A stretch of DNA of 64,000 nucleotides from Candidatus Cloacimonadales bacterium (GTDB lineage Bacteria; Cloacimonadota; Cloacimonadia; Cloacimonadales; JAFGVF01). A program made the translations under genes and the position numbers. A model generated the notes under the pieces. That model was not told where the DNA came from. It worked only from the letters and a program-made list of their open reading frames with translations, and did no database searches. The stretch lies in contig OY782499.1 of NCBI GenBank assembly GCA_963677815.1, forward strand, positions 613,252 to 677,251, read 5' to 3'. Below, piece by piece: positions 1 through 64,000 of the stretch (within the stretch, counting starts at the first letter, position 1; every line of letters begins with the position of its first letter).

Positions 1-1
1 A

Positions 2-193
2 ACACTTCCAGCTGCTATCTCAAGATTATTCAATAGATCTATAGGTAGTATGATGGTCTGGGCATCTATTTTAGGATTAATCTTTACCCTACTTGGACTT
101 TGGTTGTCCTATTTATTAAACCTTCCTACTGGATCTGTTATAATTGTTCTAGCTGGCCTGACATATATTACTGGAGCTCTTTTGAAGAACTAA
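2..193 (+). CDS. C-terminal fragment of an ABC-3 family (ZnuB/MntB/TroD-like) metal-transport permease; 5' end lies off-window
   Basis: Frame 2 is open from the window edge to TAA 191-193. The translation ...SIGSMMVWASILGLIFTLLGLWLSYLLNLPTGSVIIVLAGLTYITGALLKN is a hydrophobic TM tail like the C-terminus of ABC-3 permeases. It is absent from the ORF track because no start codon lies in the window. Confidence 0.45.
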   Translation, partial: TLPAAISRLFNRSIGSMMVWASILGLIFTLLGLWLSYLLNLPTGSVIIVLAGLTYITGALLKN

Positions 194-210
194 TTTCTTC
201 CTCTTTGTAG

Positions 211-247
211 TAACACCCCCTATTTTCCCCCTCACTAAGGGGGATTC
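211..247 (-). repeat. Family F hairpin repeat, solo copy (minus orientation)
   Basis: The sequence taacaccccctattttccccctcactaagggggattc closely matches the right inverted repeat of DUF559 copy 2 (63761-63797). It contains the stem ccccc/ggggg. Confidence 0.85.
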
Positions 248-253
248 TTTAAA

Positions 254-414
254 CCCAGATAGTGTAGTAGAGCTTTAATGAAGAGTGCAGATTATTCTAG
301 CAAAATAGCTTACATAATTTTGACGCATATAATTAATATATTCGGAGAAATTATGAAAGTTACTTTTGCAGAATAATATAGTGCTATTCACAAAGGTCTA
401 CTGCATTATTTGGG
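254..414. mobile_element. Family B foldback MITE-like element (161 bp), copy B1
   Basis: The ends cccagatagtgtagtagagc ... ggtctactgcattatttggg are imperfect terminal inverted repeats. It is near-identical to 24106-24266. The flanks are TTAAA/TTAAG. Confidence 0.8.
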
Positions 415-422
415 TTAAGACT

Positions 423-488
423 CTTCCTTGATTGTTACTCTCTCAATATATTTCCAATGATCTATTGAGAGAGTAACAATCAAGGAAG
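423..488. repeat. Family C long palindrome (26-bp perfect stem, 14-nt loop), copy C1
   Basis: The arm cttccttgattgttactctctcaata (423-448) is the exact reverse complement of 463-488. It lies immediately 3' of the comM stop. Related copies are at 16428-16486 and 54652-54717. Confidence 0.9.
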
Positions 489-490
489 AA

Positions 491-2047
491 TTATCCCCAA
501 AAAGACTTCTCTAAAGAGCGGTATTGAATAGATTCTGAGATATGTTGAGCTTTAATATCTTTACTTCCATCTAAGTCTGCAACAGTTCTAGCAACCTTCA
601 ATATTCTATCATAAACCCTGGCAGAATAGCCTCTTTTTTCAATAGTGAGTTTAAGTAACTGATTACTGTCTTCATCAAGACGACAGTAAAGTCTGGTATG
701 TTTAGGATTCATCTGGGCATTACAAAAAATACTTTCTCCTTGGAATCTATCTAGTTGAATCTGTCTAGCCTGATTGACTCTTGCCCTAATATCTTTAGAA
801 TATTCACCATCAGGTATTCCTCCTAAATCTTTATAAGGAACAGCCGGCACTTCGATATGTAGATCTATTCTATCGAGAAGAGGTCCAGAAACTCTACTTC
901 TATAACGCTGAATCATATTAGGAGTACAAGTGCAATCATGACCCGGAATATTGCAATTAAAATAACCACAAGGGCAAGGATTCATGGAGGTTACTAAAAT
1001 AAATTTAGCTGGAAAATTAAGGCTTTGAGAAGCTCTTGAAACTGTAACAATACCATCTTCTAAGGGCTGCCTTAAAACCTCTAAAACAGACTTCTTAAAC
1101 TCTGGTAATTCATCTAAAAATAAGACCCCATTGTGAGAGAGTGATACTTCTCCAGGCTTTGGGTATGTACCTCCCCCAATAAGTGCAACATCACTAGTTG
1201 TATGATGGGGAGACCTATAAGGTCTATTTACAACAATACCATTCTTTTTATTAGTTGGAACTCCAGCAACTGAGTGGATTTTAGTAGTTTCCAAAGCTTC
1301 ATCAAGGGATAAATCAGGTAATATAGTAGCAAACCTTTTAGCAAGCATTGTTTTACCAGAGCCAGGAGGTCCTACCATCAAGATATTATGTCCACCAGCA
1401 GCTGAAACTTCTAGAGCACGTTTAACATGATACTGTCCTTTAACATCATGCATATCAATTTCTGATTCATTCAGGGATGAGAAAATTTTATCTAAATCTA
1501 AGACAAAAGGATTAATTTCAACCTTCCCTTCCAGAAATAAGATTGCTTCATTTAAAGAGTGCACAGGGACAACATCTATATCTTGGACAATAGCTGCTTC
1601 ACTAGCATTTTCAAAGGGTAATATAAGGCCTTTTAGTTTATCTTTTTTAGCCTCTAAAGCAATGGGAAGAGTTCCTTTAATAGCCTTTACAGTACCATCT
1701 AGAGATAGCTCTCCTAAGATTGCATAATCTAAGGGGTCTGCCACCTTGATTGCCTTATAAGATATTAACAAAGCTATAGCAATTGATAGGTCTAGAGCAG
1801 AACCATCTTTCTTCAAGTCTGCTGGAGCTAAATTAATAATTTTAGTACCTGGTTTGTTCATATATCCTGAGTTTGCTATTGCAGAAGAAACCCTTTCCTT
1901 ACTCTCTTTCACAGAATTTGAAGGCATACCAACCATAATAGTATTTCCAGAAATTTTTCCGTAGTGATCAACTTCTACTTCAATTTTATGGGCATCAATC
2001 CCAACAGTAGTATAAGAGATAGTTTTACCTAACATATAAACCTCCAT
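491..2047 (-). CDS. comM: YifB/ComM family Mg-chelatase-like AAA+ ATPase
   Basis: 518 aa. Has an N-terminal Lon-protease-like S5 fold, a Walker A motif (GPPGSGKTMLAKR), VLFLDELPEF and a C-terminal Mg-chelatase C domain. The true start may be the internal MLGKT. Confidence 0.9.
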   Translation of the reverse strand: MEVYMLGKTISYTTVGIDAHKIEVEVDHYGKISGNTIMVGMPSNSVKESKERVSSAIANSGYMNKPGTKIINLAPADLKKDGSALDLSIAIALLISYKAIKVADPLDYAILGELSLDGTVKAIKGTLPIALEAKKDKLKGLILPFENASEAAIVQDIDVVPVHSLNEAILFLEGKVEINPFVLDLDKIFSSLNESEIDMHDVKGQYHVKRALEVSAAGGHNILMVGPPGSGKTMLAKRFATILPDLSLDEALETTKIHSVAGVPTNKKNGIVVNRPYRSPHHTTSDVALIGGGTYPKPGEVSLSHNGVLFLDELPEFKKSVLEVLRQPLEDGIVTVSRASQSLNFPAKFILVTSMNPCPCGYFNCNIPGHDCTCTPNMIQRYRSRVSGPLLDRIDLHIEVPAVPYKDLGGIPDGEYSKDIRARVNQARQIQLDRFQGESIFCNAQMNPKHTRLYCRLDEDSNQLLKLTIEKRGYSARVYDRILKVARTVADLDGSKDIKAQHISESIQYRSLEKSFWG

Positions 2048-2133
2048 TAAGCTTATAAATCCAATATATCTTTTTCATAATAGGTTGTCAATATAAATAT
2101 TTATTACTACTATTATTTAGTAAAATAGATTAA

Positions 2134-2220
2134 TACTCTCCCCGGTCTACTCGACCACCCCTCTAACTGGGAACTCGGGCATCCTGCCCGAACTTAGTAT
2201 TAAAACACTGTAAGGGGATT
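2134..2220 (+). repeat. Family A hairpin repeat, variant copy with a different apical module
   Basis: It has the conserved ends tactctccccggtctactcgaccacccctct ... aaggggatt. The usual caagcgctccaaggagctg apex is replaced by aactgggaactcgggcatcctgcccgaacttagtattaaaacactgt, which contains its own hairpin. Confidence 0.8.
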
Positions 2221-2230
2221 GATTGATATC

Positions 2231-2690
2231 GGATTGCGGTATTCTAGCCCTTGGTTACGCAGGTGTCATATTTTTTTGAGTATAGAGTGGAAGTATCCTT
2301 ACTTCCACCTGAGACCAGAGATGGTCTCAGTCCATAGGTTTGCGGTATTCTAGCCCTTGGTTACACAGGTGTCATATTTTTTTGAGTATAGAGTGGAAGT
2401 AGCCTTACTTCCACCTGAGACCAGAGATGGTCTCAGTCCATAGGTTTGCGGTATTCTAGCCCTTGGTTACGCAGGTGTCACATTTTTAGAGTATGGAGTG
2501 GAAGTATCCTTACTTCCACCTGAGACCAGAGATGGTCTCAGTCCATAGGTTTGCGGGATTCTAGCACGCGGTTACGCAGGTGTCATATTTTTAGAGTATG
2601 GAGTGGAAGTATCCTTACTTCCACTTGAGACCAGAGATGGTCTCAGTCCATAGGTTTGCGGGATTCTAGCACGCGGTTACGCAGGTGTCA
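2231..2690 (+). repeat. Tandem array of about 4.4 copies of a 105-106 bp structured unit (H motif plus a two-hairpin J module)
   Basis: Unit starts (ggWttgcgg) are at 2231, 2337, 2443, 2548 and 2653. Each unit has ...attctagcccttggttacgcaggtgtca... followed by tatRgagtggaagtatccttacttccac ctgagaccagagatggtctcag tccatagg, which contains two perfect 9-bp stems. Confidence 0.95.
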
Positions 2691-2949
2691 CAGAAAATAT
2701 CCAACCTCCAAGGATCCAATAAGCTTCTTTATTCACTATTATATTTAGTTCACATCCTACTCTACTTTAAAGAGAATCTTAAATAACTGCTTGATAATTA
2801 TATTTTTTTTGATGAAAGAAATAGCTAAATATTAGTTATAATTTGAGTCTTAAAGCAACAGATAATTAGAACTTAGATTTTTTTCTTGCCATAATTGAGA
2901 CCTTTATTAATTTGTCATTCTTGAGATAAAAAAATAAAAAGAGGACTAT

Positions 2950-3510
2950 ATGGCTTCAACTTCTGATATCCGTAATGGAATGATTATAGAATGGAAAAAT
3001 GGAATTTACGAATTCGTTGAATTCCTACATGTTAAACCTGGTAAAGGTGCAGCATTTGTAAGATCTAAGCTTAGAAATGTTAGAACTGGTCAAGTAGTAG
3101 AAAACACCTTCAGAACCAGTGAAACATTCACAGAAATTAGAATTGAAAAAAGTAAAAAAGAATATTTATACAGAGATGGTGAATTCTACGTTCTCATGGA
3201 TTTAGATAACTATGAGATGATGAATGTACATGCTGATGTTATGGAGAAATATGCAAAATTCTTAAAAGAGAATATGCAAATCACTATCAAAACAACACCA
3301 GAGAATGAAATCATTGACTTAGAACTTCCTGTATACGTTATCCAAGAAATCGCAGAGTGCGAACCTAACATAAAAGGTAATACTGCATCAGGTAGTGGTA
3401 AAGTAGCTACAACAGAAACTGGTTTAAGAATCATGGTTCCTTTCTTTGTTGAACAAGGTGAGAAAATCAAGATTGATACAAGAACCGGCGAATATATTGA
3501 AAGAGCTTAA
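2950..3510 (+). CDS. efp: Translation elongation factor P
   Basis: 186 aa. The start (MASTSDIRNGMIIEW...) and the VKPGKGAAFVRSKLRNV loop are classic EF-P features. A purine-rich SD (aaaagagga) lies upstream. Confidence 0.95.
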   Translation: MASTSDIRNGMIIEWKNGIYEFVEFLHVKPGKGAAFVRSKLRNVRTGQVVENTFRTSETFTEIRIEKSKKEYLYRDGEFYVLMDLDNYEMMNVHADVMEKYAKFLKENMQITIKTTPENEIIDLELPVYVIQEIAECEPNIKGNTASGSGKVATTETGLRIMVPFFVEQGEKIKIDTRTGEYIERA

Positions 3511-3545
3511 TAAAACAATAATAAGATATCCTTAGGAGGAATAAA

Positions 3546-3758
3546 ATGGCAAAAGGAAAAGCATTTGCAGCAAAGCTTGCTCACGAACTTTCAACTGAAG
3601 GTAAAGTGATTTGTCCAGTTTGTAACACAGAAATTAAAAAAGTAAAATTAGTAAGATCCAGAAACAGCAAAGGTAACACTTGGGCTCCTAAATATCAATT
3701 CGTTAGCATGTGTAAATGTAATGAAAAAGATATCATGGCTGGAAAAGTTAACGCTTAA
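3546..3758 (+). CDS. Small (70 aa) four-cysteine zinc-ribbon-like protein of unknown function, co-transcribed with efp
   Basis: A strong SD (aggagga) lies 6 nt upstream. Has CPVC...CKC cysteine pairs. It sits 35 nt after efp and is followed by an intrinsic terminator at 3778-3814. Confidence 0.6.
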   Translation: MAKGKAFAAKLAHELSTEGKVICPVCNTEIKKVKLVRSRNSKGNTWAPKYQFVSMCKCNEKDIMAGKVNA

Positions 3759-3777
3759 TTTTGAATTGATTTATATA

Positions 3778-3814
3778 ATCCCTGTGCCCTACAAAAAGTA
3801 CAGGGATTTTTTTT
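3778..3814 (+). terminator. Rho-independent terminator after the efp/zinc-ribbon pair
   Basis: An 8-bp stem (atccctgt/acagggat) is followed by a T8 run. Confidence 0.8.
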
Positions 3815-3834
3815 AAATTCTTGTTTTTAAGGAG

Positions 3835-5127
3835 ATGAAAATGAAAAACATTATACCGGTTGAAGTTACTTCTGAAGTAGGTAAACTTGAGGGTGTAATT
3901 CTCCATAGACCAGGTAGGGAAGTGGAAAACATGACACCTGGTAATGCAGAAAAGGCTTTGTATAGTGATATATTGAACTTAAATGTTGCAGAAAAAGAAT
4001 ATTCTGATTTCTACGATGTTCTTTCAATGATTACTACAACCTACGAAGTTAGAGACTTACTAACAGAAGTACTTGTTAATGAAAAAGTTAAACACAATTT
4101 AATACATAAAATTTGTCATAATGAAAATGAGCCTAGAATCTTCAATTCTCTCATGGCTCTCAGCCCAAAAGAAACTGCTCGTCAGCTGTTTGAAGGAGTA
4201 ATTCTTAAGAAAAACAATTTAACCAACTTCTTAAGTCAAGAAAAGTATATTTTAAGACCCTTGCACAACTTCTTCTTCATGAGAGATGCATCAATGTCTA
4301 TTGGCAATGAAGTTCTTATTGGGAAAATGGCTAATCAGGTGAGAGAAAGAGAATCTATCATTATGGAAACAATCTTTGATTATCATCCTGATTTTAAGAC
4401 TCGAACCTTTAATCCAATAAATTCTAAGAAAGTATCTCCTAGTAAAATTACTATTGAAGGTGGAGATGTTTTAGTAGCTAATGAAAATACTATTCTCATT
4501 GGCATGGGGGGTAGGTCAACCTCTGAAGGTATTGATTATTTAATAGAACATTATAAAAATGCAGGAAAAGACTTCAATATTATAGTCCAAGAATTACCAT
4601 TAGCTCCAGAATCTTTTATTCATCTTGATATGGTATTTACCTTCTTAAGTTACAATCAATGTATGGTTTATGAACCTGTTATTTTAAAGAACAACAGATT
4701 AGAAACCGTATCAATTCATATCAGGAATGGACAAGTAAAAATCGCTTATGAAGACAATCTCATAAAAGCCCTAAAAAATATTGGTCATGAAGTTGAGCCA
4801 CTCTTCTGTGGTGGAAGAACAGATGTATGGACACAAGAAAGAGAACAATGGCATAGTGGAACAAACTTCTTTGCTGTTGGACCTGGCAAAGTGCTTGGTT
4901 ATGGCAGAAATACTCATACAATGGACGAGCTTGCTAAGAATGGTTATGCTATTCTTCCAGCTAGAGATATTGTTTCTAAAAAAACAGATCTAAGCAAGTA
5001 TGAAAAATATTGCATAGCTATTGAGGGTTCAGAGCTGGCTCGTGGTGGTGGTGGTTGTCGCTGTATGACAATGCCATTCAAGAGACAAGCTGTTAATTTA
5101 GAAACTTCTAGCAAAGAAACTAAATAA
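3835..5127 (+). CDS. arcA: Arginine deiminase
   Basis: 430 aa. Has N-terminal SEVGKLEGVILHRPGREVENMTP and C-terminal GGGGCRCMTMP carrying the catalytic Cys, the hallmark of the arginine deiminase (guanidino-modifying) family. Confidence 0.85.
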   Translation: MKMKNIIPVEVTSEVGKLEGVILHRPGREVENMTPGNAEKALYSDILNLNVAEKEYSDFYDVLSMITTTYEVRDLLTEVLVNEKVKHNLIHKICHNENEPRIFNSLMALSPKETARQLFEGVILKKNNLTNFLSQEKYILRPLHNFFFMRDASMSIGNEVLIGKMANQVRERESIIMETIFDYHPDFKTRTFNPINSKKVSPSKITIEGGDVLVANENTILIGMGGRSTSEGIDYLIEHYKNAGKDFNIIVQELPLAPESFIHLDMVFTFLSYNQCMVYEPVILKNNRLETVSIHIRNGQVKIAYEDNLIKALKNIGHEVEPLFCGGRTDVWTQEREQWHSGTNFFAVGPGKVLGYGRNTHTMDELAKNGYAILPARDIVSKKTDLSKYEKYCIAIEGSELARGGGGCRCMTMPFKRQAVNLETSSKETK

Positions 5128-5135
5128 AAGAACTT

Positions 5136-7094
5136 ATGGCAAAAATTGAAATAGTAGAATACTTTGAGGGAAATGAATCCCATTTCGCTAAGAAAGTTGA
5201 AGACAAAGATAGTAGAATTATCATAGAAAAAGGATCTAAGCAGAAAGCAAAACTTTCTTCAAGTAGAGTTCTTTTTAATCATATAATCAATTCAGATAAA
5301 GAGCTCTCAGATATTATTGATGACTTAATTAAGTCTATTGATGATAAGAAGACTATCTTTTCTGTAATTGACCTTTGGGAACTTGCCCAAGAAGATATTA
5401 AAGATTATTCCATGGAAGAACTAGCTTCTTTCTTTGTTGATGATCCAGATTCTATTATTCAGTCAGCCCTATTTCATTTAATAAGAGAAGAAAAGAATCA
5501 CTTCAAGCGTAAAGGAATTGTGGTTACTCCTCGTAGCCAAGAACAGATTGAAGAGATTATTATTCAAGAAAATAAGGAGAAAGAAAAACAAGAAGTTTAT
5601 TCTTTCTTTTCAGATAATATTGGGTTAGCAATGAGAAACGACTCACTCGCTAACCCAGAAATCTTTAATCATTTACAAACCTGGCTTAGAGATACTTCCA
5701 ACGAGGTATTAACATCTGTCATAGAAAAATATGCAAATGGACAAGATAGCCGTTACTTTATTTATAACATTTTAAAAGCTAATAAAATTATCCCTGAAGA
5801 TGCTGATAAATTTGCAACTATCTATGGAATAACAAATCAATTTTCAGCTAAATCTCTAGCAGAAGCAGAAGATTTTCAAGTTGAATTAACTGATAGGGAA
5901 GACTTGTCTCACCTAACTTCATATACTATTGATAGTGAAGAAACTAAAGAAATTGATGATGCTATATCTATTGATAAAATTCAAGATAATTATTTAATAG
6001 GTGTTCATATAACTGATTTAGCTTCATACATTAGTAAAGATTCTGCTTTAGATAAGGAAGCTAGTGAAAGGGTATCCACAGTTTATCTGGAAACTGGTGA
6101 AATCCCTATGTTTCCTGCTCAAATATGCCATGATAAACTTTCTTTATTGAAAGGAGAACTACGCCCTACTGTTAGTGCTCTCTTTACTTTTTCACCGACA
6201 TTTGAACTTCTAGAAAAAAGAATTACTCTTGCTAAACTAGCTGTTAAAGAAAAGATATCTTACCAAGAGGTAGATAAGCTAATCAGAAAGTCTAAAGGGA
6301 ATGATGATAATGATTTTATTATTCTTAAAAACTTAACTAATCAGCTTAGAAGTAAAAGGTTCGAAGCAGGGGCTATCGAAATTAATAGACCTGAAATTGA
6401 AATTAGAGTTATTGATAATGAGATAAAACTCACAGCTACAAATCAAAGGTCTGTTTCTAGGAGAATAGTATCAGAAATGATGATTCTCATGAATACAACA
6501 CTAGCAGAATTCGCTGCAAAGAACGATATTCCTTTCATTTATAGAATTCAAGAAATGCCTAATGAAGATTATAAACATTATCTTCAACCAGATTATTATG
6601 ATCCAATAATGAATGATAAGCTGATTAGAATGATTAGACCTTCCAGTTTCTCATCTCTGGCAAGCAAACATTACGGATTAGGACTTGATTACTATTCTCA
6701 AGTTACATCGCCTTTACGCCGTTATTTCGACTTGCTTACCCAAAGACAAATCGTAAGTTATTTACAGAAGAAAGAAGCTACCTATAGCCAGGAAGAACTC
6801 TTGAGTTTCATAAGTAATATTGAAAGCACTAATAAGTTATATTCCCAACTTTATAATTCTTCATTTAATTACTGGTTTTTGAAATATTTAGAAGAGAATT
6901 TGCAATATCAACCTATGCAAGCAGTAGTAGTTTCTGATAATCAAAACTCTTATACCTTCGAATTGTTAGATTTTGGCAAAAGATACAATATCAGAAGTAA
7001 AGAACAGCTTGAAGTTGGTGATATAATTTCACTAATGATTGAAAGAGTACAAGCTGAAAAGGATATAATTAAATTCTCATTGATTAATGACTAA
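5136..7094 (+). CDS. RNB-domain exoribonuclease (RNase II/R family)
   Basis: 652 aa. Motifs EIDDAISI, VYLETGEIPMFP and VTSPLRRYFDLLTQRQI are RNB catalytic-domain signatures. It starts 8 nt after arcA. Confidence 0.8.
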   Translation: MAKIEIVEYFEGNESHFAKKVEDKDSRIIIEKGSKQKAKLSSSRVLFNHIINSDKELSDIIDDLIKSIDDKKTIFSVIDLWELAQEDIKDYSMEELASFFVDDPDSIIQSALFHLIREEKNHFKRKGIVVTPRSQEQIEEIIIQENKEKEKQEVYSFFSDNIGLAMRNDSLANPEIFNHLQTWLRDTSNEVLTSVIEKYANGQDSRYFIYNILKANKIIPEDADKFATIYGITNQFSAKSLAEAEDFQVELTDREDLSHLTSYTIDSEETKEIDDAISIDKIQDNYLIGVHITDLASYISKDSALDKEASERVSTVYLETGEIPMFPAQICHDKLSLLKGELRPTVSALFTFSPTFELLEKRITLAKLAVKEKISYQEVDKLIRKSKGNDDNDFIILKNLTNQLRSKRFEAGAIEINRPEIEIRVIDNEIKLTATNQRSVSRRIVSEMMILMNTTLAEFAAKNDIPFIYRIQEMPNEDYKHYLQPDYYDPIMNDKLIRMIRPSSFSSLASKHYGLGLDYYSQVTSPLRRYFDLLTQRQIVSYLQKKEATYSQEELLSFISNIESTNKLYSQLYNSSFNYWFLKYLEENLQYQPMQAVVVSDNQNSYTFELLDFGKRYNIRSKEQLEVGDIISLMIERVQAEKDIIKFSLIND

Positions 7095-7234
7095 GGATAA
7101 GCTTTTTAATCCAAATAGTTGAGTAGAACTTGGAATAATAATCACCTTGAACAAACTTTACTCAAACTTTTCGTAAATAAAACCGAACCTTTACCGTCTG
7201 GATTCATTATAATAGTAGAAGACAAAGGAGATTT

Positions 7235-8461
7235 ATGAAATCTGAATTAAAAAAGCATTTAGAGAAACGTTGTTTATTAGCAATTCCCCTACTACAAAAC
7301 ATCATTAAGAAATACATTAAAGATTATAATGATCAATGCGATGCACTTCAAGAAATAATGTTAATTGCATGGAGAAAATTGCCAGAAATTAAAAAGCCAT
7401 ATAATATTGAAGGTTGGTTATCAACTATTACCAGAAATTATTGTTTGGGTTGGTTGAAACAGCAAACAAAAAATATTACCCTCCATGATGAATCAATCAT
7501 TGCTAATGATGAACAAGCTGACAATTCTATCACTAGAGATGAATATGAGCTGCTTATAGGTGGAATAAACAAACTTTCATACCTTCTTCGAACAGTAATT
7601 CAGATGAAATATTTCACTCACAATTCAATTAAGGATATTAGCAATTTGCTAAAACTACCAGAAGGTACAGTTAAACGTAGATTGCATGATGCCCGTCTAA
7701 AACTTAAAAAGGAGTTCAGAATGAACAACAAAAAAATAGCACCTGAGGTCACTGTTATTACTAGTAACATAGAGGAGCTTGTTGTAAAAAGGTTAGGATA
7801 TGGATTAAATTTTGGTTGCCCACTTGCAGGTGTAGGGGATGTTGAAATATATGAAGCTTATGAATATCCAGGAAGAATTATGATTAACAAATTTGCTACA
7901 GAAGTTACGCAAATTACTAAAATTATGGGTCAAGAAATTATAGAAGTACATGACAAATCAATAGTTAAAAAAAATAGTAAGGGGACAGAGAAATACTACT
8001 ATTATCAGTTCAATGGCGATACTTTGTCAATGGTCTTTCGAATCTCAAATTTCATCGATAAGCTAAAAGTTGATACTAATCAAGATGAACTCATGGAACC
8101 TGAAGAATGCACAATTAGGACTGGGACTATGAAAAAAGAAAAAGATAATCTTTTCTCAATTAATGATGTAGTTGAACTCCATATTGGAGAGAAAGTTTAC
8201 CAAAATGTTCTTAGACGCAGAGTTAGTTTAGATGATTATCATGGAAGATGTTTTATCGAAAAATTCTATACTGAAAATGGTAGAGAAGTATTGCACAGAA
8301 ATTATATAGGTGAAAATTGGAAGATGGGTGAATATGTAAAATGGGAAAAATGGAAGGATGCTCCAGAAACAACCTTCAATGGAGAAACATTCAGACTTTG
8401 GTTTGAGTTTATTTTAGTAGATAATTATACTAAAGAAAAAAATGATTCAAGTTCAAATTAG
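7235..8461 (+). CDS. ECF-type sigma-70 factor fused to a ~240 aa C-terminal domain of unknown function
   Basis: The N-terminal ~165 aa has a region-2-like segment (LQEIMLIAWRKL...WLSTITRNYCLGWLK) and a region-4 HTH (ISNLLKLPEGTVKRRLHDARLKLKKEF). I do not recognise the remainder. SD aaaggag lies upstream. Confidence 0.75.
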   Translation: MKSELKKHLEKRCLLAIPLLQNIIKKYIKDYNDQCDALQEIMLIAWRKLPEIKKPYNIEGWLSTITRNYCLGWLKQQTKNITLHDESIIANDEQADNSITRDEYELLIGGINKLSYLLRTVIQMKYFTHNSIKDISNLLKLPEGTVKRRLHDARLKLKKEFRMNNKKIAPEVTVITSNIEELVVKRLGYGLNFGCPLAGVGDVEIYEAYEYPGRIMINKFATEVTQITKIMGQEIIEVHDKSIVKKNSKGTEKYYYYQFNGDTLSMVFRISNFIDKLKVDTNQDELMEPEECTIRTGTMKKEKDNLFSINDVVELHIGEKVYQNVLRRRVSLDDYHGRCFIEKFYTENGREVLHRNYIGENWKMGEYVKWEKWKDAPETTFNGETFRLWFEFILVDNYTKEKNDSSSN

Positions 8462-8666
8462 TGGAAGAAAGTGGTTAAATATAAAATCTAAGGCTCTCTC
8501 CAAAGTAGGGTGGGAGCTATATATAATAATGAATCAAGTAACTTACGAATCCTCATAGCACCAGAAGAGCTATATCTTTGTAGATAAGAAAGCAAAAACT
8601 ATCTATAAGCTCCAGAGGAGCGACATCTCTATGGCTTTTTTGTGTTGCTCTCTGGAGCTTGTTTAA

Positions 8667-8712
8667 CCAGAATGGTGCAGTAGAACTTTGAAGCTCTACT
8701 GCACCTTCTAGG
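8667..8712. repeat. Minimal family-B-like foldback (termini only)
   Basis: In ccagaatggtgcagtagaactttgaagctctactgcaccttctagg there is an 11-bp perfect stem, ggtgcagtaga/tctactgcacc. The same terminal sequence occurs in B copies at 16315 and 40949. Confidence 0.75.
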
Positions 8713-8731
8713 TGAAAATCCTATTGACAGT

Positions 8732-9991
8732 TTGCTAGTTAGTAATATTATATTCTTTAATATGAAAAAACAAGAATTAAAGAAAATAATAAATCTTATC
8801 TCAGAAAAAATCAAAGGCAGTGAATTTGAGAATAATACCTTTTTAGTTGGTGGTTATGTGCGTGATTTCTTACTAAAAAACCCACTTAATGATTTAGATT
8901 TTGTAGTCAATTTACCACAAGGTGGGATTAAACTAGCAAGCTATCTTTTTAAAAAAAGGCTTTGTAGTCCACCAGTAATTTATAAGCGTTTTGGTACTGC
9001 TATGGTACATATCTCTAGCCATAAAGTTGAGTTTGTAATGACCAGATCAGAATCTTACCAAGCTAAAGACAGAAATCCAGAGGTAGTATTTGCTTCTCTG
9101 AGAGAAGATGCTTTTAGACGTGACTTCACCATCAATTCTCTCTATTATAACATTTCTACCCAAGAAATTATTGATGTTACAGAAAGAGGGCTTAATGATC
9201 TAAAAAGTAAGTTAATTAGATCTACTTCTGATCCAGATTTAATATTTAAAGAAGACCCTTTGAGAATCCTTAGAGCTATTAGATTTGCAGCTAGACTTAA
9301 TTTCACTATAGAAGAGAAAACTTTACAAGGTATCATTAAGTGGAAAGACCATCTGCAATATATCAGTATAGAAAGAATAAAAGATGAATTTATTTCTATG
9401 ATATTACATAAAGGTTTTTTGCAAGCTCTTTTCTTAAGCTATAAGACTGGGCTTATCATATATATCCTAAAACCTATGTGTGGTCTTGAAAAGTCTCTTG
9501 AGCAAATACTAGAAAACATAGATTTATATCCAAGGGACTTACTTATAAGATTAGCCTTATTAGCAATCCCTTGTCCTGATAAAAAGGCTTTGGCTCAAGC
9601 TTTATTTAGATTAACTATTAAGCAAAAGCTGGTTCAGAAAGCTATTAAGATAGCTGAATGCGTCCAAAACCTTCTAAATCTTAAGCAAATAGAATCTCTA
9701 AACTATTTCATCTATACCAATCTAGAAGTATTGCCATCTGCCTTAGAAATATTAACTTTGAGTTTTCCTGATTACAAAAAAAATCAAATGATTAAAGACA
9801 AAATTGAGATATTTAACCAGTCAAGTTATCCCCTAACAGGAATTAAAATAATCAAGAGATTGGGACTAAGAAGTAATGAGGAGAAGAATTATTATATTAA
9901 AAAAGCTAAGAGAATTTGGATTGAGAATCCTAGTCTTAGTGGGGAAGAAATAATTAGAGGATTAAAGAAACCCCAAACCACTAAAAATTAA
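8732..9991 (+). CDS. tRNA nucleotidyltransferase / poly(A) polymerase family protein (CCA-adding enzyme-like)
   Basis: The GGYVRDFLL...DLDFVV and RRDFTINSLYY motifs belong to the PolyA_pol head domain. The likely true start is the internal MKKQELKK at 8762. Confidence 0.8.
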   Translation: MLVSNIIFFNMKKQELKKIINLISEKIKGSEFENNTFLVGGYVRDFLLKNPLNDLDFVVNLPQGGIKLASYLFKKRLCSPPVIYKRFGTAMVHISSHKVEFVMTRSESYQAKDRNPEVVFASLREDAFRRDFTINSLYYNISTQEIIDVTERGLNDLKSKLIRSTSDPDLIFKEDPLRILRAIRFAARLNFTIEEKTLQGIIKWKDHLQYISIERIKDEFISMILHKGFLQALFLSYKTGLIIYILKPMCGLEKSLEQILENIDLYPRDLLIRLALLAIPCPDKKALAQALFRLTIKQKLVQKAIKIAECVQNLLNLKQIESLNYFIYTNLEVLPSALEILTLSFPDYKKNQMIKDKIEIFNQSSYPLTGIKIIKRLGLRSNEEKNYYIKKAKRIWIENPSLSGEEIIRGLKKPQTTKN

Positions 9992-10016
9992 CAGTCTGGG
10001 GTTTAAGCTATATTTT

Positions 10017-11450
10017 TTATACGTTATAGTATAAAGCCATTTCCATTGGATGAGGTCTATTATTAACTTCAGCAACTTCTTTACGCTTTAAAGCTATGAA
10101 AGATTCAATAAGTTCTTTATTGAAAACATCACCAGCAAGTAAGTAGTCATGATCAGCTTCTAAAGCATCTAAGGCACCTGAAAGATTTTCAGGGATAGAT
10201 TCGATAGTAGCTTTTCTTTCTTCAGACCAATTGAATACATTATCATCATGTGGACCAAAGTTATGTCCAGTTCCGTCTAATTTCCTATTAATACCATCTA
10301 AGCCGGCAAGTAAAAGAGCTGACATTGCTAAGTAAGGATTACAGGTTGCGTCACCTGTACGGTACTCAAATCTCTTAGTTTCTTCAGTTGTTGCATATTT
10401 AGGAATTCTTATAGCAGCAGATCTATTAGCTAAGCCAAAGAAGAGTTTAGTTGGCGCTTCAAATCCAGGTAATAATCTCTTATATGAGTTAGTTGATGGA
10501 TTAGTGAAAGCAGCTAAGGAACGCCCATGAGTTAATACACCTCTCATGAACCAAATAGCTTCATCAGATAAGTCAGCATAGCCACCTTTTTTCCAGAAAA
10601 TATTTTTTCCATTCTTCTTTAGCATCATATGGAAGTGCATACCATTTCCTGCTTCATTATAGATAGGTTTAGGCATAAAAGTAGCAGTGAAACCGTTTTC
10701 TAAAGAAACTCTTCTAATAATATCTTTAATAACTTTAGTGTCATCACATGCTTTAGGGAAAGCTAATAACTCAGTTTCAATTTCTTGCTGAGAAGATAAA
10801 CCAACTTCGTGATGATTATATCTTACATCAATGTTTAAACTTTCAATAATTTCACACATCTGTAAGCGAAGTCCATAGAATCTATCATGAGGATTATCCA
10901 TGTGATAACCCTTAGTATGAGATTGAGCTAAACCGTTATAATCAACACAGTCTTGAGGGAAACATTGTTTATCTTCTGAAGATGATATTTGACAGCTCAC
11001 ATTAAAATTTGAGTTAGTATATTTAACATCATCAAAGATATGGAACTCAAATTCAGGAATCCAGTAAGAAGTATCAGCAATACCAGTAGATTCTAAATAT
11101 TTCTGAGCTCTGATAGCAACAGAACGTGGGTCTTTTTTAACACCAATTCTTGTTTCTGCATCACATATTGAGCAAAGAATTCTAAGTACTTTACCATCGA
11201 ATTCATAATCTGAAATTGGGTCAATATGAGCTGAAGTTAAATCAGGCATTAAAACCATGTCACCAGATTCAACAGCCTTCATTCCTGGAATACTAGAGCC
11301 ATCAAAAGGGACTCCTAGTTCAATAACACTTTCTAGCCTAGCTGCTGGAAAAGAGATATGATACCACTTACCATCAAGGCCTGCATATTTCAAATCAACA
11401 GCTTTGATTTCTTTAGCATCAATCATCTCTTGAATTTTCTTTAATTCCAT
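10017..11450 (-). CDS. glnA: Glutamine synthetase, type I
   Basis: 477 aa. Has a beta-grasp N-terminus (VDLKYAGLDGKWYHISFP), a catalytic domain with NGMHFHM, and KRLLPGFEAP / SAAIRIP motifs. Confidence 0.95.
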   Translation of the reverse strand: MELKKIQEMIDAKEIKAVDLKYAGLDGKWYHISFPAARLESVIELGVPFDGSSIPGMKAVESGDMVLMPDLTSAHIDPISDYEFDGKVLRILCSICDAETRIGVKKDPRSVAIRAQKYLESTGIADTSYWIPEFEFHIFDDVKYTNSNFNVSCQISSSEDKQCFPQDCVDYNGLAQSHTKGYHMDNPHDRFYGLRLQMCEIIESLNIDVRYNHHEVGLSSQQEIETELLAFPKACDDTKVIKDIIRRVSLENGFTATFMPKPIYNEAGNGMHFHMMLKKNGKNIFWKKGGYADLSDEAIWFMRGVLTHGRSLAAFTNPSTNSYKRLLPGFEAPTKLFFGLANRSAAIRIPKYATTEETKRFEYRTGDATCNPYLAMSALLLAGLDGINRKLDGTGHNFGPHDDNVFNWSEERKATIESIPENLSGALDALEADHDYLLAGDVFNKELIESFIALKRKEVAEVNNRPHPMEMALYYNV

Positions 11451-11608
11451 CGATTCTCCTCGGAAATACAGAAGTATTCCCTTCTTTTTATTTTATTTTT
11501 GTCTTTATTTATCTAGAGAAGAAAATAGTGATAGTAGCCTATAAAACTATCTATCACCTTTTCTAACAATTTTCTAAGTAATTTATATATTTTCTCTTGA
11601 TCACTAAA

Positions 11609-12271
11609 TTAGAGAAGAATATTTATCATTTGTGCGAAGAAGCCCCAAATAATTTGAAAAGGTCTATTGATTATCAGTCCTATTATCGATATATTTAATA
11701 AAGAACCTGCCACAAGAGCACCAAGAATGATATACATTCCATAGCGTTCGAGTTTAGAGTATTTAATATAAGCTTCATCAGACAGAAAAGCACCTACAAT
11801 TCTAGAACCATCAAGAGGTGGTACTGGAATTAGATTAAACAGGGCTAAGAAAATATTAACTTGCATGGTAAGCCTTATAACATTGAAAGCTCTGACTGTT
11901 TCTCCAAGTCCAGCTCTTGCTAAAATCACATAAACAATAGCCAAAATGAAAGTTATTACAAAGTTAGCTAATGGGCCTGCAGCTCCAGTAATTCCCATGC
12001 CTTTCTTATAATTATTAAAGTTATAAGGATTTATCGGTACAGGTTTGGCATAACCAAAAGCAAATCCTGCTGTAGTAAATAGAATTATTGGTAAAATTAT
12101 AGTACCAAAAATATCTACATGATGCAGAGGATTTAGAGAAAGTCTTCCCATTCTTTTAGCTGTATCATCTCCTAATAAATATGCAGCATATCCATGACTA
12201 ATCTCATGAATTACGATAGACATAAAGATAAAGAAGAAGGCTAAAACTTGGGTTGGGAAATCCATATTCAT
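11609..12271 (-). CDS. Site-2 protease family (peptidase M50) membrane metalloprotease
   Basis: 220 aa and polytopic. Has HEISHGYAA (HExxH) and LNLIPVPPLDGSR motifs. Confidence 0.8.
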   Translation of the reverse strand: MNMDFPTQVLAFFFIFMSIVIHEISHGYAAYLLGDDTAKRMGRLSLNPLHHVDIFGTIILPIILFTTAGFAFGYAKPVPINPYNFNNYKKGMGITGAAGPLANFVITFILAIVYVILARAGLGETVRAFNVIRLTMQVNIFLALFNLIPVPPLDGSRIVGAFLSDEAYIKYSKLERYGMYIILGALVAGSLLNISIIGLIINRPFQIIWGFFAQMINILL

Positions 12272-12288
12272 AATTTGCTCCTAATTAT

Positions 12289-13491
12289 CTATTTTTTTAT
12301 AATTTTGGCAAATCTTCTTTTACCAACTTTGACAATAATCTCGCCAGATAATTCAATTTCTAGGTCTGGATTAGTAATCTTTTCACCATCAATGGAGACT
12401 GCATTTTGTTTAATCATTCTTTTAGCTTCTCCGTTTGTTTTACATAAATTTGTATCTGTAAGTAATTTAATAATCCAGATTTTATCTTCATCAAAAGAAA
12501 ATTCTTCTATATCATCAGGAATATTACCCTTAGCAAAAACAGAGTTAAAAGCATCATCTTCTGCTTGGGCAATTTCTTGACCATGATAGATTTTCACTAA
12601 TTCACGAGCTAATAATTGTTTTAGATTTTTTGGATTCTCACCTTGTTCTAATCTATTTTTTACTGCATCAATTTCTTCATCTGTGTAGTTAGTTGCATAA
12701 GTAAAGTAATTAATAATAAGACTATCCGGTATAGACATCACTTTACCATATTTATCTTTTGGTGTATCAAAAACTGCTATATAGTTATTTAAAGATTTGC
12801 CCATCTTATTAACACCGTCTGTACCCATTAAAATTGGAGACATTATGGCTACTTGTTCTTCCTGGTTATGGTAACGTTGCATATCACGACCAGCAAGAAG
12901 ATTAAATTTCTGCTCAGTTGCTCCAAGCTCAATATCAGATTCAATAGCTACTGAATCATAACCTTGTAATATTGGATACATAATTTCATGCATACCTAAG
13001 GGAAGTCCATTTTCATATCTCTTTCTAAAAGTATCATGGGCTAAGAACTGGGCTAAAGTAAACCTTCCCATTAATTTAATAACATCTGCCATAGTCATGT
13101 TACCAAACCATTCAGTCTGAAATCTCACCTCAGTTTTATCCTTATCTAAAACTGTATAAAGCTGATCCATATATTTTTCACAGTTCTTCATTATTTGTTC
13201 TTTAGTTAATGGAGGACGAGTTTCATTCTTTCCTGTAGGGTCTCCGATTTGAGCAGTGAAGTCACCAATAATAATTACCCCTATATGTCCTAAATCTTGG
13301 AATTGTCTCATCTTTCTGATTGGCACAAGATGTCCAATATGCACTTGTGACCCTGTTGGATCTATACCATATTTAACTCTTAGAGGTTTACCTGTTTTAG
13401 CTGATTTCTTTAGTTTTGCAATTAGTTGTTCTTCAGGGACTATTTCTTCAACCCCTTTTTTCAGCAATTTTACTTGTTCTTCTATAGTCAT
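12289..13491 (-). CDS. tyrS: Tyrosine--tRNA ligase
   Basis: 400 aa. Has a HIGH-type motif (VHIGHLVP), a KMSKS-type motif (KMGKS) and a C-terminal S4-like domain. Confidence 0.95.
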   Translation of the reverse strand: MTIEEQVKLLKKGVEEIVPEEQLIAKLKKSAKTGKPLRVKYGIDPTGSQVHIGHLVPIRKMRQFQDLGHIGVIIIGDFTAQIGDPTGKNETRPPLTKEQIMKNCEKYMDQLYTVLDKDKTEVRFQTEWFGNMTMADVIKLMGRFTLAQFLAHDTFRKRYENGLPLGMHEIMYPILQGYDSVAIESDIELGATEQKFNLLAGRDMQRYHNQEEQVAIMSPILMGTDGVNKMGKSLNNYIAVFDTPKDKYGKVMSIPDSLIINYFTYATNYTDEEIDAVKNRLEQGENPKNLKQLLARELVKIYHGQEIAQAEDDAFNSVFAKGNIPDDIEEFSFDEDKIWIIKLLTDTNLCKTNGEAKRMIKQNAVSIDGEKITNPDLEIELSGEIIVKVGKRRFAKIIKK

Positions 13492-13757
13492 TTTTATTAC
13501 CTCTTTTTCATATCTAAGATATTGCGATATTTTACTAACTGCATCATTTAAAAAGCCTTTTTTTACGTCAAGGAAAAAAGTAGGACAAGGAAAGCAGGTA
13601 AGATGTGATTATTGATGATAAATTATGTTCTATTTTTCCTGCTTTAATAAAAAAAATATTTTCATAGAAAAAATATCTTGCCATAATATTATTACTTGTA
13701 TAAATTTGCAACAAGATGTGAAATATTAAAACAAAAAAATGGAAGGAGAATTTAAGT

Positions 13758-15623
13758 ATGAAAAAAGCAACTATTTTTGCAATGTTGTTACTTAGTTTAC
13801 TTTCTCTTACAGCAGCTCAATTGAATGTTGTGGGAGAGGTGTTCACAGAATCTTGGTGAGGATACTGTCCACGCGCAAGAACAGGTCTGTTCAATCTTTA
13901 TAATAACCACCCTAATGTTGTCCCACTTATCTGGCAAGGTGACTCTTCTAATCAATCCCCAAACTACTCTTCAAGAAGAGGACTTGTAGGTTCTAATTCT
14001 CAAGGTATTCCTCAAACAGCTTTCCAAGGTACTGAATTAGAAGTTGGTGCAGCAACTGATGCTTACAATGCACAATTCTTACCTATCTATAACAATTTAA
14101 TCAATAATGAATCTCCAATGGTTATCAGTTCATTCTTGTTAGGTAGCAATGGAGAATTCACTATTAACGCTAACGTTGAGTTAGAACAAAACTTTGACAA
14201 CGCAGATGTAAAAGTTCTCTATGTTTTAACAAGATTTATCGATAACAGCTATTTTTCTTCAGTTATTGCTTATGCTGAAGAAGATTTTACTCTTTCAACA
14301 GCTGGGCAAAGTGAAAACTATAGTCATTCATTCTCTGTTAACTCAAACTGGGATGATTCAACAATCAAGGGTTTTGTTTTAGTTCAAAGAATGCTTACAG
14401 GTGATTCTGAAATTTATCAAGCTGATGAAGCAGGTTCTGCTGCTGTATCAATGACAGAAGCTAATTTCGGTCCAGCTTATATTGGTTCTAATTTCAGTAA
14501 AACTTTCTTAGTAGCTAATATTAGTACTTCAACTACAACAATTTCTATGACTATGGATGCTCCTGGTTTTGAAGTATCTGGTGAAATGAATTATACCTTA
14601 GAATCTGGTGCTATTCAAAGCCATACAATAACTTTCTTACCAACTGCAGAACAAAACTACGGTGGATTTATCAATATCTCAACAGATATCCCTGGTTTTG
14701 AAAATAATATGATTACTCTTTCAGGTTCAGGTTTTGCTAATGAAGCTCCTTCAGCTGAAAATTTCAGATTTGATGGTGTACTAATGAGAGAATTTTCTGT
14801 AGATGTGATTTATGATTTTGTAGATGCAGATGAAGATGCTGAAGGTCAAACAATGATGTCTTGGGAAATTTCTGATGATGGTGAAAACTGGTCTGATTTT
14901 ACAAACATTAATGCTGATATCCAAACCTTGTATTTTACTAGCAATCATGTTGGAAAATACTTCAGATTCACTCTTTTACCTTATGATGAGCACCAAATGC
15001 CTGGTCAAGAAATGTCTATTGTTACCCCTTATCCTGTTAGTGACTTAGTTGCTCCAAGTAACTTTGGCTTTACTGTAGAAAATGGTAATGATATTATTCT
15101 TTCTTGGGAAGCTCCAGCTTTACCAGAAGTTAGAAGCCTTTTCGGTTATAAAATCCAAAGAGATGGCCAATATATCGCTACTATCATGGAAGCAGAGACT
15201 CTTACTTATACTGATGAAGCTGTAGAAGATGGTACTCATACTTATGTGATTAGAAGTATTTATGCTCCTGGTGGCCTATCAACTCCTTCAGATCCAATAG
15301 AAATCTATATTAATAATGGGGTTTCTAATGAGAATGATACTCAAGAGTTGATTGTTAGTAATACAAGTTACCCTAACCCATTTAGTACAAACTCTAATCT
15401 TGACATTCAAACAAAAGGTAACCAACATGTCCAAGTTGCTATCTATAACTTAAAAGGTCAGTTGATTAAGACTTTAGCTAATCAAACTTTTACCCAAGGT
15501 AATCATCAAATTACTTGGGATGGCTCTGATCAAAATGGAAACAAATGTTCTGACGGTGTTTACTTCTATAAAGTAGTAACTCCTGAAAAAACATTCTCTT
15601 CAAAAACAATTCTTATCAAATAG
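13758..15623 (+). CDS. Secreted thioredoxin-fold-like protein with a T9SS C-terminal sorting domain. It contains an in-frame TGA (13857-13859) at the first position of a W-[U]-G-Y-C-P redox motif, making it a candidate selenoprotein
   Basis: ATG 13758 follows SD ggaaggag and encodes a signal peptide (MKKATIFAMLLLSLLSLTAAQ). The frame is open through to ORF 14118..15623 except for a single TGA. The context is GEVFTESW-TGA-GYCPRAR, and the C-terminus is YPNPFSTNS...GVYFYKV. The ORF track reports only the part downstream of an internal Met. Confidence 0.7.
13879..13892 (+). promoter_or_regulatory. Candidate bacterial SECIS apical hairpin (gaaca-GGTC-tgttc), 20-33 nt downstream of the in-frame TGA
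   Basis: A 5-bp stem with a GGUC loop, the same loop sequence as the apical loop of the E. coli fdhF SECIS (recalled from memory). The stem is short and I found no obvious lower stem. Confidence 0.4.
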
Positions 15624-15656
15624 ATTTTATCTATTTGTAGAAAATATTCCACAAAA

Positions 15657-15680
15657 GCAGGTCTGAAGACCTGCTTTTTT
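15657..15680 (+). terminator. Rho-independent terminator after the candidate selenoprotein gene
   Basis: The hairpin gcaggtc-tgaa-gacctgc is followed by T6. Confidence 0.85.
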
Positions 15681-15786
15681 ATATTATATTTCTTTATATA
15701 ATCCGAATGGTGCAGTAGAGATTTAGAAAGACTAGATCTAAGAAAGCTACAGAGTAACGACATCTTTGTATATAACCATAAATAAT

Positions 15787-16256
15787 GGCTCAAGTTCAAG
15801 TCTAGTGGAAAAAATTTAATAAAATATATAAAATTTTATCATTAGTGTGATTATCCAAAGTATCCCTGAAAGGGATTAATAATTTAGCCTGGGGTAAGAT
15901 CCTATAAGGATCGTCACCCCAGGAACAATATCCAAAATTACGACCTAACCCTGTAAGGGTTTAATATAATGGTAACTAATTTTAATATTAAATCATTGGT
16001 ATATAAGTTTTTATTAAACCCTTACAGGGTTAGGCTTTTTATATACATCATTACCCAGGGTTGCAATACCTTCAGGATTTTACCCTGGGCTAAACTATTA
16101 ATCCCCTTTAGGGATATAAGATCTATCCTTTCAGGATTATGTCTTATTCTGCTAAAATAATACTAACAATAGTAACTTATAATCCGTAAACTACTGTAAT
16201 ACAATATCTAGTGCAAAATAATGCAACATAATTTCCACCAGACTTGAACTTGAGCC
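15787..16256 (+). mobile_element. Family D MITE-like element (470 bp) with 25-bp terminal inverted repeats and an 8-bp target-site duplication
   Basis: The terminal inverted repeats are ggctcaagttcaagtctagtggaaa and tttccaccagacttgaacttgagcc (24/25 complementary). TAAATAAT occurs at 15779-15786 and again at 16257-16264. The interior is two inverted ~150-bp halves, each with three hairpins. There is no credible ORF. Confidence 0.9.
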
Positions 16257-16314
16257 TAAATAATTGCTATATCCCCAAGGGATGAAAATACAGGGTTCGC
16301 TAGGCACTTTTTAT

Positions 16315-16413
16315 CCCAGATGGTGCAGTAGAGCTTTAGTAATACTTCGCTAAAGCTACGCCCTCACAAGAATAATATAGTGCTATTTTCAAAGTTCTAT
16401 TGCATTATTGGGT
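16315..16413. mobile_element. Family B element, short variant (99 bp), copy B3, with a 5-bp TSD
   Basis: Ends are cccagatggtgcagtagagc ... ctattgcattattggg. TTTAT lies at 16310-16314 and again at 16414-16418. Confidence 0.8.
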
Positions 16414-16427
16414 TTATATTAATTATC

Positions 16428-16486
16428 TCTTCCTTGTTACTCTCTCAATATAATAACAGTATTCTATTGGGAGAGTAACAATCAGC
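16428..16486. repeat. Family C palindrome, copy C2 (imperfect)
   Basis: The sequence ctcttccttgttactctctcaata ... tattgggagagtaacaatcag is homologous to C1. As at the window start, it sits just downstream of a B element. Confidence 0.8.
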
Positions 16487-16596
16487 TAACCTAGATGAAT
16501 GAACCCAAGCAATAAATAAAGAAAACTCCAAAGCATAATTTGACAAAAAGCTAAAGAATATTATTATGTATTAAATAATAAAAAATCGAGGATAAT

Positions 16597-17895
16597 ATGA
16601 AAATACTACTATTAATAGGAATCATTTTAACAAGTTTTACATTTCTTTCAGCAGACCTAGAAGATGATTTTATTCAAGCTTTAACTTCTAATAAATTCGA
16701 AGAAGCAGAAGCTTATTATAGTCCTGAACTAGCGAATGCTATTCAAAAGGGTAAATTAGAGGTGATTTGGAAGGGAATTCTGAGAAACACAGGTGATTAT
16801 GAGTATCTTGTAGAAAGCAAGAGAGAAGAGAGAGATGATTTTTATTCAGCAGTAGCAACTCTTAAGTTCGTAAATGTCTATATGGATGTGGTAATGACGG
16901 TCAACCAAGAAAATCAATTATCAGGTTTATTCTTCAGACCATCAGAGTACACAGGTGATTTAGAGCAGTTTCCAACTTATGTAGATAATGATAAGTTTAT
17001 TGAAGAAGATGTTCAGTTTGATTGCCAAGATTTTAGAATGTATGGAACTTTAACTGTTCCAAAAAATCAACGAGCATTTCCTATCGTAATTATGGCCACA
17101 GGTTCAGGTCCAAACGACAGAGATGAGAAAATCGGAGCAAACAAACCATTCAAAAATATTGCCCAAGGTTTAGCATCTTTAGGTGTTGCTAGTTTACGTT
17201 ATGATAAAAGGACCTATACTTATAAAAATGAAATTTTAAAAAAGATACCTGACTTCAATATAGACCATGAATACACTCAAGAAGTTTCTGCTGCAATTGA
17301 CTTTCTTGAAGAAAAGTATGCAGGTAGAAATATTTATTATTTAGGACACAGCATGGGAGCTTTCATGGTACCTAGAGTCTTAAACAAAAATCCTGAGATT
17401 AGAGGAGCTGTAATGTTAGCAGCAAATGCTAGACCACTAGAAGATTTAGTCCTAGAACAAACTGAATATATCATGGTAGAAACAGATGATGTAAATTCTG
17501 TGCGGTATGCTCTAATCGAAAAAGGTGTTGCTGAAGTTAAGAAGCTTAAAGATCTCGATAGCAAAGTAGAAGAACCCTTATTATTAGGTTTATCAAAAGA
17601 TTATTGGTTATCATTAAATCAGTATTCTCCTCTTAAAGAAGCTAAGAAAATTAATAGTCAAGTCTTGGTCCTTCAAGGTGAAAGAGATTACCAAGTCACA
17701 ATGGAAGACTATAGTATCTGGTTTAAGAAGTTTGGGAATAACAAGAGTTGGAGATTTCAATCTTACCCCGACCTTAACCACTTATTTATGTCAGGTCAAG
17801 GTAAATCTTTACCTAAAGAATATATGCAACCTGGTTTCGTAGCAGAAAAAGTAGTAAATGATATAGCAAGATTTATAAATAGTTTAGAGAAATAA
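16597..17895 (+). CDS. Secreted alpha/beta-hydrolase (serine hydrolase) with an N-terminal accessory domain
   Basis: 432 aa. Has a signal peptide, a GHSMGA nucleophile elbow and a C-terminal DLNHLF histidine motif. Confidence 0.8.
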   Translation: MKILLLIGIILTSFTFLSADLEDDFIQALTSNKFEEAEAYYSPELANAIQKGKLEVIWKGILRNTGDYEYLVESKREERDDFYSAVATLKFVNVYMDVVMTVNQENQLSGLFFRPSEYTGDLEQFPTYVDNDKFIEEDVQFDCQDFRMYGTLTVPKNQRAFPIVIMATGSGPNDRDEKIGANKPFKNIAQGLASLGVASLRYDKRTYTYKNEILKKIPDFNIDHEYTQEVSAAIDFLEEKYAGRNIYYLGHSMGAFMVPRVLNKNPEIRGAVMLAANARPLEDLVLEQTEYIMVETDDVNSVRYALIEKGVAEVKKLKDLDSKVEEPLLLGLSKDYWLSLNQYSPLKEAKKINSQVLVLQGERDYQVTMEDYSIWFKKFGNNKSWRFQSYPDLNHLFMSGQGKSLPKEYMQPGFVAEKVVNDIARFINSLEK

Positions 17896-17982
17896 TAGAT
17901 TTATATTTGACTAAAAAAAAAGCTTGCTACTTTTTACCCTTAAATTTTTGTGACATAGTTGAGTAACTCAAAAGGAGATATC

Positions 17983-18384
17983 ATGACTGATAAACAACAA
18001 ATGGAAGAAATATTAGATGAGCCATTAACTCTCACCTTAACCTTGGATGATGGAAAAGAATTGAATTGCGAAGTTTTAGCAACTCTTGAACACAATGATA
18101 AAGAATATATTGCTGTACTTCCAGAAAATGAAGATGAATTCTGGATTTATGAATATTCAGAAAACGAAGATGGTACTCTCAACATTGATAATATCGAAGA
18201 TGATTCAGTCTTTGATGAAGTTGGCAAAGCTTTTGAAGAAATGTTTGACGCAGAAGAAGATGTTGATGCTATGTTAGAAAATGACGAAGAAGATGATGAA
18301 GATAAATGCAATTGCGATTGTGATGATGATGATTGTGATTGTGATGATGATGACTGCGACTGCGGTTGTCATGACAAAAAATAG
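17983..18384 (+). CDS. DUF1292-like small acidic protein with a Cys/Asp-rich C-terminal tail
   Basis: ATG 17983 is preceded by SD aaaggag; the track's earlier TTG start is less likely. The core (...LDDGKELNCEVLATLEHNDKEYIAVLPENEDEFWIYEY...) resembles DUF1292. The tail is KCNCDCDDDDCDCDDDDCDCGCHDKK. A terminator lies at 18401-18427. Confidence 0.6.
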   Translation: MTDKQQMEEILDEPLTLTLTLDDGKELNCEVLATLEHNDKEYIAVLPENEDEFWIYEYSENEDGTLNIDNIEDDSVFDEVGKAFEEMFDAEEDVDAMLENDEEDDEDKCNCDCDDDDCDCDDDDCDCGCHDKK

Positions 18385-18400
18385 ATTTTTCTTTTAAAAA

Positions 18401-18427
18401 ACAGGGAAATATCCCTGTTTTTTTTTA
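18401..18427 (+). terminator. Rho-independent terminator after the DUF1292-like gene
   Basis: The hairpin acaggga-aata-tccctgt is followed by a T-run of about 10 and preceded by an A-run. Confidence 0.85.
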
Positions 18428-18504
18428 TTTCACTCTTTTCAAAGAAAAAAGCCCACAAATTTACTTAATCAATCCAAAAAATCAAACTTCTTAGGGAGGC
18501 CTTT

Positions 18505-20226
18505 TTGTTAAAGAGATTTATTGCTTTCTATAAACCTCACAAACTTCTATTTTTTATTGATATCATTGCTGCTATTCTCGTTTCTTTATTGAACATAATC
18601 TTTCCTACTGTTACTAGACAACTAATAAGAGAAAAAATTCCTGCAAAAGATGTCAGGATGATAGTTATTTTCTTCATTTTCCTACTGCTTATTTTTTCGG
18701 CTAGGGCCATCTTGAACTATATCAGGGTAAAGTGGGGGCATATCTTAGGGGTAAGAATGGAAGCTGATATGCGTTCAAAGTTATTTAGACATCTCCAAAA
18801 GCTATCTTTTACTTATTATGACAATACTAAAACTGGACATATTATGTCTAGGATAACTAATGATTTGAATACTATTGCTGAAGTTGCTCATCACGCTCCT
18901 GAAGACTTAATTATTTCCATTTTCACAATAATTGGTTCTTTTATCTTTATGTTCAAATTTAATGCTAGTCTAGCTTGGTTTGCTCTTATCCCCATCCCCC
19001 TTATGGTTATTTGGGGATTGACCTTAGGAAGAAAGATGAAACTAGGCTTCAGACTTGTCAGAAAGAAAATAGCTGATATGAATTCTTCAGTTGAAAACTC
19101 AGTGCAAGGTATTAGGGAAGTAAAATCTTATGCTAATGAAGATGTTGAAATTGAGAAATTCGGCAATGTAAATATTCATTTCCAGCAATCAAAAGAAAAA
19201 ATGTACTCTTTGATGTCTCTTTTCCATACAGGTATGGGTTTTATTACAGATATTTATTATGGTGTAGTTTTAGCTGGAGCAAGTTGGTTGATTTTAGCTA
19301 ATAGACTTGAAGTTGCTGATTTACTTGTCTTCATCCTCTATATTAATTTTATTTTAAATCCAATTAATAGACTCATAAACTTTGTGGAGCAATATCAACA
19401 AGGAACTACGGCATTCGAAAGATTTACAGAAATTATGGATATTGAGCCAGACATCAATGATATAGAAAATCCTCTGCAACTAAATGATGTTAGAGGGCAA
19501 ATTGAACTAATCAATCTTGATTTTAAATATTCAGGCTCTACCGATATGATTCTTTCTAATATTAATATAAAAATCAATGCAGGACAAACTGTTGCTTTAG
19601 TTGGTGAATCAGGTGCAGGTAAATCAACTTTAGTTTCTTTAATACCCCGTTTCTATGAACCTATTAAAGGTGATATATTGATTGATGATGTGAGTGTTAA
19701 AGACTTAGAGCAAAAGTTTTTAAGAGATAATATTGGAATTGTTCAGCAAAATGTCTTTCTCTTTGACACCAGCATTAAGGAAAATATTCTCTATGGAAAA
19801 CCAGAAGCAAGTGACCAGGAGATTATTGAAGCTGCCAGAAAAGCAAATATTCTTGACTTTATCCTGGGCCTCCCTGATGGTTTCGATACTTTAGTTGGGG
19901 AGAGGGGAGTTAAATTATCTGGAGGACAAAAACAAAGAGTTTCTATAGCAAGAGTCTTTTTAAAAGACCCTCCAATCTTAATATTTGATGAAGCAACTTC
20001 TTCACTTGATACTGAATCAGAAGTCTATATTCAAGAAGCCTTGAATGAACTTAGTATTGGTAGAACAACCCTGATAATTGCCCATAGACTCTCAACTGTA
20101 GCAAGTGCAGATTATACTTATGTAATGCGTCAGGGCCAAATAGTAGAAGCTGGAAAACACCAAGACCTACTTAGTGAAAAAGGGTACTATTATAGTTTAT
20201 GTTCAAGAATGAACGTTTTTGACTAA
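18505..20226 (+). CDS. ABC exporter, fused permease/ATPase (MsbA/ABCB type)
   Basis: 573 aa with six predicted TM segments. Has Walker A (GESGAGKST), the signature LSGGQKQRVSIAR and Walker B (ILIFDEATSSLD). Uses a TTG start with SD gggagg. Confidence 0.9.
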   Translation: MLKRFIAFYKPHKLLFFIDIIAAILVSLLNIIFPTVTRQLIREKIPAKDVRMIVIFFIFLLLIFSARAILNYIRVKWGHILGVRMEADMRSKLFRHLQKLSFTYYDNTKTGHIMSRITNDLNTIAEVAHHAPEDLIISIFTIIGSFIFMFKFNASLAWFALIPIPLMVIWGLTLGRKMKLGFRLVRKKIADMNSSVENSVQGIREVKSYANEDVEIEKFGNVNIHFQQSKEKMYSLMSLFHTGMGFITDIYYGVVLAGASWLILANRLEVADLLVFILYINFILNPINRLINFVEQYQQGTTAFERFTEIMDIEPDINDIENPLQLNDVRGQIELINLDFKYSGSTDMILSNINIKINAGQTVALVGESGAGKSTLVSLIPRFYEPIKGDILIDDVSVKDLEQKFLRDNIGIVQQNVFLFDTSIKENILYGKPEASDQEIIEAARKANILDFILGLPDGFDTLVGERGVKLSGGQKQRVSIARVFLKDPPILIFDEATSSLDTESEVYIQEALNELSIGRTTLIIAHRLSTVASADYTYVMRQGQIVEAGKHQDLLSEKGYYYSLCSRMNVFD

Positions 20227-20262
20227 TTACAAATTAGAGATATAATATAAGGACTATATAAT

Positions 20263-21114
20263 ATGAAACTAAAAGAACAGGCTATAATCTGGATGCTTGT
20301 ATCTGCTCTTGCCTTTGCTATTATGGGAGCTATGGTAAAATTAGCTGACCAAGTTCCGGTATTAGAAAAAGTCTTTTTTAGAAATTTAATCACTTTCTTC
20401 TTAATGCTAGTTATTATTATCAAACAAAAGGAAAACCCTTTCAAACAAGCGTCAGCTACTAAATTTCTCATCATCCGCTCTTTGGCTGGTTTAATAGGAG
20501 TAGTTCTCTACTTCTATGCTATTACTAATATGCCTTTAGCTGATTCTACTATGCTAAACAAATTATCTCCCTTCTTTGTTATCCTGTTTGCAGGAATCTT
20601 TCTTAAAGAAGGATTTAATCTTAGAAAAGTTCTGGTAATTATTTTGGCCTTTGTTGGAGCTCTACTAGTTATAAAACCACAATTTGATATGACTATCTTA
20701 CCTGCTTTAGCAGGCCTTTTATCTGCTGTTTTTGCAGGTTTAGCCTACACCATTGTTCGCTTTCTAAAAGACAAAGCTTCTTCTAGCATGATAGTTTTTT
20801 TCTTTTCAACTATTTCTGTTATTGGAACTTTTCCTCTAATGCTAGGAACTTTTGTTATCCCTGATTTATTAACCTTACTAATTTTGATTTCAATAGGTGT
20901 ATTTGCTGGAATAGGTCAGATTTGTCTTACTAAAGCCTACCACTTAGCCCCAGCTTCTGAAATTTCTATCTATAATTACACCTCTATTCTCTTTGCTACT
21001 ATCCTAGGAATATTAATTGGAGATTCTTTCCCAGACTATCTATCTATTCTCGGAGGGAGTATTATTTTCCTAACAGCTTTATATAACTATAAATTAATGA
21101 GCAAAAAAAAATGA
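20263..21114 (+). CDS. EamA/DMT family transporter
   Basis: 283 aa with about 10 TM segments in a duplicated EamA-like architecture. The stop codon is TGA (21112-21114). Confidence 0.85.
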   Translation: MKLKEQAIIWMLVSALAFAIMGAMVKLADQVPVLEKVFFRNLITFFLMLVIIIKQKENPFKQASATKFLIIRSLAGLIGVVLYFYAITNMPLADSTMLNKLSPFFVILFAGIFLKEGFNLRKVLVIILAFVGALLVIKPQFDMTILPALAGLLSAVFAGLAYTIVRFLKDKASSSMIVFFFSTISVIGTFPLMLGTFVIPDLLTLLILISIGVFAGIGQICLTKAYHLAPASEISIYNYTSILFATILGILIGDSFPDYLSILGGSIIFLTALYNYKLMSKKK

Positions 21115-21188
21115 AAAAACTTAATGGAATATAACTTGCATTAATATACATAAAAACAGATTATAATAATAAATATAGAGAGGATTTT

Positions 21189-23540
21189 ATGAGAAAAAGT
21201 TTACTTTTATTACTTTTAGCTACAACAAGTTTACTTTTTAGTCAGGGCACACTACCAGATTGCTACCCTACTAATCAAGAAATAACGGATCAGTTACTTC
21301 AATACCAAGAAGATTATCCTGATATTTGTCAAGTCACTATTGCTGGTTATTCACAAGAAGATAACTTACCTATTTATTTAGTGAAATTATCAGAAAATGT
21401 TGAAGAGTTTCAAGCAGAAAAACCAGTCATTCTCTTTAGCTCACTTATTCATGCTGAAGAAGTTTTAGGTATTCCAATTGCCCTCAAGACTATTGATGAA
21501 ATTCTTACTCATCACACCAGCACACCATATTCATCATGGCTGCAACAACTCCAAATATATTTAATACCTACTCTAAATCCTGAAGGATATCAAGTTGTTA
21601 GAGATGGTATTGATACTTCATTCAGAAAAAATAAAAGAGATAACAACGAGAATGGTATCTTCGACTTTAGTGCTGTGGTAGGACACGATGTTGATGGTGT
21701 TGACCCTAACCGTAACTTCCCTCTAAACTGGGTTCATGGTGATACTCTTTATTCTACTTCAGGTCTAGAAGTTTATGACTACTATCGTGGTCCAGCTCCT
21801 CTTTCAGAAAATGAAGTAAATGTTATCTGGGATTTCTGCCAAGAATACAAACCTGTTTATTCAATTCAATGGCATTCATCTAGAACTGGTAACCTATCTG
21901 AAAAAGCTTACTACCCATGGAATTGGTATAACTTAAGACCTTCTCCAGATATGGATATGTCTGAACAACTCGGACAAGGTGTAGCCAGCAACATGCTTAA
22001 AGAAAATCAAGCTAATACTTATGAATGCTACCCAGGAACTGGCCGTAAAGGTTCCCAAGACCACTCTCTTTATCAAGCTTTCGGAACTCTCCAAATCTTA
22101 GTAGAGTGTGGTACTTTGAACTTGCAACCTGAAGAAGATGAAATGGACTTTGTTGCTCAACAAGGCTATAATGCTTCTGCCTGGATGCTTAATAGAGCTC
22201 TTCTTAATAGTATTGAAACAGAATCAAACTCTATGCTTACTGGTGTAGTAACCGATGCTATTACCGGTCAAGCTCTAGAAGCTGAAATTCAAATTGATGG
22301 TAGAAATCAAAGATATTTAGCTCCTAGATTATCTTTTGCAGAAAGTGGAAGATTTTTCCGACCTCTTGTAAATGGTCAATACACTTTGATTGTCAAAAAA
22401 CCAGGTTATTATACCTATAATCAAAATGTTACAGTTTATAATATCAGAACAAATAGAAATGTTGAACTTACTCCTCTACCTGCACCCAATTCTTCACTTG
22501 CTCTAAATATTAGTGGTTTCTGGGGACAAGGTAAAGTAAAATTCGAATACTTAGATATAGCTGACCATGTAGTTGAAGTTGATGATATATCTCCTGATAA
22601 TGTTAATAATATTGACCTCATTTCTGGTGATGTTATCCTTACTTTTGAAAGTGAAGATAGATACTTCTCTGACCAATTCACTATTCCTAATGGTCCAACT
22701 GCTATTAATATCGACTTATCTAATTTCCAAGACCTCTTTACTGACAATTTTGAGAACTTAGATAATTGGACTGGTACCGATAACTGGGACATAACTTCAT
22801 ATACCAATTCTGAAGGTTTACCTCAATCATTTATGTCAGATTCTAAACACTGGAGTTTCACTTTTGAATCAGGTTTTGATAATTCTTTCTATGAACATAA
22901 TTGTGATTATCATCTTACTACCCTTGAACCCATTACTATTAATTCAAACAATATTAACTACATTGAATTAGAACACTGGCTTCATACTGAATGGGATTAT
23001 GACTGGGCTAGTATCTATATTAGTTCTGATGGGGAAAACTGGATAGAAAACCCTGTTTGGTCTGAATCCGGACAGTTTGATTACCTACATAAAGACTGGA
23101 TTAAAATTCCGGCTGACTTTGATTCTGACCAGTTATATATTACTCTTTCTCTCACTGATGACGGTGCCGAACAAAGATTAATTGACCCAGGTTGGAATAT
23201 TAACAAAATCTCTGTTAAATCATTCTCTCCTGTAGTTACTGCAAATGATAATGATGCTCAACAAGTTTCAAATTCTCTTCTAGGAAATAATTATCCTAAC
23301 CCATTTAATCCTGAAACATCTATCAGCTTTAACCTCCAAAATAAAGCTAGCAAGAATGCTAAGATTGAAATTTATAACTTAAGAGGACAAAAAGTGGAAC
23401 AAATAACCTTACACGATAATGACATCAAGGCTGGAAAAGTTACTTGGAATGCTGAAAAACAAGCTTCTGGCGTTTACCTTTATCGTTTGACTTCTGATGG
23501 TATCGTGATTGATACTAAAAAAGCTACTTTAATGAAATAA
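21189..23540 (+). CDS. Secreted M14 zinc carboxypeptidase with a T9SS C-terminal sorting domain
   Basis: Has a signal peptide, HAEEVLG (HxxE zinc ligands), NPEGY and DPNRNFP motifs, and a CarboxypepD_reg-like segment (LTGVVTDAITGQAL). The C-terminus is NYPNPFNPETSISF...GVYLYRL. Confidence 0.85.
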   Translation: MRKSLLLLLLATTSLLFSQGTLPDCYPTNQEITDQLLQYQEDYPDICQVTIAGYSQEDNLPIYLVKLSENVEEFQAEKPVILFSSLIHAEEVLGIPIALKTIDEILTHHTSTPYSSWLQQLQIYLIPTLNPEGYQVVRDGIDTSFRKNKRDNNENGIFDFSAVVGHDVDGVDPNRNFPLNWVHGDTLYSTSGLEVYDYYRGPAPLSENEVNVIWDFCQEYKPVYSIQWHSSRTGNLSEKAYYPWNWYNLRPSPDMDMSEQLGQGVASNMLKENQANTYECYPGTGRKGSQDHSLYQAFGTLQILVECGTLNLQPEEDEMDFVAQQGYNASAWMLNRALLNSIETESNSMLTGVVTDAITGQALEAEIQIDGRNQRYLAPRLSFAESGRFFRPLVNGQYTLIVKKPGYYTYNQNVTVYNIRTNRNVELTPLPAPNSSLALNISGFWGQGKVKFEYLDIADHVVEVDDISPDNVNNIDLISGDVILTFESEDRYFSDQFTIPNGPTAINIDLSNFQDLFTDNFENLDNWTGTDNWDITSYTNSEGLPQSFMSDSKHWSFTFESGFDNSFYEHNCDYHLTTLEPITINSNNINYIELEHWLHTEWDYDWASIYISSDGENWIENPVWSESGQFDYLHKDWIKIPADFDSDQLYITLSLTDDGAEQRLIDPGWNINKISVKSFSPVVTANDNDAQQVSNSLLGNNYPNPFNPETSISFNLQNKASKNAKIEIYNLRGQKVEQITLHDNDIKAGKVTWNAEKQASGVYLYRLTSDGIVIDTKKATLMK

Positions 23541-23574
23541 ATTCATTTATAACTAATCAATAAACTAAACTTAA

Positions 23575-23596
23575 AGCCCCGTAACTGGGGCTTTTT
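23575..23596 (+). terminator. Rho-independent terminator after the M14 carboxypeptidase gene
   Basis: The hairpin agcccc-gtaact-ggggct is followed by T5. Confidence 0.75.
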
Positions 23597-23633
23597 AATA
23601 GTCCAGTATCAGTTGTGAGTTTGGCAGAGTAAC

Positions 23634-23693
23634 AATCCCCTTTCAGCTCCTTGGAGCGCTTGAGAGGGGTGGTCGAATAGACCGGGGAGAGTA
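23634..23693 (-). repeat. Family A hairpin repeat, solo copy (minus orientation)
   Basis: The sequence aatcccctttcagctccttggagcgcttgagaggggtggtcgaatagaccggggagagta is the reverse complement of the A consensus. Confidence 0.9.
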
Positions 23694-23836
23694 TTTGTTG
23701 GACGGTGGAGAATAATAGGAGACCGGAGTTCCTCAGCCTAGGCAAGGGACTTCGGGCGAAACTAATGCTAAACAATTTCCAAAAAATATAAAATTCTTTG
23801 TTACTTTTTTCATTATTCTCTTATAATAAAAAAAAC

Positions 23837-24469
23837 GGCTCAAGTTCAAGTCTTGTGGAAATTATGTTGCATTATTTTGCACTAGATATTGTATTACAGT
23901 AGTTTACGGATTATAAGTTACTATTGATAGTATTATTTTAGCAGAATAAGACATAATCCTGAAAGGATAGGTCTTATATCCCTAAAGGGGATTAATAGTT
24001 TAGCCCAGGGTAAAATCCTGAAGGGATTGCAACCCTGGGTAATGATGTATATAAAAAGCCTAACCCTGTAAGGGTTTAATAAAAACATATATATCAATGA
24101 TTTAACCCAGATTGTACAATAGAGCTTTAGAGAAGAGTGCAGATTCTTTTAGCAAAATAGCTTACAGAATTTTGACGCATATAATATATATATTCGGAGA
24201 AATTATGGAAGTTACTTTTGCAGAAGAATATAGTGCTATTCACAAAGGTCTACTGCATTATTTGGGTTTAATATTATAATTAGTTACCATTATATTAAAC
24301 CCTTACAGGGTTAGGTCGTAATTTTGGATATTGTTCCTGGGGTGACGATCCTTATAGGATCTTACCCCAGGCTAAATTATTAATCCCTTTCAGGGATACT
24401 TTGGATAATCACACTAATGATAAAATTTTATATTTTATTAAATTTTTCCACCAGACTTGAACTTGAGCC
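23837..24469 (-). mobile_element. Family D element, second copy, inverted relative to D1 and interrupted by a family B element
   Basis: It has the same terminal inverted repeats (ggctcaagttcaagtcttgtggaaa ... tttccaccagacttgaacttgagcc). The interior is collinear with the reverse complement of D1 except for a 161-bp insertion at 24106-24266. I see no matching TSD at its own ends. Confidence 0.9.
24106..24266. mobile_element. Family B element copy B2, nested inside D2, with a 5-bp TSD (TTTAA)
   Basis: TTTAA lies at 24101-24105 and at 24267-24271. The corresponding uninterrupted site in D1 reads caatgatttaatatt (reverse complement), with a single TTTAA. Confidence 0.9.
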
Positions 24470-24480
24470 ATATGTTATCG

Positions 24481-24660
24481 CCCTTCCAGGGCTAAGATAA
24501 ATTTAGCTTTCATATATACAGGGTCTAGCGAACCCTGCCTATTAGATGGCATCCTTTCGGGATTAAAAGTAAATTAAATTGCTTAAATAGAATCAATATT
24601 TGTTAACCTTGTTCGACAATATTTATTGCTACCCACTCTATTCTGGAGAGAGCCTTATAT
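24481..24660 (+). repeat. Family G element (~180 bp), copy G1
   Basis: The sequence cccttccagggctaagata...gctttcatatatacagggtctagcgaaccctgcct...catcctttcgggattaa...cttaaatagaatcaatatttgttaa...cgacaatatttat...cactcta is collinear with 54801-54975. It lies immediately 3' of kdsB. Confidence 0.8.
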
Positions 24661-24665
24661 AAAGC

Positions 24666-25403
24666 CTAGTTAGAAAACTCTTTGAGGTATTTTTCAGCTA
24701 ATACTAAATCAGCTGGAGTATCAATGCCAATACCAGTATAAGTAGTTTCAACCATCTTAATTTTATAGCCATTTTCAAGAAATCTTAACTGCTCAAGTTT
24801 CTCAATCTTCTCCAAAGCACTTTGTTCAAGATTAACAAAATCAAGTAAGGCTTGTTTTCTATAAGCGTAAACTCCGACATGTTTGTAATATTTAACATCA
24901 GTGATCTTATCACGATTAAAAGGTATTGGAGAGCGGGAGAAATACAAGGCTTGGTGCTTTACTCCACAAACAACTTTTACATTATTAGGATTAGAAATCT
25001 CTTCTTGGTCTTTAATTTCATGCATCAAGGAGGCTAAATTAACACTTTTGTCTTCAAAAGCTGCTATAAGCTCTTTGAGGGGTTGAATTTTAATGAAAGG
25101 TTCATCACCTTGAACATTTATTACAAGGTCATAATCAAGGTCTTTGACAACTTCAGCTATTCTATCTGTACCACTTTGATGTTTATCAGAAGTAAGCATA
25201 CATTTGGCCCCAAATTCTTCAACTCTTTGTTTAATCATCTCATTGTCTGTTGCTATAATTACTGGTAAGTTAAGTCCAAGAACAGCTTCATATACATGTT
25301 GAATAATTGGTTTGTGAGCAAGAGAAACTAGTGGTTTTCCAGGAAAACGAGTTGATGCAAATCTAGCAGGGATAACAATAATAGTTTTCAGTTTTTGAGT
25401 CAT
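24666..25403 (-). CDS. kdsB: 3-deoxy-manno-octulosonate cytidylyltransferase (CMP-Kdo synthetase)
   Basis: 245 aa. Has IIVIPARFASTRFPGKPL and VNVQGDEPF motifs. Confidence 0.9.
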   Translation of the reverse strand: MTQKLKTIIVIPARFASTRFPGKPLVSLAHKPIIQHVYEAVLGLNLPVIIATDNEMIKQRVEEFGAKCMLTSDKHQSGTDRIAEVVKDLDYDLVINVQGDEPFIKIQPLKELIAAFEDKSVNLASLMHEIKDQEEISNPNNVKVVCGVKHQALYFSRSPIPFNRDKITDVKYYKHVGVYAYRKQALLDFVNLEQSALEKIEKLEQLRFLENGYKIKMVETTYTGIGIDTPADLVLAEKYLKEFSN

Positions 25404-25405
25404 AA

Positions 25406-26239
25406 TTACTCCTTAACATCAATTTTAGATATCTGGTATCTAGGTTGCCATTTCAATTCAACATAAGCTTCATAAACCCAGGCATTGTCGGCCTTTCTAA
25501 GGACAAGAGAATTTCTAGTATTCTTAATATTTTCTATAATTAGGGAAGCATCAATTTCTACGAATTTCTCTTGGTAATCATTGCTGGAAATAATAGCAGC
25601 CTTTACTTGAGTTTTAATTCCTCTAATTAGATTATAAACAGCCTCATTATAAGCTCGATTATAAGCAGTTAACATATCAACAGCAGTATATTTACCACTA
25701 GAGAGTAAATCATTTTTGTTAGTTTGGATAAGATCTTGCTTATACCATGAGGGGGCTCCATTCACAGGAAGAGTTAGGCTATCAAGTAGAACTTCACTAG
25801 AAGCATTACCCACAAGACCGATTGTCATTCCTAGTAAGTCACTAGTAGCAAGAATCTCGCATTCAGAGAAATAATCTTTTAGGCCAGGTATATCACTAGC
25901 AACTTGCAAATTAAATTCTGATATTATTGGGGTAGCTACTCTTTGATCTTCTCGCATCTTCATCTTAGCAATCACAATTGATGATCTCTTCCTTTGGGCT
26001 TGAATTGCAGCGTTTTCTTTTATCTTTTCTTGGGTAGTTCCTGAGTCATAGATATAAGTTGGAGCCATACCAATTGAGACTTCATCAGATGGGACTTCTA
26101 AAAACCAATTAGGTAGATTAATAGGATGAGTTACTTGATTATAATTAGTATTATCATCTAGTTTTTCAGAGTTATTTCCTTGATTATTAGAGCAGGAAAT
26201 TATGATTATTAAGATAATAAAGATTCCAAACTTTCTCAT
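25406..26239 (-). CDS. Lipoprotein of unknown function
   Basis: 277 aa. Has a lipobox (IIIISC) and is packed at 2-3 nt spacing between mnmG and kdsB on the same strand. Confidence 0.6.
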   Translation of the reverse strand: MRKFGIFIILIIIISCSNNQGNNSEKLDDNTNYNQVTHPINLPNWFLEVPSDEVSIGMAPTYIYDSGTTQEKIKENAAIQAQRKRSSIVIAKMKMREDQRVATPIISEFNLQVASDIPGLKDYFSECEILATSDLLGMTIGLVGNASSEVLLDSLTLPVNGAPSWYKQDLIQTNKNDLLSSGKYTAVDMLTAYNRAYNEAVYNLIRGIKTQVKAAIISSNDYQEKFVEIDASLIIENIKNTRNSLVLRKADNAWVYEAYVELKWQPRYQISKIDVKE

Positions 26240-26242
26240 AAT

Positions 26243-28084
26243 CTATCCTTTTCTATAATACTTTTTAAGATAAACTAATAAAGAAGATACATCGGTAAAA
26301 TTGACTCCGGGAATACGAGACATCTGGCCAATGTTAGTTGGTTTAATCTTATTCAATTTCTCTCTTGCTTCATAGGCAATTGATTCAATTTTCATAAAAT
26401 CTATATCTTGAGGTATTCTTTGACTTTGCACATTCTCAAACTTATTAATATCTGCTAATTGCCTTTTAAGATACCCTTCATACTTGCATTCTAAAGAAAC
26501 TCTTTCGGCGACATCTGCTGGTATATCTTCATTAAATTTGAATCCAAATCGAGTTAAATCATTGAAAGAAATATCTGGTCTCTTCAATAATTTGATAAAC
26601 TTAATTGGTTCTTTAACACCTTCTATTGCTAGGCAATTATTATTCTCTAGTTTATCAATAATTCTATCTTTTAAGTCTTGGTTTTGACTGAATTTTTGCC
26701 ATCTTTCATCAGACACCAGCCCTAATTTGTAACCTAGAGGCATTAGTCTTTCATCAGCATTATCCTGTCGCAAGAAAAGTCTGTACTCCGCTCTAGAAGT
26801 GAACATCCTGTAGGGTTCATTAGTTCCTTTAGTTACTAAATCATCTAAGAGAACACCTATATAAGATTTTGACCTATCAAAATGAAGTGGCTCTTGTCCT
26901 TCTAGAGATAGCACAGCATTAATGCCAGCAGATATTCCCTGAGCACCAGCTTCCTCATAACCTGATGTACCATTTATTTGCCCTGCTAAATATAAACCTG
27001 AAATAGATTTAGTTTCCATAGAAGATTTTATATCAGATGGAATAACATAATCATACTCAATTGCATAAGCATAACGGATTAACTTAGCTTTTTCCAGTCC
27101 TGAAATAGAATGAATAACCTGAATTTGCACGTCAGGTGGGAGAGAATTACTAACCCCATTTACATAAGCTTCGTAAGTATTTGTACCCTCGGGTTCAATA
27201 AAAACATGATGTTGATTCTTATCAGAGAATTTAACGATTTTATCTTCAATTGAAGGACAGTATCTAGGTCCAATTCCAGATATTTTACCACCATAAAGAG
27301 CCGATCTATCTAGATTCTCCTGAATAATTTCATGAGTTCTTGGATTAGTATGGGTAAGCCAACAATCAACTAAATTTTTAACCTTAACATCTCGATAAAA
27401 AGAAAAACCTGTTGGGTCTTCATCTCCAGGTTGAACTTCAAGTTTAGAATAATCAATACTTCTTAAATCTATGCGAGCAGGTGTTCCAGTTTTAAATCTA
27501 GCTAAATTTAAGCCTAATTTCCTTAAAGAAGCTGATAATTCGTTGGATGCTGGTTCTCCAGATCTACCACCTGGATACTGTTTATGCCCTATATGAATGG
27601 CACCTTGTAAAAAAGTTCCATTAGCTAGAATAACCTTAGGTGCATAATAATTATAGCCCACTTGAGAAGTCACGCCCACAACAGTCTTCTTTGAATCTAC
27701 TAAAACTTCAGCAATAGTATCTTCAATGACTTGTAGATTAGGTTGATTTTCTAGATGCTGACGCATAATTTTGGAATATAAGTCTCTATCATTCTGAGAA
27801 CGTGGTGCCCATACTGCAGGCCCTTTCTTCTTGTTTAGCATCCTGAATTGAATTCCGCTTAAATCAGCTACATAACCTAATTCACCACCTAAAGCATCAA
27901 TTTCCCTTGCAAGATGCCCCTTAGCAGGTCCACCCACAGAAGGATTGCAAGACATTCTGCCGATACTCTCCAATTTTATCACAAAGATAGCAGTATTAGC
28001 CCCCATTCTCGCTGAAGCTAAAGCTGCTTCAACTCCTGCATGACCAGCCCCAACTACTATTACATCAAATTTATTCATCATCAA
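26243..28084 (-). CDS. mnmG: tRNA uridine 5-carboxymethylaminomethyl modification enzyme MnmG (GidA)
   Basis: 613 aa. Has an FAD-binding VIVVGAGHAGVEAA motif and GQINGTSGYEEAGAQG. Confidence 0.95.
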   Translation of the reverse strand: MMMNKFDVIVVGAGHAGVEAALASARMGANTAIFVIKLESIGRMSCNPSVGGPAKGHLAREIDALGGELGYVADLSGIQFRMLNKKKGPAVWAPRSQNDRDLYSKIMRQHLENQPNLQVIEDTIAEVLVDSKKTVVGVTSQVGYNYYAPKVILANGTFLQGAIHIGHKQYPGGRSGEPASNELSASLRKLGLNLARFKTGTPARIDLRSIDYSKLEVQPGDEDPTGFSFYRDVKVKNLVDCWLTHTNPRTHEIIQENLDRSALYGGKISGIGPRYCPSIEDKIVKFSDKNQHHVFIEPEGTNTYEAYVNGVSNSLPPDVQIQVIHSISGLEKAKLIRYAYAIEYDYVIPSDIKSSMETKSISGLYLAGQINGTSGYEEAGAQGISAGINAVLSLEGQEPLHFDRSKSYIGVLLDDLVTKGTNEPYRMFTSRAEYRLFLRQDNADERLMPLGYKLGLVSDERWQKFSQNQDLKDRIIDKLENNNCLAIEGVKEPIKFIKLLKRPDISFNDLTRFGFKFNEDIPADVAERVSLECKYEGYLKRQLADINKFENVQSQRIPQDIDFMKIESIAYEAREKLNKIKPTNIGQMSRIPGVNFTDVSSLLVYLKKYYRKG

Positions 28085-28087
28085 CCC

Positions 28088-28696
28088 TTAAAATAGTAAT
28101 TTTTCAACCCAATTGGTAACTTTTTCGATACCAACTTTCTTAATGGATGAAAAAGGAATTACCTCAACATCTTTTAGTTCAAACTCTTTCTTAATCCGAG
28201 CAATCTCTTTAGGAATTACAGTCTTCTTTATCTTATCACACTTGGTTGCTACAAAACAGAAAGGTATTCCAGATTCAACAAGTAAGTCTTTCATTATCAA
28301 ATCTTTTGGGTCTGCTTTTCTTCTTATATCTACCAGTAAGGCTATGCCCTTTAACTGATATCTTTCAGTGAAATATGTAGCAATCATCTTCCTCCAGGAA
28401 TCACGTTCTTCTAGCGAGACTTTAGCAAAACCATAACCAGGTAAGTCACATATTGTGAAGTAACCAGACTCTTGGCTATCAGGAAATTTAACTCTAATTT
28501 TGAAGGTATTTAATAACCTAGTTTTACCAGGTTTACCAGAAGTTTTGGCTAATAACTTCCTGTTTGTTATAGTATTAATTAGAGTTGATTTCCCAACATT
28601 AGATCTTCCAGCAAAAGCGATTTCACCAAAAACAGTCTCAGGATAATCCTTAGGATAAACAGCACTTTTTACAAATTCTGATTCAACTATACGCAT
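28088..28696 (-). CDS. engB: Ribosome biogenesis GTPase EngB/YihA
   Basis: 202 aa. Has G1 (GRSNVGKSTLIN), DLPGYG and ATKCDK motifs. Confidence 0.9.
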   Translation of the reverse strand: MRIVESEFVKSAVYPKDYPETVFGEIAFAGRSNVGKSTLINTITNRKLLAKTSGKPGKTRLLNTFKIRVKFPDSQESGYFTICDLPGYGFAKVSLEERDSWRKMIATYFTERYQLKGIALLVDIRRKADPKDLIMKDLLVESGIPFCFVATKCDKIKKTVIPKEIARIKKEFELKDVEVIPFSSIKKVGIEKVTNWVEKLLF

Positions 28697-28698
28697 AA

Positions 28699-29067
28699 CT
28701 ACTCAGAGTAAATTACTGATGATTTTTCAGATTCCCAAACTTCAATTTCGTAAACTTGACAACCATCAATATCAATCATATCTGCTAATCTCTGATAAAG
28801 ATACTTAGCTATATTCTCGGAAGTTGGGTTCAATTCAGTAAATGGCTCTATGGTGTTTAAATGCTTGTGATCTAATTCAACCATCAAAGCATCTAGCCAT
28901 TTCTTAGCTATGGTAAAATCAACAGCCATCCCTAATTCATCTACTTTTTCACATTTTAAACAAATTCTTACTTTCCAGTTGTGACCATGAATATTCTTAC
29001 ACAATCCAGGATACTCTCTTAAATTATGAGCAGCTGAAAAGTGGGAAGTTACATTTATTCTATACAT
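28699..29067 (-). CDS. queD: 6-carboxy-5,6,7,8-tetrahydropterin synthase (QueD / PTPS family)
   Basis: The core has the CxxxHGHNW motif and SHFSAAH. I chose the internal start (MYRINV) at 29067 because a strong SD (aaggag, minus strand) precedes it. The track ORF extends to 29133. Confidence 0.85.
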   Translation of the reverse strand: MYRINVTSHFSAAHNLREYPGLCKNIHGHNWKVRICLKCEKVDELGMAVDFTIAKKWLDALMVELDHKHLNTIEPFTELNPTSENIAKYLYQRLADMIDIDGCQVYEIEVWESEKSSVIYSE

Positions 29068-29381
29068 TATTTTCTCCTTATTTTCATAAATAGATGCTGT
29101 AAAACTTGGTCCAATGCAAGTTCTTTTAAACATTGAACAAGCATCTACAGCCTCATTTAGCTATATGTATAAATCCAAATTACAAGTTACTAGACAAGCT
29201 TCTTATGTCAATAAAAAGATTGAGTAATACAAAGAAGAAAGTAAGAGTAATTTTATAGCCTAAATTGTGTAAATAATTCACATAATGAAATTATAAATAA
29301 AATATAACTCATACTTTTATGAAATTTTACTTTACATTTTTTAGTAGGTTAGAATTATTAGTATAATAAGGATTGTACACC

Positions 29382-31724
29382 ATGACAAAAGATAGTATTC
29401 AAACAGAGAACATCATGAATTTATTACAGAAGGCTCAAGAGATTATACATATATCTCCTGATTTGAGTCTAAAGTATGCCCTCCTAGCTCAGGATAGAGC
29501 CTCAGCTAGTGAGAAGCAAGCATATTATGGTATTTTCAATAAAATATTAGGTGAATGTTACTATCTTTTAAACGAGTTAAATTTAGCTGAAGAATATATA
29601 TCTAAGGCCAGAGACTATTATTACAAAAAAAGTGAATTACTTCCCAAATTAGAAATAAATTCACTTATGGCCAAGCTTCACATAAAAAATAAAGAAACAG
29701 ATAAAGCTGTTGAAATATATCATGAAATGCTGCTAGCATCTACTAGTCTAAAATTCTCTAAAGGAATAGTGATGGCTCTTCTAGAAATGGCGACCATGTA
29801 TATTCAAGTTAGAGAATATAGATTAGCTTATGATGTCTTATACTCCATTAACGATGAAGATTTAGCTGATACTACAGATATTATTAAGTTTAAAGTTTAT
29901 AGCAATCTAGCCATAGCTTCCATCAAATGCAACATTACCGAGAAAGTTCAATCTGTTCTCAAAAAATCCCATATACTTGCTGAAAAAATACAAGATAAAT
30001 TATTTCTAAAAATATCTTATGAAAATTATTATTTATTTTTCAAACTTATTAACAACATCCCCAAAGCTTATGAATACCTTGAAAAGAGTTATAATTTAAA
30101 CAATGAAATTAATCTCCATAATTCCCAAACAAACATTGCTAAACTTTTAAATCAATTTGAAATAGATAAAACCAAACAAGAGATTAATGAAAGTGAAGAA
30201 AAAAGAATTGCTTTGGAAGAAGCTAATAAAACTATCAGAAAACAAAAACTCTTTTTAGAAACAATCTTAGATACTATACCTAACGCAATCTATTATAAAA
30301 ATCTATCCGGTAAGTATTTAGGCTATAACAAAAAGTGGCTAGACCTATTTGTTGGTAAATCTAAACAACAGAATCTTACTAATCTCTACGATGTATTACC
30401 TAAAGAACAAGCTGATATTTTGACTAAAGATGATAAAGAGCTTCTATATAAAAAACGACAAACTAAGGGTGAGTATAAAATCCTGTTATCTGACAAACAA
30501 GAGCATTCTTTAGTAATCTACAAGGATATATTTAGGGATGAAAGAGGAGCCATAGACGGTATTATTGGCGTGGTAAACGATGTTACAGAATATAAAAACA
30601 CTTACCTTGAGGCTGCTAAAAATAATACTTTCCTAAATGCAATTTTTGACTATGCTCCTATAGGAATTTGTATTTTTTATAATGATGGTAAAATTGAAAA
30701 AGCTAACAACTATTTAAAAAGTATCCTTCTCAAACAAATTGATAACCCCTTCGATAATATTTTAGATTTTGTTTTAGATGAAGATAGGGAAGAAGTAAAA
30801 ACTTCTCTAGATAAAACATTAGAAAATAATCAAACAAAATCTATTGAACTGAGAATTCAAGCACAAAGTGGGTTGATTATTTATGCTGAAATATCATATT
30901 CTCCAGTCTTTAACCCAAAAGCAAACAAGACAAGCAATCTTGCCATTATTAAAGACATTACTGATAGAAAGATTTATAATGAATCTCTTCTAAGATCAGA
31001 GAGAAAATTAAAAGATGCTAATTATGCAAAAGATAGATTTTTCTCTATAATTGCTCATGATTTGAGAGGTCCTATAGGTAATTACCGAGAAGTTTTCAAA
31101 TTGTTATCAACTAAAAAGGATGTCTTTTCTGAAAAAGAAAGAACAAACCTCATGGCAGAATTATATAAATCAGCTGACCATACTTTTGATTTGCTAGAGA
31201 ACTTATTACAATGGACTAGAAGTCAAAAGAATGAGCTCCAAATAATACCTAATTATTATTCTGTGTTTGAGATTACTGCAAATGCTCTTAATACTCTATC
31301 ACCAATTGTAGAAAATAAAAAACTAACAATTGAAAATAATGTAAAAGTTAATCATACTGGTTATTTCGATATTAATATGATTTCAACAGTTATTAGAAAT
31401 TTAGTTTCTAACGCTATAAAGTTTTCCTATCCTGATTCTAAGATAATTATTTCTTCTAGAATAGAGCACGACCTAATCTTAGTCTCTGTACAAGACTTTG
31501 GGGTAGGTATTCCTATTGAGAGACAAGAATCTATATTTGATGCTAAAGAGATGTCTTCTACCTTAGGAACTGCAAAAGAGAAGGGTACAGGATTGGGCTT
31601 AGTCCTGTGCAAGAACTTTGTTGAACTTAACCATGGAGAAATATATATTAAAAGTCAACGAGGACAAGGTACTACTTTCACTTTCTCACTACCTTTAGAG
31701 AACTCTCTGCATGAGAACCACTAA
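29382..31724 (+). CDS. Sensor histidine kinase with an N-terminal TPR-like region, two PAS-like domains, HisKA and HATPase_c
   Basis: Has an H-box (FFSIIAHDLRGP), an N-box (LVSNAIKFS) and G-boxes (DFGVGI, GTGLGLVLCK). ATG 29382 is preferred over the upstream TTG at 29373. No cognate response regulator is adjacent. Confidence 0.85.
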   Translation: MTKDSIQTENIMNLLQKAQEIIHISPDLSLKYALLAQDRASASEKQAYYGIFNKILGECYYLLNELNLAEEYISKARDYYYKKSELLPKLEINSLMAKLHIKNKETDKAVEIYHEMLLASTSLKFSKGIVMALLEMATMYIQVREYRLAYDVLYSINDEDLADTTDIIKFKVYSNLAIASIKCNITEKVQSVLKKSHILAEKIQDKLFLKISYENYYLFFKLINNIPKAYEYLEKSYNLNNEINLHNSQTNIAKLLNQFEIDKTKQEINESEEKRIALEEANKTIRKQKLFLETILDTIPNAIYYKNLSGKYLGYNKKWLDLFVGKSKQQNLTNLYDVLPKEQADILTKDDKELLYKKRQTKGEYKILLSDKQEHSLVIYKDIFRDERGAIDGIIGVVNDVTEYKNTYLEAAKNNTFLNAIFDYAPIGICIFYNDGKIEKANNYLKSILLKQIDNPFDNILDFVLDEDREEVKTSLDKTLENNQTKSIELRIQAQSGLIIYAEISYSPVFNPKANKTSNLAIIKDITDRKIYNESLLRSERKLKDANYAKDRFFSIIAHDLRGPIGNYREVFKLLSTKKDVFSEKERTNLMAELYKSADHTFDLLENLLQWTRSQKNELQIIPNYYSVFEITANALNTLSPIVENKKLTIENNVKVNHTGYFDINMISTVIRNLVSNAIKFSYPDSKIIISSRIEHDLILVSVQDFGVGIPIERQESIFDAKEMSSTLGTAKEKGTGLGLVLCKNFVELNHGEIYIKSQRGQGTTFTFSLPLENSLHENH

Positions 31725-31750
31725 CTAAAAAGGCAAGAACATACAAATAA

Positions 31751-32728
31751 ATGAAAATACTAATAATCAGATTTTCTTCTTTAGGTGATATCATCCTAAC
31801 TAAACCCATAATAGATGAACTAAAAGCTAAATTTCCTCAAGCTCAAGTTGATTATTTAACAAAATCCGCTTTTGCTCCCTTAATAAATACTTATTTTCCT
31901 ATTGATAGCGTACTAACCCAATATAAGAGCCTAAAAGACCTTCTCAAAATTAAAGCGGTAAAATATGACTTAGTAATCGACCTTCATAATAAATTTAATT
32001 CATGGTTAACCAAAAAAATTATTCTTGGGAAGCAGACTATCACTTATGATAAAAAAAGACACTTGAGACAGAGAATAGTAGCCCATAAAACAAGCAAGAC
32101 TATTAATTCAACTCTTGATTTATATAATTCTGTTTTTAAAAAACTGAATATTGACTTTTCCTTCAAGTACCCGAAAATACTTCTTGATAATCTAAATCAA
32201 GAAGAACTTCTACCTTCTAATGCTAAGCTGAAAGTTGTTATCTTTCCAGGAGCAACTCATAACACAAAAAGGATTCCCTGCCATAAATTAATTGCTTTTA
32301 TCAATAACTATCAACATGATGACACTATTTTTTATCTGATGGGATCGCCTAATGAAAAAGAAATAACAAGCGCTATTAAAGATAAAAGCAATAAGGAGAC
32401 TTATGACTTAGCGGGCAAATTTAACCTAGTTGAGCTGGTTGCTGCTATCAATCAAGCAGACCTTGTAATCACAAATGATTCTGGTCCTATGCATATAGCT
32501 GCAGCTTTAGAGAAAGCTCAAATAGCCTTCTTTGGCTCTACTAATATAGCTTTAGGTTTTCGTCCCTTGAATGATAAAGCAAGGATAATTTCCTATCCTA
32601 TTAAATGTTCACCTTGTACTCTACATGGTGAAAAAGAATGTCCTTTAGGGCATTTTTCTTGTATGCAAAATATATCTCCTGACACTATTTATGCAAACTA
32701 TGTTGAGTTACTTACCCTAATCAAATGA
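31751..32728 (+). CDS. Glycosyltransferase family 9 (LPS heptosyltransferase-like)
   Basis: The start (MKILIIRFSSLGDIILTKPII) and the C-terminal ITNDSGPMHIAAAL motif are typical of GT9. Ends with a TGA stop. Confidence 0.85.
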   Translation: MKILIIRFSSLGDIILTKPIIDELKAKFPQAQVDYLTKSAFAPLINTYFPIDSVLTQYKSLKDLLKIKAVKYDLVIDLHNKFNSWLTKKIILGKQTITYDKKRHLRQRIVAHKTSKTINSTLDLYNSVFKKLNIDFSFKYPKILLDNLNQEELLPSNAKLKVVIFPGATHNTKRIPCHKLIAFINNYQHDDTIFYLMGSPNEKEITSAIKDKSNKETYDLAGKFNLVELVAAINQADLVITNDSGPMHIAAALEKAQIAFFGSTNIALGFRPLNDKARIISYPIKCSPCTLHGEKECPLGHFSCMQNISPDTIYANYVELLTLIK

Positions 32729-32745
32729 ATAAATCAGGAATATAA

Positions 32746-33639
32746 ATGACAACAAACTTAATAAATGGAATCCTTGCCTTTGTTTTGTGGGGATTATTTC
32801 CAATATACTGGAGAGCATTGCAAGAAGTAGCAGCTCTTGAAATTTTCGCTTATAGAATCGTAGGCTCTCTCATCTTTATAGTTTTTCTTCTTATGATAAT
32901 TAAAAGTGGAACTTGGATTAAAGAGTTAACCTTTAAAAGATTCTCATATTATGGTTTAACATCTCTTTTTATTTCAACAAACTGGTTAGTTTATATCTGG
33001 GCTGTTAACAACAATCAAGTTCTTGAAGCAAGTTTAGGTTATTACATAAACCCGTTAATGAATGCCTTATTAGGAAGATTATTCTTGAAAGAAAAGCTTA
33101 GAAGTCTTCAAAAATTAGCAATCCTTACCGCCTTATGTGGAGTGGCTTTTTTAACCTATAAATATGGAAAACTACCTTGGGTCTCACTTGTACTTGCTAC
33201 TTCTTTTTCTATTTATGGCCTCCTTAAAAAGAAATCAAAATTAGGAGGAATTCAATCATTTTCACTAGAATCATTTATCTTATCATTTCCAGCATTAGCC
33301 TATATTGTCTGGCTTATAAGTCAGAATAGATCTTCACTAGGAACTATTAGTATAGAAGTTGATTTACTCTTGCTTGGAGCTGGAATTGTCACAGGGGTTC
33401 CCTTGGTTCTTTTTAATCTGGCTGCTCAAAAGCTAACACTTACTACTTTAGGAATGCTCCAATACATATCTCCAACTTTTCAGTTATTAATAGGTCTCTT
33501 AGTCTTTAAAGAAGCTTTTCCTATGGACAAGTTAGTTGGTTTCATTATTATTTGGTTTGCTTTGATAATTTACACTTTTGAACTAATTTCCTTTAATAAT
33601 AGGAAGCAAAAAGTCAATATTTTAGCTAAAAGACATTAG
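32746..33639 (+). CDS. rarD: RarD/EamA family transporter
   Basis: 297 aa with 10 TM segments. Has N-terminal GILAFVLWGLFPIYW and LGYYINPL motifs typical of RarD. Confidence 0.8.
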   Translation: MTTNLINGILAFVLWGLFPIYWRALQEVAALEIFAYRIVGSLIFIVFLLMIIKSGTWIKELTFKRFSYYGLTSLFISTNWLVYIWAVNNNQVLEASLGYYINPLMNALLGRLFLKEKLRSLQKLAILTALCGVAFLTYKYGKLPWVSLVLATSFSIYGLLKKKSKLGGIQSFSLESFILSFPALAYIVWLISQNRSSLGTISIEVDLLLLGAGIVTGVPLVLFNLAAQKLTLTTLGMLQYISPTFQLLIGLLVFKEAFPMDKLVGFIIIWFALIIYTFELISFNNRKQKVNILAKRH

Positions 33640-34568
33640 TTCTTCTTAATTTTCTGAGTATTCTTAAAATGTAGTTTTGCAATATCTCTTAAGATATCAG
33701 AACCTTTTTGAGCAATAATCTTCTTGCCAAAAGTAATAGTGCTTGCACCACCCCCCTTAGGTATCTGTGATCCACATTCTCTTGAATAATAATCTATTCC
33801 AGCATTAAACTTAGCCCTTGCTAGAATGGAAGCAGTAGCAACAGCTAAATCTCTTTCCCCTTTATGCTCTTGGACAATATCGCATTGGTCAATACTTTCC
33901 GAATTTAAGTAATATTCTACCAATCCCTGCCTAGCAAACCTATCAACAAATATTCCTTGTGGATTAAACTTTCTAGCTAAAGTGGCTATAACCTTAGAAT
34001 GACACCAAGCTAAAAGATGGTTGAGATTCTTCTTGCTCTGAGTAAAGCTCTCATAAAGTTCATTATATTTTTTAGGGGTAAGTGTGATAAGCTGATAGCG
34101 ACCTGGAAACCTTTCCATTACCTTCTCTGCGATAATATTGATTTGCTTATCCTGTAAAAGCTTACTGTCTTTTACTCCAAGTCTCTCTAAACTTATGAGA
34201 TCTTTACTTTGGCAATAAAAAGCAGCAACTACTAAGGGACCATAATAATCCCCTTTCCCTGATTCGTCACTTCCTATCCAGTTGTCCCAACCATGTAATG
34301 TATCAATAGTTATATTGCTAGCCTTTCTTTCTAATTGAACAACAATCTCATTTAACTTGCGATTAATCAAGTTGTCTTTAGGCGGAATTACAAATGACAC
34401 TGTCTTCTTCTTGTTAGAATAATAGATATTTATTTTACTCTTCTCTTCTAACCAAGAATATTCTAGCTGTATGCCATAATCTATCTCTTTTTGACTTAAC
34501 AAAAACAGTTTCTCTTTAAGAGCAAGGCTTTTAAACTTACTAACTTTATCACTAAATACTTGATTCAT
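33636..34568 (-). CDS. rnhC: Ribonuclease HIII
   Basis: 310 aa. Has an N-terminal TBP-like domain and an RNase HII-fold core (GSDESGKGDYYGPLVVAA ... VDSKLL). It converges on rarD with a 4-nt overlap. Confidence 0.85.
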   Translation of the reverse strand: MNQVFSDKVSKFKSLALKEKLFLLSQKEIDYGIQLEYSWLEEKSKINIYYSNKKKTVSFVIPPKDNLINRKLNEIVVQLERKASNITIDTLHGWDNWIGSDESGKGDYYGPLVVAAFYCQSKDLISLERLGVKDSKLLQDKQINIIAEKVMERFPGRYQLITLTPKKYNELYESFTQSKKNLNHLLAWCHSKVIATLARKFNPQGIFVDRFARQGLVEYYLNSESIDQCDIVQEHKGERDLAVATASILARAKFNAGIDYYSRECGSQIPKGGGASTITFGKKIIAQKGSDILRDIAKLHFKNTQKIKKN

Positions 34569-34712
34569 ATTATCTACCTCAACAAAAACTTTTATTGTCC
34601 TTGGAATATGTCAACATTTATCCTAAATTTACTAAAAGTCTAATAAAAATTCATTACAAATTATTTGACTAATTCATTAAAAACTATTATTTTGTATTGT
34701 AGGAGTGTGAAT

Positions 34713-35153
34713 ATGAAAAAAGATATTTTTTCTCAATTAAAAACCATAGAAGATGGTATGAATAACTTATTAGGAGCTATGTCTTCATTAACTCATAGTA
34801 AATACACTTTCCAAGATAATTATGATGAAGTATGGACTCCTAACTGTGATGTATATATATCGAACTCAAAATTAAATATTGTTATAGAATTAGCTGGAGT
34901 TGATAAAGACTCTATTGAATTAACTTTTAATGATAGCTATCTTTTGTTGAGAGGCTCAAGAGATTTTGGAGTTCCTTGTAGCGATGTCTGTTTTTACCAC
35001 ATGGAAATTGAAACAGGCTCTTTTGAAAGAGCTATTTATTTCCCTGACGTTCTCCTAGATAAAGAAAACCCACAAGTAACATTTGAAAAGGGAATCCTAA
35101 AAATTCAATTTGCTTTGAGTGAGAATAAAGAATCAATTATAACAGTAGAATAA
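34713..35153 (+). CDS. Hsp20/alpha-crystallin family small heat-shock protein
   Basis: ATG 34713 is preceded by SD aggag. The alpha-crystallin domain includes LNIVIELAGVDKDSIELTF and GILKIQF. Confidence 0.85.
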   Translation: MKKDIFSQLKTIEDGMNNLLGAMSSLTHSKYTFQDNYDEVWTPNCDVYISNSKLNIVIELAGVDKDSIELTFNDSYLLLRGSRDFGVPCSDVCFYHMEIETGSFERAIYFPDVLLDKENPQVTFEKGILKIQFALSENKESIITVE

Positions 35154-35268
35154 AACTAAAGCAATTTTTGCATATTAGATCTTTTATTAATAATTTCTGG
35201 TGAGTTCACTATATAAACATTGACAGAATAGGCTCTTAGCTTTTTTTGGATTTTAAGGAGTTTATATT

Positions 35269-36423
35269 ATGTTTTATCCAGATTTTAATAATAATTTGCT
35301 AAATTTGACAGCATCAATATCTTTATCTTATGGATGCCAGACGTCTTATCAGCCTTTATTAAATATATCAGCTGATAAGCTTTCTCAGAAAGAAAATATT
35401 ATACTTATGGTTATTGATGGTTTAGGGTATAATTTTTTTAACAAATTTGTTTCTGAAAAAATATTACAAGACAATACTTTAGGGTCTATAACATCTGTAT
35501 TCCCTTCTACAACCGCAGTTGCAATTACCTCTATTTTAACAGGTAAATCGCCAAAAGAGCATGCATTAACAGGCTGGTTTGTTTATTTGAAAGAACTTGG
35601 TTCTGCCTCTAAAATATTACCTCTTGAACCAAGATATTCTACTAGCACATATTTTGATAATCATGCTGATTCAAACATTATCTATGATTTAGATTCTATC
35701 TTTGATAACTTTAATGCTCAAGCCCACTTTGTACATCTAAATAAGTATAAAGATGACTATTATCAAAAGATTCTTAGAGGGCAATCTATTTTCCATGGAT
35801 TTGACCAACTTGACCAAATATCTTCCTCTATAAGCAATATTCTAGAAAACAAAGTTTCTCAAAGGAATTTCATATATACCTACTGGAATGGCTTAGATGC
35901 AATTTCTCATCAATATGGTTATGATTCTGAACAAGCAATAGATCACTTCAATAAAATTCAAGAAGAAATTGTCAATATCGTGAATTCTATCGATAGAGAA
36001 AATACTAGTCTAATTATTACAGCAGACCATGGTTTCATCAATGTTAATAATGATAATAAGCTGAGAGTTAAGGATATTCCAGGATTAAGAGATTGCTTAG
36101 TCTTACCGCTTATGGGAGAACCAAGATCACCCTACTGCTATTTAAGATCTGGGAAAGAAGAAAAATTTAAACAAATATGGAAACAATATCTTTCGCCTTA
36201 TTCTCAACTTTTTCATATTGACGAAATGATCGATAAACAAGTTTTTGGATTAAACAAGATGAATAACAAGTTTACTGATAGAGTAGGAGACTATATCATA
36301 GTAATGAATGATGGTTATGTCTTGATTGATAATGTATTATTAGAAAAGGAGATGGATTTAGTTGGATACCATGGTGGTCTTTCTGAAAATGAGATGATGG
36401 TTCCTCTAATCTACATTACTTAG
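35269..36423 (+). CDS. Alkaline phosphatase superfamily protein (type I phosphodiesterase/nucleotide pyrophosphatase-like)
   Basis: Motifs MVIDGLGYNF, PSTTAVAITSILTG, ITADHGF and GYHGG are typical metal-ligand and nucleophile motifs of this superfamily. Confidence 0.7.
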   Translation: MFYPDFNNNLLNLTASISLSYGCQTSYQPLLNISADKLSQKENIILMVIDGLGYNFFNKFVSEKILQDNTLGSITSVFPSTTAVAITSILTGKSPKEHALTGWFVYLKELGSASKILPLEPRYSTSTYFDNHADSNIIYDLDSIFDNFNAQAHFVHLNKYKDDYYQKILRGQSIFHGFDQLDQISSSISNILENKVSQRNFIYTYWNGLDAISHQYGYDSEQAIDHFNKIQEEIVNIVNSIDRENTSLIITADHGFINVNNDNKLRVKDIPGLRDCLVLPLMGEPRSPYCYLRSGKEEKFKQIWKQYLSPYSQLFHIDEMIDKQVFGLNKMNNKFTDRVGDYIIVMNDGYVLIDNVLLEKEMDLVGYHGGLSENEMMVPLIYIT

Positions 36424-36424
36424 A

Positions 36425-36901
36425 ATGAAAAGAATACTTGTTTTAATTATAACTTGCCTCTTGCTGTTTGCCTGTAAGTATGAGACTAATAAAAAAAATG
36501 AGGACAATAATCAAAAGCTAGCTGATACATTAACAACTAGTCAGATTAATTATGACTTGTCTGAGTCACAAATAGTTGTTAATCCAGAAACTGGAGATAC
36601 TCTTTACTTAGATTTCGACCTGCAATTAGAGAAAGATGTACAGGTAAAAAAGTATCAAAAATACTATATTGTCTCAAGCTATTCTTCATATACTAGAGAT
36701 GAGAAGCTAGACAAAGAGCTTGCTCGTTGGAATAAACTAGAATCAAAAGCTAAGTTAGAAGAAGTAAAATTTGGACAAGCAAGTAAGTATTATATCTCTC
36801 TTGGAAAATATGATTCTAGAACTGAGGTTATGGATAAATTTGAAGAATACAAACTCAAATATCCTGGCGAAAGAATTAATATTCAAACAATTTCCCAGTA
36901 G
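36425..36901 (+). CDS. Small lipoprotein of unknown function (possible SPOR-like C-terminus)
   Basis: Has a lipobox (LLLFAC) and starts 1 nt after the preceding gene's stop. The domain assignment is weak. Confidence 0.5.
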   Translation: MKRILVLIITCLLLFACKYETNKKNEDNNQKLADTLTTSQINYDLSESQIVVNPETGDTLYLDFDLQLEKDVQVKKYQKYYIVSSYSSYTRDEKLDKELARWNKLESKAKLEEVKFGQASKYYISLGKYDSRTEVMDKFEEYKLKYPGERINIQTISQ

Positions 36902-37054
36902 ATTTTTTATAAACTATCTACATTATTTACAAGGTATTATGACTTTTAAATCCCAATCAATACAACTTTTCTGATTAATGGATAAGAAATTGCATTAAAT
37001 ATATATAGAGATTGTGATTATTAAAATTTAGATATAAAGAAATGAGGAGAAAAA

Positions 37055-40000
37055 ATGAAGAAATTTATTTTATTAATTTCACTGATTATGTCTATCACAA
37101 TGGTGATGGCACTTCAGGAAAACTTAATGGATTTACATCAAAACAGCATTACTCTGCAAAATAGTAATGATTATGGTGTAGATATTAGTTATGAATTAGG
37201 AACAATCGAGATTAAAATCCAAGACACTCGTGGTGGTCAATATGCTGAGATTTCAGCAAAAGACTTCTCTTTGACTAAAGATGAAGGTTTACCTCAACTA
37301 CCATATAGTCAAAAAATTATCTCAGTTCCTCTTGGAGCAAGCATTCAAGCATCTGTTGATGTTAAATCAGCAAGCAGTGTAAATTTGAATACTAGAGGTA
37401 TTAATGCCCAAATTATCCCTGCTCAAGCATCTGTAGCTAAATGTGAAAATGTAGAAGACCTACCTTTCGCTAAAAATATTGAAATATATAGTGCTAACAA
37501 ATCCTTTAAATACCAACCTGTAACTGTTAATGAAATCGGTATTCTTAGAGGAATGAGACTTTTTGAAGTAAATTTCTACCCTGTTGAATACAATCCAGTT
37601 TCTGGTGATATCAGAGTAATCAATAGTGCTGATGTTAATGTTGAATTTATCAACGGCGACATCTATGCTACTGAAGAATTAAAAGCTAAAACTAGATCTT
37701 TCATGTTTGAAGGTATCTATGCCCAAAACATTTTTAACTACTACCCTTCAAGATCTTCTTTAGAAAACTACCCTTTAGGCTACATTATAGTTACTCCTAA
37801 TCAATTCCTTGATACTTTAGAACCTTTCATCACTTGGAAACAAGAACAAGGGTATGATGTTACTGTAGCAACTACTGAAAATATTGGTTCTTCAACTACA
37901 GCTATCAAAAACTATATTCAAGGCATTTGGGATGCAGCTACTCCTGATAATCCAGCTCCATCTTACTTATTGTTAGTTGGTGATACTCCTCAAATCCCAG
38001 CTTATGCTGGTTCTACAGACTCTGGTCATGTTACAGACCTTAACTATGTAAGATTAAGCGGAACTGACTATCTTCCAGAAATGTATTACGGAAGATTCTC
38101 TGCAACTTCTGTTGCTCAGTTAACACCTCAAGTGAACAAAACTCTTACTTACCAAAAATATGAAATGGCCGATCCTTCTTACCTAGAAAAAGCTACTCTT
38201 ATCGCTGGTGTTGATAGCTATTACGCTTCAACTCATGGTAATGGTACATTAAATTATGGTAGTGATAACTATTTTAACGAAGCTCATGATCTAGATGTAA
38301 ATACTTACTATTACCCACAATCAGGCAATTCAGCGGCTGCTATCGTTAGTGATGTTAGCCTTGGTTTAGGTTACTTAAACTATACTGCTCACGGCTCTGA
38401 AACCACTTGGGCTGATCCTAGCTTCACAATCGCGAACATTAACAGTCTTCAAAATTATGGAAAATATCCAGTTGTTGTTGGTAACTGCTGTTTAACTAAC
38501 CACTTCAATACAGGAACTTGCTTTGGTGAAGCCTGGTTAAGAGCTACCAATGGTGCTGTTATTTATATTGGTGGAACAAACTCTACTTACTGGGACGAAG
38601 ATTACTGGTGGTCTGTTGGTCACTTTACACCAACATCTACTGATAGTCCAACCTATGCTGGAACAGGTTTCGGTATGTTTGATGCTTTATTCCATGAACA
38701 TAATGAAGCTTTTGAAGACTGGGCTCATACTGCTGGTGCTATGGTTGTTACTGGTAATATGGCTGTTCAATCATCTTCTTCTTCTAGAAAAAATTACTAT
38801 TGGGAAATCTATTCTATCATGGGTGACCCTTCATTAATGCCATACATCGGCGTGCCTGATGCTCAAAATGTAGATTATACAAATACTATGCTTGTTGGTA
38901 TGACTTCTCTTAATATTACAGCTGCTCCTTATAGCTACGCAGCTCTTTCAAAAGATGGTCAATTACTGGGCACTGTTCTTACAGATGGTTCTGGTAACGG
39001 AACTATTAACTTTGAAGCTATCAATGTTCCTGGAAATGTTAAATTAGTCGTTTCTCACACTGATTACCAACCTTTTATTACTGATATTGAAGTTGTTCCT
39101 GCAGAAGGTCCTTTCTTAGTAATCGATAACCAACAAATCACTGGTAATGTTGCAGCTGGTCAAGAACTTGATCTTGCTTTCACAATTGCTAATGTTGGTG
39201 TTGAAGCAGTTTCTAATGTTAATGTTACTTTAACTAGTACAGACGGAAATGCAAATATAGTTAATGGTGCTACTACTATTGCTAATATCGATGCTGAAGC
39301 TACTGCCCAACTTGCCTCTGCTTTAGAAGTTACCCTTGCAGATGGTTTAAATCATGGCGAAGTAGTAGCCTTCAATCTTGAATTAGCTTCTTCTGATGAT
39401 ACTTGGAATTACCAATTTGCCCTAACTGCTGTAGGTCCTCATTTTATTATTACTGATGTAACTGTAAATGATGGTGATAATAACTTACTTGACCCTAACG
39501 AAACAGCAGAACTACTTATTTGCTACCAAAATAACGGTTCATTTGTTGCAAATAATACAATAGCTAACCTGATTTCTACTACTCCTGGAATCACTGTTAC
39601 AGACACAAATATTGAACTTGGAGATATTGCTGTTAATGCTAGTGGTCAATTAGCTGTAACTGTTGAAACTTCAGCTTATATGGAAACAGGAACTATGGCT
39701 GATTTCACTACTACTTTTACTAGTGATAATGAAGTTAACTCTTCAGATAACTTCACTCTTTCTGTAGGTTTACTCTTTGAAGATTTCGAATCTGGTGATT
39801 TCTCAAGTGATTTCAACTGGAATACTCCTGGTTGGACTGTTGTTTCTAGTGATGCTCATCAAGGTAGCCATTCTGCTAAATCAAATACTATTTCTCATAA
39901 CCAATCAGCTAGCATGACTGTCCAAATGGATGATGTTACTGCTGGTCAAATCTCTTTCTGGGTAAAAGTATCTTCTGAACCTGGCTATGATGAATTAACT

Positions 40001-40819
40001 TTCTACATAGACAACGTCGCCCAAGATACTTGGAGTGGTACTGTGGCTTGGCAAGAAGTTTCTTACGATGTAACTGATGGCAACCATACCTTCAAGTGGG
40101 AATATGATAAAGATATTAGTATGAATGAAGGTAGTGACTGTGCTTGGATAGATTATATTGTCTTCCCTAGTGCTATTAGTGAAGTTGGAGACCCTGTTAT
40201 TGCCGTTGATATGACAGAATATGACTTCGGTAGTGTAACTACAGGTGAAACTCAATTCAATATTTCTAACACAGGCCAAGGTATCTTAGCAGGTCAAATT
40301 ACTCTTAACCAAGAAAGTGTTTTCTCAGTTTCTATTAATGATAACCCAGCAAGTAGCCAAATTAACTACTCACTCGATCCTGCTCAAAGTATTGAAGTAA
40401 CTCTTTACTTCAACCCAATCGCAAATGATGAATATTCAGACAACATCCTTATTACATCTAATGATCCTCAACAGGAACAACTTGTAATCACTGTTAACGG
40501 AACAGGCTCTGGTGTATCTAATGATAACAATAATATTCCTCAAATTACTGAACTTCAAGGAAACTACCCAAATCCATTTAATCCAGAAACCGCTATTAAA
40601 TATGCAGTTAAGAAAGATGGTGATGTTTCCTTAAAAATATTTAACCTAAAAGGCCAGCTTGTTAAAACTCTTGTTAATCAACAGGTTAAAGCTGGTTATC
40701 ATAGAATCGTCTGGGACGGTAAAGATAATTTTGGAACAGATGTTGCAACAGGTATATACTTGTATCGTCTAGAAACCAAAACATATAACCAAACCAAAAA
40801 GATGATGCTGATGAAATAA
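37055..40819 (+). CDS. Gingipain-like peptidase C25 with a T9SS C-terminal sorting domain
   Basis: 1254 aa. Has a signal peptide and an N-terminal propeptide-like region. The catalytic region has YLLLVGDTPQIPAY, YLNYTAHGSETTW (His) and VVVGNCCLTNHF (Cys). The C-terminus is NYPNPFNPETAIKY...GIYLYRL. Confidence 0.9.
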   Translation: MKKFILLISLIMSITMVMALQENLMDLHQNSITLQNSNDYGVDISYELGTIEIKIQDTRGGQYAEISAKDFSLTKDEGLPQLPYSQKIISVPLGASIQASVDVKSASSVNLNTRGINAQIIPAQASVAKCENVEDLPFAKNIEIYSANKSFKYQPVTVNEIGILRGMRLFEVNFYPVEYNPVSGDIRVINSADVNVEFINGDIYATEELKAKTRSFMFEGIYAQNIFNYYPSRSSLENYPLGYIIVTPNQFLDTLEPFITWKQEQGYDVTVATTENIGSSTTAIKNYIQGIWDAATPDNPAPSYLLLVGDTPQIPAYAGSTDSGHVTDLNYVRLSGTDYLPEMYYGRFSATSVAQLTPQVNKTLTYQKYEMADPSYLEKATLIAGVDSYYASTHGNGTLNYGSDNYFNEAHDLDVNTYYYPQSGNSAAAIVSDVSLGLGYLNYTAHGSETTWADPSFTIANINSLQNYGKYPVVVGNCCLTNHFNTGTCFGEAWLRATNGAVIYIGGTNSTYWDEDYWWSVGHFTPTSTDSPTYAGTGFGMFDALFHEHNEAFEDWAHTAGAMVVTGNMAVQSSSSSRKNYYWEIYSIMGDPSLMPYIGVPDAQNVDYTNTMLVGMTSLNITAAPYSYAALSKDGQLLGTVLTDGSGNGTINFEAINVPGNVKLVVSHTDYQPFITDIEVVPAEGPFLVIDNQQITGNVAAGQELDLAFTIANVGVEAVSNVNVTLTSTDGNANIVNGATTIANIDAEATAQLASALEVTLADGLNHGEVVAFNLELASSDDTWNYQFALTAVGPHFIITDVTVNDGDNNLLDPNETAELLICYQNNGSFVANNTIANLISTTPGITVTDTNIELGDIAVNASGQLAVTVETSAYMETGTMADFTTTFTSDNEVNSSDNFTLSVGLLFEDFESGDFSSDFNWNTPGWTVVSSDAHQGSHSAKSNTISHNQSASMTVQMDDVTAGQISFWVKVSSEPGYDELTFYIDNVAQDTWSGTVAWQEVSYDVTDGNHTFKWEYDKDISMNEGSDCAWIDYIVFPSAISEVGDPVIAVDMTEYDFGSVTTGETQFNISNTGQGILAGQITLNQESVFSVSINDNPASSQINYSLDPAQSIEVTLYFNPIANDEYSDNILITSNDPQQEQLVITVNGTGSGVSNDNNNIPQITELQGNYPNPFNPETAIKYAVKKDGDVSLKIFNLKGQLVKTLVNQQVKAGYHRIVWDGKDNFGTDVATGIYLYRLETKTYNQTKKMMLMK

Positions 40820-40877
40820 CCTCCTTGTATGCTAGCAGAAAAGGTTGGGCTCCCCGCCCAACCTTTCTGCATTTATA
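40762..40877 (+). repeat. 116-bp direct repeat, copy 1 (last 19 codons of the C25 gene plus its terminator hairpin)
   Basis: Identical to 41704-41820 apart from one 1-nt indel (cagaaaagg versus cagacaaagg). Confidence 0.95.
40835..40870. terminator. Long GC-rich hairpin after the C25 gene (probable terminator; duplicated at about 41778-41813)
   Basis: The stem is gcagaaaaggttgggc / gcccaacctttctgc with loop tccc. The T-run is 9 nt downstream, so it is not a textbook intrinsic terminator. Confidence 0.55.
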
Positions 40878-40948
40878 GCCTTTTTTTTATCAAGATTTAT
40901 TATTAATTTATTTTTTTTGAGATCTCTCTAAAGTAGAGTTGCGTTAAA

Positions 40949-41177
40949 CCCAGATGGTGCAGTAGAGCTTTAGTAATACTTCGCTAAAGCTACGTATCAC
41001 AGGCGAAGAGTGCATATTCTTTTAGCAAAATCCCCTTCTTTGAGGGGGATACAGGGGATGATTCCTTTGATACGCATATAATATATATATTCAGATGAAT
41101 TATCTAAGTTACTTTTGCAATGAGTCTTCGCTAAAGCTACGCCCTCACAAGAATAATATAGTGCTATTTTCAATAAA
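40949..41177. mobile_element. Family B-related element (left part), carrying an internal family F hairpin
   Basis: The left terminus cccagatggtgcagtagagctttagtaatacttcgctaaagctacg matches B3. The interior matches B1/B2 (gaagagtgcatattcttttagcaaaa ... acgcatataatatatatattc ... aagttacttttgca). The canonical right terminus is missing here; a right-end-like sequence (ctattgcattatt) occurs at about 41683-41695. Confidence 0.6.
41028..41066 (+). repeat. Family F hairpin copy inserted inside the B-related element
   Basis: The sequence aaatccccttctttgagggggatacaggggatgattcc interrupts the segment that is contiguous in B1/B2 (tagcaaaa|tagcttac...). Confidence 0.75.
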
Positions 41178-41213
41178 GTTAAATTGTCGGAGAAAAGCTC
41201 AACTATCCAAAAA

Positions 41214-41337
41214 ATACTCTCCCCGGTCTTCACGACCACCCCTCTCAGGCGCTCCAAGGAGCTGAAAGGGGATTGTTTACTCTCCCCGGTCTACACGACC
41301 ACCCTTCTCAAGCGCTCCAAGGAGCTGAAAGAGGATT
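41214..41337 (+). repeat. Family A hairpin repeat, 2 tandem copies
   Basis: The sequence is atactctccccggtcttcacgaccacccctctcaggcgctccaaggagctgaaaggggatt followed by a second, slightly diverged copy. Confidence 0.9.
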
Positions 41338-41703
41338 TATTTATTGATGTGCAAAATTTGCTATATAAACCACTTTAAAAAGTTTATAAACATTATTAGA
41401 TAAACTCTTAATAGAATTATATTCCTACTAATCTATTACTGAGCTGTTCTATGCATTGCTAAAAAGCCCATCCTATAGTACACTTAGTTTACTAGTGATA
41501 AGGATTTTTTCGTAACTATGTAGACACTTCTCATTAAAGGCAAGCAAGTGTCAATTTACTTACTTTTATGCACATAAATATATCCTATATGTGTGATTTC
41601 TTAATCTGCTGATAATAAACATTTTAACTAAGTGTTTTATAAAAATTGTTATTTTTTTTAAAATTTAATTTGTTTGGAACAGCTATTGCATTATTATATA
41701 AGC

Positions 41704-41820
41704 GTATCGTCTAGAAACCAAAACATATAACCAAACCAAAAAGATGATGCTGATGAAATAACCTCCTTGTATGCTAGCAGACAAAGGTTGGGCTCCCCGC
41801 CCAACCTTTCTGCATTTATA
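41704..41820 (+). repeat. 116-bp direct repeat, copy 2 (orphan duplicate of the C25 gene 3' end plus terminator hairpin)
   Basis: See 40762-40877. It lies 14 nt from the stop of the convergent TPR gene. Confidence 0.95.
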
Positions 41821-41833
41821 AGACTTTTAAAAT

Positions 41834-42529
41834 TTACTTCTTCCAATAATCACATTCAGGAAATCTCTCCCTCAAGCTCTTTTCTAGCTTGTTACTTTCC
41901 TTTTTCATTTTATTAGCTTTTAAGATATCTAATTTCAAGAAGGCTTCTTCTTGAGAAGAAAATTCTTCTTCTGGATCTTCAGTATCTTTTCCTTTATAAG
42001 ACATGCCTGTCTCAAAAGTTTTTAAAGCTTCCTTATTTTTATTTAGCTTGAGCTGTACTCTAGCTAACCATAAATAAGCATCATAATGTTCAACTCTTGT
42101 TTCAATAGCCTTATTTAAAGCTTTTTCAGCTTCTTCCCATTCTTGCAAATTATAGTAAGCTTCACCTTTGTGTCTCCAAGGACATGACCAATTAGCATAG
42201 TTTTCATTCAAAAAATCATAATGCTTAATAGCATCTTCTTCTCTTCCTATTCCTAAGTAGATGTTAGCTAATTGAAATCTCTGAGCTGGTTGTAAATCAT
42301 CAATCATTGCTTCCATTTTATTCATAGCTTTTGTCATTTCAGTATAATGAAGAATTAGAAGGTTGTAGTTAGCGCTTGCTTGGTTCTTAGACTGACTAGC
42401 ATCATCTAGTAGGGCTTTAATATTAACTAAAGCGTCATCTTCAAGATAAGAGTTTAGTAGGTCCTGACTAGCGGCAAAGACAAATCCTGTGGTCATAAGT
42501 AACAGAAGTAAACATGTTAGTTTTTTCAT
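41834..42529 (-). CDS. Secreted TPR-repeat protein
   Basis: 231 aa. Has a signal peptide (MKKLTCLLLLLMTTGFVFA) and several TPR-like helical repeats (AEKALNKAIE, YDAYLWLARVQ). Confidence 0.7.
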   Translation of the reverse strand: MKKLTCLLLLLMTTGFVFAASQDLLNSYLEDDALVNIKALLDDASQSKNQASANYNLLILHYTEMTKAMNKMEAMIDDLQPAQRFQLANIYLGIGREEDAIKHYDFLNENYANWSCPWRHKGEAYYNLQEWEEAEKALNKAIETRVEHYDAYLWLARVQLKLNKNKEALKTFETGMSYKGKDTEDPEEEFSSQEEAFLKLDILKANKMKKESNKLEKSLRERFPECDYWKK

Positions 42530-42772
42530 TTTTTTCTCCGAAAAATTAGTTTGAAACTTAAATTAATAGACTCCTTTATACATGTCAATTTTTAAAATCA
42601 CTTAATTTGTTAACTAACTATAACATAAATAAAAAATTACTACTAATAAATCAGCTAATGATGCTTTGAAAATCTCTAATAAAAGGATTCTTTAGCCAAA
42701 TCACAAAAATATGCCCACAAAAAACTTGTCAGATTTATGATGTTCATTAACTTAGATTTAAGAGGCAATCCT

Positions 42773-44476
42773 ATGATAAAAAAGATATATTTACTTCTTG
42801 TTATCCTGTTTTTCATTCTTGGAATTAGGGCTAATGAGTGGACTATTTTAATTTACATGGCAGCTGATAATGGTCTTCATGATAATGCTCTAGCAGACAT
42901 TGAAGAAATGGAAGAATCAACCTTTAGCAGTCAAGCAGATATAATAGTGCAAATGGATGGTGATAATAACAGTGATTTACCAGGAACTTATAGATATAAA
43001 ATATCTCAAAATCCTCAAGCAGGGATTCAATCTTCAGTTATCAAGAATCTAGGTGAGACTAATTCTGGTTCTTACCAAACATTGAAATCTTTTGTTGAAT
43101 GGGGATTTAACAAATATAAATCTTCCAAAAAAGCCCTTATTATTTGGTCTCATGCTAATGGCTGGTCGAAAGAAATTACTGAGAAGGGAATAGCTCCAGA
43201 TAACTCTTCTGAGAGCTTTATCAGCATGTCTAACCATGAAATGCGTAAGGCTTTAGCTAACACCCAGCTTGATATTCTTATCTATGATGCCTGTAATATG
43301 CAAACAATAGAAAATTTAGTTGAACTTGAGGGTAAGGCTGATTATATAATTGCCTCAGAAGCTACAGTACCTGTTACAGGTTTACCTTACTCCCAAATTT
43401 TTGATTATTGGCAATCCTCCACAGATATTGATTCCCTAGCTATTCAGATACCAAAAATCTATGTTCAAGCCTATAGACCTGGTGGAATATATAATTCAAG
43501 TGGTAACTTAAGAAGAATCACTGCTTCAACAGCTAAAATGCACTTTGTCTCAAATGTTGAATACCTTTTAAATTATTTTTTATATAAATATAGTACAGAT
43601 ACTAGAGAGTTTGTTCTTGCTAGAGAAAATTTAAATGAGTTTGGTATAAGTAACACTGATATAGACTTAAAAGAGCTTCTAGACAATCTAGCTCAACAAA
43701 ATGACAACATTATGCTACAAAATGATGCAAAATACCTTAAAACACACTTAAATCGTCTCTTTATTTCTTATGATTCATCTTCCTTTGATTATAAAGTTGG
43801 ACCTGCTACAATGTGGTTTCCGCGTTATTCTCACCAATTTATTAATAACTGGCAAGTATATAGAAATCTCTATTTTGCACAAGGATCTATTGGTAACTTC
43901 TTAAATAAAACTTTTGGACAAGATGAGATTCCCCCATTTCCATTTGAAATAACCCAAGCCCAAATTGTTAATGAAACAATTTATCTAGAATGGGAAAATC
44001 ATCTTGATCCTGACCTTCTATCTTATCAAGTAAACTTCTTATACAATGATGGTAGTAATCAAACTATTTCCCTAGCAAATACTGATAACTATCAAGCTAG
44101 AGTAAAACAAGGTGGCCAAGTTTATATTACTGCCATTGATGCTTCAGGTAATCAAGAATCTTCACCAGTTAAAGAATTTAAAGTGTTATTTGATTTTGGG
44201 AAAGTCTATATAGCACCCAACCCTCTAAAAGATAAATCAGAGGGAAGTATTGTCTTTTATGAAGCTAATTCTGGAGGCAAGAAGGCTGAAATAGCTATCT
44301 ATACTGCTAGTGGTAAGCTTGTAGCAAAAAATAGCTTCTTATTAGCAGATGACATAAATGAACATAAGTTTCCTCTTTCTGAAATTATTAATATAGAGTT
44401 GAGTCCTGGTATCTACTTTTGTAGCTTAGAACTTGATAATAGATTCTATCGTACAAAATTTGCAGTAGAATATTAA
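42773..44476 (+). CDS. Clostripain-related (peptidase C11 family) secreted cysteine protease with a C-terminal beta-sandwich/sorting-like domain
   Basis: ATG 42773 follows SD aagagg. Has WTILIYMAADNGL, IIWSHANGW (His) and LIYDACNM (Cys) motifs. The C-terminal tail is GIYFCSLELDNRFYRTKFAVEY. Confidence 0.8.
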   Translation: MIKKIYLLLVILFFILGIRANEWTILIYMAADNGLHDNALADIEEMEESTFSSQADIIVQMDGDNNSDLPGTYRYKISQNPQAGIQSSVIKNLGETNSGSYQTLKSFVEWGFNKYKSSKKALIIWSHANGWSKEITEKGIAPDNSSESFISMSNHEMRKALANTQLDILIYDACNMQTIENLVELEGKADYIIASEATVPVTGLPYSQIFDYWQSSTDIDSLAIQIPKIYVQAYRPGGIYNSSGNLRRITASTAKMHFVSNVEYLLNYFLYKYSTDTREFVLARENLNEFGISNTDIDLKELLDNLAQQNDNIMLQNDAKYLKTHLNRLFISYDSSSFDYKVGPATMWFPRYSHQFINNWQVYRNLYFAQGSIGNFLNKTFGQDEIPPFPFEITQAQIVNETIYLEWENHLDPDLLSYQVNFLYNDGSNQTISLANTDNYQARVKQGGQVYITAIDASGNQESSPVKEFKVLFDFGKVYIAPNPLKDKSEGSIVFYEANSGGKKAEIAIYTASGKLVAKNSFLLADDINEHKFPLSEIINIELSPGIYFCSLELDNRFYRTKFAVEY

Positions 44477-44571
44477 GTAATAATAAATTTTTGCTTAAGA
44501 TATAATATATAAGTAAGTAGTATAATCCCTTATAAGCGAGTAATAATCTGAAAAATAGACTTTTAGTAATC

Positions 44572-44764
44572 TGTGGACAAATCTTTTGGTTGATAATGTG
44601 GAAAAGATAATATCTGAAATTTATAACTAATTAATAAAACAAGCATCTAGAAGATTTGCCCACATTGTGGATAACTTGTGAGTAACTAACTATCTCAAGT
44701 CTCTTATATTTCTTTATATTATTGTTCTTCATGCATTTAACTACGTTGTGGATAATGTGGATAT
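44572..44764 (-). promoter_or_regulatory. Cluster of DnaA-box-like 9-mers (complement of TTATCCACA) upstream of the glycosyltransferase operon
   Basis: TGTGGACAA is at 44572, TGTGGAAAA at 44597, TGTGGATAA at 44666 (perfect) with TGTGAGTAA 11 bp later, TGTGGATAA at 44747 (perfect) and TGTGGATAT at 44756. All are in the same orientation. Confidence 0.5.
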
Positions 44765-44909
44765 AATGTGTAAGTAGTAGTTAATTTTGCTTAGGAAATA
44801 TTGGTTCAATCTAGTAAATTTAAAATAATAGTAAAAAATAGTGAGTATATCTTGACATAGCTAATTTAGAGATTATTTTGGTAAAAAAATAAGTTAAAGA
44901 AAAGGGATT

Positions 44910-46565
44910 ATGATAGCAGTATATATTGATGATAACAGTAATAACAATTTGAACTCTATGATAAGCTACATAGTAGAGTTTACCTTTGTCACCTTAGGTT
45001 ATAGCTATAAGATAATTTACTCTCTCAAGGGATTAACAGAGTTTGATGTCTTAGTTTGGTATGATTCTAAGGGTATTCAGAAGGATCAAATAGCTAACTT
45101 TGCTAAGAAAATACCTATTATTGTAGTTAGATATCATGAGAATCTTTATATACCAAGTCAGTTAAAAGGCAACAATTTAACTTCGAAAATTAAGAAAATC
45201 AAATTCTACAATGAAGTAATTCCTATAATACACAACAATTTATTAACTAATATAGTTGAAGAGGTTAAACAAAGCGATATTGCTTTGACTATCTTAAACT
45301 TTGATATCTTTGGAAACCTCTACTTTCATATTACTGATTGCGAATTTAGGGCTAAGAAATCTGATGATGGAGTTATTGAACAAGGTAGTGTTTTTGACGA
45401 GTATTATCATGAACCTATAGTTAACTATCTTCTATCTTTTATTGAAAAAATAATCCTTAATTGCTGTCAGAAACTTGATTTTTTATTAATAAAAAAAGAA
45501 TACTGGCCACATGGTGAAGATTATGCTGTGATATTTACCCATTCTATTGATAAGTTAGAAAAATGGGGAAGAGGTGTTTTTGGTGAATTTCTTTTAGATT
45601 GCCTCCCTCTAATATTAAAAGGTAAATTTTCAGATGTTTTTAGAAATTTATCAAGTGGTATTAAGTATTTTTTCACTGATGAAGAACAATATTGGAACTT
45701 TGAAAATTATCTCAAGTTAGATAATAAATACGGTATAATTTCAACCTGGTTTGTTTCACTTTTAGAAGATAATGGCTTTGTCTATAATGTTGATGAAAAG
45801 AAGATGCTTAAAGAGTTAAATGAAATATTAGGAAATGGTCATGAGTTAGGCATTTTAGTAAATCCTTATGAAATGGATCAAGTGAAAATCAAGACAGCTT
45901 TCAGCAAATTATTAAAAATTACTAAAGAAGAGCAAAGTGGTATTAGGGTTGCCGGACGCCCTCTTCATGAAAGTATTTCGTTAGCAACTCACAGAAATAA
46001 TCTTCAATATGATTGTTCTATTGTATCTCCGAATATAGACCTTTTTAAAAATGGGAACATCTTACCTCATCATAAATTGATTGAGGGTATCAGAACTTTC
46101 CAGTTAGAAATACCAATTACTTTTTCTGACGAGATTCTTAAATCTTCAAAATATTCTTACCGTTCCTATGAATCAACAAAGCAAAAAATGGATAATTTAC
46201 TTATGAAGGTCAATAAAAGTGGTGGTTTGATTTGCTTTGACTTCACTATTTCTAACTTTAAGGATATTAGTTATTTAGAAAAGCTTTATACTTATACATT
46301 AGAGAGGATTAAAGAAACTAATTACTATAATAATTCCTGTAAAAATATAGCAAGCTGGTGGAAAAGTAGAAAGAATGTTATTATCACAAATGTAGAATGG
46401 GGAGCAAACATCCTCTTCCTTGATGATTTCCCTTTCTTTACCTTTAAAGTTCATTCTAAAAAGAAAATAAGAAAAGTAACCATGGTTGACCATCAAATTG
46501 AAGATAATATTATCACTATGTCTAACATAAAAGCTAACACAGTAGTAGATATTGAAATGGAGTAG
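44910..46565 (+). CDS. Hypothetical protein, first gene of the glycosyltransferase operon
   Basis: 551 aa and cytoplasmic-looking. I recognise no confident motif. It is tightly coupled to the next gene (stop 46565, next start 46569). Confidence 0.55.
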   Translation: MIAVYIDDNSNNNLNSMISYIVEFTFVTLGYSYKIIYSLKGLTEFDVLVWYDSKGIQKDQIANFAKKIPIIVVRYHENLYIPSQLKGNNLTSKIKKIKFYNEVIPIIHNNLLTNIVEEVKQSDIALTILNFDIFGNLYFHITDCEFRAKKSDDGVIEQGSVFDEYYHEPIVNYLLSFIEKIILNCCQKLDFLLIKKEYWPHGEDYAVIFTHSIDKLEKWGRGVFGEFLLDCLPLILKGKFSDVFRNLSSGIKYFFTDEEQYWNFENYLKLDNKYGIISTWFVSLLEDNGFVYNVDEKKMLKELNEILGNGHELGILVNPYEMDQVKIKTAFSKLLKITKEEQSGIRVAGRPLHESISLATHRNNLQYDCSIVSPNIDLFKNGNILPHHKLIEGIRTFQLEIPITFSDEILKSSKYSYRSYESTKQKMDNLLMKVNKSGGLICFDFTISNFKDISYLEKLYTYTLERIKETNYYNNSCKNIASWWKSRKNVIITNVEWGANILFLDDFPFFTFKVHSKKKIRKVTMVDHQIEDNIITMSNIKANTVVDIEME

Positions 46566-46568
46566 ACT

Positions 46569-48974
46569 TTGCAGAAAATATTAATTATTACGATAAGTCA
46601 TAAAGCTAAAGATGTAAGACTTTACTACAAGTTAGCAAAAACACTTTCAGAGAAATTTCAGGTATCTATTCTCCATAATAATTCTAATTCTGGTGATTAT
46701 GATGAAGATATCAGACTAATAGCTTTAAATAAGCTTAGTAAGGCCCAATTTATTATACAAGCTGCTATTCAAATTAAGTTACTCATGGCAGATATTGTTG
46801 TCCTTGTTGAGCCGATATTGCTAACCTTAGTCAATCCTAGTTCTAAAACAAAGTTTGTTTATGATTGTCATGAATTCTTTAATCTTGCTCAAAAAGAGAA
46901 GTCCTTGAACAAAAGCAAACAGTTTATTGATTCTTTTCTGCATGATAAACTAGAAAAATCTTTTGTCCCAAAACTAAATGCTTGTATTACAGTAAATGAT
47001 CTTATTACTCAGAAATATCAAGCAATGGGAACGCATAGTATAACTATTCCTAATTATCCAGAGATTCATGATATAAGCAATCCAGAGACTAGTGAGATTG
47101 TTTATGACTTTATCTATGCAGGTGGTCTTTCTCCTATGAGGGGAATTAAAGAGATTATTCAAGCCACTTTTGCTATCAAGAAAATAATGCCAAATATAAA
47201 GGTTTTATTAATTGGTACCGAGCAGATAACAGGCTTCAGAAATGAATGTTTAGATTTAATAGATAGGCTTAATTTAAAGGCTTCTATAAGCCTAATGGAA
47301 TCAATTCCTTTTGAGCAAATATATGCTAAATATCACCAGTCTAGGTGTGGAATATGTATGCTATCACCTGAAATAAGCCGTTACAAATATGCTTTACCTA
47401 TCAAATTACTTGAATACTTGAATGCAGGCCTCTTGGTAATCACTAATGATTTCCCTATGACAAAGCAAATATCACAGTCTTCCAAGGGTATCTTAACTGC
47501 TAAATTTTCAGCTGAAGATATAGCTAACAAGATGTTGAAGATTATCACTATGACTGAGGAAGACATTACTGAGCATAAAGATATTGCTAAAAAATTGATT
47601 ACTGAAAAATATAATTGGCAGCTTCTAGCACCTAAACTTATAAATCTTTTTGACCAATTAGCATCAACAAGAAAGACAGCCTTATTAATATCGTATTTCT
47701 TCCCACCTTTAGGAGGAGCAGGGGTTCAAAGACCGCTCAAACTTGCTAAGTATGCAAAAGACTCAAACTGGGATTTAGTAGTATTAACTATTGAAGATAT
47801 AGTATTTCATTCTTATGATGAATCTTTGTTACAGGAAATAGAGTCTGAAGTAATTAGAGCTGATTCTTGGGATATTATGTCTTTAATCCAGAAAATTAAG
47901 ATTTTTAGAAAAGAAAGTCTAGGAGATAAAGTAGATAAAGCTTATTTTGAAACAAATGACTTCAAAAAGAGGCTTGTAAAATCTCTCTTTTTCATAGATG
48001 AAAAGATTGGTTGGTTTATTCCAGCTGTTCTGCGAGGTATTAAGCAAGTAATAAAGCAAGACTTCAATGCTATCATTGTTACTATTTACCCTCCTTCATC
48101 TCTCCTAATAGCCTATACCATAGCTAAACTTACTAATTTACCCCTCTTTATTGATTATAGAGACCACTGGACCTTAAGTTCTTACTTCGATTTCACTAAT
48201 CAAAGTTCTAGAGATTCTTATCATAAGCTTGAGAAATTCTTTCTTACAAGAGCTCGAGGTATTATCACTATTGGTCAGATTATGAAAGAAGAATTAGCTG
48301 ATAGTTTTAAGCTAGCTAAAGATAAAATTGCTGTTTCTTACAATGGTTTTGATGATGAGGATTTTAATGAAGATAGCACAAATTTACTCCTATCTGCAAA
48401 GAATAAAAGGACTTCTATGAAGGGTAAAATTTCTATTGGCTATATAGGCAATATGTACAAACACAGGACTTCAAAATACTTCTTACAAGCATTACAAGAG
48501 TTGATTAGTGAGGGAAAAGTAAAGAAAAATGAAATTGAAATCAACTTCATGGGCAACTACTATGTTGAAGAAATTGAAGTCTTTAATAATTCAGCTTTAT
48601 CAGATATTATAAATATACAAGCTCAACAAGAGCATCAGATTGCTATAAAAGAAATGCAAAGGCAGGATATTCTCTTATTGTTAATAGCTAGTAAGAGTGG
48701 AAAAAATGTTTTAACTGGTAAAATATTCGAATATCTAAGAACTAATAAACCAATCTTAGCATTGGTTCCTCAAGGAGGAGAAGCTGAAGCTTTACTTAAG
48801 AAAGTTGGTAACCCTTGGATAGCAAGCCTTGAGGATATAAATACCATTAAAGAACAGATTTTATTAGTTTTAGATTTCATAAGAAATAATGGCTCTGTCT
48901 CCTTTGATATCGGAGAATATAGCAGAAGAAATCAAGTTAAGAAGTTTTTTGCTTTCATAGAGGAAAAACTTTAA
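46569..48974 (+). CDS. Large two-module glycosyltransferase (GT4-like modules)
   Basis: 801 aa. Uses a TTG start with ggag 6 nt upstream. The N-module ends with ...PIKLLEYLNAGLLVITND and the C-module has GKIFEYLRTNKPILAL, both like GT-B C-terminal nucleotide-sugar binding motifs. Confidence 0.75.
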   Translation: MQKILIITISHKAKDVRLYYKLAKTLSEKFQVSILHNNSNSGDYDEDIRLIALNKLSKAQFIIQAAIQIKLLMADIVVLVEPILLTLVNPSSKTKFVYDCHEFFNLAQKEKSLNKSKQFIDSFLHDKLEKSFVPKLNACITVNDLITQKYQAMGTHSITIPNYPEIHDISNPETSEIVYDFIYAGGLSPMRGIKEIIQATFAIKKIMPNIKVLLIGTEQITGFRNECLDLIDRLNLKASISLMESIPFEQIYAKYHQSRCGICMLSPEISRYKYALPIKLLEYLNAGLLVITNDFPMTKQISQSSKGILTAKFSAEDIANKMLKIITMTEEDITEHKDIAKKLITEKYNWQLLAPKLINLFDQLASTRKTALLISYFFPPLGGAGVQRPLKLAKYAKDSNWDLVVLTIEDIVFHSYDESLLQEIESEVIRADSWDIMSLIQKIKIFRKESLGDKVDKAYFETNDFKKRLVKSLFFIDEKIGWFIPAVLRGIKQVIKQDFNAIIVTIYPPSSLLIAYTIAKLTNLPLFIDYRDHWTLSSYFDFTNQSSRDSYHKLEKFFLTRARGIITIGQIMKEELADSFKLAKDKIAVSYNGFDDEDFNEDSTNLLLSAKNKRTSMKGKISIGYIGNMYKHRTSKYFLQALQELISEGKVKKNEIEINFMGNYYVEEIEVFNNSALSDIINIQAQQEHQIAIKEMQRQDILLLLIASKSGKNVLTGKIFEYLRTNKPILALVPQGGEAEALLKKVGNPWIASLEDINTIKEQILLVLDFIRNNGSVSFDIGEYSRRNQVKKFFAFIEEKL

Positions 48975-48975
48975 T

Positions 48976-50079
48976 ATGCCTAAAGTTCTACATCTTGGAC
49001 TAGTTCCTATCCTCTCTGGGGTTCAGAATGTTATGTTACAAATTTTAGCAGCTATTGAGGTTGATGCTTATGAGATTTTGGTAGCATCTGCTCCAAATGG
49101 AGAGCTAATTCCTGAAGTTGAAAGAAGAGGATGGAAGCATATTCCTATCCCTTCTCTAGTTAGAGAAATCAATCCTGTAAAAGATATATTAGCTATGAGA
49201 GAATTGGCTAAGATTATCAAAGAAGAAAAGATAGATATCCTACATACTCATTCCTCCAAGACTGGTTTAATTGGCAGGCTAGTGGGTAAAATATGTCAAG
49301 TTCCCATAATCATACATACTGTTCATGGTTATCCTTTTCATAAATATCAAAATCCTTTACTTTATAAATTTTATGAGTCTGCTGAATGGTTTGCTGGTCA
49401 TTTTTGTGACTATTTAATTTCTGTTAATCAAGAGGATGCCCTTTTAGCCCATAAAAGATTGAAAATTCCCCAAAGTAAAATTCGCTTTATTCCTAATGGG
49501 GCTCAGGCAGTTAAAGAATCTGATATACTTAAGAATGATGAAATTGTTATCGGTTCTCTTTCCCGTTTCTGGAAGCAAAAAAACATGATAACTACGGTAA
49601 AGGTAGCAATTAAGGCCTGTCAATACCAAGCCAAACTCAAGTTTATTTTTGTTGGTGACGGTGAAGATTTGAGTATTTGTCAGGATTTAGTAAATTCAGC
49701 TAATTTATCTGATAGAATTATCTTACCAGGCTGGTCTTTAGATAAAGATAAATGGCTCAAGCTTTTTGATGTTTTCCTCCTTTATTCTCTTTGGGAAGGA
49801 CTTCCCTTATCTATGCTAGAAGCAATGTCTTATGGCTTACCGATCATAGCTTCAGATATCAAAGGCAATAGAGAATTAGTTACTGATAATAATGGTTATT
49901 TAGTAAATGCCGATGATTCTTCTGAGTTGTTAAATCTCTTACTAAAATTAGCAGACATTAAAGATGATTTAAGAGAAAAAGGAAGAGGAAGTTATAATAA
50001 AGTTGTAACAAGCTATTCCTTAGATAATTTTAATGACAGCTATCGAAAACTATATCAAAAGATAAATAGAGATATATAA
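48976..50079 (+). CDS. Glycosyltransferase family 4 (GT-B, Glycos_transf_1)
   Basis: 367 aa. Has the EGLPLSMLEAMSYGLPIIASDIKGNRELV motif (E-x7-E type). Confidence 0.9.
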   Translation: MPKVLHLGLVPILSGVQNVMLQILAAIEVDAYEILVASAPNGELIPEVERRGWKHIPIPSLVREINPVKDILAMRELAKIIKEEKIDILHTHSSKTGLIGRLVGKICQVPIIIHTVHGYPFHKYQNPLLYKFYESAEWFAGHFCDYLISVNQEDALLAHKRLKIPQSKIRFIPNGAQAVKESDILKNDEIVIGSLSRFWKQKNMITTVKVAIKACQYQAKLKFIFVGDGEDLSICQDLVNSANLSDRIILPGWSLDKDKWLKLFDVFLLYSLWEGLPLSMLEAMSYGLPIIASDIKGNRELVTDNNGYLVNADDSSELLNLLLKLADIKDDLREKGRGSYNKVVTSYSLDNFNDSYRKLYQKINRDI

Positions 50080-50080
50080 T

Positions 50081-51199
50081 ATGATGAACTTTTTACCTAT
50101 CCCCCTTTCACTTACTCTTAATAGCCATCTTAATGGTTCTGCCTTGATTCAGAGCTATTGGAAGTATCTTCTTGCTGGAATAGTAGTCTTTGTCTTAACT
50201 TACCTTCTAGTACCAGTAAACATCAAATTTGCTAACAAGAAAGGCTGGTTAGATTACCCAAACGAAAGGTCTGCTCATCCCAAACCTATTCCTATCAGTG
50301 GAGGTTTAGCTTTTGGCTTAGTAATCTGTTTTGCTCAAGTTGCCTTTGGCTTTCTTTTTTGGGATAAACGATCTTCAGTCATGATTTATGCTTTAGCTAT
50401 GATAAATATCCTGATTCTTACGGTGGGGCTTGTTGATGACCTCTTAAAACTAAAAGCAAGAGATAAATTAATTTTGCAACTGCTTATTTCATCCCTCTTG
50501 TATATTGTAGGTTTCAGGATAGAAATCTTAACAAACCCATTTGGACCAGACCTTTATCTCCAGTATCTAAGTCTTCCTTTTACAATATTCTGGTTTTTAG
50601 CTATTAGCAATGCTATCAATTTGATTGATGGTTTAGATGGCTTAGCGGCAGGAATCACTTCAATTAGCGGAATTGTCCTTTGTTTAGTAGGGTTGATTTC
50701 TGGGAATCCATTAGTTTTCTATTTAGCTCTAATATTAGTTGCAGGTAATTTAGCCTTTTTAAAATATAATTTCTTTCCAGCTAAAATATTCATGGGAGAT
50801 GCAGGTTCCCTCTTTAATGGTTTTAATCTAGCAGTCTTATCTGTAACAGGTTTTGCCCAATTTAAGGGAATTACAGCTATGACAATTGCCCTACCAGTTG
50901 TTGTTATGATGTTTCCTATTATGGACACTATTATGGCTATGGTAAGAAGAATTAAGAAAAAACAGAGTATTTTTCTAGCAGATAAGGAGCATATCCATCA
51001 TAAATTGTTAAAATTAGGTCTTTCTCAAAAAGGAATTTGTTATATTGCTTACTTTCTAACATCTTTGTTTGGACTATTAGCAATAGGTTTTTACTTTTCC
51101 ACAAAGCAAATCTTCTTAGTTGCTTTAACTATTCTTATAGCTTTATGTTTTATATTCGCCTGGCTGTTATTACAGTCTATTTTTAAAGATACAAAGTAG
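50081..51199 (+). CDS. Polyprenyl-phosphate sugar-1-phosphate transferase (MraY/WecA family)
   Basis: 372 aa and polytopic. Has GLVDDL, NAINLIDGLDGLAAG and FMGDAGSLFNG motifs. Confidence 0.9.
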   Translation: MMNFLPIPLSLTLNSHLNGSALIQSYWKYLLAGIVVFVLTYLLVPVNIKFANKKGWLDYPNERSAHPKPIPISGGLAFGLVICFAQVAFGFLFWDKRSSVMIYALAMINILILTVGLVDDLLKLKARDKLILQLLISSLLYIVGFRIEILTNPFGPDLYLQYLSLPFTIFWFLAISNAINLIDGLDGLAAGITSISGIVLCLVGLISGNPLVFYLALILVAGNLAFLKYNFFPAKIFMGDAGSLFNGFNLAVLSVTGFAQFKGITAMTIALPVVVMMFPIMDTIMAMVRRIKKKQSIFLADKEHIHHKLLKLGLSQKGICYIAYFLTSLFGLLAIGFYFSTKQIFLVALTILIALCFIFAWLLLQSIFKDTK

Positions 51200-51210
51200 G
51201 AGTTCTAAAA

Positions 51211-53748
51211 ATGAAAAAATTTATTATAACATTAATCATATCAATCTGGGCACTAGCAATATGGTCTCTTGAAAGATGGGAGGTTTATACCAATACTTCT
51301 CATATATACCAAACTTATTTTAAAGATTCTGAATTAATATCTGTCTCTTGGGGTGGGATTGAAGAATATGATTTTACTAGCGTGGGAGAAGAAGTTAAAT
51401 TAGAATTAACTAATAAATATACAACCATAAATGGCTTATCCTCAAACGAGGTTAGAAGTTTATACTTAAAGGACAACAAAATTTGGGCAGGTACTTACAA
51501 TGATGGACTTACTATCATTGAAGATAATCAAGTGTATAACATAAACTCTGATAATGGTTTAATTTCCAATAAAGTCATAACTATTAAAACAATAGATCAA
51601 GTGGTTTGTGTAGTTACAGAGGGGGGATTTTCTACATTTTATAATCTTGATGAAGTCTCTTTTCCTATTCTTTCAAGAAAATATTCCCCTGCTTCAACTT
51701 CTGGTGCTCTAATTTCTGAAACAATTAGTGACTTAGTTATCTATCAAGACTATGTTTTTCTAGCAACTGATTCTGGACTTATTTACTTTCCTCTTACAGA
51801 CTTAGATAACTTTGACCAGTGGGAATATCTTAATACTTCTAATTCACTTTTGGCTGATAACCAAGTAAACAAATTAGCTGTTAAAGATGAGAAACTTGCT
51901 ATAGCAAGTGATAATGCAATCCAGGTTGTTAGTAACTTATTTGATAATCCTAACTGGGAAACTTATTCTTTTGAAGCTGATGATTTATCAGATTCTGATG
52001 AAGATATATTTATCCAAACTATCCAATTCAGAGATAATGGTCAACTCTTGTTTTCCACAGGTATCTGGGATGAATCTATTACTACTATGTCAGCTTTATC
52101 ATCTTCAATCCTGCAAGTAATTAATTTGGATGGTAGTATCGAAAGTATTCTATCCACAAACACCTCAGTGAAAGATATTTCTTCTGGGAATATAGAACTA
52201 ATCAAGCTAAATCCTATAGGGATTAAGTATATAGAAAATTCTTCTAATGACATTATTGTTTCTACCTGGGGAGCTGGTTTATTAATTTTCCATAATAATG
52301 AATGGTATCAATATGAACCTAATGGTATTGGCTTTAATGCTATTAACCACCTAACAGTAGATAATAACTACACACTTTGGGCATCATGTGGCTATTATGG
52401 TACTGCTGCTCTGAGAAAAGGTGCTAGAGGTGTTTCTTCCTTTGATGGTGATAACTGGCAAACCTTGAATATGAACAACTCTCCTATTCAGAGTGATAAT
52501 ATCAATGCCATCACTATAGGTAGTGATAATAAAAAGTGGTTTGGCTCATGGTATAGCGGAGATGATCACCCTCAAGGTTGGAAAGGTGGTGTTACTTCTT
52601 ATGATGAAGAAAATCAAGAATGGAAATGGTATCATACTTCTGGAGTATTCTCCTATAACACTCAAAGCCAATCTTTTTCAGATTTAGAAAGTTCTATTGC
52701 TAGCTTACCTTCACAAACAGTATCTTTTCTTAATACTGATAGACAGGGAAATATTATGATGTCACTTCAAGGTTATGGCCTAGCCTTCTATTCTCCCCAA
52801 GGAGACCAAAGATTAGCCATTTCTCCCCTTTATGGCTCACAAAGCAACTTTACTAGAAGATCCTTTCACAACCAGTACGGCTATTTCTTTAGTAAATCAG
52901 CTGCTGCTGCTTCAGGTGAATCTGCAGGTCTTCTCCATTGGAATTCCCAAGAAATACCTAGCGAAAATGATATAAGCTCATGGGAAAATATTCCTATATC
53001 TGATATTAGAAACTCTGCTATAAATGACATTATTGAAGTTCCTACTCCTTATGGTAATCAACTTTGGGTTGCTGGTAATAATGGACTCTTTATGTATGAT
53101 GGTAATTACTGGTATCGCTATGGGATTAATATTAAAAGAGAAAGATGGTCTGCTGGCTGGCAAATTGAAACCCGTTATATAATAGGTGAAACTAAGCTCT
53201 TTGCTGCAAAAGATACCTATCCTACAGCCTTAGCTATTGATGATTATGGATGCCTTTGGATAGGTTCTGAAGAAGCCGGTTTGACTAAGTATGACACTAA
53301 TACAGAAGAATATTTTGTCTATGATAAAGATTCATATCCCCTAATTAGCAATCAAATCAAAGCCTTAGCTTATGAAGCTAGATCTGGAAAACTCTATATT
53401 GGAGCAGGTGAAGGACTTTGCTCTGTCACAGTAGGCTCTTCTGCAAACCCTCAGAAGGATTTTAATAAAGTAGTGGCTGTTCCTAATCCATTTTATCCTG
53501 AACGTGGAGATATTGTAAGAATTTACAATGACCCTGATGATTTTATGCCTAAATCAGCAAAAGTTTGCAAGATTTTTGATATATCTGGTCAGCTTGTTTA
53601 TGACCTTCCTCTGAATAAATATCAGTCCTTTAGCTGGGATGGAAGAAATAAAAATGGTAAAAAATGCTCTTCAGGGATTTACTTCTATACTATTAGTTCT
53701 TCAGATGGGCAAACAAAAAAGGGTAAAATTGCCCTGATAAGAGATTAA
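51211..53748 (+). CDS. Secreted beta-propeller repeat protein (two-component-regulator-propeller-like repeats) with a FlgD-Ig/T9SS-like C-terminal domain
   Basis: 845 aa. Has a signal/anchor and repeated W-x-G-T/S-x-x-G-L motifs (IWAGTYNDGLTII, LWVAGNNGLFMYDG, LWIGSEEAGLTKYD, LYIGAGEGLCSV). The C-terminus is VPNPFYPERGD...GIYFYTI. Confidence 0.75.
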   Translation: MKKFIITLIISIWALAIWSLERWEVYTNTSHIYQTYFKDSELISVSWGGIEEYDFTSVGEEVKLELTNKYTTINGLSSNEVRSLYLKDNKIWAGTYNDGLTIIEDNQVYNINSDNGLISNKVITIKTIDQVVCVVTEGGFSTFYNLDEVSFPILSRKYSPASTSGALISETISDLVIYQDYVFLATDSGLIYFPLTDLDNFDQWEYLNTSNSLLADNQVNKLAVKDEKLAIASDNAIQVVSNLFDNPNWETYSFEADDLSDSDEDIFIQTIQFRDNGQLLFSTGIWDESITTMSALSSSILQVINLDGSIESILSTNTSVKDISSGNIELIKLNPIGIKYIENSSNDIIVSTWGAGLLIFHNNEWYQYEPNGIGFNAINHLTVDNNYTLWASCGYYGTAALRKGARGVSSFDGDNWQTLNMNNSPIQSDNINAITIGSDNKKWFGSWYSGDDHPQGWKGGVTSYDEENQEWKWYHTSGVFSYNTQSQSFSDLESSIASLPSQTVSFLNTDRQGNIMMSLQGYGLAFYSPQGDQRLAISPLYGSQSNFTRRSFHNQYGYFFSKSAAAASGESAGLLHWNSQEIPSENDISSWENIPISDIRNSAINDIIEVPTPYGNQLWVAGNNGLFMYDGNYWYRYGINIKRERWSAGWQIETRYIIGETKLFAAKDTYPTALAIDDYGCLWIGSEEAGLTKYDTNTEEYFVYDKDSYPLISNQIKALAYEARSGKLYIGAGEGLCSVTVGSSANPQKDFNKVVAVPNPFYPERGDIVRIYNDPDDFMPKSAKVCKIFDISGQLVYDLPLNKYQSFSWDGRNKNGKKCSSGIYFYTISSSDGQTKKGKIALIRD

Positions 53749-53765
53749 TCTCCTGATAGGTGAAT

Positions 53766-54015
53766 CTATCCCCTTTCAGTTCGTAAGAGCGTTTGAGAGG
53801 GGTGGTCGTGTAGACCGGGGAGAGTAAACAATCCCCTTTCAGCTCGTAAGAGCGTCTGAGAGGGGTGGTCGAGTAGACCGGGGAGAGTAAACAATCCCCT
53901 TTCAGCTCGTAAGAGCGTCTGAGAGGGGTGGTCGAGTAGACCGGGGAGAGTAAACAATCCCCTTTCAGCTCGTAAGAGCGCTTGAGAGGGGTGGTCGTGT
54001 AGACCGGGGAGAGTA
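53766..54015 (-). repeat. Family A' hairpin repeat array: 4 tandem copies, 63-bp period, minus orientation, abutting the DUF559 copy 1 start
   Basis: The motif atcccctttcag starts at 53768, 53831, 53894 and 53957. The unit is atcccctttcagctcgtaagagcgtctgagaggggtggtcgagtagaccggggagagtaaaca. The array ends 2 nt before ATG 54018. Confidence 0.95.
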
Positions 54016-54017
54016 AT

Positions 54018-54398
54018 ATGAATACAATAAATTACAACAAAAAATTAAAGAAATATTCTAATAAATTAAAGAAAAATCTAACTCTACCAGAAGTACTATT
54101 TTGGAATAAAGTAAAAAATAAACAACTTGGATATAGATTCTACAAGCAGAAACCAATTGGAAATTATATAGTGGATTTTTATTGTGCTAAATTTAAATTA
54201 ATTATTGAAATTGATGGAAGGGATCATGATTTCAAAGAAGAATATGATGAAAAGAGAGAAATTTATCTAGAAAAATTAGGGATGAAGATTATTAGGTTCT
54301 CAAATTATCAAATATACAAACAGTTAGATGGTTGCATTGAATATATTCAGGGTTTTTTAAAAGGAAATCAAGAGTGTAATGATAAAAGACCAATATAA
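54018..54398 (+). CDS. DUF559 (Vsr-like / PD-(D/E)xK endonuclease fold) protein, copy 1
   Basis: 126 aa. Has LTLPEVLFWNKVK...YIVDFYCAKFKLIIEIDGRDH...MKIIRFSNYQI, which matches my recollection of the DUF559 core (aDFyc...liiEiDG..H ... RF.N.ei). The ORF abuts repeat arrays at both ends. Confidence 0.85.
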   Translation: MNTINYNKKLKKYSNKLKKNLTLPEVLFWNKVKNKQLGYRFYKQKPIGNYIVDFYCAKFKLIIEIDGRDHDFKEEYDEKREIYLEKLGMKIIRFSNYQIYKQLDGCIEYIQGFLKGNQECNDKRPI

Positions 54399-54644
54399 TA
54401 CTCTCCCCGGTCTACACGACCACCCCTCTCAGGCGCTCCAAGGAGCTGAAAGGGGATTAATACTCTCCCCGGTCTACACGACCACCCCTCTCAAGCGCTC
54501 CAAGGAGCTGAAAGGGGATTAATACTCTCCCCGGTCTACTCGACCACCCCTCTCAAGCGCTCCAAGGAGCTGAAAGGGGATTAATACTCTCCCCGGTCTA
54601 CTCGACCACCCCTCTCAGGCGCTCCAAGGAGCTGAAAGGGGATT
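54399..54644 (+). repeat. Family A hairpin repeat array: 4 tandem copies, 62-bp period, plus orientation, starting at the nucleotide after the DUF559 copy 1 stop
   Basis: The motif tactctcc starts at 54399, 54461, 54523 and 54585. The unit is tactctccccggtctacacgaccacccctctcaggcgctccaaggagctgaaaggggattaa. Confidence 0.95.
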
Positions 54645-54651
54645 AATACTT

Positions 54652-54717
54652 ATAGCTTGATTGTTACTCTCTCAATAGATTCTCATTGATTTATTGAGAT
54701 AGTAACAATCAAGCTAT
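54652..54717. repeat. Family C palindrome, copy C3
   Basis: The arms are atagcttgattgttactctctcaata and tattgagatagtaacaatcaagctat, forming a ~26-bp stem with one mismatch. Confidence 0.85.
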
Positions 54718-54800
54718 CATGAGATAACATTGGTCTACAAAGATGTCGCTCCTGATCGAGCTTTTAAGCTTTTATTTCATTTTGATTCTACAAAAATGCC

Positions 54801-54975
54801 CCCCTCCAGGGCTAAGATAATTTTTGCTTTCATATCTACAGGGTCTACCTAACCCTGCCTCTTAAATAAACATCCCTTCGAGATTAATGTGAGATAAATT
54901 ACTTAAATAGACTCCATATTTGTTAATTAATCTTTTACGACAATATTTATCATGTCACTCACTCTACTATGGAAA
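54801..54975 (+). repeat. Family G element, copy G2
   Basis: Collinear with G1, about 75% identical by eye. It lies immediately 3' of the racemase gene. Confidence 0.8.
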
Positions 54976-54993
54976 GAAACAAAAAAAATACTT

Positions 54994-56073
54994 TTATCCG
55001 TTATTCACAACCTTTTTTTCTATATATCTAGAATTCATGAGCTTTAGAAGTCCCATATAGTCCATACTAAAGGTTAATTCGTCACCTACTTTATAATTTT
55101 TAGGATTATTTTTTAGATCCATAACAATCATATCAGAGCTAGCTCCTACGAATTCAAGACTTTTATCGTCACACCAGAGGTGCTTGTCATCTACATCAAG
55201 TAAGCCTAAACCTATAATAGCTCGATAAGAAGTATCAGAAGCCTGTGCTGGGTCAAAATCAAATGATTCCCCTTCAATATTAGTTCCGAAATCACCTGTA
55301 GGAACTTTTGGTTTTTCTATAAGCTCGATAATTTCCACATGCAAGGTAAAGATATCATGGGACATATCTTTGATTTTGGTGTCATTATAGACATTAGTAC
55401 CTAGATAGAGAGTCTCTCCTAGTCTGAAATGATTAATTCCTTTGGGCAGAATTCCATTTAAAAGAAGAGGGAATACAACAGAGCTTCCACCAGAAACATA
55501 AGGAATTTGACGGTCAAATTTAGCTTCTATAAGTTGTTCATAAAGACTCAGTTGGATAAGTTTATCTGGATTAGGAAGAACGCCATACAGACAAGAGAAA
55601 TTAGTTCCTATTCCAACAACTTTGATATTTTCTAATTGGAAAACCTTTTCATAGAAGTCTATAAAATCATCACGTAAGACACCTTCTCTTAGCTCTCCCA
55701 TTTCAATCATAATAATAATTTTATGTGTTTTATTTTGTTTTTTGGCAGCTTTGGCTAATGATTTAATAGTAGATATTTCTGTATTAACACTAATATCAGC
55801 ATATTTTACTATATTGGCGACATCACGTTTAGAAGGTGGTTTAATATAGATTGTTTCTATTTTATCATTTAGAGCTTTTATATTTTTGAGATTGGAGATT
55901 CTTGAGTCACATACCTGAGTCACACCTAACTTAAGTAACTCAGTTAGAAAAGTCTTATTTCCACAAAGGACTTTAGTTACAATAGACCAGTTTATATCAT
56001 TTTCAGTAAATATTTTGTCTAGATAATCGTAGTTGTTCTTCAAAGATTCTACATTCATCTCAAGATAGGCCAT
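54994..56073 (-). CDS. PLP-dependent amino-acid racemase (alanine racemase N-terminal fold, YhfX/ornithine racemase-like)
   Basis: 359 aa. The WSIVTKVLCGN segment is a candidate PLP-lysine site in a TIM-barrel plus C-terminal beta domain. Its start overlaps the stop of the upstream GNAT gene (TAATG). Confidence 0.7.
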   Translation of the reverse strand: MAYLEMNVESLKNNYDYLDKIFTENDINWSIVTKVLCGNKTFLTELLKLGVTQVCDSRISNLKNIKALNDKIETIYIKPPSKRDVANIVKYADISVNTEISTIKSLAKAAKKQNKTHKIIIMIEMGELREGVLRDDFIDFYEKVFQLENIKVVGIGTNFSCLYGVLPNPDKLIQLSLYEQLIEAKFDRQIPYVSGGSSVVFPLLLNGILPKGINHFRLGETLYLGTNVYNDTKIKDMSHDIFTLHVEIIELIEKPKVPTGDFGTNIEGESFDFDPAQASDTSYRAIIGLGLLDVDDKHLWCDDKSLEFVGASSDMIVMDLKNNPKNYKVGDELTFSMDYMGLLKLMNSRYIEKKVVNNG

Positions 56074-56525
56074 TATTTAGCCTCTCTTTGGTATCTCATT
56101 TCTAGGTACTTGTTGGTAAAACCTATTTTTTCATAGAGGAATTTAGCAGGGTTATCAGGTTCAACATGAAGTGCGATATTGCCTTGACTGATTTCAATTG
56201 CCTTGTTCATAAGTTCTTTACCAATTTTTCTTCCTCGGTAGTCATGATGAACTGCTATATAGACTAAGATATTTTCAGGAATATAGTCTTTCATACCTGT
56301 TTTGTTAAGGACCACAGAAGCAACTATTTGATTATCTAAGTACTTAACAATGATAGCCCCTCCGAAAGAATTTTCAGTTGTCAAAGCAAAATTCATTGCT
56401 TTCTGGATGTCTGGAAGAGGGTCTCCATATTCTTCTAAATGTTCTTGTAAAAAGTTTGCAATTTTCGTATATTCTTCGTCTGTTGTTTTTTGGTCTGGTG
56501 TAAATATATTTACACTATTATTCAT
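56073..56525 (-). CDS. GNAT family N-acetyltransferase
   Basis: 150 aa. Has the acetyl-CoA binding motif IAVHHDYRGRKIGKELMNKAIE. Confidence 0.85.
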   Translation of the reverse strand: MNNSVNIFTPDQKTTDEEYTKIANFLQEHLEEYGDPLPDIQKAMNFALTTENSFGGAIIVKYLDNQIVASVVLNKTGMKDYIPENILVYIAVHHDYRGRKIGKELMNKAIEISQGNIALHVEPDNPAKFLYEKIGFTNKYLEMRYQREAK

Positions 56526-56601
56526 ATTATCTCCTTTTTATTTTTGATTAATAAATCGTAATATGAAGATAATCAATATTTTAACCATGTCAAGTTTTTT
56601 C

Positions 56602-57351
56602 TTAGTTAATTTTTCTCCAATAGAATAAGAAAATTGCTTGAATAAATATCTGAAAACTTAGGGCTGTTAAAATTATTAATAACAAATAGGAAAAAACTTC
56701 GTTCATATTATAAAAAACTCTGGCATTGTTGAAAAGGAAACCAATTCCATTTTGACAACCAACATATTCACCTAAGATAATTATCTTTAGAGATAAGGCA
56801 GTACAAACCAAGAAGTTAGTTTTGAAGACTGGTAAGAGTTTTGGAAAATATACATGTTTAATAATATCAAAATATCCTCCTCCAAATACATTTATAACTT
56901 CAACCAGTTCCTTAGTGTGATCTAAAAGGCCATTAACTGTATTTGTAGCAACTATAGGCGTAATCATAACAATTATCATACCAATAGGAACGGATGAACC
57001 AAGTCCATAGAAAAGAATGAAAAATGAACCCACAATAACACCTGGTATTACTTGAAGAAGAGACATAATATTTTCAATATAATTGTTGATTTTTAGAATA
57101 AATGATAAAATACCAATTAGACTTCCCAAGAAAAAAGAAACTAAAAATCCTAAGAAAAGTCTATATAAAGTTAGAGAATAATGATATCCTAGAGCTTTTT
57201 CGTAAAATAATGAAGTGAAAGAAGAAATTACTTGTAAAGGAGATGGAACAATATATGACTCATAAGCAAGGGAAAAAAGAGTCCATACTCCTAAAAGTAT
57301 TAAAAATCCTAGCAGACTTTTCTTAATTGAGTTCCAAAATTCTTTCAGCAA
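56602..57351 (-). CDS. ABC transporter permease (NitT/TauT-type binding-protein-dependent family)
   Basis: 249 aa with six TM segments. It overlaps the upstream binding-protein gene by 29 nt. Confidence 0.75.
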   Translation of the reverse strand: MLKEFWNSIKKSLLGFLILLGVWTLFSLAYESYIVPSPLQVISSFTSLFYEKALGYHYSLTLYRLFLGFLVSFFLGSLIGILSFILKINNYIENIMSLLQVIPGVIVGSFFILFYGLGSSVPIGMIIVMITPIVATNTVNGLLDHTKELVEVINVFGGGYFDIIKHVYFPKLLPVFKTNFLVCTALSLKIIILGEYVGCQNGIGFLFNNARVFYNMNEVFSYLLLIILTALSFQIFIQAIFLFYWRKIN

Positions 57352-58243
57352 GATGATTTTCCTTATTAAGTATTTTGAAAAGTGAATCTAAAGATGTTGA
57401 TAAATCTTGTCCATCAAGAAAATTATAAGCTGTTCTTTGGATAGTTTGCAAGTTATAAGCATTTCTATTAGGAAAATCTTGGTCTAGTCTATCTAAGAAA
57501 ACTTGAGGGTGGTTTTTAAGACTATCAATATATACTTTTGATAGATAATGAATAGCTCCAATAGATCTTAAATCTAAATCTCTAGCTAAAAGAACAACTT
57601 GGCTAGCAGAAATACCTTTTATATGCTCTTTAAAAAGTTGGTCAAGCGATAGAGAAACTTTTTGCTTAAATTTATTTTCAGCTAAGGAAGCAAAAGGTTC
57701 AGGAAGCCAAACGAGTAAATCAGATGTTTCTTGGAGGAGCTGAAGAGAGGTAGAGAATGGCATATATTGGAGCTTGTAATCAATATCTTTTGTGAGATTA
57801 TTCAGACTAGCGATTTTTGTGAAGAGGATTTCCATAGGGGAGTCTGCAAAAGGAAAAACTAAAGTCTTGCCTTTAATATCCTCAATTTTTTCTATATATT
57901 GATTAGCAACTAGATGGGTTAAGTTGTCCACTTGAGCATTAAGTAAATCGAAATCTAAGCCCTGTTTACTAAAAGAATTTGCAACTGAAAGTCCTGTTAA
58001 GAGTAATTTCGCATCACCTCTTAAAAACTTAGCATTAGCTTGGGAATGGTTTAAGAATAATTCAATATTAAACATTGGATTATCTTTTAAGGCAAAATAC
58101 AAAGGAAGAGATGAGGGGGTTTGAGGTAATAATACTGTGATTTTAGTTAATTCTTGACTTTCTTGTTTAATCTGATTATCCTTATTACATCCTCCGATTA
58201 GAAGCATTAGTAGTAAAGCTATCACTAATAATATGTTTTTCAT
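57323..58243 (-). CDS. ABC transporter substrate-binding lipoprotein (NMT1/SsuA-like)
   Basis: 306 aa. Has a lipobox (LLIGGC) and a periplasmic-binding-protein-like length and context. The family assignment is tentative. Confidence 0.6.
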   Translation of the reverse strand: MKNILLVIALLLMLLIGGCNKDNQIKQESQELTKITVLLPQTPSSLPLYFALKDNPMFNIELFLNHSQANAKFLRGDAKLLLTGLSVANSFSKQGLDFDLLNAQVDNLTHLVANQYIEKIEDIKGKTLVFPFADSPMEILFTKIASLNNLTKDIDYKLQYMPFSTSLQLLQETSDLLVWLPEPFASLAENKFKQKVSLSLDQLFKEHIKGISASQVVLLARDLDLRSIGAIHYLSKVYIDSLKNHPQVFLDRLDQDFPNRNAYNLQTIQRTAYNFLDGQDLSTSLDSLFKILNKENHLAERILELN

Positions 58244-58314
58244 TTTGACCTCTTAAATAAATAATTTCTTTATTTTTTGACAAAGATATAAGATGGTAAA
58301 ATTGTCAAATTGTT

Positions 58315-58397
58315 TATGGAGTGGATGCATCTTGCATCCACAACAGGCTCTGAAAGCCTGTTAATCTGGCGGCAAGATGCCGCCAGTCCATAGTGTG
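58315..58397 (+). repeat. Cloverleaf-like three-hairpin J module (83 bp), copy 1
   Basis: The layout is tatgga g [gtggatgca tct tgcatccac] aa [caggct ctgaa agcctg] ttaat [ctggcggca aga tgccgccag] tccata gtgt. The closing stem is tatgga/tccata. It is identical to 58578-58659. Confidence 0.9.
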
Positions 58398-58410
58398 TTT
58401 ACTCTTTTTT

Positions 58411-58531
58411 ACTCTCCCCGGTCTACTCGACCACCCCTCTCAAGCGCTCCAAGGAGCTGAAAGGGGATTGTTTACTCTCCCCGGTCTACTCGACCACCCC
58501 TCTCAAGCGCTCCAAGGAGCTGAAAGGGGAT
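58411..58531 (+). repeat. Family A hairpin repeat, 2 tandem copies (62-bp period)
   Basis: The motif tactctcc starts at 58411 and 58473. It is followed by a further hairpin, gcggatgtggtcatccgc. Confidence 0.9.
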
Positions 58532-58577
58532 GCGGATGTGGTCATCCGCTTTCCCAGTTATTGAGCTGAAAGGGTTT

Positions 58578-58659
58578 TATGGAGTGGATGCATCTTGCAT
58601 CCACAACAGGCTCTGAAAGCCTGTTAATCTGGCGGCAAGATGCCGCCAGTCCATAGTGT
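58578..58659 (+). repeat. Cloverleaf-like three-hairpin J module, copy 2
   Basis: A perfect direct repeat of 58315-58397. It ends at the stop codon of the O-methyltransferase gene. Confidence 0.9.
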
Positions 58660-59276
58660 TATTTCAAAACACTAATAGTAATTCCATCACCAACAGGTAA
58701 AATTGTTGTTTCGAGTAAGGGGTGCTTGATTACATAATGGTTATATTGATCCATAGGTTTGGCTAATCTATCCTTAAAACCCATAGGTAAGAAAAGTGTG
58801 TCATCTGCATAAATGATTCCTTTAGGGTTAAGAAGATTGATACAAGAATCAATAACCTTATTATAGAGTGGTTTATTTGAATCGATAATAATAATATCAT
58901 ATTTGTCTTTTAGGTCTTTAACTACTTCAATAGCATCACCAGCGATTACTTCAATTCTATCAGCTAGTCCTGCTTTTTCAATATTTACCACATTTTCTTT
59001 TACAAATCTTTCATCAATTTCGATTGTGGTTAGTTTACCCTTAGTTTTCTTCAGTGCTTCGCCTGCCCAAATAGCAGAATAGCCCAAACAAGTACCTATT
59101 TCTAAAACATTTTTAGCATCCTTCAAGATAATGAACCATGACAAGAGCCGGGCACCTTGTTTAGTGATATTTGGTTGAACGTTAATTCTTTCTTGATGTG
59201 CTATTTCAAGTTCTTTTAAGATTTGGTTAGGGTAGCTGATAAATGAATCAATATAGCTGTTAATTTTATCTTGCAT
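58659..59276 (-). CDS. Class I SAM-dependent O-methyltransferase (family 3, caffeoyl-CoA OMT/YrrM-like)
   Basis: 205 aa. Has a SAM motif (VLEIGTCLGYSAIW) and an IIIDSNK motif. Confidence 0.85.
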   Translation of the reverse strand: MQDKINSYIDSFISYPNQILKELEIAHQERINVQPNITKQGARLLSWFIILKDAKNVLEIGTCLGYSAIWAGEALKKTKGKLTTIEIDERFVKENVVNIEKAGLADRIEVIAGDAIEVVKDLKDKYDIIIIDSNKPLYNKVIDSCINLLNPKGIIYADDTLFLPMGFKDRLAKPMDQYNHYVIKHPLLETTILPVGDGITISVLK

Positions 59277-59461
59277 AAATACCTCAAAGTGATTTTAATT
59301 ATTATTTTATTGACATCTTATTAAATATTTCATAACTTTACATTTATTGGACAAAAATACATATCTTATGTAGAGTTAAACACATCATTCTTAAGAGTTG
59401 TTTACTGGCAACTTTTTTTTAATTAAGTTTCATAACTTTTAAAATTTTAAGGTAATCTATA

Positions 59462-60805
59462 ATGAAAAAAGCAAAAATCTTGATAGCTGATGATGATTAT
59501 ATTTTTTGTGAACTTACAAAATATATTCTTACTGAAAATAACTTTGAAGTCATTCTCGCCAATGATAGTGCTACAGCGATAAATTTTATTGAGAAAGATT
59601 CTTGTGATTTAATACTTCTTGATTTATATTTTCCAGACTACAAGACAGGAATTAACACATTAAAAACTATTAAGAATAAAAATATTAATATTCCAATAAT
59701 AGTTATTACAAGTGATAACATGACTCTTATTAGTAGATTTCAAGATTTAATTCATACTGGTGCTTATGATATTATTGAAAAACCTGTCCAAGAAGAAAGA
59801 TTACTTTTAACCATAAGAAATGCTGTAGACCACTTTTCCTTCAAAAAGAATAAGAATATCTATCGAGAAGCAAAATTAATCCACTTGATAGGTAATTCTC
59901 CTGCCATAAGTAAAGTAAGAAATAAAATCGAAAAGAATTTTGATAGTGAAAACAATTTAGTGATATATTGTGAGAGCGGAACTGGTGCTAAAAATATTGT
60001 TAAAAAGATTCATCAAAAGTCATCTAGAAAAGATAATAAAATTTACAGTATTGAGTGTTCTAAATTAACTAATAAAGATATGGAAATAGAGCTTTTTGGA
60101 GACCCTAAAGAAAGTAACTATCAGAAAAAATATGAAAATTTAAAGGTTGTTAAAGCTCAATCTTCTATTCTTTTAATAAATGACCTTCATCTAATGCCAT
60201 TAAAAACCCAAGAAAAATTTGCAAGAACTTTATTAGGAAGAAAACTAAAAAATCTTGGAGGAAGAAGTTTAGAAAATCTAGATGTTAGATTAATCTTCAT
60301 AACAAGTAAAGAAACTTATAATAAATCTTATAATCCAAATTTATGTTCTACCTTAATTGATTTATGCCAAGATGAACTGCTTTTACCATCTTTAAATGAG
60401 AGAGTTGAAGATATTCCTTTATTAGTTAATCACCTAATTAGTGAGTTTAATCAAGCCACAGATTCTAATATTTCTATTCAAGAAGCAGCATTAACTAATT
60501 TAATGAAGCATAAATGGAAAAATAATATTGCAGAACTTGAAAAAGTAATCTTAAAAATCCTGCATGAATTAGATTGTGATTTAATCAGTAATAAAGATAT
60601 AATTTTTAAAGAAGAAGGTTTTGAATACTTCATACCTATAACTTTCAAAGAAGCAACTAGAAACTTTGAAAAATTATATTTAAAACAAATAATGGAATAT
60701 CATGATGGAAATTTAAACAAGTCTGCTGAAACCTTAAAAATTGATAGATCAAACCTCTTTAAAAAACTGCAAAAACATGGGATAAATATTAAGAAAAAAG
60801 CATAA
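59462..60805 (+). CDS. NtrC-family response regulator (REC + degenerate AAA+ + Fis-type HTH)
   Basis: The REC domain has ILIADDD...LILLDLYFPD. The central domain aligns to sigma-54 activators but has CESGTGAKN in place of GESGTGKE, no GAFTGA (ELFGDPKESNYQKK) and LLINDLHL in place of LFLDEI. The C-terminal HTH is NLNKSAETLKIDRSNLFKKLQKHGI. Confidence 0.8.
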   Translation: MKKAKILIADDDYIFCELTKYILTENNFEVILANDSATAINFIEKDSCDLILLDLYFPDYKTGINTLKTIKNKNINIPIIVITSDNMTLISRFQDLIHTGAYDIIEKPVQEERLLLTIRNAVDHFSFKKNKNIYREAKLIHLIGNSPAISKVRNKIEKNFDSENNLVIYCESGTGAKNIVKKIHQKSSRKDNKIYSIECSKLTNKDMEIELFGDPKESNYQKKYENLKVVKAQSSILLINDLHLMPLKTQEKFARTLLGRKLKNLGGRSLENLDVRLIFITSKETYNKSYNPNLCSTLIDLCQDELLLPSLNERVEDIPLLVNHLISEFNQATDSNISIQEAALTNLMKHKWKNNIAELEKVILKILHELDCDLISNKDIIFKEEGFEYFIPITFKEATRNFEKLYLKQIMEYHDGNLNKSAETLKIDRSNLFKKLQKHGINIKKKA

Positions 60806-60816
60806 ATAAGAAGTCA

Positions 60817-61150
60817 TTATCCACAAGTTATCCACATAGAAAAATCTTTTAAATATTCTATTGATTACTAAAGCATATATACAAGTATTTCAGACACTTA
60901 ACTAAAAAGCAAACAATAAACATTAAATAAAATATTCAGGAAGGTACTCAACTTCTCCACAGGGGTGGATAAATAAATGTGAATAAATAAGGATAAAGAA
61001 GAAAATAAGATTGATATACTCTAAAAGAAGTGGATAAATAAGGATAATTAAGAGAAGTATCCACAAGATATCCCCAATTACAATAGTTTTTAAGAAGCAT
61101 ATTTTTCAGATTCTTATAATTTCACTTGACGACTTATCCATATATCCACA
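60817..61150. promoter_or_regulatory. Second cluster of DnaA-box-like 9-mers between the NtrC-like gene and the lipoprotein gene
   Basis: TTATCCACA is at 60817 and 60828 (both perfect, 11-bp spacing). GTATCCACA at 61057 pairs with ATATCCCCA at 61068. TTATCCATA is at 61134 and ATATCCACA at 61142. Opposite-strand GGTGGATAA is at 60964, TGTGAATAA at 60978 and AGTGGATAA at 61029. Confidence 0.5.
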
Positions 61151-61196
61151 CAGACTACTACTAATACTAATTAATAAAAAGAAAAGGTAATATAAT

Positions 61197-62435
61197 ATGT
61201 ATTTAATGATTAAGAGACTTATATTTTTGGCAACTTGTACACTCCTTCTATTTGCTTGTAATAACAAAGAAAATAATATTGGAATTACTCAATCTGATCT
61301 AATACCAATGGCTGGACAAATTGATTCTTTTTCTCAAGAATTTTCCTTCAGAGATAGTATTTCTGTTAATGGAGAAAACTATAAACTCTTAGTAGCAAAT
61401 ACCCAAGAAGTAGAATCTCAAGCTATTGTTTCTTTTGCTTATTTACCAGATAATGTTGAGTATATAGCTGATGCTACTTTAACTTTTTATACTGATCTAA
61501 AGCCTGAAGGTGATATGGAATTCAAAATTAAGAGAATCGAACAAGATTATTTAGAATCTCAAGCTACTTGGCAAGAAGCTAGCGAGGGAGAAACTTGGGA
61601 TGAAGATTTAATATTTGAAAGTATAACACCAGCTGTAACATTAACTGATACTGTTGCAGGAAGAATAGATTCCTTAGTATTTAATCTTCCTGTTGAAGAA
61701 ATAAAAACTTGGACAGAAACAGATCAAGCACTTTTCACACTTATGGTTTATACTGAGTCAAACAATTATATAGAGCTTTATTCATCCGAAAACTCTAAAA
61801 ATCCTATATTGAACTTCAAATATATGCTTAACAGTGAAACAGAAGAAAAGGAATATAGTAGAAATGCTTTCAAGGATACCTATATTGTTAACGACAAGCT
61901 GGGATTAGAGCAAGTATGGGCTCCTATGATTTCTTTAAGTAATATGACGCCTAAACGAGCATTTTTGAAGTTTGACCTTGATACAAATTTAATTTTAAAT
62001 CAAGAAGGGGATAATTTAACTCAATTCCAAAAAGATCATCTTACTGTTAATAGTGCTTACATCAGATTGTATGTAAAAAACTTTTCTTTCTTTGATGGTA
62101 ATAGATCTGTTTATATCACACCTTACAGAGTAATGGAAGAAGTTACTGATATAGCTATGATTGATAAAATTAATAATTTAGAATATTTAAATAATACTGG
62201 TACTAGTGTGGCAACTATTGAATCTGCTCCTGATTCTACTCAGTATGTTGATGTTAAAATAACCCCAATTTTGCAAGGCTTTATCTCTGGTGAAAAAGAT
62301 AATTTCGGTATTGTTATGACCTCTTCTTATCAATCAACTAACTTTGATGCTATTGAATTTTATGGAAAAGAGGCAGAAGATGAGAGTTTAAGACCTAAAG
62401 TACATTTCGTTTATACTTTACCTATGGAAGATTGA
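61197..62435 (+). CDS. Lipoprotein of unknown function
   Basis: 412 aa. Has a lipobox (LLLFAC). I recognise no catalytic motif. The start could be the internal MIKRL at 61206. Confidence 0.6.
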   Translation: MYLMIKRLIFLATCTLLLFACNNKENNIGITQSDLIPMAGQIDSFSQEFSFRDSISVNGENYKLLVANTQEVESQAIVSFAYLPDNVEYIADATLTFYTDLKPEGDMEFKIKRIEQDYLESQATWQEASEGETWDEDLIFESITPAVTLTDTVAGRIDSLVFNLPVEEIKTWTETDQALFTLMVYTESNNYIELYSSENSKNPILNFKYMLNSETEEKEYSRNAFKDTYIVNDKLGLEQVWAPMISLSNMTPKRAFLKFDLDTNLILNQEGDNLTQFQKDHLTVNSAYIRLYVKNFSFFDGNRSVYITPYRVMEEVTDIAMIDKINNLEYLNNTGTSVATIESAPDSTQYVDVKITPILQGFISGEKDNFGIVMTSSYQSTNFDAIEFYGKEAEDESLRPKVHFVYTLPMED

Positions 62436-62448
62436 AGACAGGAAGGAA

Positions 62449-63196
62449 GAAGATTCTTTACACTAATTAACACGAATTAGAGCGAATTTCACGAATAAGA
62501 AGAAGTCTATCCACGGATTTCACTAATTACACGAATTACTTTTTGCTAAAAAGGGATTGTTCGTTTTTGGTCGAGGTATTCCAGTCCGTGGTTACGCAGA
62601 TGCCAAGATATAGATAAATCCCCCTTTGAGAGGGGGACGACAGGGGGGGGGCCTTTGTTTCCTTAACACAGAGTTTAGAAAAGAAGATTCTTTACGCGAA
62701 TTAACTCGAATTAGAGCGAATTTCACGAATAAGAAGAAATCTATCCACGGATTTCACTAATTACACGAATTACTTTTTGCTAAAAGTGTTAGTCTATGGG
62801 GAGCAGGATTCTAGCCTGTGGTTACGCAGATGCAAAGATATAGATAAATCCCCCTTTGAGAGGGGGACGACAGGGGGGGCCTTTGTTTCCTTAACACAGA
62901 GTTTAGAAAAGAAGATTCTTTACACTAATTAACTCGAATTAGAACGAATTTCACGAATAAGAAGAAGTCTATCCACGGATTTCACTAATTACACGAATTA
63001 CTTTTTGCTAAAAAGGGATTGTTGGTTTTTGGTCGCGGGATTCCAGTTCGCTATTACGCAGGTGACATGGATATAGATAAATCCCCCTTTGGGAGGGGGA
63101 AGACAGGGGGAGTTCCTTTGTTTTCTTTAACACAGAGTTTAGAAAAGAAGATTCTTTACGCGAATTAACTCGAATTAGAACGAATTTCACGAATTT
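62449..63196 (+). repeat. Tandem array of 3.2 copies of a ~228-236 bp composite unit (CGAAT-rich segment + H motif + family F hairpin)
   Basis: The motif gaagattcttta starts at 62449, 62683, 62911 and 63147. Each full unit ends with ...ggttacgcagRtg...atagataaatccccctttgagagggggacgacaggggg...tttcc. Confidence 0.95.
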
Positions 63197-63351
63197 ACTG
63201 GTTTAAAGGTTTGTAAGATATTGGAAGATTAATAGATAAAGAAAAGTGAGTGATTATATTTATATGTTTTATAATCATCCATTAGTTAGAAAAAAAAATT
63301 ATCCCGAAGGGATAACAGCCTGTGGTTACGCAGATGTCAAGATATAGATAA

Positions 63352-63388
63352 ATCCCCCTTTGAGAGGGGGAAAATAGGGGGTGTTTCC
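63352..63388 (+). repeat. Family F hairpin, left inverted repeat flanking DUF559 copy 2
   Basis: The sequence atccccctttgagagggggaaaatagggggtgtttcc is the exact reverse complement of 63761-63797. It ends 4 nt before ATG 63393. Confidence 0.95.
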
Positions 63389-63392
63389 ATAT

Positions 63393-63758
63393 ATGTTAAC
63401 AAAAGTACCTTATAGGTTACCTTATAATAAAGATTTAAAAGAAAAAGCTAGGTTTTTAAGAATTAATCAAACTAATGCTGAAAAGAAGCTATGGTATCAA
63501 TATTTATCACCTCACAAAGAAAAATTTAATAGACAGAAAATAATAGATAATTTTATTGTTGATTTTTATTGTGCTAGGCATAAATTAGTAATTGAAATTG
63601 ATGGTGAAACACATAATAGTGATAGATCTTATAATTATGATAAAAGAAGAACTCAAGTTCTAAATTCTTATGGATTAATAGTTATAAGATTTTCGAATTA
63701 CGAAATATATAATGAATTTGATAGTGTGATAGAAAGAATTGAAGAATATTTGAAATGA
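63393..63758 (+). CDS. DUF559 (Vsr-like / PD-(D/E)xK endonuclease fold) protein, copy 2
   Basis: Has QTNAEKKLWYQYL...FIVDFYCARHKLVIEIDGETH...LIVIRFSNYEI. By eye it is about 40% identical to copy 1 over the core. I chose ATG 63393; the track uses GTG 63381, which lies inside the flanking repeat. Ends with a TGA stop at 63756-63758. Confidence 0.85.
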   Translation: MLTKVPYRLPYNKDLKEKARFLRINQTNAEKKLWYQYLSPHKEKFNRQKIIDNFIVDFYCARHKLVIEIDGETHNSDRSYNYDKRRTQVLNSYGLIVIRFSNYEIYNEFDSVIERIEEYLK

Positions 63759-63760
63759 TA

Positions 63761-63797
63761 GGAAACACCCCCTATTTTCCCCCTCTCAAAGGGGGAT
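63761..63797 (-). repeat. Family F hairpin, right inverted repeat flanking DUF559 copy 2
   Basis: The sequence ggaaacaccccctattttccccctctcaaagggggat begins 2 nt after the TGA stop (63756-63758). Confidence 0.95.
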
Positions 63798-63822
63798 GTG
63801 GAGGAAAGGAAGCAAAACATAT

Positions 63823-64000
63823 ATGAAAAAAAATATTTTACTAGTAATAATATTAATGATAGCTTTAATATCTAGTGCTGAAGTGTTAGATAGGATAATT
63901 GCTAAAGTGGGTAATGATATAATATTGCAGTCTGATTTAGAAAAACAAATGATGCAGATGCAAAGTGCTGGAATGTTAGATGAATCAATGACAGAGCAAG
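63823..64000 (+). CDS. N-terminal fragment of a SurA-like periplasmic chaperone/PPIase; 3' end lies off-window
   Basis: ATG 63823 is preceded by ggaggaaagga. The translation MKKNILLVIILMIALISSAEVLDRIIAKVGNDIILQSDLEKQ resembles the SurA N-terminal domain (LDRIVAVVG...IL.SDL). Confidence 0.55.
   Translation, partial: MKKNILLVIILMIALISSAEVLDRIIAKVGNDIILQSDLEKQMMQMQSAGMLDESMTEQ

What the first reader, a model, noticed from the sequence alone, without database searches (positions are those of the whole stretch)
63352..63797. Second, diverged DUF559 gene sits in the loop of a perfect 37-bp inverted repeat of a related but distinct hairpin family (F)
The sequence atccccctttgagagggggaaaatagggggtgtttcc (63352-63388) is the exact reverse complement of 63761-63797. 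The arms lie 4 nt before the ATG and 2 nt after the TGA stop.

Family F shares its core with the reverse complement of family A (aatcccc-t...gagagggg), so the orientation logic matches locus 1: F(+) - DUF559 - F(-). The two DUF559 proteins are only about 40% identical by eye, and each is paired with its own repeat subtype. This mirrors RAYT subfamilies paired with their own REP types.

Further F copies occur solo (211-247), inside another mobile element (41028-41066) and in the tandem array just upstream (62449-63196). This independent second instance argues against the locus-1 arrangement being coincidence.
Basis: partly seen in the sequence, partly recalled or inferred. Interest (0 to 1): 0.8.

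Follow-up and report, generated by a model that had tools for sequence, protein, structure and literature searches.

The report
Nuclease gene bracketed by cognate hairpin repeats
A small DNA-cutting enzyme gene of unknown function (DUF559) sits exactly between two mirror-image copies of a hairpin repeat, and the same arrangement recurs across many bacterial phyla, which suggests a previously undescribed enzyme-plus-repeat partnership like the one known for REP elements.

Summary
Arms 63352-63388 and 63761-63797 are a perfect 37-nt inverted repeat that encloses a 121-aa DUF559 (Vsr-fold) endonuclease ORF, 4 nt before its ATG and 2 nt after its stop.

It is not chance. The repeat unit is a C-run/G-run hairpin, a spacer and a second G-run. 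It lies upstream of the gene, pointing toward it, in 16 of 35 DUF559 loci from many phyla, against 2 of 199 control ORFs. It lies inverted downstream in 13 of 35 against 0 of 199.

Orthologues in related Cloacimonadota keep the cassette at the same site under purifying selection (dN/dS 0.1-0.3). Two other relatives have an empty 36-nt site. The arms resemble each other, and the genome's own dispersed copies, more than they resemble orthologous arms. The second paralogue (54018-54398) has its own unit type, which its 86% orthologue keeps at a different genomic site. In other lineages cassettes are multi-copy or lie in frame inside genes such as RM enzymes and MnmA.

Best reading: a REPtron-like module built on a PD-(D/E)XK-type nuclease instead of a HUH transposase. 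Nuclease action on the units is inferred, not shown. I found no prior description.

The parts
63352..63388 (+). Left arm. It is an F-type unit: hairpin CCCCC-TTTGAGA-GGGGG, spacer AAAATA, second G-run GGGGGTG, then TTTCC. The tail points toward the gene.
63377..63383 (+). Second G-run GGGGGTG of the left arm, 9 nt before the ATG. It probably doubles as the ribosome-binding site (inference).
   Evidence: The same 5-10 nt spacing is seen in most cassettes.
63393..63758 (+). DUF559 (Vsr-fold PD-(D/E)XK-type) endonuclease ORF, 121 aa, with all family-invariant residues present. ATG 63393 is preferred over GTG 63381, which lies inside the repeat.
   Evidence: A 100% identical 121-aa protein, P0001, is on record.
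63761..63797 (-). Right arm. It is the exact reverse complement of the left arm, with its tail toward the stop codon. It abuts sequence homologous to the empty site of relatives.
63312..63351 (+). Extension upstream of the left arm that is shared with the array units. It makes the left arm part of a partial fourth array unit.
   Evidence: family D3
62447..63194 (+). Tandem array, period 228 nt, 3.2 copies. Each copy carries an F-like unit (62618-62655, 62848-62883, 63081-63114). It is part of the material absent from the empty site of relatives.
211..247 (-). Solo F unit
41028..41066 (+). Diverged solo F-like unit, nested in another ~200-nt repeat
53768..54016 (+). Locus 1: four tandem 63-nt A-type units. 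Each has hairpin 1 with a nested hairpin, hairpin 2 and a G-run tail pointing toward the gene.
54018..54398 (+). Locus 1 DUF559 ORF, 126 aa, 45% identical to the locus 2 protein
54396..54650 (-). Locus 1: four tandem 62-nt A-type units, inverted
23633..23695 (+). Solo A unit
41215..41337 (-). Two tandem A units, the second one degenerate
58408..58531 (-). Two tandem A units

Best explanation
The segment 63352-63797 is a compact 446-bp cassette. It consists of a DUF559 (Vsr-fold, PD-(D/E)XK-type) endonuclease gene bracketed, tails inward, by two copies of its cognate repeat unit. The unit is a C-run/G-run hairpin, a short spacer or second hairpin, and a second G-run of matching length followed by TG.

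The cassette is one instance of a widespread nuclease-repeat module organised like a REPtron (a RAYT gene flanked by its REPs), but built on an unrelated nuclease fold.

Shown here:
- The geometry is specific to DUF559 genes across many phyla.
- The cassette is an accessory insertion, because relatives have an empty site.
- It has since been inherited vertically, with the protein under purifying selection.
- Its arms are kept alike to each other and to the genome's dispersed solo units (concerted evolution).
- Each paralogue keeps its own unit type.
- In other lineages the cassette is duplicated within a genome or inserted in frame in genes.

Inferred:
- The nuclease recognises the folded unit (hairpin plus G-tract), in single-stranded or extruded DNA, and nicks next to it.
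- The resulting breaks drive copying and gene conversion of units, tandem amplification of arms, and occasional movement of the whole cassette by host repair or replication.
- The inner G-run also serves as the gene's ribosome-binding site.
For: - Perfect 37-nt inverted repeat abutting the ORF.
- DUF559 with invariant E30, D57, E68, D70, H74, D83 and R86. PDB relatives are 3HRL (E=7e-15) and the catalytic domain of homing endonuclease I-Bth0305I, 3R3P (E=0.0017).
- Cross-phylum association against control ORFs, confirmed in an independent sample of viral contigs, where 8 of 15 loci score 15 or more.
- Among adjacent unit pairs, tails-inward pairs 301-520 nt apart number 18, and all enclose DUF559. 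Other orientations number 3-5.
- Unit architecture is conserved while its sequence turns over. C, G1 and G2 run lengths are all equal (4/4/4, 5/5/5 or 6/6/6) in 62 of 102 distinct units. Hairpin 2 has five unrelated sequences that give the same fold.
- Synteny with L001 and L043, and an empty 36-nt site in L048 and L050.
- dN/dS is 0.09-0.28 with dS 0.8-1.5, yet the arms are identical within the genome.
- Arm identity within a cassette averages 0.78, against 0.58 between cassettes.
- The A-type orthologue keeps A-type units in a non-syntenic context.
- Duplicated cassettes within single MAGs.
- In-frame cassettes in RM enzymes, MnmA and a class I aminoacyl-tRNA synthetase, plus one read through between PabB- and PabC-like domains.
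- No Y1/IS200-type transposase occurs in the window that could otherwise account for the units.
Against: - No biochemical or genetic evidence links any DUF559 protein to these repeats.
- A 121-aa PD-(D/E)XK nuclease cannot by itself perform strand transfer, so any mobility must be indirect.
- About a third to a half of DUF559 loci show no recognisable unit.
- In E. coli, the BoxC-like family persists in all 5426 genomes. The ycjD region is recovered at 80% or more coverage in only about 3350-3380 of them, and in one genome checked it is replaced by an RND efflux locus. Units can therefore persist without the nuclease.
- The only experimentally studied DUF559 protein I found (Caulobacter VsrA) is interpreted as a mismatch-repair endonuclease tied to a cytosine methyltransferase (PMC12907096).
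- The Mantel correlation is confounded by shared ancestry of genomes.
- The genome-wide abundance of the units could not be measured. Only 64 kb of this genome was available.
Confidence: 0.55

Rival explanations
1. The cassette is a selfish homing-type endonuclease element. The units are its targets or landing pads, not its products. DUF559 cuts unit-containing or empty sites, and the gene is copied in by break repair. The solo units are an independent REP-like population spread by some other means.
For: - Homology to the I-Bth0305I catalytic domain, and a PADLOC 'homing endonuclease' hit.
- Presence/absence polymorphism at one site.
- Multi-copy cassettes, and cassettes at contig ends.
- In-frame insertions in housekeeping genes, reminiscent of inteins.
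- Short tails-inward doublets that could serve as empty targets exist in cyanobacteria.
Against: - Insertion into a single unit would split it, not give two complete inverted units.
- No tails-inward doublets are seen among the window's solos.
- The F cassette is syntenic and under purifying selection in three genomes, not recently invading.
- The protein lacks the extended DNA-binding domain of known EDxHD homing enzymes. It is 121 aa and essentially the catalytic domain only.
Confidence: 0.2
2. DUF559 is a solitary very-short-patch-type mismatch-repair nickase working with an unlinked cytosine methyltransferase. The flanking repeats have nothing to do with its substrate. They merely mark the mobile DNA on which the gene travels, or act on its expression.
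For: - Vsr-fold family. JGI names many members 'very-short-patch-repair endonuclease'.
- Caulobacter VsrA, which has a DUF559 domain, causes SOS induction when the ScmA methyltransferase is deleted (PMC12907096).
- The protein is under purifying selection.
Against: - No methyltransferase lies next to either window locus.
- This reading does not explain why the unit architecture is conserved across phyla while the proteins have diverged to about 40% identity.
- It does not explain why each paralogue keeps its own unit type.
- It does not explain why the arms are homogenised.
Confidence: 0.12
3. The arms act only at the RNA level. They are 5' and 3' UTR hairpins that stabilise the mRNA, terminate transcription, or sequester the start site by long-range pairing. 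They are common because such hairpins are generally useful.
For: - A transcript spanning both arms folds with the 37-nt arms paired around the ORF (dG -134.6, z=-10.7).
- F units read on the minus strand look like weak terminators.
- All six solo sites in the window lie downstream of a gene and are co-oriented with it, by my reading.
Against: - The geometry is absent from 199 control ORFs.
- The right arm has no T tract.
- Cassettes sit inside operons (glyQ-glyS, an RND efflux operon) and in frame inside genes, where termination would be harmful.
- Units occur in frame in coding sequence.
Confidence: 0.05
4. Coincidence or artefact. REP-like hairpins simply accumulate in a repeat-rich intergenic region, or the assembly is wrong.
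For: The genome is rich in several repeat families.
Against: - The expected number of such units is 0.04 against 20 observed.
- The same arrangement occurs in independent assemblies from many phyla.
Confidence: 0.02

Closest known systems
REPtrons: RAYT (TnpA-REP) genes flanked by their REP/BIME repeats
   Same: A nuclease gene is bracketed by inverted, often tandemly arrayed, copies of a hairpin repeat that is also dispersed in the genome. Each paralogue has its own repeat type. The gene shows vertical inheritance and purifying selection, and the repeats evolve in concert.
   Different: The enzyme is a Vsr-fold PD-(D/E)XK-type nuclease, not a HUH/Y1 transposase, so covalent single-strand transposition chemistry is not available. 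The units lack the GTAG or CGTC tags and instead have three matched C/G runs. The cassette itself is multi-copy in some genomes and occurs in frame inside genes.
EDxHD/Vsr-like homing endonucleases (I-Bth0305I, PDB 3R3P)
   Same: Homologous catalytic domain, a selfish-element lifestyle, and presence/absence polymorphism.
   Different: There is no intron or intein context and no extended DNA-binding domain. Flanking inverted repeats are not a feature of homing endonuclease genes.
Vsr and Vsr-like repair endonucleases (E. coli Vsr, Caulobacter VsrA)
   Same: Same fold and catalytic motif; small stand-alone proteins.
   Different: Pfam assigns the window proteins to DUF559, not Vsr. There is no adjacent methyltransferase, and there is a repeat-flanked cassette structure.
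Rickettsia palindromic elements and intragenic REPs
   Same: Short palindromic units are inserted in frame in unrelated protein-coding genes and translated as extra peptide segments (SPLERGFRGV and similar).
   Different: Here the same units also flank a nuclease gene, and the whole nuclease cassette can be the in-frame insert.
E. coli BoxC repeats next to ycjD
   Same: The only DUF559 gene of E. coli K-12 has, about 170 nt downstream, a member of a dispersed family (median 18 copies per genome). That family has the same architecture: hairpin, TTA spacer, then GGGTGAGGGG. A degenerate inverted copy lies at the stop codon.
   Different: There is no unit upstream of ycjD. Identity with the published BoxC family is my inference from copy number and recalled sequence. 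The family persists in strains without ycjD.
IS elements and MITEs with terminal inverted repeats
   Same: Perfect terminal inverted repeats hug a single small ORF, and short tails-inward doublets resemble MITEs.
   Different: There is no known transposase fold, no clear target-site duplication, and the solos are mostly single units rather than paired ends.

Membership tests
DUF559 (PF04480) Vsr-fold endonuclease family | Pfam HMM match above the gathering score | tested here: met
   107.3 bits against a cut-off of 20.6, E=4.8e-31
DUF559 (PF04480) Vsr-fold endonuclease family | Conserved catalytic motif D...E-x-D-G-x2-H | tested here: met
   D57, E68, D70, G71 and H74 are invariant in 25 sequences, including both window proteins
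DUF559 (PF04480) Vsr-fold endonuclease family | Relative with a solved restriction-endonuclease-like fold | tested here: met
   3HRL at E=7.1e-15 and 3R3P at E=0.0017, by sequence. No structure was predicted here.
REPtron (RAYT + REP) | Gene encodes a HUH/Y1 tyrosine transposase | tested here: not met
   Pfam gives only DUF559-type hits. No Y1 transposase was found in the window by tblastn.
REPtron (RAYT + REP) | Gene flanked by inverted copies of a hairpin repeat that is also dispersed in the genome | tested here: met
REPtron (RAYT + REP) | Repeats carry the GTAG (or CGTC) tag next to the stem | tested here: not met
   The unit consensus is AAnT-C4-6...G4-6-spacer-G4-6-TG. Tag definitions are from PMC3733652.
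REPtron (RAYT + REP) | Enzyme binds and cleaves its repeat | not testable with these tools
   Needs biochemistry
Homing endonuclease gene (EDxHD family) | Located in a group I intron or intein, or free-standing in a phage genome, with a long recognition site in the empty allele | tested here: not met
   The locus is a chromosomal intergenic site between a lipoprotein gene and a SurA-like gene. An empty allele exists, but no cleavage site can be inferred from it.
Insertion sequence / MITE | Terminal inverted repeats | tested here: met
   37 of 37 nt
Insertion sequence / MITE | Target-site duplication | tested here: inconclusive
   Purine-rich GGAAGGAAG-like strings lie at both edges of the 1.35-kb insert, but the empty sites come from diverged species
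Insertion sequence / MITE | Known transposase family | tested here: not met
Vsr very-short-patch repair system | Genetic linkage to a C5 cytosine methyltransferase | tested here: not met
   The neighbours are housekeeping genes. An unlinked partner cannot be excluded.
Intrinsic terminator pair | GC hairpin followed by a T tract on the transcribed strand | tested here: not met
   The right arm is followed by ATGTGGAGG. Only minus-strand readings of the left-side units score as terminators.
Known Rfam RNA family | Covariance-model match at the gathering score | tested here: not met
   No match in the whole window. Only sub-threshold hits appear in 62400-63900.

The most novel reading that the evidence does not exclude
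Small DUF559 endonucleases may be the dedicated enzymes of a large, phylum-spanning class of REP-like 'three-run' hairpin repeats, possibly including E. coli BoxC. That would be a second, independently evolved nuclease-repeat symbiosis alongside RAYT/REP. The minimal ~450-bp cassette would also invade protein-coding genes in frame, as a nuclease insert without intein splicing motifs.
Probability: 0.4. Interest if true: 0.9.

Novelty: new variant of a known kind. Interest (0 to 1): 0.8.

Why it matters
DUF559 is a very large family with no established function. It has 19,623 clusters at 50% identity with E of 0.001 or better in the representative library, and E. coli YcjD is a member.

Many bacterial genomes carry abundant hairpin repeats with no known mobilising enzyme. 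A specific, cross-phylum pairing of the two would give DUF559 a testable function. It would supply a candidate enzyme for an orphan class of REP-like elements. It would show that the REPtron lifestyle evolved more than once, on a different catalytic scaffold.

The in-frame cassettes in MnmA, aminoacyl-tRNA synthetases and restriction-modification enzymes raise a further question: how do proteins tolerate a nuclease-sized insert? The possible YcjD/BoxC link would make the question testable in a model organism.

Tried and rejected
- Rfam, at the gathering score on the whole window and at permissive E-values on 62400-63900, gave nothing meaningful.
- Exact-sequence look-ups of both window proteins and of P0001 found no contig.
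- The first metagenome scan, with the lipoprotein as query, found nothing. The second scan, with a SurA alignment, gave the empty sites.
- Literature searches on DUF559, ycjD, Vsr-like plus inverted repeats, VSP repair plus REP, and RAYT/REPIN plus endonuclease found no description of repeat-flanked DUF559 genes. Subscription journals are not covered.
- GTAG and CGTC REP superfamilies were considered and rejected as the unit type. Their stems are 8-9 bp, start with AT pairs and carry tags, unlike the C/G-run units.
- A Y1 transposase as hidden mobiliser: none is in the window. One does sit at the same intergenic site in a relative (L047).
- A defence-system role: PADLOC gave only weak hits to generic nuclease models.
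- A clean empty site in E. coli was sought. In the one genome inspected that lacks the ycjD match, an RND efflux locus lies there instead.
- Terminator reading: see the rival explanations.

Full report
**1. The observation**

The sequence at 63352-63388 (ATCCCCCTTTGAGAGGGGGAAAATAGGGGGTGTTTCC) is the exact reverse complement of 63761-63797. That is 37 of 37 nt, with 372 nt between the arms. The arms enclose an ORF from ATG 63393 to stop 63756-63758, with 4 nt and 2 nt to spare.

The ORF is a DUF559 protein (PF04480, E=4.8e-31). It is 45% identical to the second DUF559 ORF of the window at 54018-54398. That 'locus 1' gene is flanked by four tandem 63-nt units on the left and four inverted 62-nt units on the right.

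A regex for the shared architecture (C-run, loop, G-run, spacer, G-run) finds 20 units in the 64-kb window, against 0.04 in shuffles:
- Family A: 8 units around locus 1, plus solos at 23637, 41221 and 58416/58479.
- Family F: the 2 arms, 3 units in the 228-nt tandem array at 62447-63194, and solos at 216-243 and 41032.

The left arm is also the end of a 72-nt repeat shared with the array units.

**2. The gene**

Both window proteins keep every residue that is invariant in an alignment of 25 family members from many phyla: E30, Q48, D57, F58, E68, D70, G71, H74, D83, R86, G94 and R99.

The closest solved structures by sequence are the Neisseria 'endonuclease-like protein' 3HRL (E=7e-15) and the catalytic domain of the homing endonuclease I-Bth0305I, 3R3P (E=0.0017). 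The family is large, with 19,623 clusters at 50% identity at E of 0.001 or better.

The neighbours of both window loci are ordinary chromosomal genes with no methyltransferase among them. No IS200/Y1 transposase is present in the window.

**3. The arrangement is general and specific to DUF559**

I fetched 41 DUF559 loci from representative genomes of many phyla: Cloacimonadota, Cyanobacteria, Bacteroidota, Nitrospirota, Planctomycetota, several proteobacterial classes, Firmicutes and Caldisericia. I scored the flanks.

| Measure | DUF559 loci | Other ORFs |
|---|---|---|
| Inverted repeat scoring 15 or more within 150 nt of both ORF ends | 10 of 28 | 0 of 172 (Fisher 6e-10) |
| Unit on the gene's strand just upstream | 16 of 35 | 2 of 199 |
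| Inverted unit just downstream | 13 of 35 | 0 of 199 |
| Both of the above | 8 of 35 | 0 of 199 |

Among all adjacent unit pairs, tails-inward pairs 301-520 nt apart number 18, and every one encloses a DUF559 gene. Other orientations at that spacing number 3-5. An independent sample from viral contigs shows the same pattern, with 8 of 15 testable loci scoring 15 or more.

**4. The unit**

The consensus is AAnT, then C4-6, then a loop starting T(T/C) and ending (A/G)A, then G4-6, then a spacer, then G4-6, then T(G/T).

The three runs co-vary in length. In 62 of 102 distinct units they are 4/4/4, 5/5/5 or 6/6/6, with r(C,G1)=0.79 and r(C,G2)=0.64. The second G-run is therefore structurally coupled to the hairpin. 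Alternative pairing or a third-strand interaction are possibilities I could not test.

In complex (A-type) units, the loop carries a nested hairpin and the spacer is a second hairpin. The sequence of that second hairpin is unrelated in five genomes, yet it folds the same way.

The loop sequence TCTTGAGA or TCTTGGGA is nearly the same in Bacteroidota, Planctomycetota, Nitrospirota and this genome, although the proteins are only about 40-45% identical. This points to a constraint on the DNA itself.

The inner G-run ends 5-10 nt before the start codon in most cassettes, so it probably doubles as the ribosome-binding site. This spacing and the orthologue N-termini favour ATG 63393 over GTG 63381.

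**5. History of this locus**

In the Cloacimonadales genome OY759729.1 (L001), a 76% identical DUF559 lies between the same lipoprotein gene and the same SurA-like gene, and is flanked by F-type arms. A third relative (L043, 78%) shares the upstream gene and the arms.

Two other relatives (L048 and L050, whose SurA is 77-78% identical to that of L001) have only 36 nt between the two genes. They have no DUF559 and no repeats there. A more distant genome (L049) has yet another arrangement.

The cassette, together with the array upstream, is therefore an insertion that has since been inherited vertically. The right arm ends exactly where homology to the empty site resumes.

The protein is under purifying selection (dN/dS 0.09-0.28), while synonymous sites are near saturation (dS 0.8-1.5). 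Even so, the two arms are identical within this genome, and the loops and spacers differ between genomes:

| Genome | Loop | Spacer |
|---|---|---|
| Window | TTTGAGA | AAAATA |
| L001 | TCCGTGA / TCCGCGA | ACACA / ACAAA |
| L045 | TCGGTGA (both arms) | ACAGCA / AACACAA |

In L001 the left arm is 100% identical over 40 nt to a solo 2.6 kb away. The arms thus evolve in concert with each other and with the genome's dispersed family. Mean identity is 0.78 between the arms of one cassette and 0.58 between cassettes.

**6. Pairing of paralogue and unit type**

The A-type protein has an 86% orthologue on a 2.48-Mb contig (L063). It is flanked by one A-type unit on each side, with a compensatory change in hairpin 2. 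Its 20-kb neighbourhood shares nothing else with the window. A 58% relative (L064) keeps the A architecture with entirely different nested hairpins.

The window A and F units are 47% alike, whereas each is 83-88% like the unit of its orthologue elsewhere. Over 25 cassettes, protein identity and unit identity correlate (Mantel r=0.44, p=0.0002). That correlation is confounded by genome relatedness. The within-genome contrast between A and F is not.

**7. The cassette moves as a unit**

Two copies in one MAG are 98% identical over 530 nt, up to the contig ends, with unrelated upstream DNA (L007 and L010). Others are 92.5% (L026 and L028) and 85% (L019 and L022) identical over about 540 nt.

In Bacteroidota and Caldisericia, the cassette has no start or stop of its own and lies in frame inside type IIG or type ISP restriction-modification genes. 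There the arms are translated as SPLERGFRGV and TPLNPLSRGDF, and further solo units sit in frame in the same genes.

Among the top 150 family representatives, at least ten are long proteins with an internal DUF559. Six are RM enzymes. The others include MnmA, a class I aminoacyl-tRNA synthetase and a PabB-PabC read-through.

Sphingomonad cassettes sit between glyQ and glyS, by my reading of the flanking translations. One cassette lies inside an RND efflux operon. The arms therefore cannot be strong terminators.

**8. Mechanism**

The organisation matches REPtrons in five respects: a nuclease gene between inverted and often arrayed copies of a dispersed hairpin repeat, type-specific pairing, vertical persistence, purifying selection and concerted evolution.

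The enzyme, however, is a Vsr-fold nuclease. I therefore propose that it recognises the folded unit and nicks beside it, and that host repair or replication then copies, homogenises and amplifies units and occasionally the cassette. This step is inference.

The main alternatives are set out in the rival explanations, with the evidence on each side:
- a homing-type selfish element for which the units are targets;
- a mismatch-repair nickase unrelated to its flanks, as proposed for Caulobacter VsrA (PMC12907096);
- purely RNA-level roles for the arms (a transcript spanning both arms would pair them around the ORF).

**9. A lead in E. coli**

The K-12 DUF559 gene ycjD ends inside a degenerate inverted unit. 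About 170 nt downstream, after a duplicated fragment of its own 3' end, lies CCCCTCGCCCCTCTGGGGAGAGGGTTAGGGTGAGGGG. That element belongs to a family with a median of 18 and up to 32 copies in all 5426 complete E. coli genomes. This is consistent with the published BoxC family of 22-32 copies (PMC2267715). The identification is mine.

The ycjD segment, including this element, is recovered at 80% or more coverage in about 3350-3380 genomes. In one genome that I inspected it is replaced by an RND efflux locus.

**10. Novelty**

I found no paper linking DUF559, YcjD or Vsr-like proteins to flanking repeats. The library lacks most subscription journals, so prior description cannot be excluded.

I rate this a new variant of a known kind: a REPtron-like module with a different enzyme and a different repeat architecture.

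Noticed in passing
window 62447-63194: A tandem array with a 228-nt period and 3.2 copies. Besides an F-like unit, each copy holds several CACGAAT(T/A)A motifs. Similar motif clusters (as AATTCGTG) lie next to DUF559 in L064 and upstream of SurA in L047 and L043. At the same site, L001 has two 212-nt units with different content.
   Followed up: partly
window 250-400 and 40950-41170: Two copies of another ~200-nt repeat (aaacccagat...agtgctatt). An F unit sits at a different position in each copy: outside the 5' end in one, and replacing about 15 nt inside the other. This suggests nested insertion of solo units.
   Followed up: partly
window 40753-40866 and 41695-41808: A 114-nt direct repeat, 87% identical, that includes the 3' end of ORF 37055-40819. 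It brackets an ~830-nt stretch holding the F-like unit and two A units.
   Followed up: no
window 53768-54016 vs 54396-54650, 23637, 41221, 58416: The nested hairpin of the four left-hand A units has loop GTAA. The four right-hand units and all solos have CTTG. Both are stable tetraloop types. The left-hand subtype is seen only next to the gene in the window, and also on both sides in L063.
   Followed up: partly
window 409-502 and 54652-54717: Another hairpin family (TTGATTGTTACTCTCTCAATA..., arms 29-43 nt, 8-nt loop). One copy follows the locus 1 right array directly, and another lies near the solo F unit. Further families (CCTAACCCTGTAAGGGTTTAATA) occur at 15944-16034 and 24059-24315, and also in L001.
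   Followed up: no
L047 246-701: In a close relative, the site upstream of the SurA-like gene holds an IS200-like Y1 transposase ORF (PF01797, E=2e-26). It comes with a different hairpin repeat (tgtcatccctgcgggatt) instead of the DUF559 cassette, so this intergenic site is a hotspot for hairpin-associated elements.
   Followed up: partly
P0382, P0311, P0316; L020, L021, L023, L002, L003: DUF559 cassettes lie in frame inside MnmA, a class I aminoacyl-tRNA synthetase, type IIG and type ISP restriction-modification enzymes, and a PabB-PabC read-through. Repeat units are translated as proline/glycine-rich linkers.
   Followed up: partly
L042 3200-3800 (E. coli K-12 ycjD region); L149: ycjD is followed by a duplicated fragment of its own 3' end and a BoxC-like dispersed repeat. 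The segment is recovered at 80% or more coverage in about 3350-3380 of 5426 complete E. coli genomes. In one genome checked (L149), an RND efflux locus lies there instead.
   Followed up: partly
window 216-243, 23637, 41032, 41221, 58416, 58479: All six solo sites lie in intergenic DNA downstream of a gene, with the unit co-oriented with that gene's transcription.
   Followed up: no
window 36103-36234: Weak tblastn similarity (32% over 44 aa, E=5e-4) between the N-terminal part of the F-type DUF559 and the inside of ORF 35269-36423.
   Followed up: no
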